From positions 128,001 through 192,000 of the forward strand of contig CBDATS010000004.1 of the NCBI GenBank assembly GCA_965200245.1: 64,000 bases of DNA, written 5' to 3'. Positions within the stretch are counted from its first letter, which is position 1; the number at the start of each line of letters is the position of its first letter. A program made the translations under genes and the position numbers. Positions 1-64,000 of the stretch are shown piece by piece. The DNA comes from a bacterium (GTDB lineage Bacteria > UBA8248). The notes under the pieces are model-generated. The model was not told the DNA's origin, made no database searches, and worked only from the letters and a program-made list of their open reading frames with translations.

Positions 1-257
1 GCGTGGGTCCCGTCTACCGGACGGGCAGCAAGGCGGATGCGAGGGAACCAATCGGACCGGAGGGATTCCGGCGAATCGTCACGCACGCCCCCGGGGTGCC
101 CGCCGTCGCCATCGGGGGCATCGGCGCCGGGAACGTGGAATCCGTCATGGAGGCCGGCGCGGCGGGTGTCGCCGTGATCGGGGCGGTGATGGGAGCGCCC
201 GACCCGGAGGCCGCGGCCAGGGAGCTGCGCAGGCGCATCGGGAGGGCGGGGAAATGA
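1..257 (+). CDS. thiE: Thiamine-phosphate synthase, C-terminal part (truncated by window start)
   Basis: GPVYRTGSK and PAVAIGGI...GAAGVAVIGAV motifs of ThiE; overlaps the thiL start. Confidence 0.9.
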   Translation, partial: VGPVYRTGSKADAREPIGPEGFRRIVTHAPGVPAVAIGGIGAGNVESVMEAGAAGVAVIGAVMGAPDPEAAARELRRRIGRAGK

Positions 258-1294
258 GAGGCGGATCGGCGAGGGGATTCGGCGAGTTCGCCCTCATAGA
301 ACGCCTGCGGGAAAAACTCGGCCCGGTCGGGAATGACGCGGACGTCATCGTCGGGAACGGGGACGATGCGGCTGTCATCAGGGCGGCGGACGGGAAATGC
401 TGGGTGGTGACGTGCGACGCGCAGGTGGGCGGCGTTCATTTCCCGCTCGCGGGGGACGTGTCGGGTTTCTCGGTCGGCTACAGGTCGCTGGCCGTGAACG
501 TGAGCGATGTGGCGGCCATGGGGGCGAGGCCGCGCTTCGCCCTGATCTCGCTGGGGATTCCCGGGGAGACGTCCGTTTCGTTTCTCGACGATGTGTATGG
601 CGGGGTTCGCGCGCTGTCGGAGCGATACGACATCCTGGTTCTGGGCGGAAACGTCACGCGAACGGGCGGACCCTTGTTTGTCGACGTGTTCCTCGTGGGC
701 GAAATGATGGAGGGGAAGGTTCTGCGCCGAAGCGGTGCCCGTGCGGGTGACCGGGTTCTGGTGACAGGAACCCTGGGCGATGCCGCCGCGGGACTTCATG
801 TGTCGTCACATCTGCCGTTCCATGTCCGCGAAGGGTCGGGCGCTTCGCTCGTGAGCGCACAGTTCGAACCGCAGCCCCGTGTGGCCGAGGGAACTGTCAT
901 CGCGGAATCGGGGCTGGCGACGGCGATGATGGACATCAGTGATGGCCTGGCCGGCGACATCCGTCATCTGTGCGAAGCAAGCGGGACGGGCGTGCTCCTG
1001 TGGGAATCCAGACTGCCCGTCTCCGCCGCCCTGCGGAAGGCGGCGTCGCTCGCCGCCAGAACCCCCGCCGAATGGGCGTTGCACGGCGGAGAGGACTACG
1101 AGCTTCTCGTAACGGCGCCCGCTGAATCCGTTGACGCGCTTCAGGAGGCCGTGGAACGGACGGGAGGTGTGCCGCTCACGGCAATCGGAGAGATTCTGCC
1201 GGCTTCCGAAGGGATTTCCCTCAGGCGCGCGGACGCTGTATTCGAGCTCAAAAGCCTCGCTTGGGAGCATTTCCCTTCTTCAAGGCGTTCGTAA
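254..1294 (+). CDS. thiL: Thiamine-monophosphate kinase
   Basis: GEFALIE, GDDAAV, AVNVSDVAAMG, MDISDGL, GGEDYELL motifs. Confidence 0.95.
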   Translation: MRGGSARGFGEFALIERLREKLGPVGNDADVIVGNGDDAAVIRAADGKCWVVTCDAQVGGVHFPLAGDVSGFSVGYRSLAVNVSDVAAMGARPRFALISLGIPGETSVSFLDDVYGGVRALSERYDILVLGGNVTRTGGPLFVDVFLVGEMMEGKVLRRSGARAGDRVLVTGTLGDAAAGLHVSSHLPFHVREGSGASLVSAQFEPQPRVAEGTVIAESGLATAMMDISDGLAGDIRHLCEASGTGVLLWESRLPVSAALRKAASLAARTPAEWALHGGEDYELLVTAPAESVDALQEAVERTGGVPLTAIGEILPASEGISLRRADAVFELKSLAWEHFPSSRRS

Positions 1295-1376
1295 CAAATG
1301 GGAATTATATCCAATAGTCACATTTTTTTGAACTTGACAAAAAGTGTGAATTAGAGGAGCAAAAGGAACAAAGGCA

Positions 1377-1746
1377 GTGTGTGTAATTCCCGACAAGGGC
1401 GATCTTCGCGCCTGGAAAATCCAGTATTACGACCGCAAGAACTTGCACCTGGAAACGCTTACGTTCGGTAAGTACAGGAAGTTTCCGGGCAGATTCTGGC
1501 AGTCGCACGAGATAACGGTCGTGAACCACCAGACGGGCAAGAGCACCGTGCTGCGCTGGAAGGCCTACAAGGTTCCGCACCAGTCTCAGGGAGAGCGAAT
1601 TCACGCGAACCGGCCTCAGACGGGTGCGCTGATGACCATGCGCGTCGCCTTGCGCTGCGCGCACGTTGCCTGCTCGACAGGGGCTGCGCTCTCCTTCGCG
1701 GGGGCAGGACAGCTTCGTCGCCCTGAACGTGACGTACAACTTCCAG
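1377..1746 (+). pseudogene. Remnant of an outer-membrane lipoprotein-sorting (LolA-like) gene 3' end plus collapsed remnant of its downstream partner gene
   Basis: KIQYYDRK...LTFGKY...W...VNHQTGKSTVLRW; a +1 shift gives FRTSLRESEFTRTGLRRVR* (stop 1630-1632); an overlapping ATG is followed shortly by a barrel-like ending QDSFVALNVTYNF. Confidence 0.6.
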
Positions 1747-1773
1747 CGATTTTCTGCCGCGATACTTCCGAAA

Positions 1774-4074
1774 TCACGACCTCGCCTTCAGGAGCGCCAT
1801 CGCGATCCTGTCCGGCGTCAACGGCAGATCATGGAACCGTACACCCGTGGCATCATAAATCGCGTTGGCGATTGCCGCCGCTGTGGGCACGGTCACCTGC
1901 TCCCCGACTCCCTTCGCCCCGTAAGGACCGTTCGAATAGTGATCCTCCACGATGAGGGACGCCACCCGGTCCGGCACGTCCTCCACCGTGGGAGCAAGAT
2001 AGCCGTGCATGTCGGGGTTCAGCATCCGGCCCTCGTGTTGAACGACTTCTTCCATCATGCAAAAACCGATGCCCATATACACGCCGCCCTCGATTTGCTG
2101 CTCCACGCCCATGGGGCTGATGGCCCGACCCACATCGTGAGCAGCCCAGACGCCAGTGACTTCCACCTCGCCTGTCTCCTCGTCCACGATCACCTCGGCC
2201 ACCTGACTACCGAATCCGTAGATTTCATAAGGCTCGCCCAGACCCGTCTCCTTGTCGGTCCTGGCGGGCGGCGGGATGCTGTCTGCAGCCCCGATGAGCT
2301 TGAGTTCATCGGCAACGAAGGCTGAGGCAATCTCGGCGAGGGTAACCTTCGTTTCCTCATGCGAACGCGAGCGAACCACGCCGCCGCGCAGTTCCAGATC
2401 TTGAGGATCCGCCTCCAGCAGAATTCCTCCCAGCCGCAGTAATTCCTCCCGCGCCTTGATGGAGGCGTTGTAGACCGCCTTACCACCCTGCATGGTGATG
2501 CGCGAACTCGAACTCGTGCCGCCGAAGGGGTCGATAGCGGTATCCACACTTTCCATCAGAAAATCGGAATAGGAAATGTCGAGCGTCTCGGCGGCGATTT
2601 GGCAAAGTACCGTCTTGCTGCCCTGACCGAAATCCACGACGCCCGCGGCCACTTGCACCTTGCCCTCCGCCGTAAGGAAGACGTGCGCCTCCGCCGGGGA
2701 GTAGGCGTTGCCCGTGCCGTAGAGACAACTCGCCACACCGCGCCCGCGCAAGCGGCCGTCTGCGGCTCTCCCGTTTCCCTCACCGCCCTGTCCCCAGGAA
2801 GAGGCCCTCTCTGCTTCACTCAACGTATCGAGAAAACCGACGCTCTCCGGCAGATGCTGGTTCCAGGCCGTCCGGGAGCCGACGCGCAGCCCGTTGATAC
2901 GCCTGATCTCGAAAGGATCCATCCTCAATGCCCTGGCGAGTTCGTCTATCTGCTGCTCACCCGCGAAGTGTACCTGGGGACACCCCGGGCCGCGCATCTG
3001 TCCCCCGTAGGGATGGTTCGTGTGCACACAGTGGACATCTACCTTCACATTGGGCGCCTGATAGGGGCCCGCGGCATGGTAGGTCGCACGCTTGAAGGCG
3101 GGCGGATTGTCTCCCCCGTTGGCCACGTACGCCCCCTTGTCGAGCCATATCTCCACATCGACGGCCACCAGGCGTCCGTCCTTCGTCGCCCCGGTTTTGG
3201 ATCGGATGAACGTGGCGTGGCGCTTCGTGGAGGCGATCATGCTTTCCTCGCGCGTATACACGAGCTTCACGGGCCTGCCGGCGGCGCGGGCGAGAACTGC
3301 TACGCGCAGGCACACGTCGAGACTCGCCTCGCTCTTTCCACCAAAAGCCCCGCCGGTGGTCGACTGGACGAAACGAACAGAACTCTCGCCACGCAATCCC
3401 AGTATCCGGGCAACATTTTGCCTCACCAGGAAGGGTTGCTGGGTCGAACCCCATATCTGGATTCCGCCGCCGGGGTTCGGACTCCCGCAGGCCGCCTCCA
3501 CTTCGAGATAAAGATGATCAACGGAGGGGGTCGAGTATTCGTTTTCGATAATGACATCGGCCTTCTCGAAACCCTCCTCGATGTTCCCCTTTCGGATCTT
3601 CGCCTGGTTGAGCACGTTCCCGCCGGGGAAGATGACTTCCGCGTCTTCGCTCATCGCCTTGCGCGGACAGGAGACGACGGGCAGGGGCCGGTATTCGACC
3701 TTTATCAGTCGTGTCGCCGCCTCGGCAGCTTCCAGTGTTTCCGCCGCGACGAGGGCGACCACCTCACCCATGTAGCGCACCCTGTCGTGGGCGATGACGG
3801 GCATGGCCCTGTCATGGGCAGTGATGCAGGGATGGTTCGGCAGGTCGTCTCCCGCGAGAACAACGACGACGCCGGGGACACGCAGCGCCTCGCTCTTGTC
3901 GACCGAAAGTATCTCGGCGTGCACATGTTCACTGCGAAGCGCCTTGCCCACCAGCATCCCCGGAAGCTGGAGATCGTCGAGATAATCCGCTGCGCCCGCC
4001 GCCTTTTCGGGGTCATCCAGAAAGGGCAGAGACTCGCCAATTACGGCGCCGCCCATGTCTTTGGCTTCCGCCAT
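1774..4074 (-). CDS. Xanthine dehydrogenase family molybdopterin-binding (large) subunit
   Basis: YLDDLQLPGML, GGAFGGK, MRGPG, DFGQG, AKGVGE (catalytic Glu), AIANAIYDATGVR. Confidence 0.93.
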   Translation of the reverse strand: MAEAKDMGGAVIGESLPFLDDPEKAAGAADYLDDLQLPGMLVGKALRSEHVHAEILSVDKSEALRVPGVVVVLAGDDLPNHPCITAHDRAMPVIAHDRVRYMGEVVALVAAETLEAAEAATRLIKVEYRPLPVVSCPRKAMSEDAEVIFPGGNVLNQAKIRKGNIEEGFEKADVIIENEYSTPSVDHLYLEVEAACGSPNPGGGIQIWGSTQQPFLVRQNVARILGLRGESSVRFVQSTTGGAFGGKSEASLDVCLRVAVLARAAGRPVKLVYTREESMIASTKRHATFIRSKTGATKDGRLVAVDVEIWLDKGAYVANGGDNPPAFKRATYHAAGPYQAPNVKVDVHCVHTNHPYGGQMRGPGCPQVHFAGEQQIDELARALRMDPFEIRRINGLRVGSRTAWNQHLPESVGFLDTLSEAERASSWGQGGEGNGRAADGRLRGRGVASCLYGTGNAYSPAEAHVFLTAEGKVQVAAGVVDFGQGSKTVLCQIAAETLDISYSDFLMESVDTAIDPFGGTSSSSRITMQGGKAVYNASIKAREELLRLGGILLEADPQDLELRGGVVRSRSHEETKVTLAEIASAFVADELKLIGAADSIPPPARTDKETGLGEPYEIYGFGSQVAEVIVDEETGEVEVTGVWAAHDVGRAISPMGVEQQIEGGVYMGIGFCMMEEVVQHEGRMLNPDMHGYLAPTVEDVPDRVASLIVEDHYSNGPYGAKGVGEQVTVPTAAAIANAIYDATGVRFHDLPLTPDRIAMALLKARS

Positions 4075-4658
4075 GGCATACTCCCAATGAAAAGAGAACC
4101 GAGAAAGTCGAGAGCCGTTGAATGCGTAGTCAATCTACATACTCGGGCGTCGTTTGTCCATGAAATCGAAAGAAAGCGCGACGGGCTTTCCCACTCTTCG
4201 CCATATCAGCGCCTGGCCTGTTCGCCTGGGCAGAAATGGTCCTCGATGATGATTATCGAGAAGAACGCACGATCCTTCTTTCCCTGGTTGCCCATTCCTC
4301 CCTCATCAGCCGGTGGACCCTCTCCCATCGGTCAGGTTCGACCACGCATTTGCCGTGCACATGAAATCCTGGAGATCGGTATGGTGAATGCCCGATGCAG
4401 CGTTCTCTTCGGTTCTGACAGCAGGCAGTTTCAGGAAGGAGTCAAGGGCGTGCTCACCATTTATCCAGCGTGAGGGGGAGTTCTCCGTTCAATGTAAAGC
4501 AGGAGAGGCGGGTTCGTTCGAAAATGATGAAGCACAATTTATTGCAATACAAATAGCTAAAATCTCAGCGCATTGTACCTGGATTTGTCGGAAACATTTT
4601 TTCGCCTGCCCTACCCTGTAATTTGCCTGAATAGATTGCATTTGCGTGACGACCTCAC

Positions 4659-5678
4659 TTATGGGAGTTCAGCCCTGAGCGGACGAGCCATGAGATCATG
4701 AACGGCGTCCCGGGGGTTGCGACCATCGAACAACACGGCGTGCACCTCGCGGCAAATGGGCATCTCCACGCCGAACCTATCCGCCAGTCCGACTGCCGCC
4801 GGCACCGTGGAAACGCCCTCGGCCACGGCCGTCATGGATTCGAGAATCTTCTGCAAGGGCTCGCCCCTGCCCAGCCGCACGCCCACCGTCTTGTTTCGGC
4901 TCAAATCCCCCGTGCATGTGAGCACCAGATCGCCCATGCCGGCCAGGCCCGCGAAAGTCTCCGCCCGGCCGCCCATCGCCACACCGAGTCGCGCAATTTC
5001 CGCGAGCCCGCGTACGATGAGTGCCGCCCGCGTGTTCAGGCCGAATTCCATGCCGTCGACGATGCCTGCCGCCAGGGCGATGACATTCTTGAGCGCCCCG
5101 CCGAGTTGGGTGCCGATGGGGTCGGCACCTGTGTAAATCCTGAAATGGGGGGCGGAGAGCGTCTCCTGAATCGCGTTCGCAGCCCCGGAATTACCCGAGG
5201 CAGCTACAATGACCGTGGGTTTTCCCTGCGCGAGTTCGCGCGCAAACGTCGGGCCAGAGAGACAGACGAGAGCGCGCTCGCCACCACCTGCTTCACTGAC
5301 ACATTCTGCAATAATGTGGCCGGGCAGGAGCAGGGTCTTTTCTTCTATGCCTTTCGTGGCGCTTGCGATGATCGTTTCCCCGTGAACCGAGGGCGCAAGC
5401 GTCTTCCACACCGCCCGGACAACGTGGCTCGGCATCACGCTCACGAGAACGTCCTGGCCTGCGGTGGCGGCTTCGGCCAGATTGGACGTGAAGCGCAGAT
5501 TTTCATGCAGCGCGATGCCCGGGAGGTATAGGTCGTTTTCATGGTGGGAAGACATGCGGGCGCAAAGGTCGGCCTCAAAAATCCAGAGCATCACCTCATG
5601 GCCGAATTGCGAGAAAGAATCCGCCAGGGCCGTCCCCCAGGCCCCGGCACCAATGACGGCGATTCGCTGAGGCGTCAT
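4659..5678 (-). CDS. gpsA: NAD(P)H-dependent glycerol-3-phosphate dehydrogenase
   Basis: GAGAWGTALA, TKGIE, LSGPTFA, GALKNVIA, GDLVLTC, SRN; start placed at MTPQRIAV. Confidence 0.95.
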   Translation of the reverse strand: MTPQRIAVIGAGAWGTALADSFSQFGHEVMLWIFEADLCARMSSHHENDLYLPGIALHENLRFTSNLAEAATAGQDVLVSVMPSHVVRAVWKTLAPSVHGETIIASATKGIEEKTLLLPGHIIAECVSEAGGGERALVCLSGPTFARELAQGKPTVIVAASGNSGAANAIQETLSAPHFRIYTGADPIGTQLGGALKNVIALAAGIVDGMEFGLNTRAALIVRGLAEIARLGVAMGGRAETFAGLAGMGDLVLTCTGDLSRNKTVGVRLGRGEPLQKILESMTAVAEGVSTVPAAVGLADRFGVEMPICREVHAVLFDGRNPRDAVHDLMARPLRAELP

Positions 5679-5694
5679 CTTCCCAGTCCGTGCG

Positions 5695-6246
5695 TCACTT
5701 CTTTCTTTTCCCCGCAGGCCTTGCGGCCGCTCTTTTTTCACTCAACGCGTCTTTTCTGGCCATATCGCCCTTTGCGACGGCTTTTTTGCCCGCGACAGAT
5801 CTCGCTTCCCACTTCAGTTTGTGCTTGAGATGCTTTTCCTCGTCCCAAACGTGCTGCGTGCCATCTCCCATGAAGACGACGAAAACCTCGCAGCCGTCGG
5901 GGTATTCATACGGGCCATGCGGCAAATCCCATCCGAAAACGTAATCGCCCGGTCTCAAATCCTTGCCCGCCACGCACATCCGGCCCCGGGTCACCAGAAT
6001 GGAATGCCAGCTCTTGTGCGTATGTTCCGGCTCCACATAGCCTTTCGGGAATTTCACCTTCATATCGATTCGCTTCATCACCGGATCATGCGCGAAAATC
6101 TTCACCTTCACCCCTTTGGGCAGGGTCAGCAGTTCGTTGCTTACATCTTCTTGCCATTCCACATCCTTGTCATGGATGGCACGAAAACGGTGGTCAAAAT
6201 CCTGTTCGGCGGTCATTTTCCTAGTTGTCCGTTTTTTGGCGTGCAT
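5695..6246 (-). CDS. Cupin-domain (ChrR-like) protein
   Basis: FPKGYVEPEHTH and PGDYVF...PHGP cupin motifs; start uncertain (6246 or 6216). Confidence 0.7.
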   Translation of the reverse strand: MHAKKRTTRKMTAEQDFDHRFRAIHDKDVEWQEDVSNELLTLPKGVKVKIFAHDPVMKRIDMKVKFPKGYVEPEHTHKSWHSILVTRGRMCVAGKDLRPGDYVFGWDLPHGPYEYPDGCEVFVVFMGDGTQHVWDEEKHLKHKLKWEARSVAGKKAVAKGDMARKDALSEKRAAARPAGKRKK

Positions 6247-6287
6247 GTCTTCTCCTGGAAAGATGCTGAAACGCAACGATGACGAAT

Positions 6288-6959
6288 TTATTCGTTCCGC
6301 GCGAAAATCCGTGAGGCAATATCACGACCCAACGTATGCCTGGTTCCGTTGACAAGTAAAGTCACGGTACCGGCAAGAGGCGATTGCTCAATGACCTCGA
6401 TGGGCATTTCGGGAAAAAAACCGAGCTTCCCCAGGTAGCGCAAAATATTTGGATCATCCTGCAATACACGGGTGATTTTCGTGGCCCGTCCCGCCTCGAT
6501 CGAGAGAAGACCGACTTCCTTCGTATCGATCATGGTTCCGTCTTTGGCGGGAATCGGGTCCCCGTGAGGATCCAGCGTGGGATAGCCGAGTTCCTTGTCC
6601 AGAACGGCTTCCAGTTCCTCGCTCAGGACATGTTCCAGTTCTTCCGCCTCGACGTCCACTTTATCCCAATCGATTCCCATCTTCTGGTTGAGATACAATT
6701 CCAGCAGTCGATGGTGCCGGATAATCTCCAGGGCTATCTTCTCCCCCTTGGGACTGAGAACCACTCCCTTGTAGGGTTTATACGTGAGCAAATCCAGGTG
6801 ATCGAGTTTCTTGACCATACCCGTTACCGACGCCGCCGAGAATTCCATGCACTCCGCAATGGCACTTGTGCTGACCGGAGACGTCTCTTGCTGAAGCTTG
6901 AAGATGTTTTTCAGGTAATCTTCAATCTGCTTGCTCAAACGTGGTGCGGAATCAGGCAA
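6288..6959 (-). CDS. DtxR/MntR-family metal-dependent repressor with FeoA/SH3 domain
   Basis: EDYLKNIF, SAASVTGMVKKL, RHHRLLE, EAEELEH, DPHGDPIP. Confidence 0.92.
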   Translation of the reverse strand: MPDSAPRLSKQIEDYLKNIFKLQQETSPVSTSAIAECMEFSAASVTGMVKKLDHLDLLTYKPYKGVVLSPKGEKIALEIIRHHRLLELYLNQKMGIDWDKVDVEAEELEHVLSEELEAVLDKELGYPTLDPHGDPIPAKDGTMIDTKEVGLLSIEAGRATKITRVLQDDPNILRYLGKLGFFPEMPIEVIEQSPLAGTVTLLVNGTRHTLGRDIASRIFARNE

Positions 6960-6992
6960 AAGATTCCCCCCGGTTCACAGAAAAAGATAACA

Positions 6993-7034
6993 AATTATCC
7001 TAGAATCGGTGTATTCAGGTGTCAACCGATAATT
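6993..7034 (-). promoter_or_regulatory. Putative sigma70 promoter of the DtxR-family gene inside nested inverted repeats (possible operator)
   Basis: Minus strand TTGACA-17nt-TAGGAT; inverted pairs AATTATC/GATAATT and ATCGGT/ACCGAT. Confidence 0.45.
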
Positions 7035-7080
7035 CATCAAGTCCGATCGCCAGGAAACCTGACGGGCAAACCCCGTTGCT

Positions 7081-8712
7081 TCACTCGTATACGAACGTGG
7101 CCGTGATGGGTTTGCGTTCCAGACCTGCCGGAAATGGCTCGAACGGTGCCGCCTTTGTGACGGCGGCTATCGCCAGATCATCGAGAATGCGTATGCCGGC
7201 AGACCTGATCAAGCGCACTTCCTCCAGGGTTCCGTCTTGTCTCAGCTTGAATCCCAACAACAGTTTACCCCTGTTATTCTGCGCCTCCGCAGGCCAGATC
7301 CAGGCGTTCTGGATTCTCCTCCTGATATGGGCGAAATACGAAGCATATTGAAAATCACGCGTATCAAGCGAGATTGTTTCGCCTTCTTCTTTATTCTGGT
7401 CTTTCTTCGCCAGACTTCTCTTCGCAATCCGGTCTGCCTCTTGATCCGAAAGGGCAAAATTGGGTGCATCGGACTTTCCCCTGGACCGGGGTTTCGCCCG
7501 AAACAGCGCCAAGGGGTCTTTGGGTTGAGGTTGCCCGGGAGTTGGACGCCTTGCCCGAACCGGTGGAGAAACCGGTTTCAACGCAGACAGTTCAACCTTC
7601 TCCCTTGTCTTTTTCCTCGCTTCAACTTTCCTGTTCTCGTTTCGACGCTTTTCCCTTGCGACCGGATTCATCGTTTTCTTCCTTGCTGCCTGCCTGGGCA
7701 CGGGCAACTTGTTTGAAATCGCCTTGTCTTCTATCCCTTTCATTTCCGGTATTGTGCCCGCCAGTCGCTTTTCCTTGCGCTGCACCTTTTCCTGGACAAC
7801 GGACAACGGGGTCTTGACCGAAGAACCTGGTGTCGCAGCAGGGTTCACGGTCTCTGCCGGCTTTGGCGTTTCCGCTGTCTCCGAAGTTTCAGGAGGGTCC
7901 ACATCTTTCGATTTTCTCGCCTTTTCGGGCCGAGGTTCTGGAATTACGACCGGCGGGGGCAAGGCAGCCATCTGGATCTTCTCTCTGTTTTTTTTCTTTG
8001 CCTCGATTCTTTCGTTCTCTGCCCGAGGCTTTTTCCTTGCTGTTTCCATTACTGTCTTTTCCCGAAACACGGGCCTGGTCTTGCCCTTCGGAATGGTCTT
8101 GGTCTCTGTTTTTTTCATTTCCGGCATTTTGTCTGCCGTCGGCCTTGCTTTTTTCTTTTCTTCAATCGTGGCCGACGGGGTCTTGACCGAAGGCCTCGGT
8201 TTCGTCGCAAGGTTCGCCGTCTCCTGAGGCCCGGGCGTTTCCGTTGTCCCCGAAATTTCAGGAGAGTGTACAGCCCTCGATTTCTCCGCCCTTTCAGGAT
8301 CGGGCTTTGGTTTTACGACGACTGGCGTTGCTGGCGGTCGGACCGGAGAGAGGGAAGGAACCGGAACCCTCGATTTCGGCGCAGGCGGTACAAACGCCCT
8401 CCCGGGGCTATCCCCACCCTTGCGGGATGGAATCAGGTCCCTGTCTTCTCGTTTCAGAACCGGAGTCTTGCCCGATTTGCCGGAACCACTTTCTTTTCGA
8501 TTGGCGTTCGACAAAAACCGGCTTTGCGGGTTCGGGGGAATTTTTTCCGCGGGCTTCTCGACGGATATGACCCGAAACTTGAGGGGACGACTTGTCCTGA
8601 CAGTCTTTTTCCAGATGTATTCATGACTTGATGCCGCGAACACGAACAGGTGCAGCAACAACGATATCAGAAAAAGCGTGAAAACAGGTTTTCTCGACTC
8701 ATGTCTCGCCAT
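7081..8712 (-). CDS. TonB/TolA-family energy transducer with long Pro/Lys-rich linker
   Basis: N-terminal TM with SLLLH (SxxxH) motif; C-terminal YFAHIRRRIQNAWIWP...DGTL...SAG..LDDLAIAAV..AAPF.PFP. Confidence 0.85.
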   Translation of the reverse strand: MARHESRKPVFTLFLISLLLHLFVFAASSHEYIWKKTVRTSRPLKFRVISVEKPAEKIPPNPQSRFLSNANRKESGSGKSGKTPVLKREDRDLIPSRKGGDSPGRAFVPPAPKSRVPVPSLSPVRPPATPVVVKPKPDPERAEKSRAVHSPEISGTTETPGPQETANLATKPRPSVKTPSATIEEKKKARPTADKMPEMKKTETKTIPKGKTRPVFREKTVMETARKKPRAENERIEAKKKNREKIQMAALPPPVVIPEPRPEKARKSKDVDPPETSETAETPKPAETVNPAATPGSSVKTPLSVVQEKVQRKEKRLAGTIPEMKGIEDKAISNKLPVPRQAARKKTMNPVAREKRRNENRKVEARKKTREKVELSALKPVSPPVRARRPTPGQPQPKDPLALFRAKPRSRGKSDAPNFALSDQEADRIAKRSLAKKDQNKEEGETISLDTRDFQYASYFAHIRRRIQNAWIWPAEAQNNRGKLLLGFKLRQDGTLEEVRLIRSAGIRILDDLAIAAVTKAAPFEPFPAGLERKPITATFVYE

Positions 8713-8859
8713 ACATCCCTCTTCGCCCAATCTTCATCATCGCTTCAATTCGTGCAGGAAGGCAAATCAATCAAAAGAAAGAGTCATTGCATATCCAATG
8801 CTTTCGCCCTGTGGAACGAGTCGTCTCGCTTCAATACTCCCGGAAGCAAATCTTCACAC

Positions 8860-8888
8860 AAAAAAAGGGGGCCCCGGAGGGCCCCCTT
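8860..8888 (-). terminator. Rho-independent terminator of groESL
   Basis: Minus strand AAGGGGGCCC-TCCG-GGGCCCCCTT followed by a T-run, about 20 bp after the groL stop. Confidence 0.88.
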
Positions 8889-8907
8889 CATGCATCAGGA
8901 AAAATAC

Positions 8908-10581
<1,674 letters not shown>

Positions 10582-10884
10582 CTAGTTGATGATCGCCAGC
10601 ACATCATCTTCGCGCATGATCAGATACTCTTCGCCCTCGGACTTCACCTCGGTGCCCGCATACTTGGCGAAAAGAACCTTGTCGCCTTCGCTCACCTCGG
10701 GCGCCTGTCTTTTCCCATCATCGGTCACCTTGCCGGGACCTACAGCGATCACTTCCCCCTCCTGGGGTTTCTCTTTCGCGGAATCAGGAATGATGATCCC
10801 GCCGATCTGCTCCTCTTCCACATCTAGGCGCTTCACCAAAATGCGGTCCTGAAGAGGCTGGACCCTGGTTTTTGTCTTTGCCAT
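10582..10884 (-). CDS. groS: Co-chaperonin GroES
   Basis: [32 protein letters not shown]. Confidence 0.98.
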
Positions 10885-11001
10885 CACTTCCTCCTGATGA
10901 ATATGAAATTGTTGCTACCTGAACTTGACACCTTGAGAAAAAGAGCCATTTTCCGGGAGAAAATCTGCCCGGATATGTGACCCCCTGATTACTGGCGCGT
11001 A

Positions 11002-11030
11002 TATATATGGAGGATGGAAATGTTTGTCAA
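11002..11030 (-). promoter_or_regulatory. Putative sigma70 promoter of groESL
   Basis: Minus strand TTGACA-17nt-TATATA. Confidence 0.6.
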
Positions 11031-11036
11031 GTGTCA

Positions 11037-11063
11037 TTAGCACTCAACTTCATTGGATGCTAA
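11037..11063. promoter_or_regulatory. CIRCE element (HrcA operator)
   Basis: TTAGCACTC-N9-GGATGCTAA versus consensus TTAGCACTC-N9-GAGTGCTAA, upstream of groES. Confidence 0.88.
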
Positions 11064-11294
11064 CAACAGGAAAAACCGATCCAAACCATTGATTCCATGT
11101 CGTTTATCTGCTCCAGGAAAATCAGGAAAGGTGCCAGGCGGGAGAAATTCCTGAAATTTTCGTAAAAATTCCTCACATTGTGCCATCGGGTGACGAACAC
11201 CGCGCCATAAGCTATCTTCCCCGGAATTCATGACATCCGTGTTTCTCCTCTTCAGAAGAAGCACGAATTCGCTACACGAAAGGAGTTCGCCGAG

Positions 11295-12071
<777 letters not shown>

Positions 12072-12362
12072 GCGGAATCCCTTATTTGTATCGAATATCC
12101 TGTGACGGGACACGAGAAAAAGGGTGACGCGGGCCTCCCGGTTTCGCTGTCGATTCTGGCACGTACGATCTTGTCTGTCGGCAGGTGGCGTCCTCCAATT
12201 GCGCGGCCTCATTGCAGCCAGAATACCTTGTACCCTTGTCGAGGCTGATTCCGGGTGGTTTGAGTCTGAAACCCTCCCCTCCATTTGGCATCGGCACAGA
12301 ACCTTGGTCTAATGGGTGCGGTATTTGACTCGTGGAGCGCTTCATCCGAAGGAGTGAAACAC

Positions 12363-13766
12363 ATGGCGGCGTATGATGTGGCGGTGATCGGCGGCGGTCC
12401 TGCGGGTTACGTGGCGGGTGTGCGTGTGGTCCAGAGCGGGGGAAGCTGCGTCGTCATCGAGCGGGACGAGTTGGGCGGTACCTGCCTGAACTGGGGCTGT
12501 ATCCCCAGCAAGAGCTTGATCGCCGCCGCGGAAGTTTACCGAAACATCAAGAACGCCGACAACTACGGCATCAAGGTCACTGGCGAGGTACGCGCGGACC
12601 TGGCCGCCATGGTCGAGCGCAAGGACAGGATAGTCGCAGGCCTCGTGCGCGGAATCGGCAGGCTGCTCAGGACCCACGGGGTGGACCACATCGCAGGCGA
12701 CGCCGAGATTCTGGAGAGGCACAGGATTTCGGTGCGCGGAAAAGACGGAACGCAAGTGTCGGTAGAGGCGGATAAAATCATCGTCGCCACCGGTTCACGG
12801 CCAGCGCAGATTCCCGCCTTCCCCATCGACGGCCAGAGGATCATCTCTTCGGAACAGGCCGTCCACCTCAAGGAACTCCCGGAAAGAGTGCTCATCGTCG
12901 GTGCGGGTGTCATCGGCTGTGAGTTCGCGTGTCTGTACAGAGAGCTGGGCGCGGAGGTTACGATGGTCGAGTTGTTGGACCGCATCCTGCCGGTCGGGGA
13001 CGAGGATGTTTCCAGACTCATGGCGCGCGAGTTCAGAAAGCAGAAAATCAAGGTGCGCCTGAATGAGAAGATCACGAGCGTCTCTTCTGACGGGGAGGAG
13101 ATGATCGCAACCTTCGGGAATTCAGACGATGAAGTGCGCGCGGACCTGGTGCTGGTCTCCGTGGGCCGGGCGATGAACACCGACGGCCTGGGACTCAAGC
13201 GAATCGGCGTTGAATCAGGTCCCCGCGGCGAAATCAGGGTGAATGAATTGATGGAGACGAACGTTCCGGGCATCTACGCAGCGGGGGACGTTACCGGCGA
13301 TCCCATGCTCGCGCACGTGGCCTCGGCGGAAGGCGTCGCCGCAGCGGAAAACGCCATGGGCGCAGAGATACGGATGGATTACCGCGCGATTCCGGCGGGC
13401 ATCTTCACGTATCCCGAAATCGGCGTCGTCGGTATGGCCGAGCACGAGGCGGAAAAGGCGGGACACGCGGTGCGCGTGGGAAGATTCTCAATCCGTGCCC
13501 TTGGCAAGGCACAGGCTGAACGCGCGCTGGAAGGGGAAGTGAAGGTCATCGCCGATGCGGGTGATGACACCATTCTGGGCGTTCATATCATAGGTGCCCA
13601 CGCCGCCGATATCGTTCACGAGGCGGCCGTCGCCATGCAGCACCGCGTCACCGCCTCGGAAATGGCGCGCACCACACATTCACACCCCACGCTTTCGGAA
13701 GCCGTCATGGAAGCGGCACTGGACGTACACGGTGAGGCCATTCACGCCCCGCCGAAGAGGTCTTGA
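12363..13766 (+). CDS. lpdA: Dihydrolipoyl dehydrogenase
   Basis: GGGPAGY, GGTCLNWGCIPSK, GAGVIGCE, HSHPTLSE; AAGGAG RBS before ATG 12363. Confidence 0.95.
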   Translation: MAAYDVAVIGGGPAGYVAGVRVVQSGGSCVVIERDELGGTCLNWGCIPSKSLIAAAEVYRNIKNADNYGIKVTGEVRADLAAMVERKDRIVAGLVRGIGRLLRTHGVDHIAGDAEILERHRISVRGKDGTQVSVEADKIIVATGSRPAQIPAFPIDGQRIISSEQAVHLKELPERVLIVGAGVIGCEFACLYRELGAEVTMVELLDRILPVGDEDVSRLMAREFRKQKIKVRLNEKITSVSSDGEEMIATFGNSDDEVRADLVLVSVGRAMNTDGLGLKRIGVESGPRGEIRVNELMETNVPGIYAAGDVTGDPMLAHVASAEGVAAAENAMGAEIRMDYRAIPAGIFTYPEIGVVGMAEHEAEKAGHAVRVGRFSIRALGKAQAERALEGEVKVIADAGDDTILGVHIIGAHAADIVHEAAVAMQHRVTASEMARTTHSHPTLSEAVMEAALDVHGEAIHAPPKRS

Positions 13767-13806
13767 GCCAGGCCCTCTCGAAGCCGTCATCAGATTGTGG
13801 AAGCCA

Positions 13807-14787
13807 CTAGTACGGTACGTCGATGAGCATCCCCTCGCCCGAGCGCATGTCCTCCTCCAGCAGCTCGCGCATCGTCCTGGTCACGGGGCCGGGCTTCCCG
13901 TCGCCGATTACCTGATCGTCCCACTGCACGACGGGGGCGACGTATATCGAACTTCCGATGAGCATCATCTCCCCGGACGCCTTGGCCTCGGCCACGGGAA
14001 TATCCTCAACCGCGATGTCCTGGATGATACCTTGCTCCACAAGGCGGCCCGCGAGTTCGAGAAGCCGCTTCACCGTGCAGCCCGAGAGTATGCTGTCGAA
14101 TCTGGGATGCCGCAGCACGCCTTCTGCCGTCACGAAGGCGCAGTTCATATTCGATCCCTCGCCCACATTTCCCGCCTCGTCCACGAAGATGCCGTTATCG
14201 AGGCCCTGTTCTTTCGCCTCCATCTGCATGAGGGTGTTGGGAAGGTAGTTCGTGCTCTTCGTGATGGCGTAAAGCGGCGGCTTGATGGGGTATGTGGTCG
14301 TCATCACCTTCATACCCTCGGTGTAGTAGCGTTCGGGGTAGTCGAGGCCGCCGAAGATCATCACGAAAAAGGCGGGCCTGGCGTCGGCGGCGGGGATGAG
14401 TCCCAGATTGCCGGTCCCGGAAGAAGCCCAGTAGCGGATCGAACCTTCGCGGCGACCCGAGAGAGCGCTCGTGCGGATGATGATCTCGCGCATCTCCTCG
14501 CGGCCCGGCAGTTCGAGCTTCGACGCATCCGCAGATCGGATGAAGCGGTCCAGGTGGTTTTCCAGGTCGTATATCTTCCCCTCGATGATGGCCGCCGTGT
14601 CAAAGATGCCGTGGCCGCGGTGGACCATGTGGTCGTCGAAGGGAATGACCATGAGGGAGGGGTCCGTCACCACGCCACCCAGATGACTTGAGTAAAACGC
14701 CGAATAATCGACCTCCTGCGTCTCGCGTAGTTCCCTGAAGCTATCGAGCACGTCCTCTGTCGTGAGGACGTTGATGGTTTCCGCCAT
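13807..14787 (-). CDS. PLP fold-type IV aminotransferase (D-amino-acid transaminase / ADC lyase-like)
   Basis: DDHMVHRGHGIFDT, HLDRF, KSTNYLPN, EGSNMN, ILSGCT; AAGGAG RBS. Confidence 0.88.
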   Translation of the reverse strand: MAETINVLTTEDVLDSFRELRETQEVDYSAFYSSHLGGVVTDPSLMVIPFDDHMVHRGHGIFDTAAIIEGKIYDLENHLDRFIRSADASKLELPGREEMREIIIRTSALSGRREGSIRYWASSGTGNLGLIPAADARPAFFVMIFGGLDYPERYYTEGMKVMTTTYPIKPPLYAITKSTNYLPNTLMQMEAKEQGLDNGIFVDEAGNVGEGSNMNCAFVTAEGVLRHPRFDSILSGCTVKRLLELAGRLVEQGIIQDIAVEDIPVAEAKASGEMMLIGSSIYVAPVVQWDDQVIGDGKPGPVTRTMRELLEEDMRSGEGMLIDVPY

Positions 14788-15020
14788 GGTCTTCTCCTTA
14801 GTGTCTATGCACAGCTTTCGGGATGCCGGGGACCGTCCCGGTGGATGAACGCCGCATTCATTCCGTTTCATGCATATGATGCCGCGTGGGTGATTTTCGG
14901 GCAAGGGCTTGCTACATTGTTGACTTGAAGCGGGTTGTTCGTGTGAATCGGGTGCGGTGGCTTGCTCCTGCCGAAGCTTTCCCTGAGAGGGGCGGGCGAT
15001 TCGCCTTGGAGGCTTGGTTG

Positions 15021-16163
15021 ATGCAGGACAGTGGTTTCCTGAGTGACGGGCAAAAGATGGTGCGCGACATGGTGCGCGATTTCTGCGTGCGCGAGGTTGC
15101 CCCCCAAGCGGCGGAGATAGACGGGGGCCGTTTCCCGGCGGAAATCGTAAAGAGCATGGGCGAACTCGGTCTCATGGGCCTCACGGTGCCGGATTCCTAC
15201 GGCGGAGGCGGCGCGGACCCCGTCTCGATGGCCCTGGCAACAGGAGAAATCGCCGCTGCGTGTCCCTCCACGAGCGCGATTTTTGCCGCGCACAACTCCC
15301 TAGTCTGCGATCCCCTGTATCTTTACGGCAGCGAGGAGCAGAAAGAGAAGTTCCTCTATGGCCTCGCGGGCGGCAGGTGTATCGGTGCGTTCGCGCTTAC
15401 GGAGCCGGGCGCGGGTTCGGACGCGGCTTCACTCACCACGAGTGCTGTGCGCGAGGGAGACGTCTACCGCATCAACGGCGTCAAGCGCTTTATCACGAGC
15501 GGTAAGCAGGCGGGTCTGTGCCTCCTCTTCGCGGTGACCGACCGTGCATTGCGTCACAGGGGTCTGAGCGCCTTTTTGGTTCCGCGCGACGCCCAGGGCT
15601 TCGAGGTCGTCCGCAGTGAGGACAAAATGGGGATGCATGGCTGTTCGATATCGGAGCTTCGATTCGATTCTGTGGAACTGTCCGAGAAGAACCGCATGGG
15701 GGAGGAGGGACAGGGCTTCGAGCTTGCAATGCGGATTCTGGATTCCGGGCGCATCATCGTTGCGTCCCAGGGATTGGGCTTCGCGCGTGCGTGTCTCGAC
15801 GCCTCGGTGGCCTATGCCCGTGAGCGCGAAACCTTCGGCGTGCCGATCAAGGATCATCAGCCCGTGGGGTGGAAACTCGCCGATATGGCCACACGCGTCT
15901 ACGGCGCGCGTTTGCTGACCATCAAGGCGGCGCGGCTCAAGGCGGCAGGCGCGCCCTACTCGGCCGAAGCCGGCATCGCCAAGGTGTTCGCCACCGACGC
16001 CGCCCAGCGAAACGCCGAGGAAGGTGTTCAACTCCATGGAGGCAACGGCTACATGCGTGAGTATCCAGTGGAACGCTTCTACAGGGCTTCGAAGGTGACG
16101 CAGATATACGAGGGCACGAACGAGATACTCCGCCAGGTCATTGCCAAACACCTGCTCAACTGA
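15021..16163 (+). CDS. Acyl-CoA dehydrogenase
   Basis: FALTEPGAGSD, NGVKRFITSG, EDKMG, LDSGRI, QLHGGNGY, IYEGTNEI. Confidence 0.95.
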   Translation: MQDSGFLSDGQKMVRDMVRDFCVREVAPQAAEIDGGRFPAEIVKSMGELGLMGLTVPDSYGGGGADPVSMALATGEIAAACPSTSAIFAAHNSLVCDPLYLYGSEEQKEKFLYGLAGGRCIGAFALTEPGAGSDAASLTTSAVREGDVYRINGVKRFITSGKQAGLCLLFAVTDRALRHRGLSAFLVPRDAQGFEVVRSEDKMGMHGCSISELRFDSVELSEKNRMGEEGQGFELAMRILDSGRIIVASQGLGFARACLDASVAYARERETFGVPIKDHQPVGWKLADMATRVYGARLLTIKAARLKAAGAPYSAEAGIAKVFATDAAQRNAEEGVQLHGGNGYMREYPVERFYRASKVTQIYEGTNEILRQVIAKHLLN

Positions 16164-16326
16164 AACCGAATCCGCCTGGCAATAGGCCGTGCGCCATCAT
16201 GAATGAAACTGTTTTGATGATCACGTATGAACGACAAACCTGTTTGCCGTTCACTTTTGGACGAAAAATGACTGGCAAAACCCTTTGCAGTGCATTTATA
16301 TACTATAAACGCATCTCCGCCCATTC

Positions 16327-17022
16327 ATGGAGATGAATCAGACGATGCCGTTCTCACCCGTTAACTCAAAAAAACATTGTCCGAAGCAGATTCCTCGCGC
16401 GCGCCTGCGCCATCATGTTGCCCTTGCCGTCGCCCTCGGTTTCCTCGTGAGCGGCTGCGTGACACCCACTCCGAAGCGGCAGGGAAACATCTGTTCGGTC
16501 CTTGACCAGCAGCCCGACTGGTACGACTACGCCCGTGCATCCGAGAAGCGCTGGGGCACGCCGATGCATGTGCTCATGGCGTTCGTGAAGAAAGAATCGA
16601 GTTTCCAGAGTCACGTGAGGCCGCCCATGCAGTGGTTTTTGTTCATTCCACTCGGGCGCGCCTCCACGGCTGTGGGATATGCACAGCCCCTGAACCAGAC
16701 TTGGGGGGACTACAAGGCGGAACGCGGAAACTTTTTGAGTAACCGTTCGCGCATGAAAGATGCGCTCGATTTCATCGGCTGGTACAATGCCAAGAGCCGC
16801 CGCGAACTGGGTATCTCATTGAATGACGCGCAGAGGCTCTACCTCGCCTATCACGAGGGCAGAGGAGGGTATCGGCGCGGCACGTGGAAGAAAAAACCCA
16901 AGGTGCAGCGCGCCGCCCGGCAGGTGGCCGAGACCGCCCGTCGCTACAAGGCGCAGCTCGCGCGCTGCGAATCCAGGTTTCGCTGCGATTCGTGGTATCA
17001 AGTCTGGCCATTCTGCCAGTGA
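16327..17022 (+). CDS. SLT/lysozyme-like transglycosylase-domain lipoprotein
   Basis: Lipobox VSGC; KESSF, STAVGYAQ, DFIGWY, YLAYHEG. Confidence 0.8.
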   Translation: MEMNQTMPFSPVNSKKHCPKQIPRARLRHHVALAVALGFLVSGCVTPTPKRQGNICSVLDQQPDWYDYARASEKRWGTPMHVLMAFVKKESSFQSHVRPPMQWFLFIPLGRASTAVGYAQPLNQTWGDYKAERGNFLSNRSRMKDALDFIGWYNAKSRRELGISLNDAQRLYLAYHEGRGGYRRGTWKKKPKVQRAARQVAETARRYKAQLARCESRFRCDSWYQVWPFCQ

Positions 17023-17032
17023 GGATTTCTGA

Positions 17033-17713
17033 ATGTTCACATACTGCTTGTTCAAACACCACGCCATCGCTTTAGGGTTTATCCTATCGCTTGTTGCGCT
17101 CGCGCCCGGTCCGCTTCATGCGCAGGAGACAGTACTCGGCCGTTTCTCGAAAGGTGACCTCACAGGCTGGCAGCCCAAAAGCTTCAAGGGCGAGTCCCAC
17201 TATCATCTGACAAAAGACGAGGGAGGCGAAACCGTGCTTGAGGCGGTGAGCAAGGCGGCTGCGTCCGGCCTCGTCCTCGAACGGAAGATCGACCTCACCA
17301 AAACGCCGATTCTCATCTGGCGCTGGCGCATCGAGCATCCTGTCAACCCGCCGGATGAACTTTCGAAAGAAGGAGACGACTTCGCCGCTCGCGTCTATTT
17401 CATAGTCCCCGGCGCAGGCTGGCTCTCGTTTCCGGATACGGTGGTCTACGTCTGGGCCAGCCGCCAGCCCGAAGGTTCAGACTGGTCGAACCCCTTTACG
17501 AAAAAGGCCCACATGGTCGCCGTCGATTCCGGGGTGCGCCACGCCGGCAAGTGGCGGACGCATCGCCGGAACATGCGCGAGGATTTTAAGCGCTACTTCG
17601 GCCGCGACATCACCGAGATCAGCCACATTGCCATCATGACCGATACCGACAACAGCAAACTCTCAGCCAGAGGTTGGTACGGCGACATCCGCGTCACTTC
17701 CGCTGAGCCTTAA
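17033..17713 (+). CDS. DUF3047-like exported protein
   Basis: Signal peptide; WRWRI, GDDFAARVY, YVWAS, IAIMTDTDN. Confidence 0.8.
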   Translation: MFTYCLFKHHAIALGFILSLVALAPGPLHAQETVLGRFSKGDLTGWQPKSFKGESHYHLTKDEGGETVLEAVSKAAASGLVLERKIDLTKTPILIWRWRIEHPVNPPDELSKEGDDFAARVYFIVPGAGWLSFPDTVVYVWASRQPEGSDWSNPFTKKAHMVAVDSGVRHAGKWRTHRRNMREDFKRYFGRDITEISHIAIMTDTDNSKLSARGWYGDIRVTSAEP

Positions 17714-17859
17714 GGCCCATTTTCTGGGGGATATTCCGTATCCTGCGGAAAGGGAAAACGCCGTTGTGAAACCCTGAGCTAGCATCGAAGTCCGTATAAC
17801 TGCGACGGCGGGACATTATTGATTGCTGGATATCTTGCGTCGGAGCGCGCTTGTTGGGT

Positions 17860-18030
17860 GGTGCGTGACAGCACGCTGCTTTCCAGGTTGTTTCCTGCTG
17901 CTTTGAGATGACCGCCAGCGGCCGTTCGCAATTTCTGGGCCTTCCGCGCGGGACAGCGGTACTCATTGCAGCTTCGACTTGCCCGGCTTCAGCCTGCGCC
18001 ACGGCGATATCCTGGTAAAACCTGGAGTCG
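17860..18030 (-). pseudogene. Fragment of a TPR-like helical-repeat protein
   Basis: DIAVAQAEAGQVEAAMSTA matches the IAxAQAxAG repeat pattern; flanks are degenerate. Confidence 0.4.
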
Positions 18031-18100
18031 GTACAATGACTTGCTGACCCTGCTTGTGGAATCAAGCACTGCGAGAAAATCTTTCACTTTCTTCTGACCC

Positions 18101-18757
18101 GTGGGGTCTTTCCTGCAAGGCAGAAGCGTAAAAAAGAGCGCTGCTGATGTTTCGCCAGCATTGTTCCTCTGGACGCTTCAAGGCACTGAAATCTCTGAAA
18201 ATGGCCGGGGAGAAGACGACGAAGGATTGGTCATCCAAGCGACGGCCAAGGAGTTCAGCTTGCCCTTCGATGTGGTTCGCCGTTTCTCCCAGCCGATGGG
18301 AATCGATCTCGACCGTTGGAACGGACGCGTCATCGACCAACAAGAAGGCACGGTACGCCTTCTGCCCGTGGCAGAGCGTGCCAAGACGATCTTCGGAGAG
18401 GAAGGGGCCGGAGGCGCAACCGGCTCGCTTGAGAAAGATCCGGGGCCCGACCCGCAACTGGCGCTGTTTCCTGACTGGAACACGGCTCCGACGGTGAAGC
18501 GCCGCCGTGACGCGAAGGCAATGCTCGACTCCGATGTCACACCGCAGGCACCCGGGGTGACCACTCTCGATCGAGTGCATGCTGCGAAGCTGCTGCAAGC
18601 CAGCGGCCACGCGAACGCCCTGCGGACGTTGCTCCCCTCAGAACAGGAACGCGGACCGGATTTCGTCCGCCTTGCCAACGCACTCTCCGCCCTTTATCCT
18701 CGCGGGAGTCGGGAGAAACGCTTGTTGGACGCCATGTTGCTGGCCGCGCCGAGATGA
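18101..18757 (+). pseudogene. C-terminal fragment of a DUF1156-type adenine-specific DNA methyltransferase
   Basis: ALFLWTLQ...FDVVRRFSQPMGI...TTLDRVHAA.LLQA...EQERGPDF.RLANALSALYP...EKRLLDAMLLA.PR; no SAM-binding or DPPY motifs, so 5' part is lost. Confidence 0.65.
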
Positions 18758-18877
18758 CCGGGAAACAGGCAACAACACGGCGATGAACCTATCCCCGCCG
18801 GATCGGCATGTCCAGGGCAACGGCAGGTGCCATCCGACCGTATTGCGGTCAACCTGAAAGAAACAGGGGAGAAAATC

Positions 18878-19135
18878 ATGATTCATGAAACTGAACTGCT
18901 CGATCGCCTCACGGTCCGTGCCGATGTTTTTAGTGGCAAGCCGATCATCCGCGACATGCGGGTCGCCGTGGAACACGTCCTTGGAAAACTGGCGGCGGGG
19001 GATACCGCAGAGACGATACCCGGTGAGTATCCCTTCCTCGAACCAGAGGACATTCGCGCATACCTCGTCTTCGCTCATCGTTCGCTGGCCGGCGAGCATG
19101 TATATGATCGACTCGCCGTCCGGGAGGCATCGTGA
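18878..19135 (+). CDS. DUF433 antitoxin-like protein
   Basis: GKPIIRDMRVAVEHVL..LAAG.T.E.I..EYP.LE.EDIRA.L; overlaps the next gene (GTGA). Confidence 0.85.
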   Translation: MIHETELLDRLTVRADVFSGKPIIRDMRVAVEHVLGKLAAGDTAETIPGEYPFLEPEDIRAYLVFAHRSLAGEHVYDRLAVREAS

Positions 19136-19344
19136 AGTTTCTTCTCGATGTATGCGTGGCATCGCGCATTCTGCACAAGACGTTGACCGAACTCGGACAC
19201 GATGCTCTCTCTGCCGGAGACGGATACGCGAGTGCCCCGGACGAAGCGTTGCCCGCACTCGCGTACAAGGAGGGGCGCGTTCTTGTTTCGACGACCGCAT
19301 CCCTGCATCGGGCGGATCGGTCGTCGGGGCTTCCCCCCGCTTGA
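19132..19344 (+). pseudogene. DUF5615 PIN-like (VapC45-type) toxin, truncated
   Basis: MKFLLD...LTELGHD...APDE...AYKEGRVLVS; diverges where the T-x-D-K-D-F motif is expected. Confidence 0.75.
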
Positions 19345-19587
19345 TGCGATCGATGCCGGACACACGCTTTCTTGCCTCATCGGTGAACAACGCGCCGAGG
19401 CGGATCGGCGTGACGCGTCTCGGACCCCGGACCCTCTCGACTGCACCACGCAGACTGTCCGACCCGTGGGACGGACCTGCACCCCGCAACCTGCCAGAAC
19501 CCGGTCCCGGAACACAGCGTCTTTCGCCTCGACGCGTAGCTTATCCAGGGTTCGTTTGATAGGCCTGAGTTCGCTTCTCCTGGGCAT
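19295..19587 (-). pseudogene. Tyrosine integrase N-terminal Arm-DNA-binding domain remnant, frameshifted
   Basis: MPRRSELRPIKRTLDKL...DAVFRDRVLAGCGVQVRPTGRTVCVVQSRG, then shifted frame GPRRVT...G.LFTDEARKR...IDRIKRGE; no catalytic domain. Confidence 0.75.
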
Positions 19588-19849
19588 ACTCCCTCCCGGT
19601 AAATCATTGAACACGCTGGAGGGCACGTGAAATTCGTAAAATTTTAACGCCCATGTCCTGCATCAAAGAGAATGCCTTAAAGCATAAACATAACAAAAAT
19701 AAGGAAAAAATCAGAAGATGCCGGAAATGTATATCCTATGAAATGCAGATAGTTGCCATGAGCTGCGCGGTCAGTCACATAAGTGGCGGAATGCCGGATT
19801 TATTCTATGTCTTTCTGTAAATTTCCGGAAATTTCTCCGCAAGCGTCGG

Positions 19850-19893
19850 TTACCCACAGGAAAGCACAACATTTGGGGATAACGTGTGGGTAA
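19850..19893. promoter_or_regulatory. Three DnaA-box-like nonamers upstream of nrdJ
   Basis: TTACCCACA (19850-19858), TGGGGATAA (19874-19882), TGTGGGTAA (19885-19893); each 1 mismatch from TTATCCACA. Confidence 0.55.
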
Positions 19894-19963
19894 ACGCATA
19901 TATTTTGTGCATATCCATTTTTTTAGCATTGACATACAAAAGGAAACATACTACACTTAGTGT
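19864..19963. promoter_or_regulatory. NrdR boxes upstream of nrdJ
   Basis: GCACAACATTTGGGGA (19864), CGCATATATTTTGTGC (19895, 31 bp later), ATACTACACTTAGTGT (19948); resemble acaCwAtATaTwGtgt. Confidence 0.7.
19929..19957 (+). promoter_or_regulatory. sigma70 promoter of nrdJ
   Basis: TTGACA-17nt-TACACT; the -10 lies inside the third NrdR box. Confidence 0.7.
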
Positions 19964-20030
19964 TATCATCAGATTTGGATATACCAGATATTCCATTGTA
20001 ACGGGACGCCCTTGGCGGAGGAAATTGGGA

Positions 20031-23000
20031 GTGGAGTTTACGAGGCGTTTCACCCGGGCCGGAGATGATGCGTACGGCGACATTCGTTTCGTGCCGCGTA
20101 CTTCGCGCATCACGAACCCCGACGGCTCGGTCGTCTTCGAAGCAAAGGACATCATGGCGCCTGAGAACTGGTCCCAAGTGGCCGTCGATATATTGGCACA
20201 GAAATATTTCCGAAAAGCCGGTGTCCCCGCCCAATTGAAAAAGGTTCCCGAAGACGGGGTGCCCGAATGGCTCCAGCGCTCGGAACCCGACGAAGGAAAG
20301 CTTGGATCCCTGCCCGAGGAGAATCGATTCGGCAGCGAGCGGGACGCCCGGGACGTATTCCACCGCCTGGCCGGATGCTGGACGTACTGGGGGTGGAATC
20401 ACGGCTATTTCAACGCCGAAGAAGACGCCAGGGCTTTTTACGAAGAGCTTTTATACATTCTCGCGAACCAGATGGCGGCTCCCAACTCGCCGCAGTGGTT
20501 CAACACGGGCCTCCACTGGGCCTACGGCATTACACGTCCCGCCCAGGGCCATTTCTACTGCGACCCAAAAACCGGGGAAATGCTCCGCTCCACCAATGCC
20601 TATGAACGTCCCCAGCCACACGCGTGCTTCATCCAAGCGGTGAAAGACGATCTCGTCAACGAGGGCGGGATCATGGATTTATGGACGCGGGAGGCGCGCA
20701 TCTTCAAGTACGGATCGGGAACCGGCACGAATTTTTCTAGCTTGAGAGCGGAAGGGGAATCGCTTTCGGGAGGCGGAAACAGTTCCGGTCTCATGAGTTT
20801 CCTCAAGATCGGGGACCGCGCCGCTGGCGCGATCAAGTCAGGCGGCACGACGCGACGTGCGGCGAAAATGGTCACGCTCGATATCGATCACCCCGACATC
20901 CAGGAATTCATCAACTGGAAGGTGCATGAGGAACAAAAAGTAGCCGCCCTAGTATCAGGCAGCAAGATGTGCAACCGGCACATGAACGCCATTCTCGGTG
21001 CCTGCCTGGAGGGCAAGAATCTGGGCTTGAACGGCAATCTGCACCTGCCGGACAAGAATCCATCGCTCGCCAAAGCGGTACGCGCCGCCAGACTTGCCGG
21101 CGTTCCGGACAATTATATTCATCGCACCCTTCAGCTGGCGCGCCAGGGCATCACCGAGATCGAATTCGAGGAATTCGACACGAATTGGGAAAGCGAAGCC
21201 TACGCCTCGGTGTCCGGACAAAATTCGAACAATTCGATACGTATATCAGATGGATTCATGAAAGCCATCGGAAAAAATACGGACTGGAAACTGATTCGGC
21301 GCACCGATGGCGAAATCGCCGACTCCGTCAATTCGAAAGAACTTTGGGATCAGGTTGGATACGCGGCCTGGTGCTGCGCAGATCCTGGCCTTCAGTTCGA
21401 TACAACCATCAATGACTGGCACACTTGCGCCGCTGACGGGCGCATCAACGGCTCCAATCCCTGCTCGGAATACATGTTCCTGGATGACACCGCATGCAAT
21501 CTTGCATCTATGAATCTCATGAAATTTTTGGACACAAAAAAGAATCATTTCCAGATTGAAGACTATAGGCACGTCATTCGCTTATTGACGGTTGTCCTCG
21601 AGATTTCGGTGCTTATGGCGCAATTCCCCAGCGTGGAAATAGCCAAACGTTCATACGAGTACCGAACCTTGGGGCTCGGATACGCCAACTTGGGCACCTT
21701 GTTGATGGTTCTCGGCATCCCTTACGATTCGCCGGAAGCGGAAGCATGGTGTGGCGCTCTCACTTCCATCATGACGGGTTGCTCATACGCCGCCAGTGCC
21801 GAGATGGCCGGCGAACTAGGCACTTTTGAAAGATACCCGGACAATCAAGAACACATGTTGCGAGTATTGAGAAACCACCGTCGCGCAGCTTATTCAGTGC
21901 CTGAAGCCGAATATGAAATGCTCTCGAAATCACCAAAAGGAGTATCTGCTGAATTCTGCCCTCAGTATCTTCTCCAGGCAGCGTGTGCTGCGTGGGACGA
22001 CGCCTTGGCTATCGGCTATCGGAACGGCTACCGGAATGCGCAAGCTACCGTCATCGCACCAACGGGCACCATAGGTTTGGTGATGGATTGCGACACAACG
22101 GGAATCGAGCCTGATTTTGCTTTGGTGAAATTCAAAAAACTGGCCGGAGGCGGCTATTTCAAAATCATCAACCAGTCCGTTCCTGTTGCCTTGAGGTGCC
22201 TGGGATATAACGACGAAGAGATCCGTGAAATCGTTGCCTATTGCCGGGGGCGGGGTACACTCACGAATGCACCTCATATCAATCCAGAATCTCTGTATGC
22301 AAAAGGGTTCACCAGCAAGGCTCTTGAAAAAGTGGAAGCTGCACTGGAAGGAGCATTTGAAATCCAGTTCGCCTTCAACAAACACTCCCTCGGTGAAGAC
22401 TTCTGCCGTGAGCAATTGGGGCTCACTGAAACGCGATTGGCAGACTGGGATTTGAACCTGCTCGAAGCCATTGGTTTCTCTCAAGAGCAGATCGCTGAAG
22501 CGAATGATTTCGTTTGCGGAAAAATGACAATCGAGGGCGCACCCCATCTAAAAGAAGAGCACCTGGCCGTCTTCGACTGCGCAAGCAAATGCGGGCGTGA
22601 AGGCAAGCGTTTCATCACCCCTATGGCGCATGTTCAGATGATGGCGGCAGCGCAGCCTTTCATATCAGGTGCTATAAGCAAAACCATCAACATGCCTGCG
22701 GAATCGACAATTCAGGACATCCTGGACATCTATCATGAATCATGGCGACGGATGACAAAGGCAATCGCGATTTACCGCGATAGTTCAAAACTAAGCCAAC
22801 CACTTTCCACGCAAAGCGAGGCGGAACTCTTCAACGATATCGGCGAAGAAAAAACAATTTCGCAAAGCACTCCGGTGCATGTAGCCCAGCGGATTGTGCG
22901 CCGGATTATTTATCAATCCGAAAGACGCAAGTTGCCTACCCGCCGCGGTGGATACACGCAAAAAGCCGTTATCGGCGGGCACAAGGTGTATCTTAGAACC

Positions 23001-23630
23001 GGCGAATACGAGGATGGTTCTATCGGCGAAATTTTCATAGATATGCACAAGGAAGGCGCCGCCTTCAGAAGCCTTATGAACTGTTTCGCTATCGCGATAT
23101 CCCTGGGGCTCCAACACGGCGTCCCTCTGGACGAATTCGTAGATGCTTTCGTCTTCACGCGCTTCGAGCCAGGGGGCATGGTCTCGGGCAACCCCCACAT
23201 CAAGATGAGCACATCCATTATCGACTATATCTTCCGCGAGTTGGCGGTTTCATATCTTGATCGACATGATCTTGCCCAAGTCGTGTCTGAGGACCTCAGA
23301 AGCGATACCATTGGACGCCCGCAACGAGAAATCCCTGAATTCGATGCTGAGGAAGAGGAAACCGAGGAAGAGATTCAAACCATAACCTTGGGGTCGGACA
23401 CGATCGCACCGCGTAGTGATCGAGTAAATTTGGATTACAAGAAAGGACCTACCCACGCTCCTGTGGTGTCAAGAACAGGAGCAGGTTCCGCTCTTGATTC
23501 GCGTATCGAAGAAGCCCGCGCCAAAGGTTATGAGGGTGAAGCATGTGGCGATTGTGGTTTATTCACCTTGGTAAGAAACGGTACGTGTCTGAAATGTATG
23601 ACATGCGGCGCGACCAGCGGATGTTCTTGA
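20031..23630 (+). CDS. nrdJ: Class II (adenosylcobalamin-dependent) ribonucleotide reductase with TSCPD and C-terminal Zn-ribbon domains
   Basis: [55 protein letters not shown]-terminal CxxC...CxxC; GTG start after GGAGG. Confidence 0.96.
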
Positions 23631-23637
23631 AATAAAC

Positions 23638-23929
23638 CCGTCGTGGGGGAAACGGGCGGACTCTGCGACGGAACGAGAGTCGGGGGAGAATCCTCGGAGG
23701 ATTATTCCCCCGACTCTCACCGAAATAGTATTCAGTGAATCTTCTTGCTGCGGGGAAAACGGGCGGACTCTGCGGCAAGAACGGGAGCCGAGGATAATAT
23801 ACTTCGGGAGTTGAATCCTCGGCTCCCACTTCATATCAAAAGGTAATCCCTGCTACGGGGGAAACGGGCGGACCCTGTGGCAGGTCGAGAGCCGATGAAG
23901 TTTCCTAGGGGGAGTCTTCATCGGCTCTC
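23638..23929 (+). ncRNA. Three tandem two-hairpin structured repeats (~106 nt period); candidate ncRNA array
   Basis: Hairpin A (23638-23671, 23742-23781, 23849-23884) with loop RAAACGGGCGGA; hairpin B (23675-23718, 23783-23827, 23887-23929) with 13-14 bp Watson-Crick outer stems; stems covary between copies. Confidence 0.6.
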
Positions 23930-23939
23930 CCTTCTTCGC

Positions 23940-23968
23940 TTGACACTTGAAGCGGCTTCGCCTACTTT
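23940..23968 (+). promoter_or_regulatory. sigma70 promoter of tRNA-Ala(CGC)
   Basis: TTGACA-17nt-TACTTT, 14 bp before the tRNA. Confidence 0.65.
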
Positions 23969-23982
23969 CAAATTCCTTTTGT

Positions 23983-24058
23983 GGGGGTGTAGCTCAGATG
24001 GGAGAGCGCGTGGATCGCACCCACGAGGTCAGGGGTTCGAATCCCCTCACCTCCACCA
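23983..24058 (+). tRNA. tRNA-Ala(CGC)
   Basis: 76-nt cloverleaf; acceptor GGGGGTG/CACCTCC with G3:U70; anticodon arm CGTGG-ATCGCAC-CCACG; GTTCGAAT; encoded CCA. Confidence 0.96.
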
Positions 24059-24186
24059 GAATTTCAGTTTTGGGTTGATATTTCAGCTACTTGCAAGTCA
24101 TGCAGACAGGTCCTGGTTCATGGGTGCGTTAAAATGGTGCGTTGCCTGTGCATTCGGGATCTTCCTGTGTGGCAGGGAATCGCTTG
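24051..24186 (+). repeat. 136-bp inverted repeat, left copy
   Basis: Reverse complement of 24622-24757 with mismatches only at 24172 and 24175; contains GGTGCGTT twice (24123, 24136). Confidence 0.95.
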
Positions 24187-24690
24187 GGCTTCTGCATTTT
24201 CCAGTGCTGTATTCCCGGACACCTGAGGAAGGCCAACCCTTCCCTAGGCCGGTCTTTCCGGAAATCCCTGCACACCCGCAACAGGAGGAAGGCGCTGCGG
24301 CATGCCAAGGTGCTTTCAGTCATGATGGACGAACTGGCGAAACAGTATTTTCATGACGCTGCACCCTGTGCAAGGGCACTGAAACTCCTTCAGGAGTACA
24401 GGTCCGCGGAGAACCTGTATCCGACGTGGAAGCAGTTTGAAGAACATTTCCTGATGGATCTCGATGACCGTGAGATGAATTTGCTGAAGCGAATCATTGC
24501 CCACAGGGAAGCAATGGCGATGACCCGGCCATCTTCCCGTCCGGTTCCGGACATGGCAAAACTGGAAACCCGTTTGCAGGAACTCCTGCAGGAACAGACC
24601 AGGCACATGTCACTGGAAAATCAAGCGATTCCTTGTCACACAGGAAGATCCCGAATGCACAGGCAACGCACCATTTTAACGCACCCATGA
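24142..24690 (+). pseudogene. Integrase N-terminal (DUF6538-like) remnant
   Basis: NRLG..IFQ..IP.HLR....GRSFRKSLHTRNRRKALRHA resembles the DUF6538 pattern; no tyrosine-recombinase catalytic motifs. Confidence 0.6.
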
Positions 24691-24757
24691 ACCAGGACCT
24701 GTCTGCATGACTTGCAAGTAGCTGAAATATCAACCCAAAACTGAAATTCTGGTGGAG
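24622..24757 (-). repeat. 136-bp inverted repeat, right copy
   Basis: Mate of 24051-24186; begins in the 3' end of tRNA-Ala(GGC). Confidence 0.95.
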
Positions 24758-24825
24758 CTGAGGGGGATCGAACCCCTGACCTCATGACTGCCAGTCATGC
24801 GCTCTCCCAGCTGAGCTACAGCCCC
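24750..24825 (-). tRNA. tRNA-Ala(GGC)
   Basis: GGGGCTGTAGCTCAGCTGGGAGAGCG CATGA-CTGGCAG-TCATG ...GTTCGATC...CAGCTCCACCA; G3:U70; C32-G38. Confidence 0.96.
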
Positions 24826-24922
24826 AAGCAAGAGGAATTTCCTGAAACCCCCGCGGGGTGCGAAGAAATGTAACGGAAACCGCGCGTCCTCGTCAACGCG
24901 CAAACGAGTGGAACATACGCCC

Positions 24923-26002
24923 TCAGCTTCGGATATCCGGCTCTCCAACGAACGCGCGCACCTGCGCCGCAAGCTTCGTGAAATCGGCGCCGCCCGTTGT
25001 ATCCTCGGCCAGGATTTCCACCTCTTCAGGACCTCTTGCCCCGAGCCCGAGTTCGGCCGCGCGCCTGATCTGCCTGTGCGACCAGACGGGATAATCGCGC
25101 AGAAGTTCGGAACCCATCGCGCGCACCACCGAGGCACCCACGACATCCACAGCGATACGGTCATCCCCTGCTATCATCACGTTCGGTTCCCGCTCTTCCC
25201 CGGTATAGGGGCCGCCCGATATCCAGCATTTCGTCCCGTCGAGCATGATGAGAGAAGGCGCGTAGAGCAGGTTCGTCTCCATAATCATCTCTGCCATCTG
25301 GGAGACGAAATGTGCGCGAACGCGGTCTCTCGGATGCACGAACCCGTATACGTTCTTGAGTGAGAGGCTGAAGCGCGGTCCCCCGCCGTGGCTCTTCATG
25401 GTGGGCAGGTTGACGATGTGCTGACCGGGCCCCATGAGGCGCTTGATGCAGTGGACCCATCCACCCCAGCGAATCGCCTCGGGCACGCGGGCCTTCACCC
25501 AAGGTTCCTCATCGAAACGAAGCAGGCTCACGCCTGTTCTTTCCTGAAAGTCGTTCATTCCCCAGCGTTCGAAGTTCTCCCGTGCGGGGAGGGAGAGGAG
25601 ACCTCCCATCTCACCCACGGCCAGATCGTCACAACCCGCCTCTTTCAGAAGGGCGACGACAGTTTCCAGCGTATCGGGATGCGTCGAAGCCGGAAACGGA
25701 TCGGCCGAGTTGAAGTTGGGCTTCAAGAGCACGGGGGCGGGAGAATCGATGACGTGGCGGATTCCACCTAATTTCTCGACCGCCAAGCGTATGGCCTCAT
25801 CTCGCGTTTCCCCGCGCACCAAGGCCACGAGGCTCCTGCCCTCTTTCTTGAGCCTGGGCTGCCGAAGGAGCGGAACTTCCGCTTCAGGGTAAACTTGTTT
25901 CGTCTCCTGAAGGTCGCGGTAGGCGACCGCCTCGTCGCGGTCGAGGGTGCCCCTGAACTTCTCGGCGCGCGTCGCCACCGGAGTATCGAGCGGTACTATC
26001 AT
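24923..26002 (-). CDS. DUF362 domain protein
   Basis: VLLKPNFN, STHP, VNLPTMKSH, SLSLKN.YG, DRIAVD; GGAGG RBS before ATG 26002. Confidence 0.85.
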   Translation of the reverse strand: MIVPLDTPVATRAEKFRGTLDRDEAVAYRDLQETKQVYPEAEVPLLRQPRLKKEGRSLVALVRGETRDEAIRLAVEKLGGIRHVIDSPAPVLLKPNFNSADPFPASTHPDTLETVVALLKEAGCDDLAVGEMGGLLSLPARENFERWGMNDFQERTGVSLLRFDEEPWVKARVPEAIRWGGWVHCIKRLMGPGQHIVNLPTMKSHGGGPRFSLSLKNVYGFVHPRDRVRAHFVSQMAEMIMETNLLYAPSLIMLDGTKCWISGGPYTGEEREPNVMIAGDDRIAVDVVGASVVRAMGSELLRDYPVWSHRQIRRAAELGLGARGPEEVEILAEDTTGGADFTKLAAQVRAFVGEPDIRS

Positions 26003-26286
26003 TCTCACACCCTCCCAAAGAAGATGATTTTTCTTCATTCCGGAAAATTCATTCTACCCCGACGGACAGAATTGAGAAATCGTGTCCAGGTGTTACTTTT
26101 TTCTTCCCTGTCCGGTATCGCATCGTGAAGTGGAAAGCGCGATTCAGGTTTCCTTCGATCCCAACCTGTACTAGACTCAGCCCCGATCAGCGCAAAGCAG
26201 GACAAGCGAGTCCAACAGTAGCATTGCCTCCCGAGGCCTCCAAAAGCGCATTCAAGACGTTTTTAAGACTTTAAGGAAGTTTTTAT

Positions 26287-27114
26287 ATGCTTTTTTTCGT
26301 TCAGTTCCTGGTGATGGGCTTGGGCGTTGGTCTGCTGGGCACGCTGGTGGGCGCAGGTGGCGGGTTCATACTGACACCCCTGCTCTTGCTGATCTTCACC
26401 GACCAGCCCTCAGAAACCATCGCCGCCACCTCGCTGAGCGTGGTCTGCCTGAATGCCCTTTCGGGTTCCATCGCCTATTATCGTCAAAAACGAATCGACA
26501 TGAAGACAAGCGTTTCCTTCGCCCTGGCCGGATCGGTCGGGGCGGTAATCGGCGTCTTTACCACGAGCGAGGTCGCGCGCGGGCCATTCGACTTTCTGCT
26601 GGGCCTAGCCCTGCTCGTTCTTTGCATCTCCCTCATCAACCCACCGCCCCCCTTGGAAGCAACGCGTTCGGGTTCGGGCGGTCTGGCGCACAGGCGAATC
26701 GTGGACAGTCAGGGCAAAGTCTATGAATACGCCTTCCGTTTCCGGCTCGGTGCCTTCCTGAGCTCCATCGTGGGTTTTCTGGCGACCTTCCTGGGCATCG
26801 GGGGCGGTCCCATGCACGTACCCCTGATGATACGGATTCTGCGCATCCCGCCCCATATCGCCACGGCCACCTCGCAGTGCGAGCTTCTCTTCACAACCGC
26901 CCTCGCGGTGGCAGTTCATTTCATTCTCGGAAACCTCTACGCGATGAAGAGCATTGTTCTTCCCCTCGCGATCGGGATAATCGTAGGCGCGCAGGCGGGA
27001 GCCTCCATCTCCCACAAGGTGAAATCCATCACCCTGACACGAATCCTGGTAGTGCTCATGACACTCGTTTCCCTGCAGCTTCTCTACAAGGGCGCAAGCG
27101 AGTGGTTCTGGTAG
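26287..27114 (+). CDS. TauE/SafE (TSUP) family membrane transporter
   Basis: GAGGGFILTP and GIGGGPMHVP repeats, ATATS, about 8 TM segments. Confidence 0.88.
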   Translation: MLFFVQFLVMGLGVGLLGTLVGAGGGFILTPLLLLIFTDQPSETIAATSLSVVCLNALSGSIAYYRQKRIDMKTSVSFALAGSVGAVIGVFTTSEVARGPFDFLLGLALLVLCISLINPPPPLEATRSGSGGLAHRRIVDSQGKVYEYAFRFRLGAFLSSIVGFLATFLGIGGGPMHVPLMIRILRIPPHIATATSQCELLFTTALAVAVHFILGNLYAMKSIVLPLAIGIIVGAQAGASISHKVKSITLTRILVVLMTLVSLQLLYKGASEWFW

Positions 27115-27240
27115 AAGACGTGTATCGCTGGCGAATCGGCGTGGCGTGTGTGAGAATGCGGTTTTGGGAGAAAGACTATTTGGATCACCCCATTAACACA
27201 GCGTCTGCCGGAAACGGCGGTCGGGAAGGAGAGTTTGAAC

Positions 27241-28023
27241 ATGTCGGATAGAGTGACCGTTGTAGAGGTCAAGGACAAAACCCTTTGGGTGGGGCTCAAC
27301 CGCCCCAAAACACTGAACGCCATGAATTTTCAGATGATCAACGAAGTCATCGAAGCCTTCACCCGGCTCGACGAGGATCCCGACATCGGCGTGGGCGTCC
27401 TGTACGGCCTGAACGGGAACTTCTCATCGGGTGGCGACATGGACATGATGCTGGGGCTCAACTACCAAACGGGCCATGTCTGGAATAACAAGATGCGTCG
27501 GCTGTGCATGACGCTCAGGAATTCGGGCAAACCGACCATCGCCATGGTGCGCGGCTGGTGCATCGGCGGCGGAAACGAGTGGCAGCTTTATTGCGATCTG
27601 TGCATCGCGAGCGAGAACGCGACATTCGGCCAGTCCGGCGCGCGCGTGGGTGCGCTGCCCGTGGTGGGTGCTACGCAGTACCTCCCGCTTCTGATGGGCG
27701 ACCGCAGGGCTCGCGAGATGCTGTTCATGGCAAAGCGTTACCCCGCGCAGGAAGCAAAGGAAGTCGGCCTGATCAACGAAGTCGTACCGGACGATCAACT
27801 CGAGAAAACAACCGAAGAGTGGTGTGCCACTATCAATTCCCACGCCCCGGCCACGCTGCGCTACATGAAGACGAACCTGAACTTCCTGGGCGACCTACAC
27901 TACCCCTCCTGGATGCACGGCAGCGAACTTCTGAACGCCGTGTGGAACAACGAGCAATCCGTCGAGGGAATGAACGCGTTCAAGGAAAAAAGGCCACCCG
28001 ACTTCAGCCGCTTCCCCCGCTAG
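27241..28023 (+). CDS. Crotonase-family enzyme of the MenB/BadI (ring-cleaving acyl-CoA hydrolase) type
   Basis: FSSGGD, GWCIGGGNE, CDL, FGQSGARVG, EGMNAFKEKRPPDF. Confidence 0.75.
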   Translation: MSDRVTVVEVKDKTLWVGLNRPKTLNAMNFQMINEVIEAFTRLDEDPDIGVGVLYGLNGNFSSGGDMDMMLGLNYQTGHVWNNKMRRLCMTLRNSGKPTIAMVRGWCIGGGNEWQLYCDLCIASENATFGQSGARVGALPVVGATQYLPLLMGDRRAREMLFMAKRYPAQEAKEVGLINEVVPDDQLEKTTEEWCATINSHAPATLRYMKTNLNFLGDLHYPSWMHGSELLNAVWNNEQSVEGMNAFKEKRPPDFSRFPR

Positions 28024-28139
28024 GGGCGGCGGAAAACCGGGAATTCCCTCCGGAAGGCGAGGTGTGTCATCTTGAGTCGGCGGGTGCATTGTGCCTGAGC
28101 GACTGTGGGTTCAAGCAATATGCCATCTCATTCGTGATC

Positions 28140-28520
28140 GCGCTCGGAGGAAAGGGATGGATACACGAGGTGAACGCATTGTGGCGGTGTACGCGGGATG
28201 ACCCGGACGCGAATTTCGCTTCGTGGGCAAGAAGGCCTTGGACTGACTGCTGCTCCCGCGCGGATGTGTTCGGCTCATGGGCGGAAAGTTGCGCCAGTGT
28301 CGTGATTTAAGGCGACAGCATGGAACCTTAGCTTCCCAATGGCTGTTTCGTCCTCATCGACACGAGTGACAAAACGCCGCATAAAGACGCCATATTCGTC
28401 CTACGTACGTCGAAGAGGCGGTGCATGGAAATACACACATCAAGATGATCGATGCGAACCACATCGCCCTCATCCCGGTAAGCCGTACGGAGTTTTGCGT
28501 GCAAATCTGCGAGTTGGCGG
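28140..28520 (+). pseudogene. S24 peptidase (LexA/CI repressor C-terminal) remnant
   Basis: In-frame ...SVVI*GDSMEP*LPNGCFVLIDTSDKTPHKDAIFVL (GDSMEP at 28311-28328) with two stops; boundaries approximate. Confidence 0.65.
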
Positions 28521-28606
28521 CAGGCCAAAGCCCGAGATCAGAACTGTCGGGAGGGTCGTCCGGTGCGCCCCTTGCCTCCAGGATAAGGTGACAAGCGGCC
28601 TGGCGG

Positions 28607-29272
28607 CTAGCGGGCGTAACCCCTGCGCCTGTAGACCCCGGGAGAGCCGGGTTCTTGGCGATAATAGCTTCGCACGCGCGCCGTCCACTCGGAGGCGTTC
28701 ATGTGCTTCCATTCCGGTGTTTCACGTACGGACTCATCCTCCATCTCATAGAGGACGAGCATGAGACGTTTTCCCTCCACGGGGCTATAGCGACGCATGC
28801 GCTTCATCCCGGGCACCTTCTCACAAAGGGGACCACGGTCCTGTGAATACCAGCCGTTGAAATCGGCGAGCCTCTCTTGAGGCACGTTGATTCTGCCAAA
28901 CTGGACGATAGGCGCGAGACCCGCCGCGTCCACCGAGGGGAAATCGGGTGGCCGGGCTGGCAAGCCTGGATAGACCTGTGCGGATACGAGGCGAATGTGG
29001 GTTTCAGGTACCATGGGTAAGCGCATTTCATCGGATTCCATGAGCGAGGAGAACTCCTCGCCGTAGAACACATGGACGTTTTGCGCCTCCACGAGACTCA
29101 GGAAACGTGGCGTGCCGTCTATGGCCTCATAACTCGCCGCTCCACCCACCCCCGGGATTTCGAGTATCCGCGACAGACGGACCTTATCGATCCACGCGAG
29201 CGCCTGCTCACTCTCGCCTTCCGCGAAGTCGAACAATTCGGCGAGCAAACCCATGCCATGTGTGCGTACCAA
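28607..29272 (-). CDS. Hypothetical protein with two EthD/DUF4286-like alpha-beta barrel domains
   Basis: Two similar halves: W...R....L.IPGV....YE...RFL.L.E and FNGWY...R.P...KVPG....RY......LYE. Confidence 0.6.
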   Translation of the reverse strand: MVRTHGMGLLAELFDFAEGESEQALAWIDKVRLSRILEIPGVGGAASYEAIDGTPRFLSLVEAQNVHVFYGEEFSSLMESDEMRLPMVPETHIRLVSAQVYPGLPARPPDFPSVDAAGLAPIVQFGRINVPQERLADFNGWYSQDRGPLCEKVPGMKRMRRYSPVEGKRLMLVLYEMEDESVRETPEWKHMNASEWTARVRSYYRQEPGSPGVYRRRGYAR

Positions 29273-29321
29273 AACCGTCTTGCCTCTTTGACGACGGGAA
29301 ACAGAACAGGGAAAACCTACA

Positions 29322-29633
29322 CTATTTCTTCTGGAGAGCCACCCGTATCGTGCCCCCGTACTGCGCGGCCACGAGATGATGAGGGCGATACCCTTCCTTG
29401 ATGATTTCGACAGTAAACGTATCCGCGTAGTGATCCTTTATCTTCTTCCAGGGGATGAGGACCGGCGACTGGCCAATCTTCTCCTTGCCGAGTTTCACGG
29501 TGGCGCCCGGAGGATCGGTGATCACTTCCACTCCACGCGGAACCATGTCGCCACACCCACTTGAAACGACAAAGGCAACGAGAAGCGCCAATCCCAGGCC
29601 GAGGATATTGCGCATTCCTTGTTTCTCCTTCAT
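29322..29633 (-). CDS. PEGA-domain lipoprotein
   Basis: Lipobox SSGC; V.TDPPGATV......IG.SP...KEGY. Confidence 0.7.
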   Translation of the reverse strand: MKEKQGMRNILGLGLALLVAFVVSSGCGDMVPRGVEVITDPPGATVKLGKEKIGQSPVLIPWKKIKDHYADTFTVEIIKEGYRPHHLVAAQYGGTIRVALQKK

Positions 29634-29780
29634 TGTTTTGCCAGTCGAATACCATATATTTGAAGCGGGCGCGACCTAAAGACCCCCGCCTTGACTTTCG
29701 GGGGATTATGAACGCATACCTTGACAAAAGCCAGCCCGAAACGCACCTAGGCGAGAATATCGAAAGGAGAGGAGTTTCGT

Positions 29781-30242
29781 TTGCTCAGGCACCGCTATTA
29801 TTTCGACCTCATACTCACGGGTCTGGATAAATACAACCTCGCCGACTGCATCGTGGACGAATACCTGCCCTTAACCGCGCAGATGCCCATCTGGGAGATC
29901 ATGGAAAAAATACGAAAGGGGCACTTCCATTTCGAGCATGAAAGCACGGAGCCACTGGAGGAATTTCCGAAAAATTTCGAGGCCTTCAGCGCTTATCTCC
30001 ACCAAGTGATCAAGGGCTTTCACGCGGTAGAAAACGGTGTTCAACTCCTCGAAGCCCACAAAATCCTGGCGCTTCGGGGAGAGGTGGTCACGCTTCCCTT
30101 GAGGCTCCCGCCCACGCTTCTGCTTAACGATCTGGACCCCGACGCGGATGACCTCGACCACATCGAAGCCCGCTGGCCGGGATATCCGCGCTGGTTCCAG
30201 GACGGGATGCGAAGAAAACATCCCTACCTGAGACGTCTTTAG
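29781..30242 (+). CDS. Hypothetical protein
   Basis: AAGGAG RBS, TTG start, globular composition, fills the gap between genes. Confidence 0.65.
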   Translation: MLRHRYYFDLILTGLDKYNLADCIVDEYLPLTAQMPIWEIMEKIRKGHFHFEHESTEPLEEFPKNFEAFSAYLHQVIKGFHAVENGVQLLEAHKILALRGEVVTLPLRLPPTLLLNDLDPDADDLDHIEARWPGYPRWFQDGMRRKHPYLRRL

Positions 30243-30261
30243 GAAGACCAGGAAAAACGAA

Positions 30262-31794
30262 TCAGGGACTGAGTTTCAGAAAATTCGCGTCGCTCTCATC
30301 GCCGTAGCGTTCGAGCACCTCGTCTGCGTCATCTGTGCGGGACGTTTCTTCGGGTGATGATTCGCTCTGATCCCCATCGCTCGCCCTATCCACCTCCTGC
30401 GCCTTCGGGATGTCACCTGCGGACAAAAGTTGCGCGCCGTTTTCTTCATCATCCGTTTCACGCGCCTGGAGCGCGCGCGGAGACCTCTCCAGAGGAGATA
30501 CCCGATCGATGTCGCCTTCCGAGTCCGTTACACCCGACACGGCACCCAGTTCCCGAAACTTCCGCGCCGTGACCAGAACACGGGATTCATAGGAACCCAC
30601 CGCCTTGTTGTAGGTATCGACCGCCTTGTCCAGTCCCTTGCCCATGGCCACGAAGTGTCCCGAGAGATTCTTGATGCGCTTATAAAGTTCCTGACCGAGC
30701 GCACTGACTGCCTGGGCACTCTCGGCCACCTTCTCCTGCCGCCAGCCGTAGGCCACTGCGCGCAATAGGGCGATAAGCGTCGTGGGCGTCGCCAGAATGA
30801 CCTGGCGGCTCACACCCTCCTCAATCAGGCCGGGTTCCTGTTCCAGAGCCGCACTGAAGAAACTTTCTCCGGGCAGGAACATGGCCACGAACTCAGGCGT
30901 GGATTCGCACTGATCCCAATACGCCTTGGAACTGAGTCGGTTCATATGGTCCCGAATCTGGCGCGCGTGCTCAGCCAGGAGGGCGCGACGCACATCCTCA
31001 TCTTCCGCTTCGATCGATTTCAAGTAGGCTTCGAGCGGTGCCTTGGCGTCGACCACAACGTTCTTTCCGCCGGGTAGCTTCACGATAAGGTCGGGGCGCA
31101 GGCGTGTCTTCTCACCCTCGATCGTCTGCTGCTCCACGAAGTCGCAGTACGCCACCATGCCAGCCATCTCCACCACACGCCTTAACTGCATCTCCCCCCA
31201 GCGACCGCGCACATTGGGCGCGCGCAAAGCCTTCACCAGGTTCCCCGTCTCCGATTGAAGCTCCTTCTGGCTGATCGCGAGGGACTTGACCTGCTCGGTA
31301 AGCGATCCGTAGGCCTCCCGTCTGGCCTTTTCGAGGTCCTCCACCTGACCACCCACCTTTTCGAGCGACTCCCGGATGGGAGCAACGAGGGTTTCCACCG
31401 CCTTCTGACGCGCATCCAAGTCGCCTTTGGCCTCACTCTGAAATTTCTCGAGCGTCGCCTTCGCCAGATCGAGAAAAGAGGTGTTGTTACTCTTCAGGGC
31501 ATCTGCGCTCAGCGCGCCGAAGCTCTCGCGCATCTCCTCCGTCGCGCCGCGAAGCAGGTCGATCTTCTCCTGCGCAGATTTGCGCTCGTGCGCCAAATCG
31601 GATTCCAAGCGCGCCACGTCGGCCAACAAGCCCATGTTCTTCTTGAGTTCCGCGGCGTGAGCCTCCTGGGCATCTGTCTTTTCCATCTCGGCGTTGCGAA
31701 GCATCTGAGAAAGCGACGAAATCTGCGTCCTCATGGCGAGCCAACAGAGAAAGACGAGAGCGACAGCTCCCACCGCGACGTGCCATATTTCCAT
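30262..31794 (-). CDS. rmuC: DNA recombination protein RmuC
   Basis: N-terminal TM and coiled coil; RGRWGEMQL, RPDLIVKLPG, VVDAK, PEFVAMFLPGE, TPTTLIALL. Confidence 0.93.
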   Translation of the reverse strand: MEIWHVAVGAVALVFLCWLAMRTQISSLSQMLRNAEMEKTDAQEAHAAELKKNMGLLADVARLESDLAHERKSAQEKIDLLRGATEEMRESFGALSADALKSNNTSFLDLAKATLEKFQSEAKGDLDARQKAVETLVAPIRESLEKVGGQVEDLEKARREAYGSLTEQVKSLAISQKELQSETGNLVKALRAPNVRGRWGEMQLRRVVEMAGMVAYCDFVEQQTIEGEKTRLRPDLIVKLPGGKNVVVDAKAPLEAYLKSIEAEDEDVRRALLAEHARQIRDHMNRLSSKAYWDQCESTPEFVAMFLPGESFFSAALEQEPGLIEEGVSRQVILATPTTLIALLRAVAYGWRQEKVAESAQAVSALGQELYKRIKNLSGHFVAMGKGLDKAVDTYNKAVGSYESRVLVTARKFRELGAVSGVTDSEGDIDRVSPLERSPRALQARETDDEENGAQLLSAGDIPKAQEVDRASDGDQSESSPEETSRTDDADEVLERYGDESDANFLKLSP

Positions 31795-31996
31795 ATGGAG
31801 TTCCCCGGTGGTGATGGTTTCAAGATGCGGGCGGGCCAAGAAAATTCAACGAAAATTATACTAGGGTTCGCAGAAAAATACACATCGGGCGATCATGAAA
31901 TTCTTCTTTACACGCATGAAATGTCTCTTCCGCGAAGCACAAGGGTTCACCCAGACTTCATGGAAAGAGAGTTCTGTCCCTCTCCGTCATATAGAA

Positions 31997-32260
31997 TTAT
32001 TCTTCCTCAAGCCGAACGGCGGTGTCGATGAGGATGCGGTAAATTTGCTCAAGCGTCTCGGGCGGACACGGACCATCGTTGCTGCCGAGCACCCTGGCGA
32101 AGACCTCATTTTCGCGTCCTTCGTCCTTGACGGCGATGCCGCGCGCATTCTTGTATTCACCGACTTCGAGACAGATTTTCAGTCGATCATTGATAAGGCG
32201 GATTATCTGCACATCGCACGCGTCGATCCGCTCCCTGAATCCGGACAATCCATCCGACAT
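31997..32260 (-). CDS. Monofunctional chorismate mutase (AroQ type)
   Basis: RERIDACD..IIRLINDR....VGEYK....D..RE..V. Confidence 0.85.
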   Translation of the reverse strand: MSDGLSGFRERIDACDVQIIRLINDRLKICLEVGEYKNARGIAVKDEGRENEVFARVLGSNDGPCPPETLEQIYRILIDTAVRLEEE

Positions 32261-32533
32261 GCCGCGCTCCATTTCAAGGACATAATAATACAGGAAAAAT
32301 CATTATACCATGATTCGCGGCAGATTCATTCCCTCAGGCCAAATCCGTGTAAAAACGCCTCCCTCTGGCCTTTTCCCCGCTCGGGAGGTACCTTAGGAGG
32401 TGTGATTTTCATGCTGTCCACGATATAAATCGGGAATTATAAGGACGTTTTGACAACAACCTGCGATACCCAAATAAATTCAATGACTTAAACGGATTTT
32501 TCGGAATTCGTCAGCAATCATGCTTTTTCTGTG

Positions 32534-32546
32534 CAAGTTATTGATA
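32534..32546 (-). promoter_or_regulatory. IHF-consensus site in the AT-rich region before the autotransporter gene
   Basis: Minus strand TATCAATAACTTG matches WATCAANNNNTTR. Confidence 0.4.
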
Positions 32547-32665
32547 TTTCTTATGTTATAATTTTTCTTTATAATTTCTTGCAAATTTGGTAAGTTGCCC
32601 TTGTGCGAGACACGACTTTTTCACTGTCCATATGTAGATATTCTCCCGAAAAAGGAGTTCTTCCC

Positions 32666-34516
32666 ATGTCGTATCATCTACGCCTGCTCGGCGTTTTCGT
32701 TCTCGTGCTCACCTTGGGATTTGCTGGAAACGCCCGGGCGCAGAGTTTCAGCGACGTCGTTGTGTTCGGCGACAGCCTGAGCGATTCGGGTAACGCAGCC
32801 GCCGCTTTGGGTCTTCCGCTTCCCCCAGGCACCAGTTTCACGACGAATTTTGACCCCGTGTGGGCCGAAATAGTCGCGGATGCCTTCGGCGCATCGGGGC
32901 GACATTCGATCGCGGGCGGGCCAAACTACGCGTTCAGCGGAGCGTGCATGAACCCGGCGACGCCTTGCGATGTCCCAGACGCGCCAACAGTGACGGAGCA
33001 GATTGGACAACATCTTCACATGCGGGGCGGAACCCTCGACCCGAACGCACTCCATACCATCTGGGGCGGGCTGAACGACATCGCCGATTCCGCACTCAGC
33101 AATCCGGCCACTGCGCTCGGCCACGTTCTCGCGGCAGCGGAAGTGAACGCCGCGCAGTTGGGCCGCCTGCGTGGGGCGGGCGCCCGCTACATCATGGTGT
33201 TCAACATGCCGGACGCAAGCGTGGCACCATTCGCCGTCGCGCAGGGTTCCGCCAGTCAAGCGGGGCTGAGGGCGCTGATCGGCCAATACAACCAGAAGCT
33301 CTACGCAGGCATTCGCGAGAATGAGCAGGGCATCGTCCCTATCAACATGAGTGCCATGCTGGGCGCACTCGCGGCAAACCCCGAAAGATACGGCCTCACC
33401 AATACAACGGGAACAGCCTGTGGGCAGCCGAACGCGGACAGCGCACTCTCCATCCAATGCGGACCTGCGGGTTCTCCTTTTCCTGTAACGTATGCGCCCG
33501 GTACAAACAAGACGTATCTGTTCGCCGACCGCAGCCACCCAACCGGCGTTATCCACGAGGTGCTCGCGAGCATGGTCACCTCCACACTCGCGGCTCCGTT
33601 GCAGGTCTCGCTCGCGGGCGAGGCGGGCGTCGAAGCAGTGTCCGCACACCACGGCGTTATCTCGGCGGAGCGGGCTTCTGATTTCGCCCAGCCCGTCGGG
33701 AGTTGGCGCGGCTACGCGCAGGGCCGCTTCGGCGGAAGTGATACGGGTGCCCTGCCGCGTCTCGGGGAGGCTGAATCCGACATGACATCGGTCACCCTCG
33801 GCGTGGGCCACCGTGCCGGACCGGACCTCTCCTGGGGCGCCGCACTGAGCATCGCCCGCCATGAGAACGAAATCACGGGTGCGACCCTGGATGGAGATGC
33901 GGCGCTCGTTTCGCTGCACGGCGCTTGGCAGAGAGACAGCCTCCAGGTGAGTGTCGCCCTCACCATGGGACAGACCTCGGTTGACCTGGAACGCTCGATA
34001 ACACTTGCGGCGCTCGATCACTCCGAGCGTGGTTCCACCGAAGCAGCCCAGTTCGGGGGGGCACTCGAACTGGCGTATATGTTCAACACCTCCGAGACCC
34101 TGCGCCATGGGCCGTTTTTCGGCTTCTCGCTTCTTAATCAGGAGGTCGAGGGTTTTCAGGAGAACGGGGATTCCTCGACCGCGTTGAATTATTCGGACTT
34201 CTCACGCAACTCTCTCGTCATGCGTGGCGGTTATCACTTCGGCTGGAGCATCGGCGGGCTTCGCCCATACGCGCGCATCGCCTACGAGCGTGAACTCGAG
34301 GACGACCCCATCATGGTCTCGGCGGGTTCGAACACCATGCCAGGACGCTTCACACTATCCGGCTCCACTCCCTCGGCCAGCACCGTGAGCGCAGACCTCG
34401 GCGTGAGCGCGAAACTCGGTGAGCGCGCAAGCGGCCTCGTGGGCTACACAGGCCACTTCGGTGACGGATCGCGCCACAGCCACCGTTTCTCGCTTGCCCT
34501 GCAGGTCATCTTCTGA
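32666..34516 (+). CDS. EstA-type autotransporter (GDSL/SGNH esterase passenger plus beta-barrel)
   Basis: Signal peptide, FGDSLSDSG, NYAFSGA, GGLND, ADRSHPT, barrel ending in F. Confidence 0.9.
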   Translation: MSYHLRLLGVFVLVLTLGFAGNARAQSFSDVVVFGDSLSDSGNAAAALGLPLPPGTSFTTNFDPVWAEIVADAFGASGRHSIAGGPNYAFSGACMNPATPCDVPDAPTVTEQIGQHLHMRGGTLDPNALHTIWGGLNDIADSALSNPATALGHVLAAAEVNAAQLGRLRGAGARYIMVFNMPDASVAPFAVAQGSASQAGLRALIGQYNQKLYAGIRENEQGIVPINMSAMLGALAANPERYGLTNTTGTACGQPNADSALSIQCGPAGSPFPVTYAPGTNKTYLFADRSHPTGVIHEVLASMVTSTLAAPLQVSLAGEAGVEAVSAHHGVISAERASDFAQPVGSWRGYAQGRFGGSDTGALPRLGEAESDMTSVTLGVGHRAGPDLSWGAALSIARHENEITGATLDGDAALVSLHGAWQRDSLQVSVALTMGQTSVDLERSITLAALDHSERGSTEAAQFGGALELAYMFNTSETLRHGPFFGFSLLNQEVEGFQENGDSSTALNYSDFSRNSLVMRGGYHFGWSIGGLRPYARIAYERELEDDPIMVSAGSNTMPGRFTLSGSTPSASTVSADLGVSAKLGERASGLVGYTGHFGDGSRHSHRFSLALQVIF

Positions 34517-34668
34517 CCGCGACGGGGGAGATACTGTAAGCAGGAAATGCACGCACCAAGGAGAATGACCTTTGAGGAATGAAATATTTCAGGAATAAAT
34601 TTCGGATTCAGTTGATACCCATGGAGTTTTACGGTTTCATCGCCCAAAGCGGGGCTTCAGATGGAATA

Positions 34669-35715
34669 TTACCCGAAAATGGCCTCGATGAATGCATCGG
34701 CGTCAAAATCCATGAGATCCTCTACCGACTCACCCACGCCGACGTACCTTATCGGTATACCACTCTCATAAGTGGCTCCCAGTGCTACGCCGCCTTTCGC
34801 CGTTCCGTCGAGCTTGGTGAGTACCAAACCCGTCACGCCGAGCGTCGAGCCGAATTCACGAACCTGTGAGAGGACATTCTGCCCGGACGTCGCATCCAAT
34901 ACGAGCAAGACCTCATGGGGTGCCGAATCAATAAGGCGTTGCGTCACGCGCCTCAGCTTCTTCAATTCCTCCATGAGGTTGTGTTTCGTATGCAGGCGCC
35001 CTGCCGTATCCACGAGTAAAACATCGGCCTTGCGCGCCCTCGCCGCCTGAACAGCGTCATACACCACGGCAGATGAATCTGCTCCCTCCTGATGGCGAAT
35101 GATCTCACTTCCGCTTCGCTCGGCCCATATCTCCAACTGCTCACCGGCCGCTGCTCGAAAAGTATCCCCCGCCGCGAGCATGACCTGATGATTTTCGGCT
35201 GAGTATCGAGAGGCGAGTTTGCCCGCCGTCGTCGTCTTGCCCACGCCATTGACACCTACCAACAAGATAATTCTGGGATCTCCTGCAGAAGGCTCCTGCG
35301 GCGTGAACTCAGGCCGACATTGAGGATTTTCAAAGCATGATCGCATGATTTCCTTGACGCGTGCCTGTGCATCTGATCCTGCACCATCCCCTGATTTGAG
35401 TTTCTTCAGCAGAGATTCCACCAAAGGAGGACCCAGATCCGCCATATAGAGGACTTCTTCCAACTCCTCAAGCATATCTTCATCGATTCTTCCCGCAACC
35501 AAACCCTTCACCTGGGCGAGAACTCCCGCTCTCGTCTTCGAAAGACCAGCGCGCAACCTGCCGAACCAACCTTTTGCGCCGCTACTCTCCTTCAGGTTAC
35601 CCTCTTTTTCAAAACCGGACATCACAGGTAGTTCCTCGACGCAAGCCCAAACGAAGTTCAACCCCGGCGACAGCGCGCCGGGGCCATCTTCCAGCAAAAC
35701 CTCGCTCAAAAACAA
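34669..35715 (-). CDS. ftsY: SRP receptor FtsY
   Basis: GVNGVGKTTT, DTFRAAA, DTAGR, TKLDGTAKGG; start uncertain (35715 or 35622). Confidence 0.95.
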   Translation of the reverse strand: MFLSEVLLEDGPGALSPGLNFVWACVEELPVMSGFEKEGNLKESSGAKGWFGRLRAGLSKTRAGVLAQVKGLVAGRIDEDMLEELEEVLYMADLGPPLVESLLKKLKSGDGAGSDAQARVKEIMRSCFENPQCRPEFTPQEPSAGDPRIILLVGVNGVGKTTTAGKLASRYSAENHQVMLAAGDTFRAAAGEQLEIWAERSGSEIIRHQEGADSSAVVYDAVQAARARKADVLLVDTAGRLHTKHNLMEELKKLRRVTQRLIDSAPHEVLLVLDATSGQNVLSQVREFGSTLGVTGLVLTKLDGTAKGGVALGATYESGIPIRYVGVGESVEDLMDFDADAFIEAIFG

Positions 35716-35730
35716 GTGCGACGTCAGGCG

Positions 35731-38700
35731 CTAAACTCGCGCTACTTCTCCAACGCCATTTACCTTCGCCTCCTCGTGGTTCAGCTTCACGGAAACGACT
35801 TCTGAAACGCCTTTTTCCCTCTGTGTCACGCCGTAGAGTTGGTTCGCGTACGACATGGTCTTTTTGTTATGGGTGATGATGATAAACTGGCTCCGATCTT
35901 CAAGTTCGGACAGTACTTCGCGAAAACGCTCGACATTGGCGTCGTCCAGGGTGGCATCGACCTCATCGAGGATACAAAACGGACTCGGCCGAACGCTGAA
36001 GACCGCGAACAACAGCGAAATAGCGGTGAGCGCCTTCTCACCGGCGGACAGCAACATGATGTTCGAAGGACGCTTGCCGGGCGGCTTCACCTCTATGTCG
36101 ACGCCTGTCTCCAGGGGGTCATCGGGGTCGAGCAGAAACATTCGCGCCTCGCCTCCCTGGAACAGGCGGCCAAAAATGTCCGTGAAAGCGCTGCGCACCT
36201 CCTCGAATGCCGCCAGGAAACGGGATTTCGTTGTCTTGTTCAGCCTCTCGATGGTAGTGCGGAGATCGGCGATGGAGCTCTCCAAATCTTCCTGCTGTTT
36301 CTGTAAAAACACGTATTCCTGATTGATCTCGTCGTATTCCTGCGCAGCCAAGGGGTTCACTTCTCCCATCCGCGAAAGCCTTTGATTGAGCATTTCCAGG
36401 CGATTCTCGATTTCCTGATAGCGGGGAAGTTCTTCTCTCTGGTTTTCGGCGGTTTCCTCAAGGTTGACCTGATGTTCCGTCTCGGCGGTTTCCAATATGG
36501 CCTCGCGTTTCACGCTAAGCGTCGTCCGTCGCTCCGCCGCCTCGCTTACCTCGACGCTCAGGCGTGAGGTCTTCTCCCTTACGTCGCGAATCGTTTCGCC
36601 CAAGCGCTCATTGTGTGATTGCGCTTCTCCCAAAATGCGCTCACGCTCGGCCCGTTCGATTTTCACTTCGGCTTCCTTCTCCTGAAGAGTCCGTATTTCC
36701 TCTGTACTTTGTGCGAGCCTCTCCAGAAAGTGTTTTCTCTTATCGCCGGATTCGTCCTGGTCCTCTTCTTTACGAATTTTGCGGGCCGTATTCTGGGATA
36801 TCGCATGCTCCAGCCGTTGAACCTCAGCACGACCACCAGCCAGTCTCCCGTCGATTTCCGTCAACGCAACTTTTTTATCCGTGACGCGCGCCTCCACTTC
36901 CGTATGCTGCCGGCCGGCATCACCGACCTTTTTCTCAAACTCCTTCAGACTCGTGTTGAGTTCAAAAATGGCTTCTTCCGCGCAAAGGCTTTCGTCCCGC
37001 GCCGATTGAAGCACATCTACGAGACGTATCTGCTCCGCGCGTACCTTCTCCAACTCGGTTTCAAGCACAGCCAGTCTCTTTTTCAATTCCTCGCGTTTGG
37101 CTTCCGCTGAACGAAGAACCCCCTCGGCCTCCACGCGCATTACCTCGGCACGCTGATACGCCTCGGTTGCATTACGGTTCCTTTGCCCTACTTCGGATAA
37201 CTGCTCGCTCAATTTTTGATAAATCAACTCTGATTCATGAAGCTGCCCCTGGAAATGCGCAACCTTCATGCGCATCTCCTCACACCTTCTCGAGCGCTCC
37301 AGATAACCTTCGTTCCGGGTCAGTCCACCTTCCACAACTCCATTCGCGTGAATGATTTCGCCGTTCAAAGTGACACAAACAATACCCTGCGGACCATTGC
37401 ACCATGCCGCCTGCGCGGCATCGACATCCTCCACCACCACAACGTCGCCGAGCAACGATTGAACGAGGGGTCGGTAATCCGCATGGCAATGGACCAAGTC
37501 TGCCGCAATCCCCAAAACACCGTTACTCAAGGGGACGACGGCGCCCGGTTGATCACTGACTTCTATCGGCAAGGCTACACCCCGGGACGCTTCTGAATCC
37601 ATGAGCACCCGAACTGCATTCACCGCATCGCCGGGAGTTTTTACGACCACGCCCAGCAGTTTATCTCCAAGAGCCGTTTCGACGGCTTTTTCAAACTTCG
37701 GATCGACACGAATGACTTCCGGGAAGGACGCCAGTACCTGAGCACCGCAAGACCTGAACACTTCCGCATCCGCTACTCCGGTCTCATCAGAGCCCAACAC
37801 ACCTTCCAGGGCCGAGAGGGCGGACTTTGCCTCCATCAAAGATTCTTTCACGCTTGCCATGGACTCTTCATGGCTCGTCAACAACCCGGACGTTTGTGCA
37901 CGCTCAGTTCTCACTCGTTCAAGCTCTTGTTTCGCACGGTGCTCAGAAGCAACGAGCGATTCCAACCGGTTTTTCGCATCACCTGCGTCGATTTGAGTCG
38001 ATTCGAGTCGACGCTTGATATCTGTGCTCTCATTGCCAATCCTATCCGTGGACTCGACCAGCCCTTCACGCTTCGCTTCAATTGAGGCGATACGCTGGCG
38101 CGCCTCGCTTAAACGTTCTCTTTCTTTTTCTTGAGCGCGCCTCGCTTCATCAAGCGACCGCTCGAATTCCCTTACACTCTCCCTGACAGCGGCCAGTTCC
38201 GCCGTACTGGCATCATATTCCTGGCGTGCAACGCACGATTGGTCGGCAAGCATATCGAGGTTTGAAACAAGCTCGATTTTTTCGTTTTCAAATGTCGTGA
38301 TCTCTCCGGCGAGGGCCTGGATTTCTTCCGCGCGCCGTTCATTTTCTCCATCGAGTTCCGCGAGACGGTTTCTGAACATCTCGACCTGGTTTTCCTGCTT
38401 CATGAGGTGCCCACTCAACTCTATCGCCTGGTTGCGGGATTCCCCCAATGCTTCCGATCGTTCCGTGATTTGAATTCGCCCCTTTTCTTGATCTGCCTCA
38501 AGAGAAGACAACTTCGCTGACAGTGCCTGTTCTTCTTCCTTGAGACGCTCATGAGCTTTTTCAGCGGGAACAAGCTCATCCACGAGTTTCAGGTAGTCGA
38601 GCGCCAACATTCTGGCGGAAAGATCGGCAATTTCGGTTTTATACTCCTTGTGAAACGTCGCTTTTCTTGCCTGACGGCGCAAGGAACGCAAACGGGTCTC

Positions 38701-39336
38701 TTTCTCGCGCATGATGTCGGCCAAACGAAGCAGATTCGCCTGAGCAAGCTCAAGCTTGCGCAATGCTTCGTTCCGTCTGCTCTTGTATTTCATGATGCCA
38801 GCGGCTTCTTCGATCAGAATTCGTCTTTCCATAGGTCTCGCATTTACGAGGGACTCTATCTTGCCTTGCTCCACAATGGAGAAGGTATCGAGGGAAACGC
38901 CGGTATCCAGAAACAAATCGACAATGTCTTTGAGACGGCATGGATTGCGATTGATGAGATATTCACTTTCCCCGGATCGATACAGGCGACGTGTAACAAC
39001 CACCTCGTCGAAATCCTTGTATGCGGGGGAAGTCACGACACCCTTGAGATCGGCTATCGTAAGAGAGACCTCGGACATGCCGAGTTGTTTGCGCTCGGCG
39101 CTCCCATTGAAGATGACGTCCTCCATCTTTCTGGAGCGCATGTTTTTGGGAGCCTGCTCACCCAGAACCCACCGCACGGCATCGCAAACGTTGCTTTTGC
39201 CACACCCGTTGGGTCCGACCACAGCTGTAAGTCCTCCTCCAATTTCAATCACGGTTTTTTCGACGAAGGACTTGAAACCCTGCATCTCCAAGCGTTGGAA
39301 TCGCAATTCAACACCTCGGCGGGCGGATGAATTCAT
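35731..39336 (-). CDS. smc: Chromosome segregation protein SMC
   Basis: GFKSF, GPNGCGKSN, coiled coils, hinge, LSAGEK, LDEVD, ITH. Confidence 0.97.
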   Translation of the reverse strand: MNSSARRGVELRFQRLEMQGFKSFVEKTVIEIGGGLTAVVGPNGCGKSNVCDAVRWVLGEQAPKNMRSRKMEDVIFNGSAERKQLGMSEVSLTIADLKGVVTSPAYKDFDEVVVTRRLYRSGESEYLINRNPCRLKDIVDLFLDTGVSLDTFSIVEQGKIESLVNARPMERRILIEEAAGIMKYKSRRNEALRKLELAQANLLRLADIMREKETRLRSLRRQARKATFHKEYKTEIADLSARMLALDYLKLVDELVPAEKAHERLKEEEQALSAKLSSLEADQEKGRIQITERSEALGESRNQAIELSGHLMKQENQVEMFRNRLAELDGENERRAEEIQALAGEITTFENEKIELVSNLDMLADQSCVARQEYDASTAELAAVRESVREFERSLDEARRAQEKERERLSEARQRIASIEAKREGLVESTDRIGNESTDIKRRLESTQIDAGDAKNRLESLVASEHRAKQELERVRTERAQTSGLLTSHEESMASVKESLMEAKSALSALEGVLGSDETGVADAEVFRSCGAQVLASFPEVIRVDPKFEKAVETALGDKLLGVVVKTPGDAVNAVRVLMDSEASRGVALPIEVSDQPGAVVPLSNGVLGIAADLVHCHADYRPLVQSLLGDVVVVEDVDAAQAAWCNGPQGIVCVTLNGEIIHANGVVEGGLTRNEGYLERSRRCEEMRMKVAHFQGQLHESELIYQKLSEQLSEVGQRNRNATEAYQRAEVMRVEAEGVLRSAEAKREELKKRLAVLETELEKVRAEQIRLVDVLQSARDESLCAEEAIFELNTSLKEFEKKVGDAGRQHTEVEARVTDKKVALTEIDGRLAGGRAEVQRLEHAISQNTARKIRKEEDQDESGDKRKHFLERLAQSTEEIRTLQEKEAEVKIERAERERILGEAQSHNERLGETIRDVREKTSRLSVEVSEAAERRTTLSVKREAILETAETEHQVNLEETAENQREELPRYQEIENRLEMLNQRLSRMGEVNPLAAQEYDEINQEYVFLQKQQEDLESSIADLRTTIERLNKTTKSRFLAAFEEVRSAFTDIFGRLFQGGEARMFLLDPDDPLETGVDIEVKPPGKRPSNIMLLSAGEKALTAISLLFAVFSVRPSPFCILDEVDATLDDANVERFREVLSELEDRSQFIIITHNKKTMSYANQLYGVTQREKGVSEVVSVKLNHEEAKVNGVGEVARV

Positions 39337-39442
39337 TTTCAGGGGGCGGTATAAGACGCTACCAAGGCGGCAGGACCCAATGGCTTACCAGAATTCCGCA
39401 GCATCCGCAAAACAAAAAACCGTATTTTGGAACTGTGGGCCG

Positions 39443-40153
39443 CTATGCTTCCTCTATCCTGTCGACGGCTTGTTTCGCAGCCACCTGCTCTGCCGCTTTC
39501 TTGGTCGTTCCCTGCCCACGTCCCATTACCTTGTGACCGAGGCGAACCTCGACCTCGAATTCCTTTTCGTGTTCGGGACCACTTTCCCGAACCAGACGAT
39601 AACCAGGCAGCCTGTTCCCGTTTTTTTGAGCCAACTGCTGTAGCCGGCTTTTGAAATCCTGTGAAAGGATGCCCTCTTCATTCAGTCCCTCGGCCCAGAA
39701 CCACGATTCCGCCCATTGCATGCAACGGGCGTAACCAGCATCAAGATATATGGCTCCCACCAGCGCTTCGACGACTCCTGCCTGGATGGAGGGTTTCTGT
39801 CGCCCTCCCGTCTTCTCTTCCCCCTTTCCCAGCCTGAGGAATGCTCCCAGGTCACGACGACTAAAAATACCCGCCAAAGAACGGCCGTTCACACGTTCGG
39901 AACGCATATGGGTCAAAACACCTTCATCTTCTGTAGGGAAATGTTTCCAAAGCTTTTCTGTCACGATGAGTTGCAATACGGCATCCCCCAGAAATTCCAG
40001 GCGTTCGTTATCTAAAGTGGGAGTTGAACTTTCCTGAGCGAAAGAGCGGTGCGTCAGGGCCTGAACGAGGAGTTCCTTGTTTGAAAACGAATAGCCGAGC
40101 TGGGTTTCGATTTCCGCCAAGGTGAATCCTCTTGCTTCCGAAACGAAGAGCAT
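39443..40153 (-). CDS. rnc: Ribonuclease III
   Basis: ALTHRS, NERLEFLGDAVL, EALVGAIYLD, dsRBD; start uncertain. Confidence 0.95.
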   Translation of the reverse strand: MLFVSEARGFTLAEIETQLGYSFSNKELLVQALTHRSFAQESSTPTLDNERLEFLGDAVLQLIVTEKLWKHFPTEDEGVLTHMRSERVNGRSLAGIFSRRDLGAFLRLGKGEEKTGGRQKPSIQAGVVEALVGAIYLDAGYARCMQWAESWFWAEGLNEEGILSQDFKSRLQQLAQKNGNRLPGYRLVRESGPEHEKEFEVEVRLGHKVMGRGQGTTKKAAEQVAAKQAVDRIEEA

Positions 40154-40184
40154 GCTGTTTATGTCGTTGGCGGAACCTCTTGCC

Positions 40185-41462
40185 TTAAGCTGCGTTGCTT
40201 TCCGCTCTCTTGAACAGGAGCGACGCATTGGTTCCCCCGAACCCAAATGAGTTTGTGATGGCACAACCGATATCCGCTTCCCGGGCAGTATTGGGGACAT
40301 AGTCGAGATCGCATTCCGGGTCTGGGGTATCCAGGTTGACCGTAGGTGGAATGCGCTGGTCCTTGAGCGCCAAGATAGTGTAAACCGTCTCCACTCCTCC
40401 CGCCGCGCCCAGAAGATGCCCGGTCATGGATTTTGTGGAACTTACACCGAGTTTGTAGGCATGTTCACCAAATGTTTTTTTAATGGCTGTCGTCTCGAGT
40501 TTATCTCCCGCGCCGGTGGATGTGCCGTGCGCGTTGATATAATCCACATCCTCAGGTTCGAGTTCCGCATCATCTAACGCCATGCTCATGCAGCGGGCTG
40601 CTCCCTCTCCACCCGGGTCGGGGGAAGTGATGTGGTGCGCGTCTGAAGTGAGTCCGTAGCCGCTGAGTTCGGCATAAATTTCCGCACCCCGCGCAACGGC
40701 ACGCTCATAACGTTCCAGGACCAGGACGCCCGCTCCCTCCGCCATTACGAACCCGTCCCTGTCCGCATCGAAAGGCCGACTCGCCCCCTCGGGGTCATCG
40801 TTGCGGGTGCTTAGTGCCCGCATCGCGCAAAACCCTGCCATGCCCAGTTCCGTGATGCAGGCCTCGCTCCCACCGGCCACCATGACATCAACCAAACCGC
40901 GTTGAATGCACTTCATCGCGTCACCGATGGCGTGGCTGCCAGATGCACATGCCGTAGTGGTGCAAATATTCGGTCCCCTCAATCCCCAGCGCATCGATAC
41001 CTGGCCTGCGGCCATATTGCCCACCAACATGGGAATGAAGAAAGGACTGATACGGTTCGGTCCCCTGTCCAGCAACAACTTCATGTTCTCCTCGATCGCC
41101 GGCAAACCGCCCAAACCAACGCCGATGATGGCTCCGTATCGCGGCGCCTCATCCACGTCCGGAGCACTGAGGCCCGCATCATCGAAAGCCATCTGAGTAG
41201 CCGCAATGACATACTGGATGAAGGTGTCCATTTTCTTGAGTTCTTTGCGGGGCAAGTAGTTTTCAGGCTCGAACCCCTTGACTTCTCCGGCGATTCGAGA
41301 CGTCAACCGATCCGGACAAAACCTGGACACCTTGCCGATGCCCGAGCGGCCCTGTATCAGGGCTTCCCAGTTTCCCTCCACTGTCAAGCCCAGCGGCGTA
41401 ATCAACCCGAGCCCAGTCACGGCGACCCGAACATCCGATTTCACGAAATCCAGATTATCCAT
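40185..41462 (-). CDS. fabF: 3-oxoacyl-ACP synthase II
   Basis: TACASG, NAHGTST, GHLLGAAG, NSFGFGG. Confidence 0.97.
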   Translation of the reverse strand: MDNLDFVKSDVRVAVTGLGLITPLGLTVEGNWEALIQGRSGIGKVSRFCPDRLTSRIAGEVKGFEPENYLPRKELKKMDTFIQYVIAATQMAFDDAGLSAPDVDEAPRYGAIIGVGLGGLPAIEENMKLLLDRGPNRISPFFIPMLVGNMAAGQVSMRWGLRGPNICTTTACASGSHAIGDAMKCIQRGLVDVMVAGGSEACITELGMAGFCAMRALSTRNDDPEGASRPFDADRDGFVMAEGAGVLVLERYERAVARGAEIYAELSGYGLTSDAHHITSPDPGGEGAARCMSMALDDAELEPEDVDYINAHGTSTGAGDKLETTAIKKTFGEHAYKLGVSSTKSMTGHLLGAAGGVETVYTILALKDQRIPPTVNLDTPDPECDLDYVPNTAREADIGCAITNSFGFGGTNASLLFKRAESNAA

Positions 41463-41496
41463 GCTTCCTCTTCGATTTGCAGATCAACGGGGTTTT

Positions 41497-41739
41497 CTAA
41501 TCTCCAAGCACCTTGCCGATATAGTCATACGCATCCTGCAACTTGGAGATCTTCTCCGCTTCCTCATCAGGTATTTCGATTCCGAATTTTTCCTCGAACG
41601 CCATGACAAGTTCTACAGTATCCAGCGAATCCGCACCCAGATCATCGGTAAATGAAGCTTCAGGTACTACTTTCTCAGGCTCCACACTCAACTGCTCAAC
41701 TATGATCTCTTTGATTTGTGCTTTGATTTCTTCTGTCAC
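41497..41739 (-). CDS. acpP: Acyl carrier protein
   Basis: [27 protein letters not shown]; GTG start after GGAGG. Confidence 0.97.
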
Positions 41740-41899
41740 GCCGTTTCCTCCGAAAATCTTGCTGTCAAACCTATACAGGGATTTCTCTCGAAAAGATATT
41801 TGACCCAATATTCATCTACGCATCAGTGGAACTTTATCCAGAAACTCGAGTCCGTCTCCGCTCCCCATGCATACAGGCTTCGGGGAACATCATACCCAG

Positions 41900-42847
41900 T
41901 CATAAAGTTCGGGTGAACTCGCCCAAGGCTGAAACTGTTTTCTCCAGACTTTGTGTATCTTCCACATTATGTACCGGTATACTCTTCAGTATCCGCTTGT
42001 TCAATCCTGAAAGCACCTTTCCGGGGCCCAACTCGACCATTACGTCGGGCTTCTCCCTGCCAGCCTCGCGAACGGCATCTTCCCAACGTACGGCGGAGCG
42101 AATCTGCCGTTTGAGCAACTCCCTTACCTTGTTTCCCTCCTGAACGGGCTGAGCGGTCACGTTCGCATAGACCGGGACCGAAGTATCACCTATTTCCGCC
42201 CCGTCGAGAACTTCACTCATCCGCTCAGCCGCCTCACTCAACAAAGAACAGTGGAAGGGGGCCCCCACCGGAAGCATCACCGCCCTCCGCGCCCCTTTTT
42301 CCGTCGCCAGACGCGCGGCAGCTTCCACCGCGTCCTTATCTCCCGACAAGACATATTGGCCGGGGGCATTATAATTTGCAACCTCCACCACGCCTTCTAT
42401 TTCGTCGCAAAGGGCTTCGACAACTTCTTTTTCTATGCCGAGAAGGGCCGCCATGGCGCCACCTTTCTCGGGGACGACTTCGTGCATGAAGCGACCCCTT
42501 TGCTTTACCAATTCAACAGATGTCTCGAAATCGAATGCCCCGGCTGCAAGAAGAGCGGAGTATTCCCCCAAGCTGTGTCCCAGGGCGAAAGAAGCACTGA
42601 ACCCCTGCTCACACAACAGAGTACATGCGATATGACTATGAACCAGAATTGCGGGCTGGGTGTGGCAAGTGAGCGTCAACTCCGACTTGGGGCCATCAAA
42701 GCTCAGCCTGGCGAGGTCCCATCCCAGAATATCGCTCGCCTGTTCATAGGCTTCTCGGGCAAATGGATATTCGTCATAGAATTGTTTACCCATGCCAACA
42801 TATTGAGAACCCTGGCCAGGAAACAGAAACGCAATTTTCACACCCAT
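41900..42847 (-). CDS. fabD: Malonyl-CoA:ACP transacylase
   Basis: FPGQGSQ, TQPA, GHSLGEY, APFH. Confidence 0.96.
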   Translation of the reverse strand: MGVKIAFLFPGQGSQYVGMGKQFYDEYPFAREAYEQASDILGWDLARLSFDGPKSELTLTCHTQPAILVHSHIACTLLCEQGFSASFALGHSLGEYSALLAAGAFDFETSVELVKQRGRFMHEVVPEKGGAMAALLGIEKEVVEALCDEIEGVVEVANYNAPGQYVLSGDKDAVEAAARLATEKGARRAVMLPVGAPFHCSLLSEAAERMSEVLDGAEIGDTSVPVYANVTAQPVQEGNKVRELLKRQIRSAVRWEDAVREAGREKPDVMVELGPGKVLSGLNKRILKSIPVHNVEDTQSLEKTVSALGEFTRTL

Positions 42848-42947
42848 CGAACAACCCTTACCAGTGGCATGAACGGGGACGCTAATTAATTATAATTCAC
42901 GGATAGAACCAAGCGGGAGAAGAAGAACCTTTCCGGGTATTATCGCA

Positions 42948-43937
42948 TCAATTCCATTCGACCAAAGTCGCCCCCCAAGTGAGGCCTCCGCCGAAAGCAG
43001 CCATGAGGACATTATCTCCGCTTTGAATTTTTCCTTCTCTCACCGATTCATCCAGCGCAACCGGTATGGTGGCCGCTGACATATTACCGTATTTGTTAAT
43101 CGTGACTACCACCTTATCCATCGACAATTCAAGTCTTTTCGCCACGGCTTCGATAATCCGCAAATTCGCCTGATGCGGTATGAACAAATCCACGTCATCC
43201 AGCGTGAGACCGCTTTTTTCAAGCGTTTCCTTACAGACTTCAAGAAAATAGCGTACAGCCGTCTTGAACGTCTCCTGCCCTTTCATCTGCAGTAAATGCT
43301 CTTTGTTGTGCACATCGTCCGCCGTGATCGGGGCGAACCGGGAACCGCCGCCCGGAACCAGTATCAGCTCACCGCTATTCCCGTCGCTGTAAACCCTCGA
43401 ATCCATGATGCCTCTGCATCCGTTCTCAGACGCCCCCACGACGACGGCACCCGCACCATCTCCCCAGAGGACGCAAGTACCCCTGTCTTCCCAGTTCGTC
43501 ATCCGCGTCATAACATCGGCGGAAACGAGTAGCACTTTCTTCATTATGCCCGAACGGATATAGGCGTCGGCAGCCTGAAGACCGTAGACGAAACCCGTGC
43601 ACGCCGCATTCAAGTCGAACGCCGCGGCCTTATCCGCGCCGATGTGTGACTGCAGCCAGCAAGCCGCAGCCGGGCACATCGTGTCCGGTGTGAGGGTGGT
43701 TACAATGATGAGGTCTATTTCCCCGGCTCCGACACCAGCAACTTCTAACGCCTGATTTGCGGCGTGAATCGAAAGGTGGGAAGTCGCTTCGTCGGGATTC
43801 GCCACACGCCGCTCACTGATTCCCGTTCGCTCTTGTATCCACTTGTCGCTGGTGTCGACCATCTTTTCCAACTCGGCGTTCGAGAGAACTCTTTCAGGGA
43901 CATAAGAGCCAGTTCCCAAGATGACGGAATGGGTCAC
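42948..43937 (-). CDS. fabH: 3-oxoacyl-ACP synthase III
   Basis: AACTGF, GDGAGA, PHQANLRI, GNMSAA, FGGGLTWG. Confidence 0.96.
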   Translation of the reverse strand: MTHSVILGTGSYVPERVLSNAELEKMVDTSDKWIQERTGISERRVANPDEATSHLSIHAANQALEVAGVGAGEIDLIIVTTLTPDTMCPAAACWLQSHIGADKAAAFDLNAACTGFVYGLQAADAYIRSGIMKKVLLVSADVMTRMTNWEDRGTCVLWGDGAGAVVVGASENGCRGIMDSRVYSDGNSGELILVPGGGSRFAPITADDVHNKEHLLQMKGQETFKTAVRYFLEVCKETLEKSGLTLDDVDLFIPHQANLRIIEAVAKRLELSMDKVVVTINKYGNMSAATIPVALDESVREGKIQSGDNVLMAAFGGGLTWGATLVEWN

Positions 43938-44019
43938 GATATGATTCCCTATTCGGGCGAGATTACTGCCATTTAAGCGTCATGATCTTAGTCTAAAATT
44001 GGATCAGATATCAAGAAGG

Positions 44020-45129
44020 TCATTTTTCTTCATCGTCGTTCTTTGTTTCTTTTTCTTCTCCCGTCACCCTTTCGTAGAAAATGCCCGTTCGAATCTGGTT
44101 CCACAAACGCCAGCCTACGTCCCCGCTACGCTGAATGGAGATATGCTTGTCAATTTCCTTTTGTATCTTCTCGTTGAGTTCGACCTTGACGATGCTCGCC
44201 GTCGTGCGAATGGCGTTTTTCACGGCCTTTGCGTTGCTGCGACCATGCCCGATTGTGCAAATTCCGCCCAAACCCAGCAAAGGGGCTGCTCCGTATTCGG
44301 AATAATCGGTTCTTTGACGCATGGATTTCAGTCCATTTTGCAAAAACATATATCCAATCTTGCTGCGTATCGATCCGACGATTTGCTCCCTGAGCAGCGT
44401 CGTAAGCATTTCACTGAGACTCTCGCTCACCTTCAAGGCCACGTTGCCCACGAATCCATCACACACGACCACGTCCGTTCCACCCTGAAAAATCGTGCTA
44501 CCTTCCACGTTGCCCACGAAATTCAAATCACTTTTCACGAAAATCTCATGGGCGGCCTTGAGCACTTCGGTTCCCTTGGAATCCTCTCCCCCCACATTCA
44601 ACAAGCCCACTGTAGGCGCGGGCTTCTTGAAGACCTCTTCGGTATACACGGAACCCATGACGCCGAACTGAAACAAGTGCTGCACTCGAGGAGTCAGATT
44701 CGCTCCTACGTCCAGCATTACGGAAAATCCCTTGAGGGTGGGAATCAAGGCAGCAATGGCGGGTCGCTGAACACCCGGCATGCGCTGCAATACGGCCAAA
44801 CCGGTGGCGAAGGCGCCTCCGGTATCGCCCGCGCTGAACACCGCCTGCGCCTCTCCGTCCTTTACCAGTTGAAGCGCAACGCGCATGGAGGAATCCGGCT
44901 TGGATTTCAACGATTTGGTGGGAGATTCTCCCATGGCGATGACCTGGCTCGCCGGGCGAATCTCGAATATGTCCTTGGAGGCCCCGTGACGCGCGAGTTC
45001 TGCTTCGATTTGCTCCGGCTCACCCACCAGAACAGATTCGATACCCTCTTCCCAGTGAGCGTCCAACGCTCCTTCTATAATTGCCGAAGGCGCGTTGTCT
45101 CCACCCATGGCGTCTACCGCTATTTTCAT
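44020..45129 (-). CDS. plsX: Phosphate acyltransferase
   Basis: IAVDAMGGD, RPAI, LDVGAN, VVCDGFVGN, GHGRS. Confidence 0.95.
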   Translation of the reverse strand: MKIAVDAMGGDNAPSAIIEGALDAHWEEGIESVLVGEPEQIEAELARHGASKDIFEIRPASQVIAMGESPTKSLKSKPDSSMRVALQLVKDGEAQAVFSAGDTGGAFATGLAVLQRMPGVQRPAIAALIPTLKGFSVMLDVGANLTPRVQHLFQFGVMGSVYTEEVFKKPAPTVGLLNVGGEDSKGTEVLKAAHEIFVKSDLNFVGNVEGSTIFQGGTDVVVCDGFVGNVALKVSESLSEMLTTLLREQIVGSIRSKIGYMFLQNGLKSMRQRTDYSEYGAAPLLGLGGICTIGHGRSNAKAVKNAIRTTASIVKVELNEKIQKEIDKHISIQRSGDVGWRLWNQIRTGIFYERVTGEEKETKNDDEEK

Positions 45130-45148
45130 CGTCTCTTCCCGCGGTGTC

Positions 45149-45328
45149 TTATTCCTTCACGTCCAGAACTTTCTGGCCTTTGTAGTATCCACAAATATTG
45201 CATACCCGGTGTGGCAGCACCGGATTGTTGCAGTTCGGACAAACCGCTATCGACGGTTTCGCCACTTTGTAGTGCGTTCTTCGCTTACGGCCTCGCGACT
45301 GCGAATGCCGACGTTTGGGAAGTCCCAC
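45149..45328 (-). CDS. rpmF: 50S ribosomal protein L32 (Zn-ribbon form; below the ORF-track length cut-off)
   Basis: Manual translation MGLPKRRHSQSRGRKRRTHYKVAKPSIAVCPNCNNPVLPHRVCNICGYYKGQKVLDVKE*; AAGGAG RBS; canonical position. Confidence 0.95.
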   Translation of the reverse strand: MGLPKRRHSQSRGRKRRTHYKVAKPSIAVCPNCNNPVLPHRVCNICGYYKGQKVLDVKE

Positions 45329-45487
45329 AGCACTTTACTCCTTTCAAAAGATACGTCTCATGCGACAATATTTCTTCCGGCGATAGTTCAACCCCACACC
45401 AACAGTTGGAATCACCATATGATATCATATTTTCCGGCATATATTTCGAGTTCCGGATTCATCGCACATAATCTACTATCCGGAACA

Positions 45488-46024
45488 TCACGCAAAATCC
45501 TGCGGTTTCCAGCCCTTGAGCGGCCCCCACCGCGGATCAGGCTCTGCCCCCACACCGACAGATACGCCCTCATCAAGCTTTCGACAAGTTTCGGGCATTT
45601 CTCCGAGACACTTTTCAGGACACCTTGGCTGTATGGGAATCGCCAACACGATTTCATCACGAACAGGCGTTGTCATATCCACCGTTTCATTTTCGACGTA
45701 TGCGACATCAAGGTCTTCTTCGTTTAGCTCGAATTCACCTTCTGCGCCGGAACCCTGTGGCATTTGCGAAAAATAGACGGCCAAAGGCTCATCAAAGGTA
45801 AACGGAAATTCCGCCAGTCCAAGAGAGCATTCCAACAATAACCGACCACTCAGTCGACCCCGGAAACTCACCTCGTGATTTCCCTGCCGCTCGAATCTTC
45901 CGGCAAGTTGCAACCCGGAAGCCTTGAGCCAGACTTCCTTCAAATCATCCAGTTCCAATTCCAGAGAAATTTCCAGGCCCTCGGCCGGGACCTGGGCGAG
46001 AGAAAATTCAAGGATATTCCCCAT
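45488..46024 (-). CDS. YceD/DUF177 family protein
   Basis: ECSLGL, VRDEIVLAIP..P.C...C.G, DPRWGPL; lies upstream of rpmF. Confidence 0.88.
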   Translation of the reverse strand: MGNILEFSLAQVPAEGLEISLELELDDLKEVWLKASGLQLAGRFERQGNHEVSFRGRLSGRLLLECSLGLAEFPFTFDEPLAVYFSQMPQGSGAEGEFELNEEDLDVAYVENETVDMTTPVRDEIVLAIPIQPRCPEKCLGEMPETCRKLDEGVSVGVGAEPDPRWGPLKGWKPQDFA

Positions 46025-46213
46025 ATCGTTTCCCCGCAGGAGGTGTTCCACAAGATGCAAGAGCGCCCCGATTATCACGACATGGCGCACTCGAACCTCC
46101 CTGTGTCTGGATTCGGAATATAGGGAGGCGACGGGATCGTGTCAAACAACAAAGCGGGTGGGAGAACCGGGAATTTCCATATTTCGTTGCACTCAGGCAC
46201 ATCGCGCTATGAA

Positions 46214-47173
46214 TCAGCGATTCCAGGGGTTCGGGAGCAGTAACTCCAGAAGTCTCCCTTCCCGAACGCCGCCGGTAGACACGCCAAACTCTTGCTTTCG
46301 ACCCCACCGCAACAGCGCACGCACGACGATGAGGCCAGCGAGCGCAACATCTTCACGCCCCGGCTCGAAACCGTCAAGTCCTCGCCTCTGTTCGTAAGTT
46401 AACCCTGCGAACCGCCCGACCCATTCCTCGAAGCAAGAACTCGGCAGCGAGAACCCATCCACGCGCCCGCCAGGCGGGACACCCTCACTCAAAAACCAGG
46501 CCAGCGCCACAACGCCCCCGCAGCCAATAAAAGGGATTTCCGCCGGTACCGCCTGGGCGAAACCAATATCCGCCAGCATCGCATCCACAGCCTCCGAGCA
46601 GGCCTGCACCTGCGCAACAGGCGTCGGCATCGTTTTGAGGTAACGCTCCGTCAGATAGACTACCCCGGCGGGAAGGCTCACCATCTCCAGAACCTCGCCA
46701 CCCGCGGAAATGATGACTTCGAGGCTTCCTCCGCCGATGTCGAACACAAAGGCGCGTTCGGGTTTATTATTCAGCGTGGCGAAAACGCCCGCCAACGTCA
46801 GCCTCGCCTCTTCCTCGGGTGAAATCACGCGCATTACAATACCCTGCCGAGAGGCACGCTCAAGAAACACGTCGGCATTCTGCGCCTCACGCAACGCGCT
46901 CGTCGCCACGGCGTCAACGAAATGGACGTGATGCTCCCGAATGATTCGGGCAAATCGTGAAAGGCAGGCGAGCCCTCTCTGCATGGCATTCTCGGAAAGC
47001 ATCCCCGTTTCGCAGACACCCTCGCCCAAGCGAATCAACTCGCGCCAGCGGCCCCGCGATTCGAGCTTGCCGGTTTCATCGAGTGTAGCGAGTGCCAGAC
47101 GTGCCGCGTTCGTGCCCAAGTCCACCACGGCGGCCAGAGGATCCGACAGATCGGCTCGATATCGTTCAGACAT
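46214..47173 (-). CDS. Ppx/GppA family phosphatase (short form)
   Basis: VDLGTN, RLGEG, ATSALREAQN, EEA, DIGGGSLE, GVREG. Confidence 0.88.
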   Translation of the reverse strand: MSERYRADLSDPLAAVVDLGTNAARLALATLDETGKLESRGRWRELIRLGEGVCETGMLSENAMQRGLACLSRFARIIREHHVHFVDAVATSALREAQNADVFLERASRQGIVMRVISPEEEARLTLAGVFATLNNKPERAFVFDIGGGSLEVIISAGGEVLEMVSLPAGVVYLTERYLKTMPTPVAQVQACSEAVDAMLADIGFAQAVPAEIPFIGCGGVVALAWFLSEGVPPGGRVDGFSLPSSCFEEWVGRFAGLTYEQRRGLDGFEPGREDVALAGLIVVRALLRWGRKQEFGVSTGGVREGRLLELLLPNPWNR

Positions 47174-47197
47174 GAAAAAAACGGCTTTTCGAAGGGA

Positions 47198-47707
47198 TCA
47201 TGTATTTCTGAATCGTTCCTTGTTGTGCATGTAGGAGACGGCCGTGTTCCTGAAGCGCTCTCTTTCTTCATCATCAAGATCGCGAACATATCTCGCAGGC
47301 GCTCCCAGCCAGAGGGTTCCGGGAGCAATCACCTTGTTCTCGGGCACGACGGCGCCTGCCCCGACGACGGCACCCTCGCCCACCTCTACGTTATTCAAAA
47401 CGATGGCTCCCATCGCTATCAGGGCACCGTCCCCCACCCGACAACCATGTACGATGGCCATGTGACCCACGGAAACGTCGTCTCCCAGCACGCAATCATA
47501 CTTCCCGCCCTCAATGTGCAGGATTGAGCCGTCCTGAATGTTGGTGCGCTTCCCCACGCGGATAGGCATGTGGTCCCCGCGCAGAACACAGTTGTACCAA
47601 ACACTACTGTGTTCCCCGATTTCCACGTCCCCGATGACAACGGCGGTCTCTGCCATCCAGGCGGTTTCATGGATTTTAGGTAGCATTCCCTCAAAGGGAA
47701 TCAACAT
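47198..47707 (-). CDS. Gamma-carbonic anhydrase family protein
   Basis: Hexapeptide repeats, VLRGD, TNIQD..ILH, GH...HGC. Confidence 0.9.
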   Translation of the reverse strand: MLIPFEGMLPKIHETAWMAETAVVIGDVEIGEHSSVWYNCVLRGDHMPIRVGKRTNIQDGSILHIEGGKYDCVLGDDVSVGHMAIVHGCRVGDGALIAMGAIVLNNVEVGEGAVVGAGAVVPENKVIAPGTLWLGAPARYVRDLDDEERERFRNTAVSYMHNKERFRNT

Positions 47708-47739
47708 GAGCACCCTCTCCCAGGTTTCGCTTCCGGTTT

Positions 47740-49227
47740 CTAAAGAGGTGACGTTCGCTTTTCCACTTCGCCTGGCATTGGTTCGTGGGCAGCGGGTGAG
47801 ATTCGAACTTCCTTCAGCAGAGGCAAATTGTCAAACATCGTTCGCCGCTCATCCAAAATCTTCTTGAAAGCCGCTCGCAGCGAACGGGGAAGCGGCATAC
47901 CTTTGGGGAGTTTCGCCTTCAAGGGGTTCAAATACCGTCCCCGGCGAGTAATCCGGTAATCCAGATGAGGGCCTGTGGACAGTCCCGTGGAACCCACGTA
48001 GCCGATTACCTGGCCCTGGAAGACCCGCCTCCCCTTTCGCATCCCGCTCGCATATCGATACAAGTGAAGGTAGGAGGTCCGGTAGCCACCACCGTGGCGT
48101 AGTTTTATGGTTTTGCCGCCCTGTCCCTTGCTGCCCACCCAGGTGGCCACTCCATCGGCAACCGCATGAACAGGCGTCCCCCGGGGTGCTGCGTAATCCA
48201 CGCCGAAATGCGGGCGATAGCGCTTGAGCAGCGGATGAAAGCGCTTCTTCGTGAAACGCGAACTGATTCGCGTGTATCGCAACGGAGAGCGTAAAAAGGC
48301 GCGCCTCAGGGATTCGCCCTTGAAGCTGTAATATCTGCCACCTGCGCGCTCGAAATACGCCGCTGTGTGACGCCTGCCTCCTACAGTGAACCTGACTGCC
48401 AGAATCTTCCCGTAGCCGGCGAATTCGCCCCTGAGACGTTTGCGCTCGACCAGGACTTCCACCTGATCCCCTTTTTGCAAATCCTTATGAAAATCAATGA
48501 CGTATGCAAAAATATCGTCCAGTTTGTTCACCAGCACAGGAGCTCCTCCACCATCTACGATGGCCTGATGCAAGGAGTCGCGGATCTGGGATTGAATGCG
48601 GACGACATCGACGCGATAGGGAATGGGCTCTTTTCTGGCCGTAAGTTTTCCGCCTGGGGCTCGCAAGATCCTGAGCCGCTTCTCCTTGTCGATCTGAAAA
48701 ACGAACTCGTGAAACTCGCCATCTTTTTTCTTCACTTCATATCGACGACCCGTTCGGATGCGCGAGAAAATTCGTTTTTCCCGAACACTCTCCAGTATTT
48801 TCTGAATTACGGAATGCCGCACCTTGCGCGCCAACAACACTCCGATGACGGTGTCGTCTTTGGCGAATTTCCCCACTTCCGTGGCCAATCCATCCTTCTT
48901 CGGACTGGAAGCGACTTCCTCCATGGTATTTTCTTCAGGTTTCTCAAGCGCCTGCCCTTGAACTTTTCGATTAGGTTGAGTACCCGGAGCATCTTTACTT
49001 TTGTGCCCTCGTTCGCTTCGGGCTGAAACAGAAGCCGAGGGAGATTTCAGAAGTGAATCAGGTGAAGGAGGCATGACGGATCGTACATACAGGGCCACAC
49101 CGATGACGAGCATCAACGATACACCCGTCACAGTAAACTTCCCGGAGTTGTTGCCGGATTTCAGTGCCGAGAAAAGTCGCCTCGCGAATTGCACGAACTT
49201 ACCGCGCATCACAATTCCTTCGGACAC
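47740..49227 (-). CDS. M23 (MepM-like) peptidoglycan endopeptidase
   Basis: HFGVDYAA, YLHL, GSTGLSTGPHLDY; N-terminal TM. Confidence 0.9.
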   Translation of the reverse strand: MSEGIVMRGKFVQFARRLFSALKSGNNSGKFTVTGVSLMLVIGVALYVRSVMPPSPDSLLKSPSASVSARSERGHKSKDAPGTQPNRKVQGQALEKPEENTMEEVASSPKKDGLATEVGKFAKDDTVIGVLLARKVRHSVIQKILESVREKRIFSRIRTGRRYEVKKKDGEFHEFVFQIDKEKRLRILRAPGGKLTARKEPIPYRVDVVRIQSQIRDSLHQAIVDGGGAPVLVNKLDDIFAYVIDFHKDLQKGDQVEVLVERKRLRGEFAGYGKILAVRFTVGGRRHTAAYFERAGGRYYSFKGESLRRAFLRSPLRYTRISSRFTKKRFHPLLKRYRPHFGVDYAAPRGTPVHAVADGVATWVGSKGQGGKTIKLRHGGGYRTSYLHLYRYASGMRKGRRVFQGQVIGYVGSTGLSTGPHLDYRITRRGRYLNPLKAKLPKGMPLPRSLRAAFKKILDERRTMFDNLPLLKEVRISPAAHEPMPGEVEKRTSPL

Positions 49228-49462
49228 GGCGGGCGGAAATCACCAAAAACCGACAGGTACGGGAAATACCTCATGTTACTTATTAACTGCTAATATACCA
49301 GATTCTCCGAATATTTCAACCCATTATTAGTATAGCTACATTATTGGAGAATCGGATCCTGAAAAAAAAAACAGGAAGGAGGTCTTTCAATCCTGTATGC
49401 CTGACCCAGATACTCATGAACTATAGTTCCCTGTTCTTCAGAAATTCGACCATGCCCACGCG

Positions 49463-50725
49463 TCACGTCAGCGGGTCGAGTCCGAGCACCGCGCGGCGCA
49501 CGAGTTCCATCCCGTAGATAGGCGCACGCGACTGCACGAACTGCTCGTTCCCTCCGAAGCTCGACGTGAAGGTGAACACGTCGCTCCCAGTGTGGAGCGC
49601 CATGTGAGTGGGGCCCAGCGCGGGCGCGCGTCGGGAGTTTTCCGGTTCGATGTTCTCGGGCGGGTTAGGGCCGAAGACGGCAAGACCCAGGCCGGCGTCG
49701 GATTCTTCGCGCACACGCCGAGCAAGTTCCCTGGCAAAGCTCTCGGGGGGTTCGCTCGCATCCACACCGAACATGCGCGCAAGTTCCTCTGAATGCAAGC
49801 CGACGACGCCGCGCTTCAGGAACTGCACGCGCTCGGGCCATGCGTTCAGCCTCTGGATCAAGGCCCCGCCGGTGTTCGATTCCACAATGGCGATGGTATT
49901 TCCGCTTTCGGCCAGCACACGCGCCAGCGTCTCCTCAAGCGTCGCGTTGCCCGTCGCGTAAACGGCGGAACCCAGAATCTCGCGCACCTTGACCTCCAGG
50001 CCCGCAATCATGTCGTCCGCCTCCTCGATGTTCGCGGCTCGCGCGGTGATCCGTACATCCACCTGGCCGGGATGGGCGAGCACACCGATGCTTGGATTGA
50101 TCGACTCACGAAACAGATCCGATATCATCTCGTCCACCCGCGATTCGCCGAGGCCACACGTCTTGAGAACTTTCGTGCGGATGACTTCGCCAAGGTCGAA
50201 CCTCTCCTGCAGGATGGGCACCGCGCACTGGGTGATGATGTAGCGCATCTCGTGCGGCACGCCCGGGCTCACGATGATGACACCTTTCTCATCCTCGCAC
50301 ATGAAACACGGTGCCGTGCCGCGCGGGTTCTCGATGGGCGTGGCCCCCGTAGGAATGAAAGCCTGTTTCCTGTTGTTCTCGCTCATGTGGAAACCACGCC
50401 GGCTGAAATAGGCGCTGATGTAATCGTACAAATCCTGGCGAAACTCAAGCTCTACACCCATCACCTTGGCACAGGCCTCTCGCGTCAAATCGTCCACCGT
50501 GGGGCCAAGTCCACCCGTGGTGATGACCACCTGGGAACGATCGTGCGCCTGGCCGATGACGCCTGCGATTCTGTCCAGATTGTCGCCGACGGTGGTCTTG
50601 TAATACATGTTGACGCCTATCGACTTGAGCTGGTTCGCGATGAAGGCACTGTTGGTATCAATGAGGTCGCCGAGTAGCATCTCGGTGCCGATGGCGACGA
50701 TTTCGCCGAGAATGGGTTCTGCCAT
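49463..50725 (-). CDS. cinA: CinA family protein (MocF-like domain plus degenerate PncC domain)
   Basis: GTEMLLG...DTN, VGDN, GGLGPTVDDLT, PGVPHEM, ESNTGG. Confidence 0.88.
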   Translation of the reverse strand: MAEPILGEIVAIGTEMLLGDLIDTNSAFIANQLKSIGVNMYYKTTVGDNLDRIAGVIGQAHDRSQVVITTGGLGPTVDDLTREACAKVMGVELEFRQDLYDYISAYFSRRGFHMSENNRKQAFIPTGATPIENPRGTAPCFMCEDEKGVIIVSPGVPHEMRYIITQCAVPILQERFDLGEVIRTKVLKTCGLGESRVDEMISDLFRESINPSIGVLAHPGQVDVRITARAANIEEADDMIAGLEVKVREILGSAVYATGNATLEETLARVLAESGNTIAIVESNTGGALIQRLNAWPERVQFLKRGVVGLHSEELARMFGVDASEPPESFARELARRVREESDAGLGLAVFGPNPPENIEPENSRRAPALGPTHMALHTGSDVFTFTSSFGGNEQFVQSRAPIYGMELVRRAVLGLDPLT

Positions 50726-50804
50726 GAATGGTTCCTTTATGTCGAAAACCAGAATGTGATGAGTTGCATATTAGGCAAGCACTCCCTTATCGACAAGGGG
50801 GGAC

Positions 50805-51536
50805 TCAAGGCAACTTCACAAGCCCCGCGAGAGCGAGCCAGCGCTCGAACCAACGCGTTGCGCGCTGGCTCAAGGTCTCGAGATACGTCGGCGCATCGTT
50901 CAGTATCGCCAGCGGGTCCGCATCCGAGCGCGGGGAATGCATGTCGCCTGCGAACGCATCCAGCCATTTGGATATGTCCTCGATCCCGATCTCCAGATGG
51001 AACTGAAAGGCGTATGCGCGTTCGCCCCACCGGAACGCTTGATTGGGGTAGCGAGCGGATGAGACCAAGTGCACCGCTCCCTGTGGCAAGTCGAATGTAT
51101 CGCCGTGCCACTGAAATACCGGGAACGTCGCCTCTTCATCCTCAAGAAGCGGGTCCCCTTGCGCCCGCGGCGTCAAATCCACCTGAAACCAGCCGATCTC
51201 CTTTTTCCCCTCCCCCGGATACACCCGGGCACCGAGCGCCGCCGCCATAAGCTGCGCGCCCAGACAAAGTCCGTAAACAGGAACGCCTGCACGAATCGCT
51301 TCGCCCAGGAAACGAATCTCATCGGTCAACCAAGAGAATTTCTCCTCTTCGTAAACGCCCATCGGTCCACCCAGGACAACGATGGCTTTTGTGTCTCCCA
51401 AATCCTTGAGCGAACGCGGGAGGTGCTGCCCCTTGTGGAGAGCCAGGTAACGCGAAGGGATGCCGCGCCGCGCGAGCACTTCCTCGAGCAACGAGAGCCT
51501 TTCCACGTCCACATGCTGAAGCGCGAGAATGGACAA
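50805..51536 (-). CDS. Class I glutamine amidotransferase-like protein
   Basis: LGGPMG, GLCLGAQL, QWHGDTF, FQFHLE. Confidence 0.88.
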   Translation of the reverse strand: MSILALQHVDVERLSLLEEVLARRGIPSRYLALHKGQHLPRSLKDLGDTKAIVVLGGPMGVYEEEKFSWLTDEIRFLGEAIRAGVPVYGLCLGAQLMAAALGARVYPGEGKKEIGWFQVDLTPRAQGDPLLEDEEATFPVFQWHGDTFDLPQGAVHLVSSARYPNQAFRWGERAYAFQFHLEIGIEDISKWLDAFAGDMHSPRSDADPLAILNDAPTYLETLSQRATRWFERWLALAGLVKLP

Positions 51537-51559
51537 CCGAATCCCTCTTGCAAGCGGGC

Positions 51560-52327
51560 CTAGAACCCCAGAATCGAAAGTGTGTCCCCGAGATTCTCAA
51601 TCTCGAAATCGGGCGCGCGGCTTCCCTCCGGCAAGGGTGCGGCCTTTCTGTTGAGCCAGGCGCAGGGCATGCCTACACCTTGCGGGCCTTCCACGTCGGC
51701 CTCGAACGTATCGCCCACGAAGAGCACTTCGGCAGGCTTCACACCCAGTGTGTCGGCCACCTTGAGAAACAGCGACGCTGCGGGCTTTCTGAAACCTTCA
51801 TCTTCCGAGATCAAAACCGCATCGAGATACGGCGCAATTCCCATGCGCTCGATAATCCGCTGGGCGGTGGGCGCATGGTCGAAGTTGCTCAAGAGGGCTA
51901 TCGGCAAGCCCGCTACCCTGATTCTCTCCAGAACACCGATACGGTCCACGTCGAAAACGACAGAATTCTCGATGCCGCGCATGTGGGCGTTCAAGGCCGT
52001 CTGGGCTGCCTGTTCCCTCTCGCGCGGTGGAATCGACACCAAGAGCGCCATAAGACGTCGGAAACGGGTTATCGAGCGAACCTCCCTGTATTCCGTATCG
52101 TTGTTGCGCTCGCCCCACACCTCGTTCGAGTTCTGAAGCCAAAGCTGGTGGAAGGCCGGGTAATTCGGCACCGCAAACCCGCCCTCGTAGAGCGCTTCAT
52201 AAGCCGCCCGCGAGGTGGTCTTCTCCTCTTTGCCGTCGATTTCCACCACCGGGAACAGTGTGATGTCGAAATCAACGAGCGTGTCGAACAGATCGAACGC
52301 AACCGCGCGAAAAGAAGCCACAGGCAC
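51560..52327 (-). CDS. HAD-family hydrolase
   Basis: FDLFDTL, LSN, KP, VGD...D. Confidence 0.88.
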   Translation of the reverse strand: MPVASFRAVAFDLFDTLVDFDITLFPVVEIDGKEEKTTSRAAYEALYEGGFAVPNYPAFHQLWLQNSNEVWGERNNDTEYREVRSITRFRRLMALLVSIPPREREQAAQTALNAHMRGIENSVVFDVDRIGVLERIRVAGLPIALLSNFDHAPTAQRIIERMGIAPYLDAVLISEDEGFRKPAASLFLKVADTLGVKPAEVLFVGDTFEADVEGPQGVGMPCAWLNRKAAPLPEGSRAPDFEIENLGDTLSILGF

Positions 52328-52357
52328 TCCTCGTGAAATCAGGGCCTTGTTCAGGGA

Positions 52358-52870
52358 TCAGTCGTAGGTCCCGTCCATGTCCATCTTTCGGTAAGCGCTG
52401 CCGTAAAAAAGAAGCGGGGCGCGCACCTCATCCTCAATCAGGACGCGTGTCACGCGTCCCACGACAATGGTGTGATCTCCGCCCGGAAGCTCTTCGTGCA
52501 GATCGCATTCGAGAACACCCACGTTTCCCGTAAGTAGGGGTGACCCGTTTTCACCGATTTCATGCGGGATGTCAGCGAACTGATCCTCCGCGTCTCTTCC
52601 CTTGCCTGCGAACCAGTCAGAGGTGTTCTTCTGCTCTTCCGCGAGGAAATTGATGGCGAACTTCTTCGCCTCCTGCACAATCTTCAAGCTCGACGCCTTG
52701 TTGTCGTAACACACCAGGACGAGCGGCGGATCGAGTGAGAGGGAAGAAAACGCGTTCGCCGTCATGCCCCGCGCTTCTGTGGACGTTTTCGCGGTGACGA
52801 CGGTGACGCCCGTGGCAAATCGGCCGAGGGCTGTCCTGAATTCTTTCGGATCGATACTCATGTGTGCCAT
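52358..52870 (-). CDS. Flavin reductase family protein
   Basis: FATGVTVVT, SLSLDPPLV, GGDH, PLLF. Confidence 0.92.
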   Translation of the reverse strand: MAHMSIDPKEFRTALGRFATGVTVVTAKTSTEARGMTANAFSSLSLDPPLVLVCYDNKASSLKIVQEAKKFAINFLAEEQKNTSDWFAGKGRDAEDQFADIPHEIGENGSPLLTGNVGVLECDLHEELPGGDHTIVVGRVTRVLIEDEVRAPLLFYGSAYRKMDMDGTYD

Positions 52871-52892
52871 CCCCTAAAGTGAATATCCTGGA

Positions 52893-53493
52893 TTAGTCGG
52901 AATATCTCTTTTTCTGAACGGGTCCTCGCCGTTGCGGAATCTGCGTGTCTCCAGAAAAACGGGTTTGTCGACGGCAGAAAGCTCCACGTCGCAGGCCTGT
53001 TTTCGGGCTTTTCCAAAAATAACGCTTCGTCTCGATCAGCCGGAATTGACACCCATGTTCAGACGTCAGATTCTCTCCGCCGTGTCTTCTCGCCCAAAGC
53101 GCGTCATCATTTATACATTTCCAGCGACAGGCTCGTCGTGTAGTCGCCCGTGCAATGGGTGACGACGAAACCAGCATCCTCCCTGATCCCCACCCGCTTC
53201 ATCAATTTCTGAAAACGATACCCCGTGAAAGCGGTCATCCATCCGGTCCAGCGGGCAACGCAGTGGATGTCACACCTGATCTATACAGTCGGCATCAAGG
53301 GAAACTCCCCGCAGCTGCACTCGAGTTCCTCTTCTATTTCATCGAACGCGCGGAACTTCCACCTTGCGAGATCGAATTCAGGTACCTGCTCACAATGGAG
53401 CAAAGGCCATTGGCCAGTCGTACCCTGGCCCGTCGGAACCCGTTCCCCGTATTTTCCTTCCAACTCATGTCCCTTGGAAAAAAGCACTGTCAT
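52893..53493 (-). pseudogene. Sulfite-oxidase-like (MsrP/YedY-family) molybdopterin oxidoreductase, decayed
   Basis: Motifs spread over several frames: VPTGQ..T..WPLLH, stop, CDIHCVARW, DYTTSLSL, EHG...RL....RYFWKS.K, DKP.FLE...DP. Confidence 0.8.
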
Positions 53494-54542
53494 TCCAGAT
53501 CATTGCTCTGCCCGGCGGGCGCGAGCAGCACCTTCAGCCCCGCCCCGCGTCGCATGATGTCGAAGCCCCTCTCCCAAGCATCAAGCGGGAGCATATCGGA
53601 TACCATCGCCTCACTGTCCACCCTGCCTGTCTCCAGCAGTTCAAGTGCCAGGAGCCAAGCGGATCGCTTCTGGCCAAACGTGCCTACCAAGCGAATCTCC
53701 TTGAACGCCAACCTGCCCATATCGACTGCAACGGGCGCAACGGGCAGACCCACCTGGAGGATTTCTCCTCCCTTTCTCACCGCCTCGACGCAGACTTCTA
53801 GCACACCGGGCGCACCCGCCGCCTCGACTGCCAAGTCGGCTCCCCAACCATTCGTCTCTTCCATCACCCGCTCGAGAACACACTCTTTCTCGACGTTCAC
53901 CGCCCATTTCGCGCCGAACGAGCGTGCAAGTGCAAGCCTGTGCACATCCTTGCCGGCGCCTGCCACCATCACACGTGCGCCATGGGAGAGTGCGACCTGA
54001 GCGCACCCCAGACCAATCGCGCCCGGTCCCATGACCAGGACGAAATCTCCCTCGCGCACGCAGCATTGCTCGCACATTCCGTGTACGCACACGGCCAGAG
54101 GCTCTGAGAGCGCGGCCGCCTTCAGGCTCACGTTATCGGGCAGGCGGTGAATCGACTCCGCCCTTGTGACCACGTAGTCGGTGAAGGCCCCGTTGCTTAC
54201 CACGCCCGCGATATCACGTTCCTCGCAGCGGTTGTAGCGGCCCGAGGTACAGTGCGGACAGACGCGGCATGTCGACTTCGTGGGTTCGGCCGTCACCCGA
54301 GCGCCGAGAGGAATTCCCTCAACCCCATTGCCTGTTTCTACCACCTCGCCCGAAAACTCATGACCCAGCACCAAGGGTGGGAAATAGTGGAAAAACTCGC
54401 CCGAGGCGATATGCACGTCCGTACCGCAGATACCGGCATGGGCGACCTTGACCTTCACCTGTCCGGGTCCCACGCGAGGCTCCTCCACGTCCATAAGCGA
54501 CATGTTTCCGGGACCTTTCGCCTGTTTCACCAGAGCTCTCAT
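53490..54542 (-). CDS. Zinc-dependent (MDR) alcohol/polyol dehydrogenase
   Basis: GICGTD, LGHE, CxxCxxC-x7-C, GPGAIG. Confidence 0.92.
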   Translation of the reverse strand: MRALVKQAKGPGNMSLMDVEEPRVGPGQVKVKVAHAGICGTDVHIASGEFFHYFPPLVLGHEFSGEVVETGNGVEGIPLGARVTAEPTKSTCRVCPHCTSGRYNRCEERDIAGVVSNGAFTDYVVTRAESIHRLPDNVSLKAAALSEPLAVCVHGMCEQCCVREGDFVLVMGPGAIGLGCAQVALSHGARVMVAGAGKDVHRLALARSFGAKWAVNVEKECVLERVMEETNGWGADLAVEAAGAPGVLEVCVEAVRKGGEILQVGLPVAPVAVDMGRLAFKEIRLVGTFGQKRSAWLLALELLETGRVDSEAMVSDMLPLDAWERGFDIMRRGAGLKVLLAPAGQSNDLE

Positions 54543-54564
54543 GTTCGCCTCTCGCGGGAAGAAA

Positions 54565-55278
54565 TCAGGCGTTCAACACGGCTACCGCCCGAATCGGTGA
54601 ACCCGACCCACCCCGAATCTTGAGCGGAAGTCCGATGTAGAGGAACTCCTTGCCCACCACCAATTCGATGTTGCACAGGTTCTCCGTGTTCGTGCGACCG
54701 AGTTCGCGGCAAACAAGATGGCAAGGGTATTCCGGACTGGTCGCCATATCCATGCTCGGGGCGTCGGTGCCCACGTTGATGGCCCCGCACTCGCCATAGA
54801 CGTATTCGGCCGCTTCGCGCGTCCAGCCCGCATAGGCCGTCGTGTAGAACGGCGTCGGGTGGTGGCGCTTGAAGTGCCCGTAGGTATAGAGGAGGGTGTC
54901 ACCCGGCTTGATCTCGTAGTTATAGTGGTCAAGCCTGCGCTTCACGTCGTCTACGCCGATGTAGCTGTTGTCCTCCACGTTCTCGAAATCGATAGCGATA
55001 CCCCGACTGTAGAAAGAATCGAAGTTCATCTCGTCGATGTGCGGGGCGTCGGGCGATGGGTCAAGATGACTGATGGAATCCACGTGCGTGGGGCCGTGCT
55101 CGCAGAACTGGATGATACCCGAATAATAGCTCATCTCGCTCTTGAAGCGCCCGCTGGCGGCGCTTTCCTCATGCGTCATGTTCGTCCAGCGCCAGGTATC
55201 GGGGTGCCCGACGAACACAGGCTGACCCTGATAGATATCTTGTGAGAGATCGATGATTTCGTGATTCCTGTACGCCAT
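54565..55278 (-). CDS. Cyclase family (kynurenine-formamidase-like) metallohydrolase
   Basis: HGPTHVDSISH, GTDAPS, ENL, PLKI.GGSGSPIRA; GGAGG RBS before ATG 55278. Confidence 0.88.
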   Translation of the reverse strand: MAYRNHEIIDLSQDIYQGQPVFVGHPDTWRWTNMTHEESAASGRFKSEMSYYSGIIQFCEHGPTHVDSISHLDPSPDAPHIDEMNFDSFYSRGIAIDFENVEDNSYIGVDDVKRRLDHYNYEIKPGDTLLYTYGHFKRHHPTPFYTTAYAGWTREAAEYVYGECGAINVGTDAPSMDMATSPEYPCHLVCRELGRTNTENLCNIELVVGKEFLYIGLPLKIRGGSGSPIRAVAVLNA

Positions 55279-55577
55279 GGTGATTCTCCTCCGGCATGTC
55301 TCATTATGAGTAAACTGTTCCAATCCTTGCGATTCGCTGGGTAAAGCACTTTCGTGTAATCTGCGCCAAAACCGGTGCAACAACTCGCCTGTATCCGGGC
55401 ATCTGGCAGGAAATATCATGGGTTCTGAGCGCTTCCCGATATTAGGGTCGAGGTGAGACCTTGTCAACGGAAAGGCTTGGGCGGCGCATCCATCGGGAAT
55501 TGACATCCCGAAGTCCTTCTCCTTACCATGTTGCAGAAACCCCGACTTCACTTTTTCTTTCGATAGAAAGCATCCCG

Positions 55578-56213
55578 ATGGCGTACACGCGCCGTGTAAC
55601 GGCGATAATTCTCGCCGCAGGCCTCTCGAAGCGCCTGGGACGGAACAAGCTCCTCCTTCCCCTGGGAGGTGAGACAGTCGTCCGCAAGACGGCGAAAGCG
55701 GTATGCAAGAGCGCGGTCTCGGAAGTCATCCTCGTGACGGGCCATGAGCAGGCAATGGTGAGAGAGGCTGTAAAGGATCTCAATGTGCGGCTCACGCACA
55801 ATCTCCGCTACGCCGAGGGCCAAAGCACGAGCATGATCGCAGGAATCGAGGCGGCACCGGAAGACACGGAGGCTTATTTGTTCGTCTTGGGCGATCAACC
55901 CCTGCTCACGCCCGAAATCGTGAACGGGATGATTGCCCTCTATGAAGAGTCTTACCCAGATGCACTCATCACAGTGCCTGTCTTCGAGGAAAAGCGTGGA
56001 AATCCCACCCTGTTCTCCACCGCCTTGAAGGGCGAACTGCTCCGGGCGAGCGGCGATGCAGGTGGCAGGAACGTTATCCGGATACTGGAAACGGAATCTC
56101 CCGCGAGAATCGTTTTTCTCCACCTGCCTAATGATGATATCTTTCTCGACATTGACACAGAAAAAGACTACGAACTTATACTTCGTACATGCCCGAAAGA
56201 CTCATACGAGTAG
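55578..56213 (+). CDS. MocA-like molybdenum cofactor cytidylyltransferase
   Basis: ILAAGLSKRLG.NKLLL, LGDQP, GNP, GDAGGR, DIDT. Confidence 0.82.
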   Translation: MAYTRRVTAIILAAGLSKRLGRNKLLLPLGGETVVRKTAKAVCKSAVSEVILVTGHEQAMVREAVKDLNVRLTHNLRYAEGQSTSMIAGIEAAPEDTEAYLFVLGDQPLLTPEIVNGMIALYEESYPDALITVPVFEEKRGNPTLFSTALKGELLRASGDAGGRNVIRILETESPARIVFLHLPNDDIFLDIDTEKDYELILRTCPKDSYE

Positions 56214-56228
56214 TAAAGGAGCACATCC

Positions 56229-57371
56229 ATGGTGAAGCCGTTTCAGATTGCATCCGGACCACGCGTCCGCTTTGGCCGTGGAGAGACCGTCCATATCGGT
56301 GAAGAAGCGAAGGGCCTGGGTATCGCCAGGCCGATGTTCGTCACAGACCCGGGACTTGCGTCGAGCGGAGCACTCGACACGGTGCTGAAAAGTCTCGAAG
56401 AAGCAGTTCTTGACTATCAGTTCTACGATCAGGCCGAGGCGAATCCCACGGACACGAGCATCATCGGGGCCCGTGATTTCTTCAGCGAACACGGTTGTGA
56501 CAGCTTCATCGCCGCGGGTGGCGGCAGCACGATGGACACCGCCAAGGCGACGCTTGCCCTCATCGCAAACGGAGGCGTGCCGAGCGATTACTACGGACGA
56601 GGCAAGGCCAATACGCCCGGTCCGCCCCTCATCACCGTTCCTACCACAGCGGGCACGGGTAGCGAGGTCACGATGAGCTCTATCGTCACGGACACGAAGT
56701 TCATGATCAAAACCGTCCTAGCGGATGACACGCTCTTCGCGAAACTCGCCGTCGTCGACTCGGCACTCCTCGCCAGGCTGCCCTCTCACATCGCTGCGGG
56801 TGCGATGATGGACGCCCTGACGCACGCCATCGAATCGGTCGGCTCGCCAAACTCGAACCCTTGGACGGAAGCGCTTGCGTTTCAATCCATCGCGCACATC
56901 GGTGAACACGGCAGGGCCTACGTGGACGATCCATCCAACCCGAAAGCCGCAGACGCGATATCGCTTGCGGCGATGCTCGCGGGACGTGCATTCACCAACA
57001 CGGGCCTCGGCATCGTACACTCACTCGCGCATCCATTGGGTGCCTACCACGGGCTGCACCACGGCACAGCGAACGGCATATTCCTGCCGCCCGTCATGGA
57101 GTTCAACCTTCCCGCCATGCGGGAGACTTACGCGCGAATGGCACCGCTTCTGAAAGACGGCGCGGCGAGCACGGCCGAGGCGGCAATAGACGCCATCCGC
57201 GAACTCAACACGGACATCGGCATACCGCCCAGCCTGAGAGCAGCCGATGTCGCGAACGAGAACCTTGATATCCTCGCCAAAGACGCGGCGGAGAGCCACC
57301 AGGTCACGACGAACCCTGTCCCCTCGAATCAAGAGGACATGAAACGCCTTCTGCTGGCCGTGCTCGAGTAG
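56229..57371 (+). CDS. Iron-containing alcohol dehydrogenase
   Basis: GGGSTMD, PTTAGTGSE, DALTHAIE, HSLAH, HG. Confidence 0.92.
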   Translation: MVKPFQIASGPRVRFGRGETVHIGEEAKGLGIARPMFVTDPGLASSGALDTVLKSLEEAVLDYQFYDQAEANPTDTSIIGARDFFSEHGCDSFIAAGGGSTMDTAKATLALIANGGVPSDYYGRGKANTPGPPLITVPTTAGTGSEVTMSSIVTDTKFMIKTVLADDTLFAKLAVVDSALLARLPSHIAAGAMMDALTHAIESVGSPNSNPWTEALAFQSIAHIGEHGRAYVDDPSNPKAADAISLAAMLAGRAFTNTGLGIVHSLAHPLGAYHGLHHGTANGIFLPPVMEFNLPAMRETYARMAPLLKDGAASTAEAAIDAIRELNTDIGIPPSLRAADVANENLDILAKDAAESHQVTTNPVPSNQEDMKRLLLAVLE

Positions 57372-57374
57372 ACG

Positions 57375-57896
57375 ATGCCCGCAAACGAGATATTGATATC
57401 GGGAGCGCAGATACGACACCGCCTCCCGGTACTCGCTGCCGAGATCAACGAGGCATTGCCCAACGGGCCACTCCATGTCGTGATGATACTGAAGGGCTCT
57501 ATCTTCTTCGGCGTCGACCTCGCCCGTGCCCTTGAACGCAACACCACACTCGGCTTTCTCACGGCTTCGAGCTACGGCGCGGACACGACGAGCAAGGGCA
57601 AAGTAAAAATCGACGCCAGACACCTCGGCGACATCAAGGGCCGAAGCATTTTGCTCATCGACGATATTCTCGATACGGGCCACACGCTTTCGAAAACCAT
57701 CAACGTTCTGCGGGAAAAGCACCCCGCGTCTCTCAGGACGTGCGTATTGATGGACAAGCCCGAGAGAAGGGAAGTCGAGATACAGGCGGATCACGCAGGT
57801 TTCGCCATCGGGAATCATTTTGTCGTAGGCTACGGATTGGACTGCGACGGGGCGTACCGCACCCTGCCGGATATTCGCATCTATACGCCCGAATGA
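57375..57896 (+). CDS. hpt: Hypoxanthine phosphoribosyltransferase
   Basis: ILKGS, SSYG, LIDDILDTGHTL, FVVGYGLD, YR.LP. Confidence 0.93.
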   Translation: MPANEILISGAQIRHRLPVLAAEINEALPNGPLHVVMILKGSIFFGVDLARALERNTTLGFLTASSYGADTTSKGKVKIDARHLGDIKGRSILLIDDILDTGHTLSKTINVLREKHPASLRTCVLMDKPERREVEIQADHAGFAIGNHFVVGYGLDCDGAYRTLPDIRIYTPE

Positions 57897-57912
57897 GGAT
57901 TGCCCGAAGGAG

Positions 57913-58197
57913 ACGAACAGGTGGAGGTTGGGGGTCACCCCTGCAAGGGGCTTTTGAATGAGTCCTAGTCTCGTGATTCGGTATATATAGCCGTACGAGG
58001 AGGTCTCCCATGGGACCATCCCTTTCTGGGGATCGTCCCATGGGTCATGATTCCGGGTTGTTCACAGGAACGGTCCGCTGCAAGGGCGGTGCGATTTTGC
58101 CCGCCATTCCGGCTTTCGCCGGAATGGCCGAAATGGTCAATTCCGACCGAAGAGGGGTTTTTCCACAACCCCTCAATCAAACGCCTCGGCCTTTCGT
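57913..58197. ncRNA. Large multi-hairpin structured element (candidate ncRNA or cis-regulatory leader)
   Basis: Closing stem 57913-57927/58184-58197 encloses about eight hairpins, including a ~15-bp (58007-58044), an 11-bp (58103-58128) and an 8-bp (58152-58174) stem. Confidence 0.5.
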
Positions 58198-58216
58198 TCA
58201 CACAGGAGATACGGAC

Positions 58217-59320
58217 ATGCCAATTCAGGAAGTAACAGTCTGGGATACTGCCGTGGAAGTCGCCCAGGGCTCGAGAAACCGCTACGGTGGCGCGTCGACG
58301 CTGGAACGCGTCGTGGTTCGCCTGGAAAACGACGATAGCCTTGAGGGCTGGGGCGAGGCCGCACCGCTCATGTATTTCACCCAGGAGATGGGCTCCGAGA
58401 TGGCGTCCACGCTCCGTGAAGCCGCTCCCCGCATTCGGGGGTTGACGGCGGATGACCTCCTGGCTGCGCTGGATGGCGTGGCGGATTTCAGGGGAATGGG
58501 CGCCGCGCGCACCGCGCTCGAAATCGCCGCTATGGACCTCGCCGCCAAAATCAATCAGACGCCCTTCGATCATGTTTTCGGCGGGCGCAAGAGAAACGTT
58601 GTTATGCTGGACGGCCCCATCGGCCTACTCTCGCCTGAGGAGGCCGTCAAAAAGGCGGAGACACTTGTGGATAAAGGTGTACACACCCTCAAGGTGAAAT
58701 CAGGCGTCGAGGTAGAGGCGGATGCGGAGCGCATCGCGAGGCTGCGCGACAGGTTCGGCCCCGAAATCAAGCTGAGGACGGATGCGAACGGCGGATTCAC
58801 ACCAGAGGAAGCGCTGCGCTTCACGGACAGAATGGTCGAGATCGGCATCGAACACTTCGAACAGCCCGTGCTTCCCGCAGAGGAGAAACACATCGACGTA
58901 TTCCGCGAAATCCGTGCCAGGGGGATGCAGGTCGCGGTGGATGAATCCTTGTTCTCCATCGACGACGCTCGCCGCCTGGTCGATTTGGAGGCCGTTGACA
59001 TCGGCCTTGTCAAGATCGCCAAGTTCGGCGGCCCCAGGGATGCCTGGGAGGTCGCGCGTGTATTCGACGTCGCCGGAAAACCCGCTCTGCTCAGTTCGCC
59101 ATACGAATCGTATATCGCCAAATCGGCGGGGTTCGCCATTGCGCTGTCGCTTGAGAACGCGGACAGGGCACACGAACTTGCCCATCTTCTCGATGAAGAA
59201 CCCTACGCCGAGTGGGACCACTCCATATCAGGCGGTGAGTTCACGGCGGTGGATGCAGCGGGGCACGGAGCGGTCGGTATTCCCGCCCGAATCGAGAAGA
59301 TAGCCAAGGCTGCCGTATAG
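58217..59320 (+). CDS. Enolase-superfamily (mandelate racemase / muconate lactonizing enzyme) protein
   Basis: GWGE, LKVK, DANG, EQP, VDES, second Lys in VKIAKFGG; AGGAG RBS. Confidence 0.88.
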   Translation: MPIQEVTVWDTAVEVAQGSRNRYGGASTLERVVVRLENDDSLEGWGEAAPLMYFTQEMGSEMASTLREAAPRIRGLTADDLLAALDGVADFRGMGAARTALEIAAMDLAAKINQTPFDHVFGGRKRNVVMLDGPIGLLSPEEAVKKAETLVDKGVHTLKVKSGVEVEADAERIARLRDRFGPEIKLRTDANGGFTPEEALRFTDRMVEIGIEHFEQPVLPAEEKHIDVFREIRARGMQVAVDESLFSIDDARRLVDLEAVDIGLVKIAKFGGPRDAWEVARVFDVAGKPALLSSPYESYIAKSAGFAIALSLENADRAHELAHLLDEEPYAEWDHSISGGEFTAVDAAGHGAVGIPARIEKIAKAAV

Positions 59321-59362
59321 CGAGAACGATTCTTTATTCGATTGCCCAGGAGAATGAATGCG

Positions 59363-60277
59363 ATGAGTCTCCCCGCCAAGGTCGAGATCGTCGAGGTCGG
59401 CACGCGAGACGGCCTCCAGAACGAAAAGCAATACATCACGCCCGAGGACAAAATCAGACTCCTCGACACCATCACCGACGCGGGCGTTCGCCGCATCGAG
59501 GTGACGAGTTTCGTGAGCCCCAGGCATGTTCCCCAGTTGCGGGACGCCAGGGAAGTGCTGGCGGGCTGCAAGCGCAACCCCGAGGCCGAATATGAGGCCC
59601 TGATCCCCAATGTGCGCGGTATGGAGCGCGCCCTTGAATACGAACTCGACGGCGTGATGCTGTTCGTCTCCGCCAGCGAGACGTTCAACCTGAAGAACAT
59701 CCGCGCGAGCCGGAAGACGATGCTTGGCGTCGCCCGCGAAGTCGCAAAAATGGCGCTGGGCGCAGGGCTGAAACTCCGGGGCGGCGTGGTCGCCACGTTC
59801 GGCTGCCCATATGAGGGGCGCATCTCCTATGAGGACGTCGAATGGATTATCAGCGAGTACGTGGACATGGGTTGTGGGGAAATCGGCTTGGCTGATACCG
59901 TGGGAATGACGAACCCGGCGGAAATCAAAAGGCTCACCAATCATATACGGGAGAAGTTCCCTTCTGTCCGCTACGCGCTGCACCTCCACAACACGAGAGG
60001 GATCGGCCTCGCCAACTTGCTGGCGGGGCTGGAAGTCGGGGTGGATACGTTTGACACCTCCATCGGCGGCCTGGGTGGCTGTCCCTTCGCACCGCGCGCC
60101 ACGGGCAACATCGCCAGCGAGGACACGATCAACATGCTCCATGAGATGGGCATCAAGACAGGCGTCAACCTGCCGAAACTCCTGGAAGCCGTATCCCATG
60201 CAGAGAAAATTTTGAACCGGCAGTTGCCGGGACAACTCCTTCACGCCGGCATCCCCGAGTGGGAAATCGCATCCTGA
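59363..60277 (+). CDS. HMG-CoA lyase family (DRE-TIM) enzyme
   Basis: EVGTRDGLQNE, SFVSP, LADTVG, HLHNTRG, GLGGCPFAP.A.GN. Confidence 0.92.
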   Translation: MSLPAKVEIVEVGTRDGLQNEKQYITPEDKIRLLDTITDAGVRRIEVTSFVSPRHVPQLRDAREVLAGCKRNPEAEYEALIPNVRGMERALEYELDGVMLFVSASETFNLKNIRASRKTMLGVAREVAKMALGAGLKLRGGVVATFGCPYEGRISYEDVEWIISEYVDMGCGEIGLADTVGMTNPAEIKRLTNHIREKFPSVRYALHLHNTRGIGLANLLAGLEVGVDTFDTSIGGLGGCPFAPRATGNIASEDTINMLHEMGIKTGVNLPKLLEAVSHAEKILNRQLPGQLLHAGIPEWEIAS

Positions 60278-60392
60278 GCCGACACCGCGTGTCGCATCAG
60301 TTTTTTGCATAGTCCGTCCGGCGAGTTCGGAAATACTTGACTCCATGGCGAAAAACTGATTGTATGCAATATACACTTTCAGGAGAAGAGCG

Positions 60393-61955
60393 TTGCCGCC
60401 CGAGCCCGAACGACCAGATCCAATAGACGAACTGAAAGCCCTCACTTCCAGGGCGCAGGCACGGGGAGGCGAGGCGTCGAAACAGTGCCAGCACAAGCAG
60501 GGAAAGTTAACCGCCAGAGAGCGTATCGACCTCCTGATCGACCCCGATAGTTTTTCCGAAATCAACCTGTTCGTCGAGACGCGCGCAACGGATTTCGGCA
60601 TGGACCAGCGCCGAATGCCCGGTGACGGTGTCATCACCGGCAGTGGGTACGTGAACGGCCAACTCGTGTTCGTGGTCTCGCAGGATTTCGGCTCTCTCGG
60701 CGGCTCGCTGGGTGAGATGCACGCGGAGAAAATCGTGAAGATACAGGAACTCGCCATGAAGGCGGGCGCGCCCATTATCACCATCCTCGATTCGGGCGGC
60801 GCGCGCATCCATGAGGGCGTTCTGGCGCTTCATGGCTACGCGCAAATCTTCCACAACAACACCCAGGCATCGGGCGTGATCCCACAAATATCGGTCATCC
60901 TCGGCCCCTGCGCGGGCGGCGCTGTCTACTCGCCCGCCATCACGGACTTCGTCTTCATGGTTGACGGGCTGAGCAAGATGTTCATCACCGGCCCGGAAGT
61001 CATCAAGGCGGTAACGGGAGAAGACGTATCCGTCGAGGAGTTGGGCGGTGGCGCGGTACACAGTTCGACCAGCGGGAACGCGCACTTCCTCGCAAAAGAC
61101 GAGCGTGAGTGCTTCGCGATGGTGAAAAAACTGCTCTCATTTCTGCCATCGAACAATATGGATGACCCTCCTCTTGCCGATACGTCCGAGTGGCCGCCGG
61201 ATGAAAATCCCGAACTCGACGGCATCGTCCCAGCGGAGGCCACGAGTGCCTATGACGTGCGTGACCTGGTGGCCAATGTTTTCGACGACGGCGATTTCCT
61301 GGAGGTTCACGCTGATTTCGCCAAAAACATCGTCGTCGGATTCGCACGCCTGCGGGGAAGGCCTGTTGGCGTCGTGGGAAACCAACCCAGGCACTTGGCC
61401 GGCGTCCTGGACATCGACAGTTCCGACAAGCTCGCCCGCTTCGTTCGCTTTTGCGACGCCTTTAACCTGCCCATCGTCAACTTCGTGGACGTGCCCGGCT
61501 ATCTGCCCGGCACGCAGCAGGAATACGGTGGGGTTATCCGTCACGGGGCCAAGGTGCTCTTCGCATACAGTGAAGCGAACGTGCCGAAAATCGCGCTCAT
61601 CGTCAGAAAGAGCTACGGCGGCGCCTACATCGCGATGAGCGGGTTCGGCCTGGGCTACGACCGTGTGCTGGCGTACCCATTCGCCGAAATCGCGGTGATG
61701 GGTCCCGAAGGGGCAGCCAACATCATCTTCCGGCGCGAGATCGGCGAAGCCGGGGATCCCGAAAAAGTCCGGGGGGAGAAGATAGAAGAATACCGCAGGC
61801 TTTTCGCCACACCCTACACGGCGGCGAAATACGGGCTGGTGGACGTCATCATCGAGCCTCGACACACGAGGGACGCGCTTATTCGCGCGCTCGAAATGAC
61901 CGCGCACAAGCGCGAGGACAGGCCGCAGAAAAAACACGGTAACATTCCGCTGTAA
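60393..61955 (+). CDS. Carboxyltransferase (alpha) subunit of a Na+-translocating acyl-CoA decarboxylase (MmdA/PccB-like)
   Basis: GKLTARERI, DSGGARI, CAGGAVYSPA, DVPGYLPG, KKHGNIPL; TTG start after AGGAG. Confidence 0.92.
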   Translation: MPPEPERPDPIDELKALTSRAQARGGEASKQCQHKQGKLTARERIDLLIDPDSFSEINLFVETRATDFGMDQRRMPGDGVITGSGYVNGQLVFVVSQDFGSLGGSLGEMHAEKIVKIQELAMKAGAPIITILDSGGARIHEGVLALHGYAQIFHNNTQASGVIPQISVILGPCAGGAVYSPAITDFVFMVDGLSKMFITGPEVIKAVTGEDVSVEELGGGAVHSSTSGNAHFLAKDERECFAMVKKLLSFLPSNNMDDPPLADTSEWPPDENPELDGIVPAEATSAYDVRDLVANVFDDGDFLEVHADFAKNIVVGFARLRGRPVGVVGNQPRHLAGVLDIDSSDKLARFVRFCDAFNLPIVNFVDVPGYLPGTQQEYGGVIRHGAKVLFAYSEANVPKIALIVRKSYGGAYIAMSGFGLGYDRVLAYPFAEIAVMGPEGAANIIFRREIGEAGDPEKVRGEKIEEYRRLFATPYTAAKYGLVDVIIEPRHTRDALIRALEMTAHKREDRPQKKHGNIPL

Positions 61956-61971
61956 GGATAAGGATTTTCCC

Positions 61972-62292
61972 GTGGACGCATTCATACCCGGATTATTGCT
62001 GACGGTCGTCGGCCTGGGCGTCGTTTTCGGCTCCCTGATCGTGCTGATGGTGATCATTATGCTTCTGGAGAGGTTCTTCGGCTCAAGAAGTGAGGAAACA
62101 GGCACGGGCACGCATGAGCAGAAGTCCTCGCCCCAAAGTGACGATCTGGAAATTGTCCTCGCGGCCGCTGCCGGATATTTTCTTGAAACCGAAACCCCCG
62201 AAATATACGTTCCTCCAGTGCGCCGGAACGCGGATTCCTTCTGGGCGCGAACTGCCCGCCAGGGCAGGCTCAGCCACCGGAGGCGGCAGTGA
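61972..62292 (+). CDS. OadG/MmdD-type membrane anchor subunit
   Basis: N-terminal TM GLGVVFGSLIVL; C-terminal W...AR motif; operon position. Confidence 0.85.
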   Translation: MDAFIPGLLLTVVGLGVVFGSLIVLMVIIMLLERFFGSRSEETGTGTHEQKSSPQSDDLEIVLAAAAGYFLETETPEIYVPPVRRNADSFWARTARQGRLSHRRRQ

Positions 62293-62693
62293 GAAACTTC
62301 CACCTGACCATCAACGGAAAACGATACGCTGTGAGCGTGGAGCGCGTCCCCGGATCGAACGACCTCGAAATCACGCTAGACGGGCAGACGCACCGCGTGC
62401 AGGTGGAAGAAGAGGAGAAAGCGGCCGTTCCCCGCCCCTCCGCTGCCGCACGCAAGTCCCCGCCCCGGTCTTCGAGCGCCAGCGGCAAAATACTGGCTCC
62501 CCTGCCGGGCGTGGTGGTCTCCGTCGAGGTCACTCCGGGCGATTCGGTACGAGCAGGAGATACGCTCCTGGTGTTGGAAGCCATGAAGATGGAAAACGTG
62601 ATTCTCGCGGATTCGGACTGTGTCGTGCAGGCGGTTCACGTGGCGAAAGGTGACAAGGTGGAAGCCTCGCATCTGCTGATGGAGGTCTCATGA
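62289..62693 (+). CDS. Biotin carboxyl carrier subunit (MmdC-like)
   Basis: [13 protein letters not shown] biotinylation motif, Ala/Pro linker. Confidence 0.93.
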
Positions 62694-63814
62694 GCCGCCT
62701 GTTCCACTCAATCGCCGAGTTCATCTCCCTCACCGGGTTTTCGTCGCTGGACTCAGGCGACATGCTCATGCTCGCCATCTCCTGCCTCCTGCTCTATCTG
62801 GCCATCCAGAAAGGCTTCGAGCCCCTGCTGCTGGTGCCCATCGGATTCGGCATGCTGCTCTCGAACCTGCCAGAAACGGGTATATTCGATGAAGGCGGCC
62901 TCATCCAGTATTTCTATTTCGGGGTGAAAGCAGGCGTCTTCCCGCCGCTCATCTTCATGGGCATCGGCGCGTTGACCGACTTCGGGCCGCTGCTGGCGAA
63001 TCCGAAAACCTTGCTGCTCGGCGCCGCGGCACAGTTCGGTATCTTCGCCACGCTGCTCGGAAGCATATTCCTGGGCTTCAATCTTTCGGAAGCGGGCGCC
63101 ATCGGCATCATCGGCGGAGCAGACGGTCCTACGGCCATCTATACCGCTTCCAAGCTGGCACCCCACCTGCTCGGCCCTATCGCCGTCGCCGCTTACAGCT
63201 ACATGGCGCTCGTCCCGATGATTCAGCCCCCTATCATGAAGGCGCTCACGACCGGGGAGGAGCGTTCGCGGGAGATGGTGCAGCTAAAAGAAATCGAGAA
63301 GCCCGTCCGCATCCTCTTCCCCATCGTCACGACACTGCTCACGGGTCTTCTCCTGCCCTCGGCGGCGCCTCTCATCGGTATGCTTATGCTTGGGAACCTC
63401 TTCCGCGAGTGCGGGGCCGTGGAGAGGCTCCTGAAGACCTCCGAAGACTCGCTGCTCAACATGGTGACGATATTCCTCGGCGTCTCGGTGGGTGCCTCGA
63501 TGACGGCGCACACATTTCTCAAGTGGCAGACCATCGGCATTCTCCTGCTTGGCTTCATCGCTTTCGGCATCGGCACGGCCACCGGCGTGATCTTTGGCAA
63601 GATCATGGCTGCGTTCAGCCGCACGCCGATCAATCCCCTCATCGGTGCCGCAGGAGTGAGCGCAGTTCCCATGGCAGCGCGTGTCGTCCAGAAAGTGGGG
63701 GCCGACGAGAATCCGGGGAATTTCCTGCTCATGCACGCGATGGGCCCGAACGTTGCGGGCGTCATTGGATCGGCGATAGCGGCCGGCGTGCTCATATCAC
63801 TCATCCAAACCTGA
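62690..63814 (+). CDS. Na+-translocating decarboxylase beta subunit (OadB/MmdB family)
   Basis: [56 protein letters not shown]. Confidence 0.96.
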
Positions 63815-63826
63815 GGAGCGACATTC

Positions 63827-64000
63827 ATGGCTGGACCACTCGAAGGAATCCGGGTTGTAGACCTTACGCGCATTCTCGCGGGCCCTTATTGCACCATGAT
63901 GCTGGGTGACATGGGCGCGGAAATCATCAAGATCGAAAACCCTGACGGCGGAGACGACACGCGCGGCTGGGGCCCACCCTTTTTGAACGGGGTGAGCACA
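63827..64000 (+). CDS. CaiB/BaiF (family III) CoA-transferase, N-terminal part (runs off window)
   Basis: [52 protein letters not shown]; GAGGAG RBS. Confidence 0.93.

Follow-up and report, generated by a model that had tools for sequence, protein, structure and literature searches.

What is the block of tandem hairpins that lies directly downstream of the ribonucleotide reductase gene nrdJ in this bacterium, and what might it do for that gene? The window in which it is found (the whole stretch of DNA analysed, 64,000 nucleotides long) belongs to a lineage whose same-family genome records are titled Nitrospinota/Nitrospinaceae. Nitrite oxidation in the ocean is mainly the work of Nitrospinota, which rely on a B12-requiring reductase for their DNA precursors, and to our knowledge almost nothing has been learned about RNA-level regulation in these bacteria. 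Control through the 3' untranslated region (3'UTR) is a feature of mammalian ribonucleotide reductase mRNAs, and we know of no case of such control for a bacterial ribonucleotide reductase. Here, we describe the array as a previously undescribed structured RNA motif, with no report in the literature searched and no match in Rfam, which is a candidate new family for RNA databases and offers a test of 3'UTR control over a bacterial ribonucleotide reductase.

The gene upstream of the array, nrdJ (20031..23630, + strand), encodes a class II (B12-dependent) ribonucleotide reductase. Its listed open reading frame (ORF) begins at 19884, with a GTG at 20031 as the likely start and a promoter-like TTGACA-17-TACACT upstream of that GTG (19929-19957), and the frame ending at 23630 carries the domains Ribonuc_red_lgC, Ribonuc_red_2_N (class II, B12-dependent) and TSCPD. 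On the far side of the array, a second promoter-like site, TTGACA-17-TACTTT (23940..23968, + strand; read straight from the sequence), stands upstream of a gene for tRNA-Ala(CGC) (23983..24058, + strand), the usual but not universal downstream neighbour of the array. The genus-wide form of this site is TTGACA-17-TACCTT, and in the window its -10 is too weak for the consensus scan, which makes no call on it. The site is the 3' boundary of the array and lies outside the RNA units. Neighbouring ORFs match DUF362, TauE and, weakly, DUF6538, with no toxin family among them.

The array itself (23638-23929) is composed of three units of ~80 nt, each consisting of a hairpin A and, beginning 1-3 nt past it, a hairpin B. 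Three direct copies of a 32-nt core start at 23639, 23746 and 23851 (spacing 107 and 105 nt), the outer two sharing 78% and 88% identity with the middle copy. Hairpin A has a stem of 11-14 bp, topped by GGGG/CUCU (CCCU in unit 3), and a 12-nt loop that reads GAAACGGGCGGA or AAAACGGGCGGA; hairpin B has 13-14 bp and a small apex, its outer arms being 13 nt long and 100% complementary in units 1 and 2, and 19 nt long and 89% complementary in unit 3. Unit 1 (all features are on the + strand) starts 7 nt past the TGA stop codon of nrdJ with hairpin A (23638..23671; 11-bp stem, loop GAAACGGGCGGA at 23649-23660), followed by hairpin B (23675..23718; 13-bp perfect outer stem, apex CCU-CGG-AGG), directly 3' of which stands ACCG, where most relatives have ACCA. 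A 23-nt A/T-rich linker (23719..23741) leads to unit 2, made of a hairpin A with a 14-bp stem and the loop AAAACGGGCGGA (23742..23781) and a hairpin B with a 13-bp perfect outer stem and the apex CUU-CGG-GAG (23783..23827). After a second A/T-rich linker of 21 nt (23828..23848), unit 3 begins with a hairpin A of 12 bp, with the loop GAAACGGGCGGA and the closing pairs GGGG/CCCU (23849..23884), and ends with the final hairpin of the array (hairpin B, 23887..23929), a candidate intrinsic terminator or 3'-exonuclease barrier for the nrdJ transcript. The preliminary description of this stretch had proposed three units with this spacing, 12-nt loops closed by GGGG/CYCT, perfectly paired outer stems in hairpin B and AT-rich linkers of about 21-23 nt, and measurement bears it out. 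When folded as RNA, a 321-nt stretch reaches -163.1 kcal/mol on the + strand (z = -9.29, 0/100 shuffles as good) and -141.6 kcal/mol on the - strand (z = -8.46), an advantage of 21.5 kcal/mol for the + strand.

No clear membership emerged for any of the known families that could be tested. Rfam 15, searched at its gathering thresholds over the 64-kb window, returns two tRNA genes only, and in a permissive search (E up to 10, 23400-24200) the best score over the units is 19.7 bits, compared with a gathering score of 84, for the outer helix of RNaseP_arch; the earlier statement that the units match no recognised RNA family thus stands at gathering score. The view that they are not a CRISPR is likewise upheld, in that the repeats are not identical and conserved hairpins take the place of 'spacers'. 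Nor does any protein-coding frame stay open consistently through 35 arrays, and the intervals between units are not divisible by three. The units have no T-loop and give no tRNA match by ARAGORN or Rfam. ANTAR targets consist of two hexaloop hairpins with A at position 1 and G at position 4, and the loops of the array have 12-13 nt and 3 nt; no ANTAR protein (PF03861) is matched in the organism's own genome, in a search whose control was equally silent. That genome (3.68 Mb, 95.8% complete) contains the exact core at these three sites only, and ten further core matches, each with 2 mismatches, are no commoner than those of a reversed control pattern. A covariance model, R1, built from 57 units, scores the three units at 80.7-92.6 bits, its sole other match in the genome, of 30 bits, being an echo of hairpin B on the reverse strand of this locus.

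Beyond the own genome, the covariance model search that the preliminary description had suggested gives the distribution: of 41 further same-family genomes, 36 have matches, with 1-4 tandem units each, as against 0/9 genomes of three sister families in the class. The five same-family genomes without a match are 79-93% complete and in 280-560 contigs. In every carrier genome the units lie all together at one place, and among 35 distinct arrays three units are found in 18, two in eight, four in five and a single unit in four. When one genome for each prokaryotic species was scanned with a pattern, 107 stretches were obtained, and those that are multi-copy and hairpin-bearing have titles of the kind Nitrospinota bacterium, uncultured Nitrospinaceae bacterium, Candidatus Tectomicrobia bacterium or plain "bacterium"; single-copy pattern matches in unrelated phyla lack the hairpins and were rejected, as was one chance match in viral contigs, inside coding-like sequence. 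A metagenome scan yielded 119 stretches, and among the first 100, which were searched with the model (the last 19, L310-L328, being left out), six contain true units, all six with the nrdJ C-terminus just upstream. The element is restricted to a single family of Nitrospinota, in which it is physically linked to the nrdJ 3' end.

This tie can be followed from genus to genus. The gene nrdJ lies upstream of the array wherever the upstream flank was checked, and from its stop codon to the first paired base of hairpin A there are 6-27 nt in 33 of 35 measured arrays, most commonly 9 nt, with two exceptions of 98 and 284 nt. In genera g1, g2, g7 and g8, and in most of g9, the next gene after the array encodes tRNA-Ala(CGC); one g9 genome shows none within 2 kb of the array, and no tRNA lies within about 1.2 kb of the array in 3/3 genomes of g5. 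Since this neighbour is absent from g5 and the one g9 genome, nrdJ and not the tRNA is the constant partner of the array. When the genes around the array are compared across genera, only nrdJ is common to them, and a conserved neighbour gene was therefore rejected as a partner. Recoding or read-through of the nrdJ stop codon was also rejected, given that both the frame and the distance to hairpin A vary and that TGA, TAA and TAG all occur as stop codons before arrays. A derivation of the array from the neighbouring tRNA-Ala gene was discarded as well, the local alignment being not significant (shuffles score as high in 5%, 25% and 85% of cases for the three units).

That the units form an RNA structure is indicated by covariation. 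In a model-fitted alignment (A5; 95 matches, 83 distinct units, 36 genomes), standard pairs make up 98.3% of pair cells in the 83 distinct units, compared with 88.8% in shuffles, and 18 of the 24 pairs in helices A and B have changed on both sides. None of 500 shuffles attains any of five covariation measures, figures that are not to be read as probabilities because the sequences are related and the A5 alignment is model-fitted. Sliding the 3' partner by 1-3 columns lowers pairing to 38-57%, and in a MAFFT alignment of 57 units made without structure 97.8% of cells are paired, with both-side changes in 15/24 pairs. Without a helix, neither the slid controls nor the variety of pair types seen at a position (CG, UA, UG, GC, GU and AU at one pair, for instance) would be easy to account for. 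As for the strand, G·U pairs account for 326 of 1985 pair cells (sum over the per-pair table), and two positions atop hairpin A are almost always G·U (64/83 and 81/83 units). On the - strand such conserved G·U pairs become A·C mismatches; they point to a + strand RNA, in agreement with the advantage of that strand in folding. Both the + strand RNA and the selection on structure proposed in the preliminary description are thus supported.

Superimposed on this drifting stem sequence is a small amount of sequence that hardly drifts at all. The loop core CGGGCGGAC, that is, the 3' nine bases of the hairpin-A loop, is identical in 83/83 distinct units, which cover at least seven genera, and it is kept even in the A+T-rich single units of genus g5. 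The C that ends the core is paired to the final G of the hairpin A stem. The 5' three to four bases of the loop vary (GAAA, GUAA, GACA, CACA and others), and the apex of hairpin B is near-invariant, with the form CCU-NGG-RGG. In genus g1, units group by array position across species, whereas between genera they group by genus. It follows from the grouping by position that the three units are older than genus g1 and that each has been kept. Unit turnover is also seen: one genome has two identical neighbouring units, and in three genomes (L032, L040 and L041) hairpin A of unit 2 is lost and the orphan hairpin B is gathering mismatches. We count the clustering of units by position and the decay of the orphan hairpin B in favour of long-term selection on each unit.

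Evidence on transcription comes from assembled metatranscriptome contigs of four runs of one study, which carry no strand, ends, processing or local depth. Between 60% and 78% of the sampled words of 22900-24100 are present in the four runs, and several contigs join the 3' part of nrdJ to the array (23201-23841, 23183-23843 and 23355-23878), two of the bridging contigs breaking inside the repeat. One contig, from a single run (23245-24059), spans nrdJ through the array to the 3' end of the tRNA. Bridging contigs have a depth of 12-21, compared with 3.4-5.9 for contigs further upstream in nrdJ. These contigs fit read-through from nrdJ, as had been suggested earlier, and a relatively stable 3' end, and carry-over of DNA is a possible source of them too.

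Where such a transcript might end is suggested by the sequence past the last hairpin. In the window, a pyrimidine/U-rich tail, CCTTCTTCGC (23930..23939, + strand), follows unit 3, and in most relatives the tail reads CCCTTTTTC or CCCTATTTC. The 15 nt past the last hairpin B contain on average 5.7 T and 2.3 A in 35 last units (typically CCCUUUUUC), compared with 2.9 T and 6.3 A past 59 internal units (typically ACCAAAA). Because the sequence is U-rich after the last unit and A-rich after internal ones, the last hairpin B looks like the intrinsic terminator of nrdJ. A consensus terminator scan makes no call after the array in this window, where the tail is weakly U-rich (CCUUCUUCGC), and in genus g5 the lone unit lacks a U tail. 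Internal units often carry a further signature, NCCA, directly 3' of hairpin B, found in 27 of 55 distinct internal units versus 5 of 33 last units, its first base being A, C or G; it looks like the 3' end of a tRNA and may mark where tRNA-processing enzymes act.

Taken together, these observations lead us to favour, at a probability of roughly 0.45, a model in which the array is a lineage-specific module of the nrdJ 3'UTR, whose last hairpin ends and protects the message and whose loops are docking sites for a putative partner. In this model, the modules would be transcribed by read-through from nrdJ. Each hairpin A displays the invariant single-stranded CGGGCGGAC on a long stem topped by two conserved G·U pairs, and hairpin B, 1-3 nt further on, is a very stable clamp. 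The data show this structure and its strand, its conservation, its linkage to nrdJ and its continuity with that gene in RNA libraries. The last hairpin B, together with its U-rich tail, would end the transcript and block 3'-to-5' decay. The repeated hairpin-A loops would serve as specific docking sites for a trans-acting partner, whose existence we infer and which would most likely be an RNA-binding protein; by binding, it may set the stability or use of the nrdJ message, or it may itself be titrated in step with nrdJ expression. The invariant 9-nt loop of this repeated, strongly covarying and strictly nrdJ-tied motif could be used as a bait for such a new RNA-binding regulator or for an RNA partner. 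Among the RNA regulators usual in bacteria, searches of the own genome (95.8% complete) find no Hfq, ProQ, CsrA or RRM proteins. The closest systems known, namely tandem small RNA (sRNA) arrays, sponge RNAs, 3'UTR-derived sRNAs and REP stabilisers, are analogues only.

A rather unlikely alternative is that the nrdJ 3'UTR is a source of sRNAs, the array being cut in the A/U-rich linkers, or at hairpin B by tRNA-processing enzymes, into trans-acting RNAs of ~80-105 nt with the loop as a seed for other mRNAs. An invariant, single-stranded loop on a stable stem would suit a seed, contigs are deeper over the nrdJ 3' end and the array than over the nrdJ body, and NCCA could be recognised by RNase P and related enzymes, but it is missing from half of the internal units and no tRNA-like match is made by ARAGORN or Rfam. 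As for targets of the base-pairing seed considered in the preliminary description, complementary 8-10-mers are no commoner in the genome than those of the reversed motif, and a crude scan near the starts of long ORFs gives 94 scattered, unconvincing candidates with no pattern (single genome, unannotated). Pairing might also occur within the nrdJ message: CGCCC(G) is present in many nrdJ 5'UTRs, and that of genus g2 forms a hairpin presenting a complement of the loop, CGCCCG, as its hexaloop. As a general mechanism this was rejected, since, averaged over 24 distinct nrdJ 5'UTRs, the pairing is equalled by 7.7% of 300 permuted loops and the motif is missing in genus g5 and two g1 genomes. Enterobacterial 3'UTR-derived sRNAs such as CpxQ and SroC share the terminator of their mRNA, and the nrdJ array may similarly yield a regulatory RNA from an mRNA 3' end with a shared terminator; however, they are Hfq-dependent and single-copy, whereas the nrdJ unit is repeated and neither Hfq nor ProQ was found in the own genome. 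The tandem sRNA arrays NsiR1 of Nostoc and LhrC1-5 of Listeria form free-standing clusters in which each unit has its own promoter and terminator. They resemble the nrdJ array in their head-to-tail units of ~60-110 nt, in which a conserved-loop hairpin is followed by a terminator-like hairpin, and in a copy number that varies among relatives, but the nrdJ array begins 6-27 nt past a stop codon, its linkers of 21-23 nt contain no conserved promoter and only the last unit has a U tail. It is more improbable still that the hairpins are a purely structural stack that terminates transcription and shields the nrdJ mRNA from 3' exonucleases, like REP elements in enterobacterial 3'UTRs, with no specific partner. 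The great stability of the hairpins, their place right after the stop codon, the U-rich tail on the last unit and the deeper contigs over the nrdJ 3' end than further upstream would all be expected of such a barrier. It would, however, need neither a 9-nt loop identical in 83/83 units across at least seven genera, nor two fixed G·U pairs, nor a conserved apex in hairpin B, and nrdJ in the sister families (C-terminal region 40-46% identical) ends with ordinary, unrelated hairpins and has no tRNA nearby.

The remaining readings concern DNA repeats, known classes of repeated RNA and the ribosome. Palindromic units in tandem could in principle be a DNA-level repeat, either REP/BIME-like, as the preliminary description had allowed, or a protein-binding iteron. 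REP/BIME elements are scattered over the genome in hundreds of copies, in either orientation, are linked to RAYT transposases and can stabilise mRNAs when located in 3'UTRs. The nrdJ array, too, consists of stable palindromic units past a stop codon that may be able to block exonucleases, but it occupies one locus per genome in one orientation, and no gene for a Y1 transposase (RAYT, PF01797) is found in the own genome, in a search whose control was positive in 6 genomes. The single locus, the mismatched copies at control level and the lack of a Y1 transposase refute the REP/BIME reading, and a DNA-level repeat of either kind is close to refuted, the conserved G·U pairs being mismatches in a DNA hairpin on the other strand and the region being present in RNA libraries. 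Equally close to refuted is a CsrA/RsmA-type protein sponge, which had been proposed on account of the GGA in the loop. The RNAs CsrB and RsmZ, which are transcribed from separate genes, display a short G-rich GGA motif on many hairpins, and the nrdJ transcript would also carry several copies of such a motif on one RNA, with GGA within the invariant loop as GCGGAC and GG(A/G) at the apex of hairpin B (NGG-RGG). In contrast to these RNAs, the array is joined to an mRNA, and its motif is a fixed 9-mer in a context that differs from the CsrA-site consensus, ANGGA or A(N)GGA in hairpin loops. The sponge reading fails because a CsrA gene (PF02599) is found in 0/6 genomes (the own genome and five single-contig relatives), while the same search is positive in 3 control genomes. 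A type-III-antitoxin-like repeat had also been considered. ToxI-type repeats are short and near-identical, lie directly upstream of a toxin gene and are cut into monomers; the nrdJ array is likewise made of tandem direct RNA repeats, but its units of ~105 nt are only 78-88% alike and are followed by a tRNA gene and no toxin gene, and this suggestion is not supported.

It is very improbable, lastly, that the hairpin-A loop pairs with the decoding-site strand of 16S rRNA, and that 30S subunits or their precursors are captured in this way by the nrdJ 3'UTR or by units freed from it; if true, deoxynucleotide supply would be tied to ribosome availability via an mRNA-rRNA contact outside the Shine-Dalgarno system. 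The part ACGGGCGG of the loop is the complement of CCGCCCGU, a stretch of the decoding-site ('1400') region; GTACACACCGCCCGTCACACC is present in the 16S gene of the organism itself, and the best duplex between loop and 16S rRNA falls exactly there (8 bp, -17.5 kcal/mol). Among 1000 permuted loops, just 0.7% have a 7-mer complement within this 27-nt segment of the 16S rRNA, and hairpin B has an apex resembling a Shine-Dalgarno sequence (GGAGG or GGGGG). Set against this, the match was noticed post hoc, an 8-mer complement exists somewhere in the 16S rRNA for 10% of permuted loops and 19% reach the same duplex energy, and pairing is not extended by the invariant final A and C of the core or by the variable 5' part of the loop. 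Most of this 16S stretch is paired in helix 44 of mature subunits, which also counts against such a contact. Pairing of the loop with tRNAs was rejected, the best duplexes falling in paired stems of unrelated tRNAs and none being specific to tRNA-Ala(CGC). A minor observation is that the loop contains GCG, the codon read by tRNA-Ala(CGC), which allows at most 4 bp (the tRNA is not adjacent to the array in g5).

The array of two-hairpin units that follows nrdJ, the gene for a class II ribonucleotide reductase, gains and loses parts among relatives. At one locus (L042, genome G013), unit 2 is present as two identical neighbouring copies, which is a recent duplication. At three further loci, each in a different genome (L032, L040 and L041), unit 2 has lost hairpin A and retains an orphan hairpin B, which is decaying, with a spacing of 162 nt.

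The invariant loop of hairpin A has complements elsewhere. In the genus g2, the nrdJ leader carries the hairpin GAAUUU-CGCCCG-AAAUUC, whose CGCCCG loop is complementary to the core of the 3'UTR loop. It takes the place of a different small hairpin found in the genus g1 (GGGACGCCC, within 20000-20030; GAGGGCG-AUGG-CGCCCUC in one relative), which is abutted on its 3' side by the nrdJ Shine-Dalgarno sequence, GCGGAGG. In addition, ACGGGCGG, a part of the hairpin-A loop, is the exact complement of the 16S rRNA decoding-site sequence CCGCCCGU of the genome studied here (contig C8, position ~286431).

Further upstream of nrdJ lie an inverted pair of DnaA-box-like 9-mers, TTACCCACA (19850-19858) and TGTGGGTAA (19885-19893), whose counterpart in relatives is TTATCCACA, the DnaA-box consensus, and a promoter-like site, TTGACA-17-TACACT (19929-19957). 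The latter overlaps the palindrome ACTACACTTAGTGT, which is similar to an NrdR box.

Towards the 3' end of nrdJ, each of the four runs has higher-depth contigs from the RNA libraries that start at 23183-23355, 270-450 nt upstream of the stop codon. This may be due to an internal start or to a 3' decay intermediate that is stable, and the contigs do not discriminate between the two. Directly past tRNA-Ala(CGC), an ORF (24142-24690) shows a weak, below-cutoff match to DUF6538 and is followed by a second tRNA, tRNA-Ala(GGC), on the minus strand (24750-24825). Because DUF6538 characteristically occurs at the N-terminus of tyrosine integrases, the ORF may be the remnant of an element integrated at the tRNA. 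Positions 24186 and 24600 are joined in opposite-strand orientation in RNA-library contigs.
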